Part shown: positions 1 to 26,556 of the stretch, in pieces
How the letters are laid out: each line of letters begins with the position of its first letter
How positions within the stretch are numbered: the first letter of the stretch is position 1
Assembly (NCBI GenBank): GCA_043812975.1
Contig: JBDRLP010000012.1
Span: forward strand, 1 to 26,556
Source of the DNA: Candidatus Iainarchaeum sp.
GTDB taxonomy: Archaea > Iainarchaeota > Iainarchaeia > Iainarchaeales > Iainarchaeaceae
DNA: 26,556 bases
Direction of reading: 5' to 3'
The notes under the pieces: generated by a model
What the model was told of the DNA's origin: nothing
The model's input: the letters and a program-made list of their open reading frames with translations, nothing else
Databases searched by the model: none
Program-made: the position numbers and the translations under genes

Positions 1-994
1 AGCACAAGTGGTGTCCACTAATATTGGGCCTAAAGCATCTGTAGCCGGTCTAATAAGTCCTTGGTGAAATCATTGAGCTCAACTTAATGAATGGCTAAGG
101 ATACTGTTAAGACTCGAGAGCAGAAGACGTAAAGGGAATTCCAAGAGTAGGAGTGAAATCTAGTGATCCTTGGAGGACCTCCAGTAGCGAAGGCGCTTTA
201 CGAGTATGTTTCTGACGGTGAGAGATGAAAGCTGGGGGAGCGACCCGGATTAGATACCCGGTTAGTCCCAGCCGTAAACGATGCGGACTAGGTGTCCTAG
301 CACCCACGTGGTGTGGGGGTGCCGAAGCGAAGGTTTTAAGTCCGCCGCCTGGGAAGTATACTCGCAAGGGTGAAACTTAATGGAATTGGCGGGGGCGCAC
401 TACAAGGGGTGGATGCTGCGGTTTAATTGGACACAACGCCAGAAAACTCACTAGGGGCGACAGTAGAATGATGGACAGTCTGAAGGGCTTTCCTGACACG
501 CTGAGAGGTGTTGTATGGTCATCGTCAGCTCGTACTATGAAGCGTCCTGTCAACTCAGGTAACGGGCGAGACCCATGTCTCTAGTTGCTACTTTCCGATT
601 TCGGAGGGGCACTCTAGGGAGACTGCAGTGGCAACACTGAGGAAGGAATGGTCAACGGTAGATCTGTATGGCCCGAATCTCCTAGGCTACACGCGGCATA
701 CAATGGACAAGACAATGAGTTTCGAGCCCGAAAGGGTAAGGTAATCCCCAAAACTTGTCCGTAGTTCGGATTGAGGGTTGTAACTCACCCTCATGAAGCT
801 GGAATCCCCAGTAATCGCGTGTCACTATCACGCGGTGAATTAGTCCCTGCGCCTTGCACACACCGCCCATCAAGCCAGCTGAGTGAGGCTTGGATGAGGC
901 CGATCTCTCAGAGGTCGTTCGATTCTAAGTTTCGCGAGGGGGGCTAAGTTGTAACAAGGTGTCCGTAGGGGAACCTGCGGACGGATCACCTCCT
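1..994 (+). rRNA. rrs: 16S rRNA, archaeal, 5'-truncated by the window edge
   Basis: Conserved blocks GGATTAGATACCC, AAACTTAATGGAATTGGCGGGGG, GCACACACCGCCC and GTAACAAGG; ends in GGATCACCTCCT (anti-SD) at 983-994. Confidence 0.99.
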
Positions 995-1024
995 TTAAAT
1001 TAGATTCACAAATGTGAATCACAA

Positions 1025-1126
1025 CCTTTTTCTTTCTTTTAAAGAAAGAAACCTTGTACCCTAAAGGGTACGAGGCCTCGCAAAATTTTTAAATTTTGCA
1101 AGGAAGCTTGGCCAAAAAGAAAGAAC
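1025..1126 (+). repeat. Triplex-type repeat (Y tract / R tract / 8-nt linker / mirror R tract) carrying two inserted hairpin cassettes at 1052-1075 and 1076-1103
   Basis: CCTTTTTCTTTCTTTT-AAAGAAAGAAA[52-nt insert]AAGCTTGGCCAAAAAGAAAGAAC. Removing the insert restores a 33-nt exact match to 6127-6159. Confidence 0.85.
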
Positions 1127-1197
1127 TTCGGTTTTTTCTTGAGGTCAAAAATAAATTGAAGGGGTTTCTATTACAGGCCTTTGATGATAACTCAACC

Positions 1198-1247
1198 TTT
1201 TCTTTCTCTTAGGAAGAGAAAGAAAACGTTGGCGAAAAGAAAGAGAA
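1198..1247 (+). repeat. Triplex-type repeat, perfect 13-nt version
   Basis: TTTTCTTTCTCTT (1198-1210), loop AGG, exact reverse complement AAGAGAAAGAAAA (1214-1226), linker CGTTGGCG, exact mirror AAAAGAAAGAGAA (1235-1247). Confidence 0.9.
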
Positions 1248-1362
1248 CTTTTCGTAACCAACACAAATTACACATTCCAAGTTTTTTTGGAATGGTTCAT
1301 TGGAAATTTTCCTTAAGTGCAATACGCTCAGCGTGAAGGAGTTAAGTTGCTTTTGGAATCAA

Positions 1363-1436
1363 GGGCTCTTAGCTCAGTCTGGTAGAGCGCCTCGTTTGCA
1401 CCGAGGAGGCCGCGAGTTCGAATCTCGCAGAGTCCA
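1363..1436 (+). tRNA. tRNA-Ala(UGC) in the 16S-23S spacer
   Basis: Cloverleaf with acceptor GGGCTCT/AGAGTCC including the G3:U70 identity pair, anticodon stem CCTCG/CGAGG, anticodon TGC at 1397-1399, T loop TTCGAAT. CCA not encoded. Confidence 0.98.
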
Positions 1437-1440
1437 TATC

Positions 1441-1486
1441 CCTTTTCTTTTTTTGAAAAAAAGAAAAGCGATGCCAAAAGAAAAAA
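1441..1486 (+). repeat. Triplex-type repeat directly after tRNA-Ala
   Basis: TTTTCTTTTTTT-G-AAAAAAAGAAAA hairpin, linker GCGATGCC (8 nt), mirror AAAAGAAAAAA. Confidence 0.8.
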
Positions 1487-1645
1487 CAAAAAATAAAATT
1501 AAAAAAATTAAATTAAAAATTGCAAAAGGAAAATTTCAAAATTACACTTACAAATAAATTTTTTATTGTAGGAGCCAACGCAAGTTATTTTGGGTTGGTT
1601 GAAAGAGTAATTCTCCCATGTTATAGCAGGGAGTCTTTATGATGA

Positions 1646-1670
1646 TGTCATGCATTGGTAGGCTATTCGG

Positions 1671-1682
<12 letters not shown>
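1646..1682 (+). other. 5' arm of the 23S pre-rRNA processing stem with a bulge-helix-bulge motif (pairs with 4651-4687)
   Basis: TGTCATGCATTGGT/ACCAATGCATGACA (14 bp), 4-bp AGGC/GCTT helix flanked by 3-nt bulges TAT and TGA, then TCGG/TCGA and TTATAGAGTTCT/AGAACTCTATAA. Confidence 0.9.
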
Positions 1683-4650
<2,968 letters not shown>

Positions 4651-4662
<12 letters not shown>

Positions 4663-4687
4663 TCGAGCTTTGAACCAATGCATGACA
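4651..4687 (+). other. 3' arm of the 23S processing stem (BHB)
   Basis: Complementary to 1646-1682, with a 3-nt TGA bulge at 4671-4673. Confidence 0.9.
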
Positions 4688-4692
4688 GCACT

Positions 4693-4766
4693 TTTTTCTT
4701 TTCATTGCACGAAAAGAAAAACCTGCACTAAAAAGAAAAGTGCAGAAAGCTGTACCAAAAAGAAAG
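4693..4766 (+). repeat. Triplex-type repeat after the 23S processing stem; probably also the oligo-T terminator region of the rRNA operon
   Basis: TTTTTCTTTTC (4693-4703), reverse complement GAAAAGAAAAA (4711-4721), linker CCTGCACT, mirror AAAAAGAAAAG (4730-4740). A second partial unit AAA-GCTGTACC-AAAAAGAAAG follows. Confidence 0.85.
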
Positions 4767-4837
4767 AAAATTAAAAAACAAAAAACTTTTTTTTGGAGAA
4801 TTTATTTTTTGATAGACGTAAGTCTGGATTTTATTAA

Positions 4838-5722
4838 CTATTTTTTTCTTCTAGTTTTTCTTAATTTTGAGTTAACCCAGTTTTCTGTTTCAGAACCAAT
4901 AATTTTTCGTTTTACTAATACTTCTAATGCGCCTTGTTGTGATTCAGGGGGGAGAATCGATTCATTTAAAATATTTAAAACTCTGGCCCTAGTAAGCTGT
5001 TGCTTTGGAATAGCTTGAAATTCTCCCAGTACTCTATTAAACTCAGCTTTTAGTCGTCTCCTGCGCAATTTACCTCCTACTGAATGATAAGCGCGTAGAC
5101 GCTTATCAAACATACTAATCTTTCTTTCCCAAACTGGTGTTCTGATTTGTATTTCTAAATTTGCCTCTATTGCAGGATTAATGACATGATATGCCCTGTA
5201 TCCTCCTGCTCTGGGAGCTTTTACATAATCTTTTGCCGTTACTCCTTCGCCCTTTTTTAGGATTTCAAAAGCTTTTCTTGCGGTTTTCTCATCCTTGACA
5301 AATATCCTAAGCCCCAATGCTTCCCTTAACACTTCCCCAGTCACTTTGGATTTAGGGTCATCAACAATTTCCTTTGCCGGCAGGATAATCCCCCTGTTCA
5401 TACTTGTTTCAGCTTCAATATTTCTGGCCATGCTTCTTGTTGTTTTTACCCTGCTGGTGCTGCCAACTAATTCAATTCCATTGCTTCTTAACAACATTCT
5501 AACCTGTTTTTTTGCATCGTTTAATTGAGCCCGTCTTAAATAATAAGGCCCTATCTGTCTTCTGAATTTCAAAGTAGTGGCTGGGTTGCCTATCATATAA
5601 CCAAGATTTTTTACTTTCTCCTTTGCCCTAGTCCAATAATTTTTTATTTTCGCACCTATAACTGTTGCTTTATCGGTTCGCTCGATAAGTTCATGCAATT
5701 CTTTTCTTTTTTTAGGTGACAT
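4838..5722 (-). CDS. Polybasic protein with a RelA/SpoT nucleotidyltransferase (small alarmone synthetase-like) domain
   Basis: Syn motifs in order: SRVKTTRSMARN, EALGLRIFV, KDYVKAPRAGGYRAYHV, LEIQIRT. K/R-rich N- and C-termini; no HD domain. Confidence 0.8.
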   Translation of the reverse strand: MSPKKRKELHELIERTDKATVIGAKIKNYWTRAKEKVKNLGYMIGNPATTLKFRRQIGPYYLRRAQLNDAKKQVRMLLRSNGIELVGSTSRVKTTRSMARNIEAETSMNRGIILPAKEIVDDPKSKVTGEVLREALGLRIFVKDEKTARKAFEILKKGEGVTAKDYVKAPRAGGYRAYHVINPAIEANLEIQIRTPVWERKISMFDKRLRAYHSVGGKLRRRRLKAEFNRVLGEFQAIPKQQLTRARVLNILNESILPPESQQGALEVLVKRKIIGSETENWVNSKLRKTRRKK

Positions 5723-5764
5723 TAAAAAGATTAGATTTTACTGGCTTAAAACCCTTTCGCCACC

Positions 5765-5772
5765 TTTAAAAA
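5765..5772 (+). promoter_or_regulatory. Putative TATA box of rnpB, in the divergent region shared with the synthetase-domain gene
   Basis: TTTAAAAA about 23 nt upstream of the RNase P P1 helix. Confidence 0.5.
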
Positions 5773-5794
5773 CCCTTAAAACCCATATATTACT

Positions 5795-6108
5795 GAGTAG
5801 CAGGTGATTGGCTATCGGTTTCGAGCATAGCTCGGTGAACTGAGGAAAGTCCGCCCACCCAAAACTTTTCCAGAAAAGTTTTATCAAAAACGTAAATCTT
5901 TAATGGAGAAGTAAAAACACATGCTCCGAGAGGAGGCCTACGGGAACAGAAACGAACCCTCGTTTACGCGAGGGATGAAACGGCTCGTAGCAGGGTGCAA
6001 GTCCTTTGGACGCTAAGTCAAATGCCAATGCGACCGGTTTCGAAAGAAACAAAAACCGTTATTTAGTGGTTTTGGTCAGAACAGAAGGCGGCTTATGGCC
6101 TGCTGCTC
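5795..6108 (+). ncRNA. rnpB: RNase P RNA, minimal archaeal type, with an AT-rich insertion
   Basis: P1 GAGTAGCAGG/CCTGCTGCTC; universal CR-I GAGGAAAGTCC and CR-V AACAGAAGGCGGCTTA; P5 CACCC/GGGTG; ACAGAAACG and TGAAACGGC S-domain motifs. Confidence 0.93.
5861..5890 (+). repeat. Short triplex-type repeat inside rnpB
   Basis: AAAACTTTTC-CA-GAAAAGTTTT inverted repeat followed by ATCAAAAA, which reads AAAA-GTTTTATC-AAAA with an 8-nt linker. Confidence 0.6.
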
Positions 6109-6109
6109 T

Positions 6110-6195
6110 CCCTTTTCTTTTCTTGTAAGAAAGAAAAAGCTTGGCCAAAAAGAAAGAACAAGAAAAGAACAAAAGCTGTGCCAAAAAGAAAGAAC
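6110..6195 (+). repeat. Triplex-type repeat plus partial second unit immediately 3' of rnpB
   Basis: CCTTTTCTTTTCTT-GT-AAGAAAGAAAAA-GCTTGGCC-AAAAAGAAAGAA, then AAAA-GCTGTGCC-AAAAAGAAAGAAC. Confidence 0.85.
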
Positions 6196-6245
6196 AATTT
6201 TAGGCTTTCTAATCCCTTAAAAACCTTTTATCCCTAATTTTTCTC

Positions 6246-8780
6246 ATGAAAACAGATAAAGAGGTTAAGGCAGATTTTAAAGCCAAGGCTTCAGCTGAAC
6301 CTGAAAAGAACTATCCTGTTGGAAAACTCAAAGAATATGGTTTTCACAGGGGAAAGTGTGAGAAGTGTCACAAGTTTTTTTGGAGTCAGGATTCTGAAAG
6401 AAAAATCTGCGGAGACTCAACATGCACAGGTGGTTATTCTTTCATTGGGGATTCTCCTGCAAAAAAAAGTTTTGATTATTTAGAAACATGGGATGCATAC
6501 AAAAAATACTTCAAAAAACTCGGTTACTTGGAATATGAACGCTATCCAGTGGTTGCACGATGGAGGCAGGATGTTTATTGGGTCGGTGCTTCAGTTTATC
6601 CTTTTCAACCTTATGTTGTTAAAGGCGAAATAAAACCAAAAAGCAATGCAGTAATAATCCCGCAGTTATCGCTTCGTTTTAATGACATTGATAATGTCGG
6701 AATCACTGGTTCGCATTACGTTTGCTTTGATATGCTTGGACAATTGCATTTTGAAAAAGCAAAAGATTACGACATGCCGACTTACTGGGATGAATACTTC
6801 AACTGGATTGTTAAAGGAATGGGAATTCCGCAAAAAGAATTAACTGTTCACGAGGATGCATGGGCAGGAGGAGGAACTTTTGGACCGTGCATGGAATTTT
6901 TCGCAAGAGGAATGGAAATTGGTAATCAGGTTTACATGCAGTATGAACAAACAGATTCCGGTTACAAAGAATTAGATATTAAAGTTCTTGATATGGGTCA
7001 AGGTCATGAAAGAGTTCCTTGGTTAACCACTGGTAAAAGCAATTCTTATGAAACAACTTTTCCAAGTGTTGCTAAAAAACTTTACAAAATAACCGGTTAC
7101 AAACCTGATGACAAATTAATGCAAAAATTCCTTCCTTACTCTGCTTTACTGAATGTTGATGAAACTGATGATATTGAAAAAACATGGAAAAATATTGCAA
7201 AAGAACTTTCAATTGATGTTAAAGAATTGAAAGAAAAAATTCTTCCTTTGCAGGCAATTTATTCTATTGGAGAACACTCCAGAGCAGCTCTTGTAGCTCT
7301 AAATGATAATGCCTTGCCTTCCAATGTTGGAGGAGGCTATAACCTCAGAATTATTCTGAGAAGAGCTCTTGGGTTTATTGATGATTATGATTGGGATATT
7401 GATTTGGCAGATTTAAGCAAAGAACACGCTAAATTCCTGAAACCAATGTATCCTGAGCTTTCTGAAAAACTTAATAATGTTGCGGTTATTCTTAATAATG
7501 AAAAACAAAAGTTTTTGGAAAACAAGAAGCGCTCAAGAAATATTATTGTTAATCTTCTTGCAAAAGAGAAAAAACCGAGTATTGAATCATTAATGGAAAT
7601 ATATGATTCTCACGGAGTAAGACCTGAGCAGGTTAAAAAAGAAATAAAAGGAACCGGAACTGACCTAGAAATTCCTGATGATTTTTATTCTTTGGTTGCT
7701 GAAAGGCATGAAAAGCAGGAACACAAGGTTACAACTAAAAAAGCTGTTGAGTTTGATTTGAAGGGAGTTCCTGAAACAGAAGTTCTTTATTATGAGGATT
7801 GGTCAAAAACAGAATTTGAAGCAAAAGTTGTTTATTCAAAAGATAATTTGGTTGCTTTGAACAAAACTGCTTTTTATCCAACAAGTGGCGGGCAGTTGAA
7901 TGATGTTGGTTCTATCAACGGAGCAAGTGTAATTGATGTTTTCAAACAAGATTATATTGTTTTACACAAACTGGAAAAGAATAATTTGAAAGTTGGTGAT
8001 AAAGTTAAATGCAAAATTGATTTTGAAAGAAGAAAACAATTAATGCAGCATCATAGTTCAGCTCATTTGGTTAATTTGTGTGCTTTTGAAGTTTTGGGTC
8101 CGCACGTGTGGCAGGCTGGTGCATCAAAAACTCTGGAAAAAGGAAGGCTTGATATTACTCATTTTGACCAGATTTCTGAAAAAGAATTAAAACAAATTGA
8201 AGATTGTTGCAATGAAAAAATTAAGAAAAATCTGAAAGTAAAAAGTGAAATTCTTCTGAGGGAAAAAGCAGAGGATAAGTACGGGATGCACATTTATCAG
8301 GGCGGGTTTGTTCCGGGAAAAAATCTGAGAATTGTTACTATTGGTTCTGATTCAGAAGCATGCGGAGGAACTCATGCAAATTCTTTGGGTGATTTGGAGG
8401 AATTAAAAATAATCAGTTCTACAAAAGTCCAGGATGGAATTATCAGAATTAATTACACTGCTGGCAAGGCTGCGCATAAGGAAAAATCCAATGTGGATGA
8501 TTTGTTAAAAGAGGTTTCTGATTTGCTTGGTGTTTCCGCTGAGCAGATTCCTGCAAGATCTGAAGAACTGTTCTCTGCGTGGAAAAAAGCAAGAAAAGCT
8601 GTTAAGAAAGGAAACAAGGATATTAATCTTAAGCTTGTTTCAACCAGTCAAACAAAAGCTTCAGAAAATGAATTGCTTTCAATGGCGGCCAAAACTTTCT
8701 CAACCCAGCCAGAGCACTTACCAAAAACCATTAAAAGATTCTTAAATGACCTTGAAAGCTTCAAAAAGAAGTTGGAATAA
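6246..8780 (+). CDS. alaS: Alanyl-tRNA synthetase, archaeal type
   Basis: 844 aa. RYPVVARWR, LRFNDIDNVG, WAGGGTFGP, PSNVGGGYNLR; editing motifs HHSSAH and CGGTH. Confidence 0.97.
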   Translation: MKTDKEVKADFKAKASAEPEKNYPVGKLKEYGFHRGKCEKCHKFFWSQDSERKICGDSTCTGGYSFIGDSPAKKSFDYLETWDAYKKYFKKLGYLEYERYPVVARWRQDVYWVGASVYPFQPYVVKGEIKPKSNAVIIPQLSLRFNDIDNVGITGSHYVCFDMLGQLHFEKAKDYDMPTYWDEYFNWIVKGMGIPQKELTVHEDAWAGGGTFGPCMEFFARGMEIGNQVYMQYEQTDSGYKELDIKVLDMGQGHERVPWLTTGKSNSYETTFPSVAKKLYKITGYKPDDKLMQKFLPYSALLNVDETDDIEKTWKNIAKELSIDVKELKEKILPLQAIYSIGEHSRAALVALNDNALPSNVGGGYNLRIILRRALGFIDDYDWDIDLADLSKEHAKFLKPMYPELSEKLNNVAVILNNEKQKFLENKKRSRNIIVNLLAKEKKPSIESLMEIYDSHGVRPEQVKKEIKGTGTDLEIPDDFYSLVAERHEKQEHKVTTKKAVEFDLKGVPETEVLYYEDWSKTEFEAKVVYSKDNLVALNKTAFYPTSGGQLNDVGSINGASVIDVFKQDYIVLHKLEKNNLKVGDKVKCKIDFERRKQLMQHHSSAHLVNLCAFEVLGPHVWQAGASKTLEKGRLDITHFDQISEKELKQIEDCCNEKIKKNLKVKSEILLREKAEDKYGMHIYQGGFVPGKNLRIVTIGSDSEACGGTHANSLGDLEELKIISSTKVQDGIIRINYTAGKAAHKEKSNVDDLLKEVSDLLGVSAEQIPARSEELFSAWKKARKAVKKGNKDINLKLVSTSQTKASENELLSMAAKTFSTQPEHLPKTIKRFLNDLESFKKKLE

Positions 8781-8813
8781 GGCTTTAAAAACGTTCCAAA
8801 TAGTGATTCTATT

Positions 8814-11507
8814 ATGCCAGTTGATTTGAACAAGATTGCCAAGAAATGGCAGAAAGCATGGGAAAAGGAAGGAATTTTTGCTTCTGAGGATGATTCCAAG
8901 AAGAAAAAGTACTATGTTTTGGAAATGTTTCCATATCCGAGTGGAAATCTCCATATGGGTCATGCTAGGAACTATTCTATTGGTGATGCTATTGCACGGT
9001 TCATGAGAATGAATAATTACAATGTTTTGTATCCAATGGGTTTTGATGCATTTGGTTTACCTGCAGAAAATGCTGCAATTGACCATAAAGCCGATCCGAA
9101 AGAATGGACTTTTCAAAGAATGGAGGATATGGTTGGTCAGCTAAAAGAACTTGGTTACAGTTATGACTGGGACAGAAGAATTGCTACTTGTGTTCCTGAG
9201 TATTATAAATGGAATCAGTGGATTTTCTTAAAGATGCTTGAAAAAGGTCTGGCTTACAAAAAAAAATCTCCTGTGAACTGGTGTGAAAAATGCAATACTG
9301 TTCTTGCTAATGAACAGGTTGTTAATGGAAAATGCTGGCGTCACGAAGATACAGAAGTAGTTGAAAAAGATTTAGAACAATGGTTTTTCAAAATCACTGA
9401 TTATGCAGATGAACTTCTGAATGATTTGGAAACACTTGATGAGTGGCCTGAAAGAGTAAAAACAATGCAAAAGAATTGGATTGGGAAAAGTGAAGGAGTA
9501 GATATTCATTTTACTCTTGAGGGAACCGATGAAATCTTACCTACTTATACAACAAGATGTGACACGGTTTTCAGTGTAACTTTTTTAGCAATAGCTCCTG
9601 AACATCCAATGATTCCTGAATTGGTTAAAGGAACTGGTCTTGAAGAACAGGTGCAGGAATTTATTAAAGAAACAAAAAAACAAAGTCTTATTGACAGGCA
9701 GAATGAGGAAAAGGAAAAGCAGGGAGTTTTCACAGGAAAGTATGCTATCAACCCTGTGAATAATGAAAAAGTCCCTATTTTTGTTTCAAACTTTGCTTTA
9801 ATGTACGGTTCCGGAATTGTAATGTGTGATGCTCACGACAAAAGGGATTTCAGATTTGCGAGAAAGTATGATCTTCCTTTGAAATTTGTTATAAGTAAAG
9901 ATGGCAAACCAATAAGTCCTGATGATTATCAGGATGCGTTTACTGATGATGGAATTCTTTTTGATTCTGGAGAATTTAGCGGAATGAAAAACAAAGAAGC
10001 CTTACCGAAAATGGCCAAATGGTTAAAGAAGAAAAAATTTGGAAAAATTACAACTAATTATAAATTAAGAGACTGGCTCATTTCGCGACAGCGTTTTTGG
10101 GGCACCCCAATACCGATTGTTTATTGTGATAAATGCGGAATGGTTCCTGTTCCTGAAAAGGATTTGCCTGTAAAACTTCCTGATTCAAAGGAAGCAGATT
10201 TCACTACTGGCGGAAATCCGTTGGAAACAGTTAAGCATTTTGTTGATGTCAAATGCCCGAAATGCAAGGGAAACGCAAGAAGGGAAACTGACACAATGGA
10301 CACCTTCGTCGATTCCAGTTGGTATTTTATAAGGTTTACTTCTCCAAAGGAAGCAACATTGCCGTTTAATAAAAAAGCAGCTCATTACTGGATGCCCGTA
10401 GATCAGTATATTGGGGGCGTAGAGCATGCCATTTTGCATTTGCTTTATGCAAGATTTTTCACCAAAGTTCTCAGAGATGAGAGCTTAATTAGTGCTGGAG
10501 AGCCTTTCAAACGCCTTTTAACTCAAGGGATGGTTTTGAAGGATGGAGCCAAAATGTCAAAATCATTAGGAAACACGGTTGATCCTAGTGAAATAATGCA
10601 GAAATTTGGACCTGACACTATAAGGGTTTTCATATTATTCGCATCTGCTCCTGAAAGTGAAATGGACTGGACTAATAAGGGTGTTGAATCAACCCACAAG
10701 TTTTTACAAAAAATTTACAGCGTTTTTGAAGTAAATGCAAAAAACATTTCAAATGAAAAACCAGGAAAAAATCTTTCAATAAGCGACAGACTTGTTTTGA
10801 GCAAAACGCATAGCACTATTAAGAAAGTTTCTCAGTTGATTCAGGATTATAAATTCAATTATGCAATTGGTTCAATAATGGAGCTTGTGAATTTTATTGG
10901 AAAACAGGAAAAAATAGATTCAAATGTTCTTGGGTTTTCATTAAATTCAATTTCAAAATTGCTTGTTCCTTTTGCACCTCACTTGGCAGAAGAACTTTAT
11001 GAATTAATCGGGGGAAAAGAATTAGTTTCTGCAGAACCTTGGCCTGAGTTTGATGAAAAAAGAATTGACGAGGAAGCTGAAGTAACTGAAAAAATGATTC
11101 AGGGCATTAAGGCGGATGTTAATACTATTAAAACTCTTGCAAAAATTGAGAGGCCGAAAAAAGTTACTGTGTTTGTCGCTTCATCATGGAAATGGAGTGT
11201 TCTTGAAAAAATTATTTCAAACAAAGATAAACCTGAGTTCAGCGATGCAATGAAATTAGCTTTAAGTATTCCTGAAGCTAAAAAACACGCAAAGGAAGTC
11301 CAGACTTTTTTGAAACCTGTTTTGCAGAAGTTCCATGATTTAAAGTCATTAAATAAAGTTGATGAGTTTAAACTACTTTCAGGGTCTGTTGATTTGCTTT
11401 CAAAAGAACTTGGAGTAGAAGCAATAGTAGTGTCTGCAGATAAAGTAGATAATAAAGAGAAAGCCAATAAGGCTTTTCCTATGAAACCTGCATTATTAGT
11501 AGAATAA
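8814..11507 (+). CDS. leuS: Leucyl-tRNA synthetase, bacterial-type core with an archaeal-like C-terminus
   Basis: 897 aa. [50 protein letters not shown]; ends [12 protein letters not shown]. Confidence 0.97.
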
Positions 11508-11514
11508 TTTTTTA

Positions 11515-13197
11515 TTACGGGTATGAAAGGTTTATTTTCAAAATATTTTGTATTTTTTTAAGTTGTTTAATTACTTTTTGCAGATTTTGCACGTTTTTTC
11601 CCCTTATAAAATATTCTGAATAACAAGTAGTTCCATCTTCATTCATTCTTGAGATTGCAGTTTCTATATCCAAACCATTTTTTGCTAAAATTGTCATTTG
11701 ATCCATTAGCAATTTCGGTCTGTCAACAGCTTCTACTCTTATTCTTGCAATTTCTCCTTTTTTCTCACTGTATTTTCGTTTCTTTTTGAGTTGTTGCATT
11801 ATAAGATTTTTTGATTTATCCGATTTAACAAAACTTAACCAGCTGGAATTAAGATGACTAGTTGTAGAGTAAAATATTTTTACTCGATCCCCGGTATTAA
11901 GTTGTGTCCACAAAGGAACTAATTTTCCGTTTATTTTTGCTGCAGATGATTTATATGAATTTTTTTCATTTGTAAAGTATGAAAAATCAAGAGCGGTTGA
12001 TTCTGAGGGTAGTATAATTACTTCTCCGCGGGTTGTAAATACAAGCATTGTATTATTATGAAAAACTAAATCCATTGTTTCAGCCAGTTGTTTCTTGTTT
12101 TTAATATCCGGGGTTTTTAGCTTCGGCAATGATTCTGCAAAGTTATCAAATTCTTTTATTTTATTATTCTTTAAATAACTCACAATTCCGTTTTCACCAA
12201 TATCCTCAAGTTCTTTTGTTATTATATAAATTTTAAGGGGTTTTTTCAGTGGACCAATTACTTGGGTGTGTACTGCTTTGTATATTCCGTATTCTGGGAT
12301 TGCAATAAAATCTTTAATTTTATAAGGGATAGGTTTGAAGCTTGAGTGTATTTTTCCCATTGCGGAATAACAATCATACGTGTTTTTTACAAATATTTTA
12401 AGTATTGCATAATCATTTAATTCATTTAATTGTTTGTTCTGACCAACCATTTTTGAGTGGTGTGAGTATATAGATTTTGTTTCGTGTGAAAATTCCCATT
12501 TTTCTTTCGGGAACTTTTTCTTTAAAATTTCTGCAGCTTTATGGACTACTGTTAGTCTATTTTTCCTTTCTTTAAATATAAGTTTTTTCAGTTTTTTGTA
12601 TTTTTTTGGTTCTAAAACACTGAATGCGAGTTCTTCTAACTCGTATTTTACTTTATGCATTCCTAATTTATGGATAATCGGAACGTAAATGCTTAGAACA
12701 TCACTTGCTATTCTTCTTTGTTTTTCTTTTGGTAAGTATTTAATTGTTCTCATGTTGTGAAGCTTGTCATATATTTTTATTACTAAAATTCTGAGATCTT
12801 TGGATGCTGCAATTATTGTTTTTATTATTGTTGCTGTTGAATATTCCTGTTTTGATTTAAATGATAAAATATCAAGTTTTGTTACTCCTTCTATTAGAGC
12901 AGCTACTTTTTTTCCAAAAATAGATACAATTTCTTTTCTGTTTGATTTGGTGTCCTCAATAACATCATGTAAAAGAGCTGCACTCACAATTACTTCATCC
13001 AGGCCTTCTTCTGCAAGTGTTTTTGCCACTTCGTACGGGTGTGAAAAATAAGGTTTTCCTGATGCTCTGAACTGGTTTTCGTGGGAATTTTTTGAAAAGT
13101 AGAATGCTTCTTCCACCATGGATAGGTCTGCTTTAGGGTGAAATTTTCTTATTATTTTTTTTAAATTATTAAGCTCTTTTTTTACGTTTTCGCCCAT
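11515..13197 (-). CDS. Long RelA/SpoT homolog (HD hydrolase, degenerate synthetase, TGS, ACT)
   Basis: RASGKPYFSHP, AALLHDVIEDT, DKLHNMRT, LGMHKVKYELEEL, TGS (VFTTRGEVIILP...TALDFSY...AKINGKLVPL) and ACT (VDRPKLL). The synthetase EVQIRT motif reads KIYIIT. Confidence 0.92.
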   Translation of the reverse strand: MGENVKKELNNLKKIIRKFHPKADLSMVEEAFYFSKNSHENQFRASGKPYFSHPYEVAKTLAEEGLDEVIVSAALLHDVIEDTKSNRKEIVSIFGKKVAALIEGVTKLDILSFKSKQEYSTATIIKTIIAASKDLRILVIKIYDKLHNMRTIKYLPKEKQRRIASDVLSIYVPIIHKLGMHKVKYELEELAFSVLEPKKYKKLKKLIFKERKNRLTVVHKAAEILKKKFPKEKWEFSHETKSIYSHHSKMVGQNKQLNELNDYAILKIFVKNTYDCYSAMGKIHSSFKPIPYKIKDFIAIPEYGIYKAVHTQVIGPLKKPLKIYIITKELEDIGENGIVSYLKNNKIKEFDNFAESLPKLKTPDIKNKKQLAETMDLVFHNNTMLVFTTRGEVIILPSESTALDFSYFTNEKNSYKSSAAKINGKLVPLWTQLNTGDRVKIFYSTTSHLNSSWLSFVKSDKSKNLIMQQLKKKRKYSEKKGEIARIRVEAVDRPKLLMDQMTILAKNGLDIETAISRMNEDGTTCYSEYFIRGKNVQNLQKVIKQLKKIQNILKINLSYP

Positions 13198-13230
13198 AAT
13201 ATAAATGCTGTAGAAATTAATTTAAGTGCC

Positions 13231-14931
13231 TTACATTTCCTCAATAGCTTGAATATTTAGCAAATTCAGCCCATTTTTCAATACTTGGGATACGGATTCA
13301 ACCAAAGCAACCCTAGCCCCTATAATTTCTTTTTCTGCATCAAGAACCCGCACTTCGTGGTAAAATGAGTTGAATGCCGAAGCTAATTCAATAAGATAGT
13401 AAGCGATTTTATGAGGGCTGAGGCTTTCTTTTGCTTCCTTTACTTTGCTTTCATAATTTGCAAGTATTGAAATAAGTTCTTTTTCTTTTTCATGGGTCAA
13501 ACTGAATGATTTTGATTTTGTTTTTTTGGCTTTTTTTAATATACTTTTTGCCCTTGCATAACTATACTGTATAAATGGTCCTGTTTCCCCTTCAAGGCTT
13601 GTTGCTTTTTCCCAGTTGAAAACTATTACTTTGTTTTTGTCATGAGCTAGCATTCCGAATTTAATAGATGCTAATGCAATTTTTTTTGCATTTTCTGAAA
13701 TTTTCTTTTCATTCCAGTTTTTGTGGCGGGATTTTGTTTCTTTGTGAGTTTTTTCAAATATTGTGTTGAAAAGTTCAGCATAAGTAATTACGTTTCCTTC
13801 TCGTGAAGCCATCTTTCCGCCTTCAAGTCTGACAAGTTCATAAGAAATGTGTTCTGTTTCACAGAAATCATTTTTCTTTTTGTTCATTAATCCAAGTGTT
13901 TTGATTAACTGTTGAAAATAAAAGTTTTGTTCAGAACCAACTACGTTGTAAGTTTTTTCTGCTTTGAGTTTTTGCTTTTTTATTTTAGCCAAAGCCATGT
14001 CTTTGGTTGAGTAAAGAGCTGCTCCGTCACTTTTTAAAACCAGGAATTTTTCAAGGTTGTATTTTGTAAGATCTACAAGTAATGCTCCTTCATCTTCATA
14101 TGCAAATCCTTCTTTTTGAAGCTGCTTTGCAATTTTTATTCCTTCTTTTTCAACTTCGCTTTCCAGAATAATGTTGTCAAATTTAGTGTTCAATGCATCA
14201 TAAATAGTATCAAAATAATCTAAGCTCATTTTTCTGAGTTTTTCCCAGTCTTTTGCAATGCTTTTGTTTTCTTGTGATAACTCAATAACCATGTCTCGCA
14301 TTTTTTGTTCTAATTCAGGATTTTTCTTTACTGCTTTGGCTCCCTGTGCATAAAGTTCTCCTAACCATGCTCCTTTTTCTTCAATTTTTTCAGGTATTTT
14401 TTTCTTGTTTAAATTTTGGTAAGCATAAAGTGTTTTGCTCACATGAGGTCCCACATCTCCGCCGTAGTTTACTCTTAAAACGTTTATTCCGTTTGCTTCA
14501 AATATTCTGGAAATTGATTCACCTAAACAAATGTTTCTTATATGCCCTATGTGAAATGCTTTCATAGGGTTTGCCTGACAATATTCTATAATTATTTTTG
14601 GACCTTGCTTTTCTTTCAAACCATATTTGTCTTTTTCCTTTAGGATTTTTTCAATTGTGTTTTTTGCAAAAGTTTCTTCATTCAAAAAGAAATTTAAGTA
14701 TGGTCCTTTGGCTTCTGCTTTTGTAAATGATTTTGGCAGCTTGATTTTATTTTCAAGGCCAGAAGCGATTTCGACAGGGCTTTTTTTGAATTCTTTTGCA
14801 AGCCTAAAACACGGTAAAGCAAAGTCTCCCATTTCTCTTTGCGGTGGCTGTTCAAGTAATTCTTCAGGTTTTTTGATTCCTGCTTTTGAAATTGCTTTTA
14901 ATAATTCTTTTTTGAAATTCATTTTTATCAC
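13231..14931 (-). CDS. argS: Arginyl-tRNA synthetase; start may be the second Met
   Basis: GDFALPCF, GPYLNF, ANPMKAFHIGHIRN, KMASREG, GETGPFIQYSYAR, FNSFYH; ends EEM. Confidence 0.97.
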   Translation of the reverse strand: MIKMNFKKELLKAISKAGIKKPEELLEQPPQREMGDFALPCFRLAKEFKKSPVEIASGLENKIKLPKSFTKAEAKGPYLNFFLNEETFAKNTIEKILKEKDKYGLKEKQGPKIIIEYCQANPMKAFHIGHIRNICLGESISRIFEANGINVLRVNYGGDVGPHVSKTLYAYQNLNKKKIPEKIEEKGAWLGELYAQGAKAVKKNPELEQKMRDMVIELSQENKSIAKDWEKLRKMSLDYFDTIYDALNTKFDNIILESEVEKEGIKIAKQLQKEGFAYEDEGALLVDLTKYNLEKFLVLKSDGAALYSTKDMALAKIKKQKLKAEKTYNVVGSEQNFYFQQLIKTLGLMNKKKNDFCETEHISYELVRLEGGKMASREGNVITYAELFNTIFEKTHKETKSRHKNWNEKKISENAKKIALASIKFGMLAHDKNKVIVFNWEKATSLEGETGPFIQYSYARAKSILKKAKKTKSKSFSLTHEKEKELISILANYESKVKEAKESLSPHKIAYYLIELASAFNSFYHEVRVLDAEKEIIGARVALVESVSQVLKNGLNLLNIQAIEEM

Positions 14932-14987
14932 TTATATTGAGGGTAATTAGTTATTTAATGCTTTTAGAAATAGTAAAAACAGAAAAA

Positions 14988-15147
14988 CGGACCCGGCGAG
15001 ATTCGAACTCGCGACCCTCTGCTAGCTTCCCTTTTCGCTAACCTTTTCGGAAACCGGGCAGAACAAGTTCTGCACGACCTCGCAGAATCCTTGATTCTGC
15101 AAGGAGGTTAGAAGGCAGATGCTCTATCCAGACTGAGCTACGGATCC
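14988..15147 (-). tRNA. tRNA-Arg(UCU) with an 85-nt intron at position 37/38
   Basis: Reverse strand: GGATCCG TA GCTC AGTCTGGATA GAGC A TCTGC CTTCTA [intron] A GCAGA GGGTC GCGAG TTCGAAT CTCGC CGGGTCC G. BHB formed by a CTTC/GAAG helix with TAA and CTA bulges. Confidence 0.95.
15024..15108 (-). other. tRNA intron built from a triplex-type repeat plus two hairpin cassettes (15054-15077, 15078-15104)
   Basis: Removing 15054-15104 leaves the perfect inverted repeat CTAACCTTTT-CGG-AAAAGGTTAG. The transcript strand reads AAAA-GGTTAGCG-AAAAG. Confidence 0.8.
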
Positions 15148-15218
15148 ATATACTGCTTAGAAATTGGCTATGGACAAACTTTTAAATATGCTTGTAGCGT
15201 AATATTAGAAGTGATTTA

Positions 15219-16004
15219 ATGGCTGATCTTGTAAGCACGGTATTTTTTATTCTTTTCAGCGGTTTCTGGCTAGTTGTTTTAGTAGTTTTTTTAGTTTTAT
15301 TTTTTGTCAGAATTATAATTCAGTATGAAAGAGGGGTTAAATTTACTCTTGGAAAATATGCTGGAATCATGAATCCTGGAGTTAATATTCTTATTCCTAT
15401 TATTCAGAGTTATAGGAAAGTAGATATTAGGATTAAAACCATTGATGTTCCAAAACAAGAAGTTATGACCAGGGATAATGTTCCGGTTAATATTAATGCG
15501 GTTATTTATTTCAGAATTAAAGACCCTGCAAAAGCTGTTTTGGATATTCAGGATTATATGTTTGCGACTGCACAGTTAGCTCAGACTGCTTTGAGGGATA
15601 TTGTGGGTGCATCAAACCTTGATACTGTTCTTACAAAAAGAGACGAAATAGGTTCTCAGATAAAAAAATTGGTTGATATTGAAACTGATGCTTGGGGAAT
15701 TGATATTACTAATATTAAAATGCAGGATGTTGAACTGCCTCAGGATATGAAAAGAGTAATGGCTAAACAAGCTGAAGCTGAAAGAGAAAAAAGAGCTGTT
15801 ATAATTAAGGCTGAAGGTGAAGTTATTGCTTCTAATAATCTTGCTAAAGCAGCAAGAACACTTAGTGCTGCTGATGGTGCAATGCACCTGAGAACTTTAA
15901 ACACATTAAATGATTTGAGTTCTGATCAAAGTAACACTGTTGTATTTGCAGTTCCATTAGAAGTTCTCAGAGCTTTTGAAAGCATGAGCAAGAAAAAGAA
16001 ATAA
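15219..16004 (+). CDS. SPFH/band 7 (stomatin/slipin) family membrane protein
   Basis: N-terminal TM helix, QYERGVKFTLG, IDVPKQEVMTRDNV, AQTALRDIVG, MAKQAEAEREKRA. Confidence 0.95.
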   Translation: MADLVSTVFFILFSGFWLVVLVVFLVLFFVRIIIQYERGVKFTLGKYAGIMNPGVNILIPIIQSYRKVDIRIKTIDVPKQEVMTRDNVPVNINAVIYFRIKDPAKAVLDIQDYMFATAQLAQTALRDIVGASNLDTVLTKRDEIGSQIKKLVDIETDAWGIDITNIKMQDVELPQDMKRVMAKQAEAEREKRAVIIKAEGEVIASNNLAKAARTLSAADGAMHLRTLNTLNDLSSDQSNTVVFAVPLEVLRAFESMSKKKK

Positions 16005-16044
16005 TTCCTCAAGAATTAAATACTACTTACAATATATTTTTTTT

Positions 16045-16407
16045 ATGCCTAGAAAAAGAGCACCTCTGCGAGTAAGAAGAACTGTTTTGGTGGCGGGTGA
16101 GAGAAAGAGTGTTTTGGTTGAAAGATCAAGAACTCATATTGCTGAGGTTCGTGTTAATTTTTCCTCGCATGAAAAAAGCGACAAATCACAGTTTCATCCT
16201 AGTGTTATTGCTCCTAAGGGCGGTGTCAATCGGATGTTTACAAGCCAAAGAAAATCTGATTGGGATAGGTTGAAAAGACTTTTAAAAAAACACAGAGTAA
16301 CTCCTGATGGTTATCATTATAAAAAACCAAGTGAAAAGAAGAGAAGAAAATTAACCCGTGGTGAAATTAACGAGCTTTCATCAAAGAAACTTAGAAAAGA
16401 AAATTAA
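16045..16407 (+). CDS. Hypothetical highly basic protein
   Basis: 120-aa ORF filling the gap between two genes; starts MPRKRAPLRVRR; no recognisable domain. Confidence 0.7.
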   Translation: MPRKRAPLRVRRTVLVAGERKSVLVERSRTHIAEVRVNFSSHEKSDKSQFHPSVIAPKGGVNRMFTSQRKSDWDRLKRLLKKHRVTPDGYHYKKPSEKKRRKLTRGEINELSSKKLRKEN

Positions 16408-16411
16408 TTTT

Positions 16412-17347
16412 CTAATTGTAAAGCATTCCATAATACAATTGTTCTACCAGTGCTTTGTATGGTTGTTCTCCTTCCACAAAGCTTTCTATTGGCACTGCAT
16501 AATAAGCAACTCTTTCTCCAACACCGCTTGTAATAATGAATGGAAGGTTTTTACCAAAGTTAGTTCTTTCATTGCTTAACCATGGCTGTCCGCTTGGTGT
16601 TCCTAAAAAGTCAAAGCCGTAATCTATTGTTGATACAATTGTTGTTGTTCCTGAACTGTTTGTTTTTACAATTGAAAAGTTTCCGCGATGAGGAATTGAA
16701 GGACTTAAACCATAAGTTAGTTTGTGTTCATCATCCAGAACTTCTATTCTTCCAATTTCTTCTCCCGGAGTACATGTTGTTAAGTCACAAATATTTCCTT
16801 TAAAGTTTACTCCTAAAAATTCGTCAAAAGAAAGCTGTTTGGAACCATCTCTTCTTGCCCAGGGTCCTATTGGTTTTTCTTCACCATTAACTTCCCTTTC
16901 AGATGCTAACAAAAAGGAATCTCCTTCACATAATTCTGTTCCTGCGTCCGCGGTCCAGATTAATCTTCCGCCTTTTATAACATAATTCTGAAACATTTTT
17001 AGTTTGTCAGAACAGATTTGTTTTGCTTCTTCAACTATTATCAAATCGAAATCATTTATGTTTCCTTGTGATAGTTTATCAATACTCATTGCTCTGGCTC
17101 TTGCATTCACAAGGCTTCTGTCGCTTAAAACATCTGAGAGTTTTTCATGGTCTCCTAAACCATTTTCTCCGTAAGCAATTAGTATTGTAGGCTGTCCGCC
17201 TTTCAAAATAGTGTAATATGCATCACAACCAAAAGGAACGCTGTTGCATCCAAGTATTCCTGTAAAAATAAGCACTACTAATAATCCCAGCAATAGCACA
17301 ACAAGGATAGCTACATTTACTAGTGTTTTTTGCATATTTTCATCCAT
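16412..17347 (-). CDS. Hypothetical membrane-anchored extracellular protein
   Basis: 311 aa. N-terminal TM helix and several Cys; FDLIIVE...YVIKGGRLIW resembles a class I glutamine-amidotransferase-like alpha/beta fold. Confidence 0.75.
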   Translation of the reverse strand: MDENMQKTLVNVAILVVLLLGLLVVLIFTGILGCNSVPFGCDAYYTILKGGQPTILIAYGENGLGDHEKLSDVLSDRSLVNARARAMSIDKLSQGNINDFDLIIVEEAKQICSDKLKMFQNYVIKGGRLIWTADAGTELCEGDSFLLASEREVNGEEKPIGPWARRDGSKQLSFDEFLGVNFKGNICDLTTCTPGEEIGRIEVLDDEHKLTYGLSPSIPHRGNFSIVKTNSSGTTTIVSTIDYGFDFLGTPSGQPWLSNERTNFGKNLPFIITSGVGERVAYYAVPIESFVEGEQPYKALVEQLYYGMLYN

Positions 17348-17451
17348 GATTAAAATAAACTCTCGCTTAGTATAAATTAGTTTTCTTTAAGCTTTTTCTT
17401 GGCAGTTACAATTATTAATATCCTTATGTTAGTTATTTGTGGGGTGTTAAA

Positions 17452-17745
17452 ATGTTGAGAAAACGTAAATTTAGCATATCCCGAGGTCATGAGGGGATTA
17501 TTGCAAATCCTGGGAGAGTTCCTTGGCTTTTGACAGTGCGGAAAAAGGCTTCTTTAGTTAACCCAAAATCTTCGAGCATGAGTAAGCAAATTGTTAGTAA
17601 CTGGTTGGATTTATTTAAAGCAGCTAAAACCCGTGAGAGAAAAGCTTATTGCTACGCCCAAATAAATTATTATGTGGCTCATTCTTGGGGCGTTCCCTTG
17701 TCTTGGGGCAAAGTATTCAAAAAATCAATGATGCCAAAAGCATGA
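17452..17745 (+). CDS. Hypothetical small basic protein
   Basis: ATG at 17452 preceded by SD-like GGGGTG; starts MLRKRKFS; occupies an intergenic gap. Confidence 0.6.
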   Translation: MLRKRKFSISRGHEGIIANPGRVPWLLTVRKKASLVNPKSSSMSKQIVSNWLDLFKAAKTRERKAYCYAQINYYVAHSWGVPLSWGKVFKKSMMPKA

Positions 17746-17756
17746 ATTAGGGTATT

Positions 17757-19127
17757 TCAGGTGCTTTGACCACTTTTTCCAAAATAATATATCGGGATTC
17801 CCAGAACCATTATCATTCCTCCAAAAAGTATTATTGGAAGCTCAATTCCTAAAATAATCATTGGTTGCAATAATTGTGGCAGCATTATAAGACTTGATAA
17901 ACAACCTAAGACTGCTGTTATTGGAAGCTTTCCAATATTGAGTGGTGCTCTGAATCCGATTTCATATTTTTTCTTTGAGAATCTGATCAAAATAAGTGAT
18001 GCATTAACAGAAAAGAAACTCAAAAATATAGCCATGTTAGTCAGCATTGCTAAATCACTCAGGTCATTCACAAAGATCAGAAATATTATTGCAATTATTG
18101 CCGAGAATGCAATTGAAAACAATGGTGTTTTTGTTTTTTCATGTACTTCTGAAAATATTTTTGGGATTGCTCCTTGTGAGGCCATTCCATAAAGCATTCT
18201 TGATGAAGAAATCAGTAAAACTAAAACAGTATTTGCTGTTGCAAATAATGCTATTACTCCAAGTAAGCTTCCCATTTCCGGTCCGCCTGCTCTTTCAGCA
18301 ATCATTGCAAGTGGTGCCGTGCTTTCTGCAAGTTCAGCATAATTAATCACACTAACCGCTACAATAGAAACAAGAATGTAAAGTATTGTGGTTACTGCTA
18401 ATGCTATAAGCATTGCTTTCGGAATATTTTTCTTTGACTCTTGTGTTTCCTCTGTAAGGTTTGCTAATTCTTCAAAACCCTGGTATGCAAAAAACACTAA
18501 TACTGTTGCTCCAAATATCGGGATGAAAAGCCCACCCAAATCTGTTGCTCCACTCACTCCGTTCGGAACTTCGAAGTAATCCACACTTCCAACAAAACTT
18601 AATCCAAGAAGAATAATAAGAACCAGCCCTCCTACTTCAATAAATGTTGAAATAATATTGAATCTTGCTGATTCTTTTATTCCCTTAAAATTCAGTATTG
18701 AAAGTAAAATAATTGCGACTGCTGCTGTGTAAAGAATATTAACTCCGATTAAACTGCTTAAGTAACCCCCAAAACCGAAGGATACTGCTGCAGCACTAAA
18801 AATTAATGATAAAAAAACAATATACTCTACAATAAATGCAAGGAAGAATGATCCTGTTGAATTTTTCACATAAACAAATTCTGCAGCTGCTCTTGGAAAA
18901 ATAGAACTTAGTTCTGCATAACTCAATGCAGTAAATGACGCGATTATTGCTCCTATTACAAACGAAATCCAGGTTGCATTTCCAGCGATTCCTGAAGCTT
19001 CTCCTAAAAGTGCGTAGATTCCTGCTCCAAGTATTACTCCTATCCCATAAATAGTTGCTTCTTTAAGACCAATTGCCTTGTTCAATCGTGTTCTGGAGCC
19101 TGTGTCCTCAACTGCTTTTTGCGGCAT
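17757..19127 (-). CDS. APC-family amino acid permease
   Basis: About 12 TM segments; GIGVILGAGIY, LSYAELSS, FFAYQGFE, SRMLYGMA. Start placed at ATG 19127. Confidence 0.93.
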   Translation of the reverse strand: MPQKAVEDTGSRTRLNKAIGLKEATIYGIGVILGAGIYALLGEASGIAGNATWISFVIGAIIASFTALSYAELSSIFPRAAAEFVYVKNSTGSFFLAFIVEYIVFLSLIFSAAAVSFGFGGYLSSLIGVNILYTAAVAIILLSILNFKGIKESARFNIISTFIEVGGLVLIILLGLSFVGSVDYFEVPNGVSGATDLGGLFIPIFGATVLVFFAYQGFEELANLTEETQESKKNIPKAMLIALAVTTILYILVSIVAVSVINYAELAESTAPLAMIAERAGGPEMGSLLGVIALFATANTVLVLLISSSRMLYGMASQGAIPKIFSEVHEKTKTPLFSIAFSAIIAIIFLIFVNDLSDLAMLTNMAIFLSFFSVNASLILIRFSKKKYEIGFRAPLNIGKLPITAVLGCLSSLIMLPQLLQPMIILGIELPIILFGGMIMVLGIPIYYFGKSGQST

Positions 19128-19285
19128 TTTATTGAAAAGGGTTTTTCTCAATTTAAATCATTGTGTTTCTTTGAAAAGCAATTTTAAAAGCTTATTCAAC
19201 CCAAATTCCTTTGTTGCGAACGAAGTGAGCCAGTTCCATCGAGCTTAAGCGAAGATGGAACGCGGTACCGACGATCGCAAGCGTC

Positions 19286-19368
19286 GCGGGGGTACCCAAG
19301 CGGTCAACGGGAGCAGGTTGAGGGCCTGTGGTTTAGTGCCTTCGGGGGTTCGAATCCTCCTCCCCGCA
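19286..19368 (+). tRNA. tRNA-Leu(GAG)
   Basis: Acceptor GCGGGGG/TCCCCGC, anticodon stem GCAGG/CCTGT with GAG at 19320-19322, long variable arm, T loop TTCGAAT, discriminator A. Confidence 0.96.
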
Positions 19369-19370
19369 TT

Positions 19371-21035
19371 CTATTTTTGGGTTTCTTTTTTCATTTTGAG
19401 TTTTACTATAACTTCATCAAGTTCTGCCTGATACTCGAGGCTTCGTGTTTTGAATTCTTCCTCAGTTAAGTGTCTCTTATAGTACTCATACTCAATTCTT
19501 TTCAGAAGATTTTTGAGTCTTTTTGCCTTATCTTGCAATTCAGTAGTTGTTTCTTCTTTCTTTTTCTTCAGAGCAATAAAGTAAATCGGTGCAATGAGAA
19601 TAACCACTAGGATGATTATTATTCCAATTAATTCTATCGGAAAACCTTGGTCTGTTTGCCCTCCAAAGTTTCCAAAGTCCCCTGGTTCTTCTAAATAAAC
19701 ATCAAAAATTTCTCTGTCAGTTTCAAACTCAGAAAGACTGATTTCAAGTACTTGTTCTTCCTGTTCAAACAATTGGGTTAAATCATATTCTGCTTCAAAA
19801 ACTTCCTCTTTCGGATTCCAAATGAATGTTACTTCTTTTCCGTTCACTGTTCCGGCAATCTCTTGTGATTCTATTTGCTGGTCGGAATCCCTTACTGTTA
19901 AAAACTTGGCTTTAATCTTATCAAGTTCCTGTGAAAAACCTCTACCCTCTAAATCCGGGTTCACTAGTTCAATAAAAATCAGGTATCCAATTTCTATTTG
20001 CATTGTTTTAAAAGAAACAATTTTTTTCCCTTCAAAATCAGCTTCTGCAATTATTGTCAGCATGAGTTTTGATTTTTCATCAGAGGAAGGCAGAGTTATT
20101 TTGCACAAAAAATCAATTTTTTCCTTTTCCTGCAATAATTTTTTACATTCAATTTCTTCATCTTCAATGTCCTTATTGTGATTTAACAAGTAAACTCTCT
20201 CATTTTTCAATTCTGGGGAACCTGTAATTGCAATATTAAATTTGAAATTACTTCCACCGAGAGCTTGAATGTACTCGTCAAAATCTTTTACCCTTATTTT
20301 TAAATCAGGGTGTTCATTTTTAATACGTAAAAACTCGTTCAATCTTAAATTGCCGTAATTATTGTACTTGTCTTCCAGCCGGTCTATTTCTATCTCATAA
20401 ACAATGTCTTGGTTTTCTTCCATTCCTGATTCCAGTGTAAGTTCAAAATCCAAGTCAGCTATTAGTGAATCACTTTCAGGGTCATCCTTAAACTCTAGTT
20501 TTGGGCGTTCTCCTCCAATAGAAAACTCAACTTCTTCAAGATCATCAGCAGTTAACCTTGTGCCGTCTGGGTAAAACGCATTTAGTTTCACTTTCTCAAT
20601 TTTTGAGTTTAAGTAATAAGGCACGCTTGGAATAAGTTCAAAATCAAAAGTGATTTCCGCTTGTTCGATTTGAATTCTGGGGCTTTTTCTTAGGTCCATT
20701 AATTCTCCTGAGTCCGTGGAGATATCAGCTACTATTTCAAACCCGCCTCCCATTCCGCCTGTTTTGTAATCAATAAATACACTTCCTTCATAATTCCCGT
20801 TTTCATTTTTCGTGAGTTCAATCTGTTCCAAATCAAGGCCGTGAAATTCCACATAAACGCGTTCAATTGTGTTACTGCTTGCAGTATTGATTTTTACTTC
20901 GAATTCAAGTTCATTGTTTTTTTCAATGCGGGTTTCGCTTGGCTTTATTATTTCGATGTTGCTGTCTTCGGTTTGGCTGACTACAAAGCTTCCAAAAAAT
21001 AGAATTAAAGCCAGAATAAGAATGGTTTTTTTCAT
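19371..21035 (-). CDS. Hypothetical acidic secreted/surface protein with a C-terminal TM anchor and helical cytoplasmic tail
   Basis: 554 aa. Signal peptide MKKTILILALILFF, beta-rich acidic body, TM LIGIIIILVVILIAPIYFIAL followed by KKKK, tail EYEYYKRHLTEEEF. Confidence 0.85.
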   Translation of the reverse strand: MKKTILILALILFFGSFVVSQTEDSNIEIIKPSETRIEKNNELEFEVKINTASSNTIERVYVEFHGLDLEQIELTKNENGNYEGSVFIDYKTGGMGGGFEIVADISTDSGELMDLRKSPRIQIEQAEITFDFELIPSVPYYLNSKIEKVKLNAFYPDGTRLTADDLEEVEFSIGGERPKLEFKDDPESDSLIADLDFELTLESGMEENQDIVYEIEIDRLEDKYNNYGNLRLNEFLRIKNEHPDLKIRVKDFDEYIQALGGSNFKFNIAITGSPELKNERVYLLNHNKDIEDEEIECKKLLQEKEKIDFLCKITLPSSDEKSKLMLTIIAEADFEGKKIVSFKTMQIEIGYLIFIELVNPDLEGRGFSQELDKIKAKFLTVRDSDQQIESQEIAGTVNGKEVTFIWNPKEEVFEAEYDLTQLFEQEEQVLEISLSEFETDREIFDVYLEEPGDFGNFGGQTDQGFPIELIGIIIILVVILIAPIYFIALKKKKEETTTELQDKAKRLKNLLKRIEYEYYKRHLTEEEFKTRSLEYQAELDEVIVKLKMKKETQK

Positions 21036-21253
21036 TTCAAATAAATAAACAAAAAGTACTATTTATACTTGCTTAATTGAGGTTATTTCATAAAACAGCT
21101 TTATTTCTAAAATATTACAATTGTAAAGTTTTCGATCATTTTTCGTTGATGTTCGTAAATTGAATATTGTTATATACTTACTACTCGCCAATAGTAATTA
21201 GGTTTGAATTACTAATCAGATAGGTCCTCTAGGATGGAAAAGCGAGGAGAGAA

Positions 21254-21412
21254 ATAACGATATATGTTTGTCCGGTTTGCGATAGAAAGTTCGGAGTCCA
21301 TCAGGAATTAAATCCGCGTAATGATGCTGAAAAGCACATTGTGAGAGAACATTATGGAAGTGGTGTCAGGCCAGTTCCTGAAGATAATGCAAGAAAAATA
21401 GATTATCATTAA
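21254..21412 (+). CDS. Small C2H2 zinc-finger protein (52 aa) with a non-canonical ATA start, or a start-damaged pseudogene
   Basis: Frame reads (I/M)TIYVCPVCDRKFGVHQELNPRNDAEKHIVREHYGSGVRPVPEDNARKIDYH*. SD-like GAGGAG at 21244-21249. Below the ORF-track cutoff. Confidence 0.65.
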   Translation: MTIYVCPVCDRKFGVHQELNPRNDAEKHIVREHYGSGVRPVPEDNARKIDYH

Positions 21413-21819
21413 AGGTGTTCTTTAATCTGGTTTTCCCAGTGCGCAAGTTCATTTTCTTCACTTTGCTTTGAACCAAGAGTAAGCTTCAGGCCATCGCCCT
21501 TAAAGCGCGGAACAATATGGAAATGTAAATGAGGTACTACTTGTCCAGCAGCTTCTTTATTATTTTGTAAAACATTAAAACCATCTGCCTGAGTTGCTTT
21601 CATTACAGCAGCACCAATTTTCTGAACAATTTGTATAACTTCTTTCAGTTCCATTTCAGGAATGTCAAGTAAAGTAGCATAGTGTTTTTTTGGAATTATT
21701 AAAGAGTGTCCTTTTGCTGCAGGAAAAACATCTAAAAAAGCGATTGTGTTTTGATCTTCGTAAATTTTTTTTGCAGGAATTTCTCCTTCGCCGATTTTAC
21801 AAAAAATACATTCAGTCAT
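21409..21819 (-). CDS. hit: HIT family (histidine triad) nucleotide hydrolase
   Basis: CIFCKI, GHSLIIPKKH, AGQVVPHLHFHIVPR. Confidence 0.96.
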   Translation of the reverse strand: MTECIFCKIGEGEIPAKKIYEDQNTIAFLDVFPAAKGHSLIIPKKHYATLLDIPEMELKEVIQIVQKIGAAVMKATQADGFNVLQNNKEAAGQVVPHLHFHIVPRFKGDGLKLTLGSKQSEENELAHWENQIKEHL

Positions 21820-21851
21820 TTTTATCTAAAAAAATTAGTATAAAAGTGATT

Positions 21852-22436
21852 TTAACCCTTTTGGATGTCTACCACTTTAATCCAGAATTGCAGTGTTTTT
21901 CCTGCTAATGCGTGTTCAAACATTACTTTTGCAACACCATCAGTTATTGCTGTTACTTTTCCCTGTTGGCCATTACTTGTAAAAACAAGAGTTCCTACAG
22001 TAACTGCTTCTTCTCCTGATTGTATTTGTTCAACAGGAACCTCAACTTTCTGGCCTTCTCCTGCTTTTCCGTAAGCATCTTCAGGAGGAATCTGGACTGT
22101 TTTTTCTTCATTAAGTTGCATTCCAACTACTGCAGTATCAAATCCTTTAATCATCATACCTGCACCAACAGCAAATTCAAGCGGTCCTCTTCCTTCGCTT
22201 TTATCAAATTCTTTTCCAGTATCCGGGAAAGTCCCTATATATTCAACCTTTATTGTGTCTCCGTTTTCTACTTTCATCATATCAGCTCCTTGTTCCATTG
22301 AATCAGCATTATTTTCCATCACATCATTATCCGCATCATCATCCATTGCTGAAAAATTATCCTCATTATTAGTTGTTTCTTGGGTGCAACCCGCAATCAA
22401 AACCATCAATCCTAAAAGAAATATTAGTGTTTTCAT
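21852..22436 (-). CDS. FKBP-type peptidyl-prolyl isomerase (SlyD-like) with a lipoprotein-type signal
   Basis: Start MKTLIFLLGLMVLIAGC; FKBP motifs VEYIG, FDKS, PLEFAVGAGMMIKGFD, IPPEDAYG, HALAGKTL. Confidence 0.92.
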   Translation of the reverse strand: MKTLIFLLGLMVLIAGCTQETTNNEDNFSAMDDDADNDVMENNADSMEQGADMMKVENGDTIKVEYIGTFPDTGKEFDKSEGRGPLEFAVGAGMMIKGFDTAVVGMQLNEEKTVQIPPEDAYGKAGEGQKVEVPVEQIQSGEEAVTVGTLVFTSNGQQGKVTAITDGVAKVMFEHALAGKTLQFWIKVVDIQKG

Positions 22437-22504
22437 CCAAATCAATCCAAATTCGGTTGCAAAACAATTATAATCTTGATTGTTTTGATACACCCGCGGG
22501 CTTG

Positions 22505-22521
22505 CGGATACGCGGAGAGAG
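22505..22521. repeat. Direct repeat copy 1, CGGATACGCGGAGAGAG (tRNA 3'-end-like att remnant)
   Basis: Identical to 23272-23288 over 17 nt; shares 13 nt with 23140-23152. Confidence 0.8.
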
Positions 22522-22625
22522 TGTCCGTGAAGCAGTGTTCAAAGCCCTGCACTGTTAACCCTTTGCAAATCGTAACCTTAATTATATTCGCAACGGTTTT
22601 TAACTATATTTTCTGAAAAGTTAAT

Positions 22626-22952
22626 ATGGAGTATAAGATTTTTCTTACCCCTGTGTTTAAATCAAAATTGGAAGAAACTGAGAAAGATTTTAAAGATTGG
22701 TTTGAGGGGATTCTTGATCAATTGGCTGGGAATCCCTTTGTGGGAAAACCATTGTCAGCAAAGTGGTTCAGGGAGAAGAAATACAAAAAGCAAAGACTTT
22801 ATTATTTGGTCTATGAGAAATTGAAAGCTGTTTATATTGTGAATCTGAGTGAAAAGAAAGACCAGCAGGCAATTATAAATTCTATAAAATTGCTGTTGGA
22901 TTTATATAAAGAGGAAATAGAGAATATTGCAAAAGAACTTAGCGAACCCTAG
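22626..22952 (+). CDS. RelE/ParE-family toxin-like protein
   Basis: 108 aa. YKIFLTPVFKSKL...LDQLAGNPFVGKPL...FREKK...RLYYLV fits the RelE pattern. Confidence 0.8.
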   Translation: MEYKIFLTPVFKSKLEETEKDFKDWFEGILDQLAGNPFVGKPLSAKWFREKKYKKQRLYYLVYEKLKAVYIVNLSEKKDQQAIINSIKLLLDLYKEEIENIAKELSEP

Positions 22953-23076
22953 TAACATTGCCGGATTTAATGTCTTTTAAGCTTTGAACCAATTCTTTCA
23001 GGAATTCTTTATCTATTTTTGCCTGACTTTTCAATTCAGTATACTCTTCTTTTGAAATTGTTACCGTATCACTCAT
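22939..23076 (-). CDS. Small antitoxin-like protein (45 aa)
   Basis: MSDTVTISKEEYTELK...ELVQSLKDIKSGNV resembles short archaeal RelE-partner antitoxins. ATG at 23076 is preferred over the longer ORF call. Confidence 0.7.
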   Translation of the reverse strand: MSDTVTISKEEYTELKSQAKIDKEFLKELVQSLKDIKSGNVTRVR

Positions 23077-23139
23077 ACTAATATACTTACAAAAGAAGAA
23101 TAAAAAACAATCGGTTGACTGCGTAATATCAAATAGTAG

Positions 23140-23156
23140 TACGCGGAGAGAGGGAT
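23140..23156. repeat. Direct repeat copy 2, the longest tRNA-like match (TACGCGGAGAGAGGGAT)
   Basis: Reverse complement ATCCCTC-TCTCCGC-G matches a T-stem 3' strand, acceptor 3' strand and G73 discriminator, as in tRNA-Ser. Confidence 0.7.
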
Positions 23157-23271
23157 CCAAAATCAGAAAAACCAAGGTTTTTCCGATACCTTTTCCTTTC
23201 CTAAAGTTTTACTAAATTTATAACCTATCCTGCTGGATAGGTTGGACGTTTGCGGCACATCCGGTCGCAAA

Positions 23272-23288
23272 CGGATACGCGGAGAGAG
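23272..23288. repeat. Direct repeat copy 3, CGGATACGCGGAGAGAG
   Basis: Identical to 22505-22521; preceded by hairpins at 23222-23243 and 23247-23273. Confidence 0.8.
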
Positions 23289-23387
23289 AAGGTATATATA
23301 ATCAGTGCAAATCTCAAATTTAATAATAATTACTTTCTTCTATAAATACCTTATGTTTAAATCCTTTTGTGCACAAAAATACTAAAT

Positions 23388-23573
23388 ATGCCAAAAATTT
23401 CAATGCAAAGTACAGTAAAAATTCACAATATGAAATACTATTACACAAGCATACCAAAAAGCATTGCTGAGGATCTTTTAGGGTTAAAGCATGATGTTGA
23501 AAAACAAAGATTGAAATGGAAAATAAACAAAGGTCAGGTGTGTGTAGAGGCAGAAAATAACGGGTGTTTATGA
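23388..23573 (+). CDS. Small AbrB/MazE/SpoVT-like DNA-binding protein
   Basis: 61 aa from ATG 23388. YYTSIPKSIAEDLLGL...LKWKI fits the swapped-hairpin pattern. Confidence 0.6.
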   Translation: MPKISMQSTVKIHNMKYYYTSIPKSIAEDLLGLKHDVEKQRLKWKINKGQVCVEAENNGCL

Positions 23574-23607
23574 AAAGGTACAAGCACTAAAGTTAGGTGG
23601 GGTTATA

Positions 23608-25455
23608 GTGGTACAACTGAAGAAATTCCGAGTCAAAAATTATAAATCTATTTCAGATTCTGGTGATTGTTATTTACAGGATGACATTACAGTTTTAGCT
23701 GGGAAGAATGAAGCAGGAAAAACTTCTATTTTAGAGGCACTAACAGATTTTGATATCGACAAAAGTATTAGTGAAGAAGCCATAACCATCAAAAACGAAA
23801 AAGATAAACCTGAAATATATTTAACTTTTTTAGTCTATCGAGAAGACTTTAAAGAAATTTTTGAGGTAATAGATTTTCCTTCTGTCAATATTAAAGATTG
23901 TGAAATTGAAATAGTAAAAAAATACCCAAATTCCTACTCCATTGCTGAAGACTCTTTGAAAGCACTTCCGTTTGATTTCAAAAGCAAACTAAAACAGATA
24001 GAAAAATCAATCAATAAAAATATTGAATTATTAAGAATCCTGTTGAATAAATATCCGAACATAGGTGTAGGTCCTCCGGATGAAACAATTTCAGAAAACA
24101 AGGATTTTGCAATTCAGTTTAAAGTATTTTCTGATGCCGCTCAAGCAAATTTACCTCAAATTTCAGATGAAAGTAAAAGAAATGAATTCTCTGAATTACT
24201 TGAATTCGTAAAGAAAGACCTTGAGGAACATAAAAATACGAATTTGATAGAAGGGGGATTTTTGGAAGAATTAAAGAAGTATATTCCAAATTTTATTCTT
24301 TTTAGCACTTATGAAGATAAAATACCTAACAAAATTGCACTATCAGAAATTGAGAAAAATGAGTTCATAACAGATTTGGCAAAGATTAGTGACCTAAATT
24401 TAGACTTAATAAAAAAACAAGAAGATGTTTTTGATGGAAGGAAATTGGAGCATAAAAAACAGGTAAATATCAACACATCAAAAGAATATGAAAAATTCTG
24501 GAAGCAAGATGAATCTAAGTTATTCGTTGACTGGGACAATACAAACTTATCTTTTTGGATAGAGGAAGAAGGGCATTATTACAAGCCTACGCAAAGGAGC
24601 AAAGGAAGGCAATGGCATTTGGCATTTTATGTAAGAGTTACTGCAAGAAGCAAGGATGATGTCGTTAACGTCTTGTTGATAGATGAACCCGGATTGTATT
24701 TACATGCTAAGGCACAGAAAGACATTCTCAATAAGCTTGACGAAATATCTAAAGATATGCAGGTAATTTTCTCAACACACTCACCTTATCTGATAGATTC
24801 TAATAAACTAAACAGGGTTAGACTTGTTTTGAAGATAAAAGATGAAACAAAAGTAAAAAAGATACATGCGGGGGCGGACAAGGAAACATTAACTCCGATT
24901 CTTACGGCTATTGGAGAGGATGCTTCACTGGGTATCAGAGTAGATAAAAAAAATAGTGTTATTGTGGAAGGAATGTCAGATTACTATTATTTGCACTCCT
25001 TTATGAATTTGCTTAATTATGACGGCGATATAAACATCATTCCAGGAAATGGAAGTAATATCCCATCAATAGGGGCTATCCTTTTTGGCTGGGGTTTAGA
25101 CCCTATCTTTGTTCTTGATAGCGATAACAAATCAATTGCAAAGAAAATAATGAGCCAGTTGGGTGTTCAAGAAAACCAAATAATTTTCATAAGCCAAGAA
25201 AGAGTGGCAATTGAAGATATTTTTTCGAAAAATGATTTTAAAAAATTTGTATTAGACGAAGAAGTGAGTTATACTACAAGCAATTCAGAGTACATTAAAA
25301 AGGCTAAAAAAGACAAAGTTCTGTTGAGTAAATTGTTTTTAGATTCAATTGACCAAGGTAAAATAAAATTAAATGTGCTTGATAAAGAAACAAAAGATAA
25401 TTTTGAAGAATTACTCAAAAACATAAAATCTACAATAAAATCAATGCAAAGTTGA
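23608..25455 (+). CDS. OLD-family ATP-dependent nuclease (ABC ATPase + TOPRIM)
   Basis: Walker A GKNEAGKT, signature SKGRQW, Walker B LLIDEP, H-loop STHSP, TOPRIM IVEGMSD and LDSD. GTG start with SD AGGTGGGG. Confidence 0.92.
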   Translation: MVQLKKFRVKNYKSISDSGDCYLQDDITVLAGKNEAGKTSILEALTDFDIDKSISEEAITIKNEKDKPEIYLTFLVYREDFKEIFEVIDFPSVNIKDCEIEIVKKYPNSYSIAEDSLKALPFDFKSKLKQIEKSINKNIELLRILLNKYPNIGVGPPDETISENKDFAIQFKVFSDAAQANLPQISDESKRNEFSELLEFVKKDLEEHKNTNLIEGGFLEELKKYIPNFILFSTYEDKIPNKIALSEIEKNEFITDLAKISDLNLDLIKKQEDVFDGRKLEHKKQVNINTSKEYEKFWKQDESKLFVDWDNTNLSFWIEEEGHYYKPTQRSKGRQWHLAFYVRVTARSKDDVVNVLLIDEPGLYLHAKAQKDILNKLDEISKDMQVIFSTHSPYLIDSNKLNRVRLVLKIKDETKVKKIHAGADKETLTPILTAIGEDASLGIRVDKKNSVIVEGMSDYYYLHSFMNLLNYDGDINIIPGNGSNIPSIGAILFGWGLDPIFVLDSDNKSIAKKIMSQLGVQENQIIFISQERVAIEDIFSKNDFKKFVLDEEVSYTTSNSEYIKKAKKDKVLLSKLFLDSIDQGKIKLNVLDKETKDNFEELLKNIKSTIKSMQS

Positions 25456-25479
25456 ATAGCGAACAATTGGAGAATTTAT

Positions 25480-26556
25480 ATGTCAAAGGATAGTTTTGAC
25501 GGAGAAAAAGAACTCAATTCAGAAATTTCCGAAATCAAACGCCTAAACAAGGATTTATCTGACTCTTGGGATGCTTATGAAAAAGAGCAAATTAAATTCG
25601 GAGAACGTGTAGCCACGACGTTTAATACAAATACCGAGTTAATAAAATTTTATTATTTAGGGTCAAAAAAAGAACTAAAAAACAGGAAAGATTTTTACCA
25701 ACAAAAAATAGCAGAATCACTTCAAATTAGTTTTGACTTACTTGATGGATTAAAACAGGAAAATTTTGAAGAGCTTAAAAAATTGTCGATAAGTGGAATA
25801 ATTTTCTTTTTTTTAGGTGTAATAGCACTAGCGATTTTAATTTTGACAAATACGTGGACTATTGACCCTTTAGCGATAATAGCTTCAATTTATATTGCTG
25901 CGGTCGTTCCGGTAAGCGTATTATTTTTCATGTATATAATTTGGTTCTTTTACAAAAAGATTGATGAAGGAGTAAAAAAGATAAATTCAGCATATAATGA
26001 CAACATATCAAAAGTAAATTATAAAACTGATTTTAATATGTTAGAAAATATTAATGTTGCAGAACCTATAATAAAAAACGAAGAAATTTTTTCCGGAATA
26101 AAAAGCACTTTGCAAGAAAATTTTAATTTATTATCTCATTTTAGTCCTAAATTAACTGCATTTAAAAATGCCGTTAAACAAACAAATGAACATAAAATAA
26201 TAATCACTCAAATCAAATCTACAATAAAGTATTATTCTTTGCCAATAACTGATGATTTAATAGACTACTATCTTAATTACCATACTGACCCAGGAAAACC
26301 CACTACATTTATAGAACAAGGCGATTTCAAAAAAATCTGTGATTATATAAATAATGAAAATGACTGCTTAATCACTACGACTATATTTAGTTTGATGTAC
26401 AATGAATATATCGGAAGGTCAACAAAACAAATTTGGATAAAAGTTAAAGAAAATAGTTCTGACCTCTTAGAGTTGTCCCGAATATTAATTGATGCAGAAA
26501 AAACGAGTAAAAACAAAGATAACAAAATTTTCTATGGGAAAGAGGAATTAGCCACC
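25480..26556 (+). CDS. Hypothetical two-TM protein, 3'-truncated by the window edge (at least 359 aa)
   Basis: ATG at 25480 with upstream GGAG; open to the window end (MSKDSFDGEKELNSEISEIK...). Hydrophobic segments GIIFFFLGVIALAILIL and LAIIASIYIAAVVPVSVLFFMYIIWFF. Absent from the ORF track because it has no stop in the window. Confidence 0.85.
   Translation, partial: MSKDSFDGEKELNSEISEIKRLNKDLSDSWDAYEKEQIKFGERVATTFNTNTELIKFYYLGSKKELKNRKDFYQQKIAESLQISFDLLDGLKQENFEELKKLSISGIIFFFLGVIALAILILTNTWTIDPLAIIASIYIAAVVPVSVLFFMYIIWFFYKKIDEGVKKINSAYNDNISKVNYKTDFNMLENINVAEPIIKNEEIFSGIKSTLQENFNLLSHFSPKLTAFKNAVKQTNEHKIIITQIKSTIKYYSLPITDDLIDYYLNYHTDPGKPTTFIEQGDFKKICDYINNENDCLITTTIFSLMYNEYIGRSTKQIWIKVKENSSDLLELSRILIDAEKTSKNKDNKIFYGKEELAT

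Follow-up and report, generated by a model that had tools for sequence, protein, structure and literature searches.

Two small hairpins lie side by side in the spacer downstream of the 16S rRNA gene of a Candidatus Iainarchaeum genome, where they interrupt a longer repeat. This arrangement raises the question of whether they are chance palindromes, a functional portion of the precursor RNA or inserted DNA, and, if inserted, which unit was inserted, where it lands and what could move it. We followed this question through a 26,556-nt stretch of contig JBDRLP010000012.1 (the window; Table 1), the genome holding it (G000) and its relatives (G001, G002 and so on), with contigs denoted C and extracted loci L. 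On balance, we consider it somewhat probable that the two hairpins (H1 and H2) form a discrete, non-coding and non-autonomous REPIN-like mobile cassette of Iainarchaeia-type DPANN archaea.

Host repeat and cassette in the rRNA spacer

The repeat that hosts the cassette starts about 30 bases past the 3′ end of the 16S rRNA gene and contains a pyrimidine tract (S1) and the tract complementary to it (S2), followed by a linker and another purine tract (S3). The left part of the copy interrupted by the hairpins comprises a closing strand CAA, a mismatched C, S1 (CTTTTTCTTTCTTT), a loop and the first 11 nt of S2 (AAAGAAAGAAA), and S3 in its right part is a mirror copy of S2. Mirroring, as opposed to direct copying, was seen in all nine host-repeat copies with a third tract, in each of which the mirror match exceeded the direct match (e.g. 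13 versus 7), and the opposite strand of the repeat could form a classic pyrimidine-motif intramolecular triplex. Host repeats in the window adjoin the 16S rRNA, tRNA-Ala, 23S rRNA and RNase P RNA genes (3′ side), and also fill tRNA introns. Elsewhere in G000, the repeat occurs at C1:29182, C11:13575, C25:51321, C26:6861, C27:98632, C27:105979 and C65:11887.

Table 1. Features of the window that are relevant to the cassette and its host repeat.
Feature	Position	Strand	Remarks
16S rRNA gene	1-994		Window begins within the gene
Host repeat, left part	1022-1051	+	S1 pairs with S2; the predicted hairpin directly abuts H1
H1, first hairpin	1052-1075	+	CCTTGTACCCTAAAGGGTACGAGG; CCTTG-TACCC-TAAA-GGGTA-CGAGG, T.G at position 4
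H2, second hairpin	1076-1103	+	CCTCGCAAAATTTTTAAATTTTGCAAGG; CCTCG-CAAAATTT..AAATTTTG-CAAGG, CxA at position 4
Host repeat, right part	1104-1126	+	Last 3 nt of S2 (AAG), linker CTTGGCC, S3 AAAAAGAAAGAAC
UUCG loop and U-rich strand pairing with S3	1127-1146	+	Predicted RNA fold only
Empty host repeat upstream of tRNA-Ala	1195-1250	+	S3 mirrors S2 exactly over 13 nt
tRNA-Ala	1363-1436		
Empty host repeat directly 3′ of tRNA-Ala	1441-1487	+	
23S rRNA	1672-4661		
Empty host repeat 3′ of 23S rRNA	4693-4769	+	Two S3-like tracts
RNase P RNA	5796-6107		
Empty host-repeat paralogue directly 3′ of RNase P RNA	6110-6159	+	Second S3 copy at 6181-6195
tRNA-Arg(UCU), by reading, with 87-nt intron	14988-15147	-	Rfam tRNA 51.6 bits; the anticodon loop carries the 87-nt insertion
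Cassette in the tRNA-Arg intron	15054-15104	-	Covariance model 56.1 bits on -, 53.2 bits on +

H1 and H2 had been noticed in the window as adjacent hairpins of opposite orientation, and their sequences and coordinates were confirmed. Each consists of three Watson-Crick pairs, a non-Watson-Crick position 4 and then a perfect stem. Because the T.G of H1 reads CxA on the other strand, H2 is the unit type of H1 in inverted form, giving the skeleton CCTTG-x-CGAGG/CCTCG-y-CAAGG. This skeleton is its own reverse complement, so that a hairpin of the wobble type precedes one of the CxA type on each DNA strand. Unit sizes range from 21 to 30 nt, with stems of 9-13 bp.

The cassette interrupts S2 three bases before its end. 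Joining position 1051 to 1104 regenerates a 33-nt exact match (AAGAAAGAAAAAGCTTGGCCAAAAAGAAAGAAC) to positions 6127-6159, as the original prediction had stated, whereas the longest match to that repeat across the boundary is 4 nt if the cassette is left in place. There is no target duplication at this site, since the A-run of the filled copy (3+2) equals the five A residues of the empty copy at 6127-6159, and none was found at the tRNA-Arg intron site described below. With regard to the terminal inverted repeats and target-site duplication that characterise a MITE, we detected only the 5-nt inverted feet. Excision of the cassette through a bulge-helix-bulge motif, with a 4-bp helix between two 3-nt bulges, was considered and rejected, as in the predicted folds the cassette adjoins its neighbours without unpaired bases. 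No Rfam family overlaps positions 995-1362 at the gathering threshold, and the best sub-threshold match reached 22.9 bits, compared with the 45 bits needed.

The unit differs from the one first proposed. A two-tier architecture, with the cassette inside a host repeat, was upheld by our analysis, but the stepwise addition of single ~25-nt hairpins was not, because all four family hairpins recovered by a strict end-motif search of the 1.24-Mb genome are halves of doublets. No singlet family hairpin was found with this strict end pattern; the fifth match, in a region that looks coding, is a perfect palindrome unrelated to the family. The unit is therefore one ~50-nt inverted doublet without a spacer, and not two separately added cassettes.

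Given that the surrounding DNA is AT-rich and repetitive, and that single hairpins of 24-28 nt are not rare (199 hairpins with a position-4 mismatch in the genome versus 181 in one shuffle), H1 and H2 might be regarded as chance palindromes in a low-complexity spacer. However, hairpins that combine CC..GG feet with a single position-4 mismatch number 14 in the genome and 1 in one Markov-shuffled genome, and the doublet is matched in dozens of genomes with E values down to 3e-13 and with compensatory changes in its stems. These observations already refute a chance origin, whose probability we consider negligible.

Distribution and conserved shape of the doublet

When the spacer was compared with relatives using BLAST, two pieces recurred, one of ~100 nt (host repeat plus hairpins) and one of ~52 nt that represents the hairpin pair alone. 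A covariance model was then built from seven G000 copies, omitting the C1 copy because a MAFFT alignment of the eight copies of this genome had placed its H1 against the H2 of the others. The model identified eight doublets in G000 at E < 1e-7, namely the seven training copies, and one new copy (C1:13184), and one further weak candidate at E = 0.07; the doublet at 1052-1103 scores 64.5 bits. Matches at E ≤ 0.01 were obtained in 23 of 41 genomes including G000, among them 19 of 22 same-family relatives and three genomes from outside the family. Sampling the phylum evenly, we obtained matches at E ≤ 1e-5 in 35 of 151 genomes; the matches span at least nine families and are missing from others (e.g. 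0/15 and 0/12). The distribution is thus patchy, and copy number varies between genomes: the model, which often scored both strands of one copy, returned 34 matches in G011 and 27 in G038 (a single contig, 99% complete). The eight G000 copies all differ in their stems, giving no sign of recent bursts in this genome.

Beyond the phylum sample, a strict sub-pattern matched 19 stretches among 185,579 species genomes, all in records titled as archaea (Iainarchaeum, Diapherotrites, 'archaeon' and one 'Thaumarchaeota'), and had no matches in viral contigs. This pattern replaced a loose gapped one, for which the matches listed were mostly chance matches in bacteria and the copy at L028 was the sole real one. 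No description of these elements was found in the literature searched, a search whose coverage excludes most subscription journals.

To evaluate what is conserved, we collected 114 copies with flanks (8 from G000 and 106 from relatives, each on its best-scoring model strand and including a few identical duplicates), bearing in mind that a model trained on seven G000 copies favours look-alikes. Positions 1-3 and 5-8 are Watson-Crick in 103-112 of the 114 copies per hairpin (90-98%), whereas position 4 is Watson-Crick in only 1/114 copies of the first hairpin (T.G 96, GxA 9, G.T 4) and 6/114 copies of the second (CxA 87). The terminal CC../..GG ends are paired in 104-111 copies, and an unpaired terminal GTAG or CGTC tag is absent from all 114. 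In an alignment of 96 distinct rows, some of which represent both strands of one copy, 16 of the 17 modelled pairs change on both sides. Compensatory cells number 181, compared with 35.2 ± 4.5 in shuffles (0/500 reaching this count) and with 12-20 after sliding the partners. The expectation that stems covary while ends and mismatch are kept was thereby borne out, and what is conserved are only the 5-nt feet, the pairing and the helix irregularity at position 4.

Where C-G has changed to A-T at position 2, both sides of the pair within one hairpin have changed together and independently of the other hairpin, which indicates that the two-hairpin fold is the conserved one. An alternative fold with an outer CCTTG/CAAGG helix was rejected, since these changes are not coordinated across the two hairpins. 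Two perfect hairpins exchanging 3-nt strands were also considered as the source of the mismatches, and rejected because this exchange, worked out on paper, gives the wrong feet.

Conserved pairing next to stable-RNA genes could also mean that the doublet functions as a structured RNA module within the spacers and introns of pre-rRNA and pre-tRNA, for instance in binding a protein or in folding, with a fold kept by selection and copies moved by recombination. Such a module would be in keeping with the position of cassettes in transcribed spacers, leaders and an intron, with the compensatory pair changes, and with a pair that reads G.U in RNA at position 4 of the first hairpin. The RNA of positions 1023-1160 is predicted to fold into four consecutive hairpins of high stability (z = -6.68; 0/200 shuffles equally stable). 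The opposite strand of the same region, folded as DNA, is predicted to form a four-way junction. A 187-nt contig from an RNA library matches positions 982-1165 without a difference, from the 3′ end of the 16S rRNA through the cassette, and fits read-through from the 16S rRNA into the spacer; at a depth of 3.25, it could also be explained by DNA carry-over. Another contig (depth 3.9), from a run with a presumed DNA label, matches positions 1006-1244 without a difference. No joint that skips positions 1052-1103 was seen in public-run contigs from four runs, contigs being unable to show rare alleles, and no run in the public-run search contained half of the query words.

Several observations stand against a functional RNA. 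On either strand, one hairpin carries the wobble and the other a CxA pair (87/114), which is not RNA-friendly, and the best model strand is mixed among host-repeat copies, with 28 in host sense and 18 opposite. Cassettes are also located between protein genes, their distribution is patchy, close relatives lack the cassette at the same site or the whole intron, and no Rfam family matches. We regard a selected RNA module as improbable; the strand symmetry of the doublet and its CxA pair argue instead that its shape matters at the level of DNA rather than RNA.

Insertion sites and their turnover in relatives

The pyrimidine/purine (Y/R) host repeat accommodates 58 of the 114 copies, of which 46 occupy the S2-end site, counting both strand views, and 12 the linker or other positions. 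Another 20 copies occupy exactly ATCT^TCG in a GC-rich hairpin repeat, and the remaining 36 have flanks of other types, several of which recur. The single defined host site that had been predicted is consequently a preferred but not a unique one, as the loop, linker, S2 start and S1 arm are used in addition to the S2 end (at least five positions), together with a second, unrelated host and at least five other recurrent flank types. The GC-rich host was found empty (YATCT^TCG..CTCGATR, 3-12 nt between) at 66 sites in five genomes (G004, G007, G011, G014 and G015), compared with no matches to the reversed control pattern. No target sequence common to all contexts was seen across the 114 copies. 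Two filled GC-rich-host copies of G007 lie between co-directional ORFs. The possibility that cassettes are always sense to a stable RNA was discarded, as the C17 copy precedes its tRNA in antisense orientation and many copies are flanked by protein genes on both sides.

Pairing outward from the insertion point reveals a further pattern. Among 52 copies that interrupt one arm of a long host hairpin, exactly three pairs followed by a non-pair were counted in 20, including four of the seven G000 copies analysed. Based on this outward pairing, three of the four junction arms in a folded filled repeat share three base pairs followed by an irregularity. L028 and L160 each have a host repeat with two cassettes, of which one occupies the S1/S2 loop and the other S2; multiple occupancy of one host is therefore possible.

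The second cassette of the window lies within a gene that ARAGORN missed (it called two of the three tRNA genes in the window). Judging from its loop CUUCUAA, this gene would be a tRNA-Arg(UCU) with a canonical 37/38 intron, which by our count extends over approximately 15022-15108. The 87-nt intron can, as inferred from its sequence, form a bulge-helix-bulge motif, within which the cassette is no more than cargo. Insertion is at CCT^TTTCC in a hairpin of the intron. In tRNA sense, the cassette reads CCUUG..CGAGG (U.G) followed by UCGUG..CCCGG (UxC), and on the + strand CCGGG..CACGA (GxA) followed by CCTCG..CAAGG (CxA). The first note on this DNA had placed a third cassette at 15078-15104 and a 24-nt partner at 15054-15077 correctly, but had not recognised the surrounding tRNA intron and had taken the latter for a decayed copy; it instead has ends of a second type (CCGGG..CACGA, GxA at position 4), which recurs at C17 and C27 of G000 and in relatives.

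The Rfam tRNA model recovers only 31 tRNA genes in G000, eight of which are 94-167 nt long owing to large insertions in the anticodon loop. More tRNAs of this genome are probably hidden by introns, and cassettes and host repeats can make tRNA genes invisible to standard finders.

Comparison with relatives revealed filled, empty and exchanged sites. The host repeat after the 16S rRNA gene is filled in G012 (L003) and empty at the same place in G022 (L004), and is also empty in G008 and G007. Within the tRNA-Arg intron, G000 reads CCT^cassette^TTTCCGAAAAGGTTAGCG.., while the same type of intron in G012 is empty (CCTTTTTCAAAAAGG..). The corresponding intron of G002 is a full host repeat with a cassette in the linker, those of G013, G026, G007 and G004 contain host repeats without a cassette, and the same-genus genomes G001, G003 and G005 have no intron. 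Orthologues without the intron read CTTCTAAGCAG. Altogether, tRNA-Arg(UCU) lacks an intron in 7 of the 15 genomes that yielded the gene (loci L192-L208), and the introns of the others range from ~35 nt to more than 150 nt and are made of one or more host repeats. The intron has thus been gained, lost and rebuilt within one family. At L193 (G001), a ~115-nt GC-rich, hairpin-rich insertion separates the tRNA-Arg 3′ end from conserved downstream sequence; an insertion of this type is missing at the same place in the window.

A replacement was observed between G000:C27 (125.6 kb) and the orthologous G003:C50, whose flanks are near-identical over hundreds of bases by eye. Both sites are filled, and the 52-nt cassette has been replaced wholesale, the one in G003:C50 resembling the rRNA-spacer cassette of the window. 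The few other differences cluster in the loop and linker of the host repeat, so that gene conversion fits the swap as well as re-insertion does. In G007, four copies have an identical cassette and ~35 nt of near-identical flank on each side; the larger GC-rich element has multiplied recently in this genome.

Taken together, the doublet as the unit, its precise boundaries and the filled, empty and swapped sites in relatives are shown by these comparisons. The three outcomes that had been named as arguments against an inserted element, namely a lack of further copies, random flanks and a lack of filled/empty polymorphism, were contradicted by eight copies in the genome, non-random flanks and both states among relatives.

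A further insertion was observed in C65 of G000 (11695-11860; L144 296-460), where ~144 nt including a filled host repeat are flanked by a 20-nt duplication, with one mismatch, of a tRNA 5′ end. The tRNA, read as tRNA-Gln(UUG) from the loop CTTTGGA, was called neither by Rfam at the gathering threshold nor by ARAGORN; its downstream copy is a complete gene with a ~100-nt intron that holds an empty host repeat.

The exchange at C27 also bears on whether the cassette has any mobility of its own. A few entries per host-repeat family, followed by multiplication of the host and gene conversion, would reduce site specificity to descent and homology. Near-identical host arms, such as the 33-nt identity described above, would give conversion a substrate, and the clustered differences at C27, the resemblance of the incoming G003:C50 cassette to that of the rRNA spacer, the sharing of the S2-end site by 46 of 58 host-repeat copies and the lack of a co-occurring transposase candidate all fit such a history. 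The insertion in C65 implies that host and cassette can move together. However, the at least five positions in the Y/R host and at least five other recurrent flank types would need many independent, exact-ended primary insertions, two host repeats contain two cassettes each, and cassette stems differ far more between copies than host arms do. We consider it possible but rather unlikely that the cassette lacks mobility altogether. Part of its spread could certainly be due to gene conversion between host repeats, which can also explain part of the apparent site specificity.

Candidate enzymes, possible mechanism and related elements

An enzymatic addition by a Y1/RAYT-like, reverse-transcriptase or Cas1-like protein, as initially suggested, was not supported by our searches: neither these nor an integron integrase or IS110 co-occur with the cassette. 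Y1 transposase (PF01797) had no match in G000 (94% complete), G011 or the single-contig G038, whereas G023 encodes five copies and has no cassette. Reverse transcriptase (PF00078) was found neither in G000 nor in any of the 22 same-family relatives, Cas1 was present in one of these 22, and IS110 was not found in G000. The integron integrase model (TIGR02249, NCBIfam) was not matched above its cut-off in any of the 41 genomes. Integrase matches of ~110 bits were dismissed as Xer-type recombinases, which occur in 37/41 genomes and all 14 control genomes. G000, which has no Y1, encodes a single TnpB-like (Cas12f1-like_TNB) ORF of 408 aa (C9:1277-1474).

We propose that gain, loss and exchange of the mobile cassette take place at exact boundaries and leave no target duplication, and that it would land in hairpin-forming DNA, be it the Y/R 'triplex' repeat near stable-RNA genes (near its base or in its loop or linker), a fixed point of the GC-rich hairpin repeat or the tRNA intron. 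The folded single-stranded DNA of the cassette may be recognised by a protein acting in trans, probably through its shape (three base pairs, then a distortion) rather than its stem sequence. After primary insertion, the cassette would spread among host-repeat copies, partly via gene conversion, and may persist because it resides in sequence that is discarded (spacers, leaders and introns) or tolerated. Counting against a mobile cassette are that our searches found no mobilising enzyme, that its contexts share no target sequence and that all eight G000 copies differ in their stems.

More specifically, but as a decidedly improbable proposition, the cassette may be shape-specified, strand-symmetric mobile DNA that has no transposase of its own and uses a ubiquitous host enzyme acting on branched or hairpin DNA. 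The folded, filled host repeat is predicted to form a perfect four-way junction, in which H1, H2 and the closing arm each have exactly three Watson-Crick pairs followed by a non-Watson-Crick pair. According to a review, the archaeal resolvase Hjc nicks 3 nt 3′ of the branch point (PMC10956419), and the three base pairs of these arms would link them to Hjc by equalling its nicking distance. Here, the irregularity would serve as a mark for the site of strand transfer or, alternatively, keep the extruded junction from being resolved.

The cassette represents a doublet with the logic of a REPIN in ultra-small DPANN archaea that lack a Y1 enzyme, nested at exact points in two repeat families. Its mobility, if real, would indicate that archaea carry out a DNA transaction specific for hairpins or junctions. 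The cassette also suggests that selfish DNA of streamlined genomes finds its refuges in the spacers, leaders and introns of stable-RNA genes, and it provides a natural filled/empty/swapped marker for strain-level population work.

Four known systems invite comparison. Elements derived from IS200/IS605 are strand-specific, whereas the cassette is strand-symmetric. Insertions of the IS200/IS605 type occur without target duplication and have subterminal imperfect hairpins that are read in single-stranded DNA (PMC6006769, PMC3116915). Palindrome-associated elements derived from this family therefore resemble the cassette in their imperfect hairpins and absence of target duplication. They differ from it in that the cassette does not co-occur with Y1 and is not preceded by a fixed 4-5-nt target.

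Integron attC sites are recombination sites set by a folded single strand, with conserved feet, variable stems and helix irregularities. The cassette is similar in all of these features, but it comprises 50 nt and no gene, no GTTRRRY-type core was seen at its ends, and an integron integrase above the cut-off is lacking in all 41 genomes.

Descriptions of REP/REPIN-type elements come mostly from bacteria and link the elements to a domesticated Y1 transposase. Like REPINs, the cassette is non-coding and extragenic and consists of short imperfect palindromes, 20-40 nt long in REP elements and 21-30 nt here, that form an inverted doublet as the replicative unit, with conserved ends and a variable remainder, and new copies insert in or beside existing repeats. 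In Pseudomonas fluorescens SBW25, REPINs are mobilised by RAYT, and a 'clover' fold was proposed as the form recognised by the enzyme (PMC3116915). The cassette differs from REPINs in being archaeal and of low copy number (eight in G000), in having fixed insertion points in two other repeat families and in its lack of a GTAG-type unpaired tag, and no Y1/RAYT was found in G000 or the copy-rich complete relative. It is also shorter, with ~50 nt and no spacer, compared with the 71-110 bp spacing of REPINs (PMC3116915).

REP families tagged with GTAG or CGTC, including Rickettsia palindromic elements, have stems of 5-13 bp and short loops, and their sub-families display alternative complementary stem residues and G.T pairs (PMC3733652). 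The same study describes head-to-head dimers as common, including heterodimers with different stems, and one family in which the fifth stem position is unpaired; a dedicated transposase is lacking for CGTC elements, and the tagged families are reported there in bacterial phyla (PMC3733652). The cassette shares the short stems and loops, complementary stem variants, G.T pairs and head-to-head dimers. Tagged REPs are, however, defined by an unpaired terminal tetranucleotide (PMC3733652), whereas the CCT../..AGG ends of the cassette are paired and its hallmark is the non-Watson-Crick pair at position 4. Because neither the RAYT gene nor the unpaired GTAG/CGTC tag was found, we do not file the cassette as a member of the REP/REPIN group; its exact boundaries without duplication, its presence, absence and replacement among relatives, its patchy spread, its variable copy number and its conserved shape and feet suggest a mobile element of that kind.
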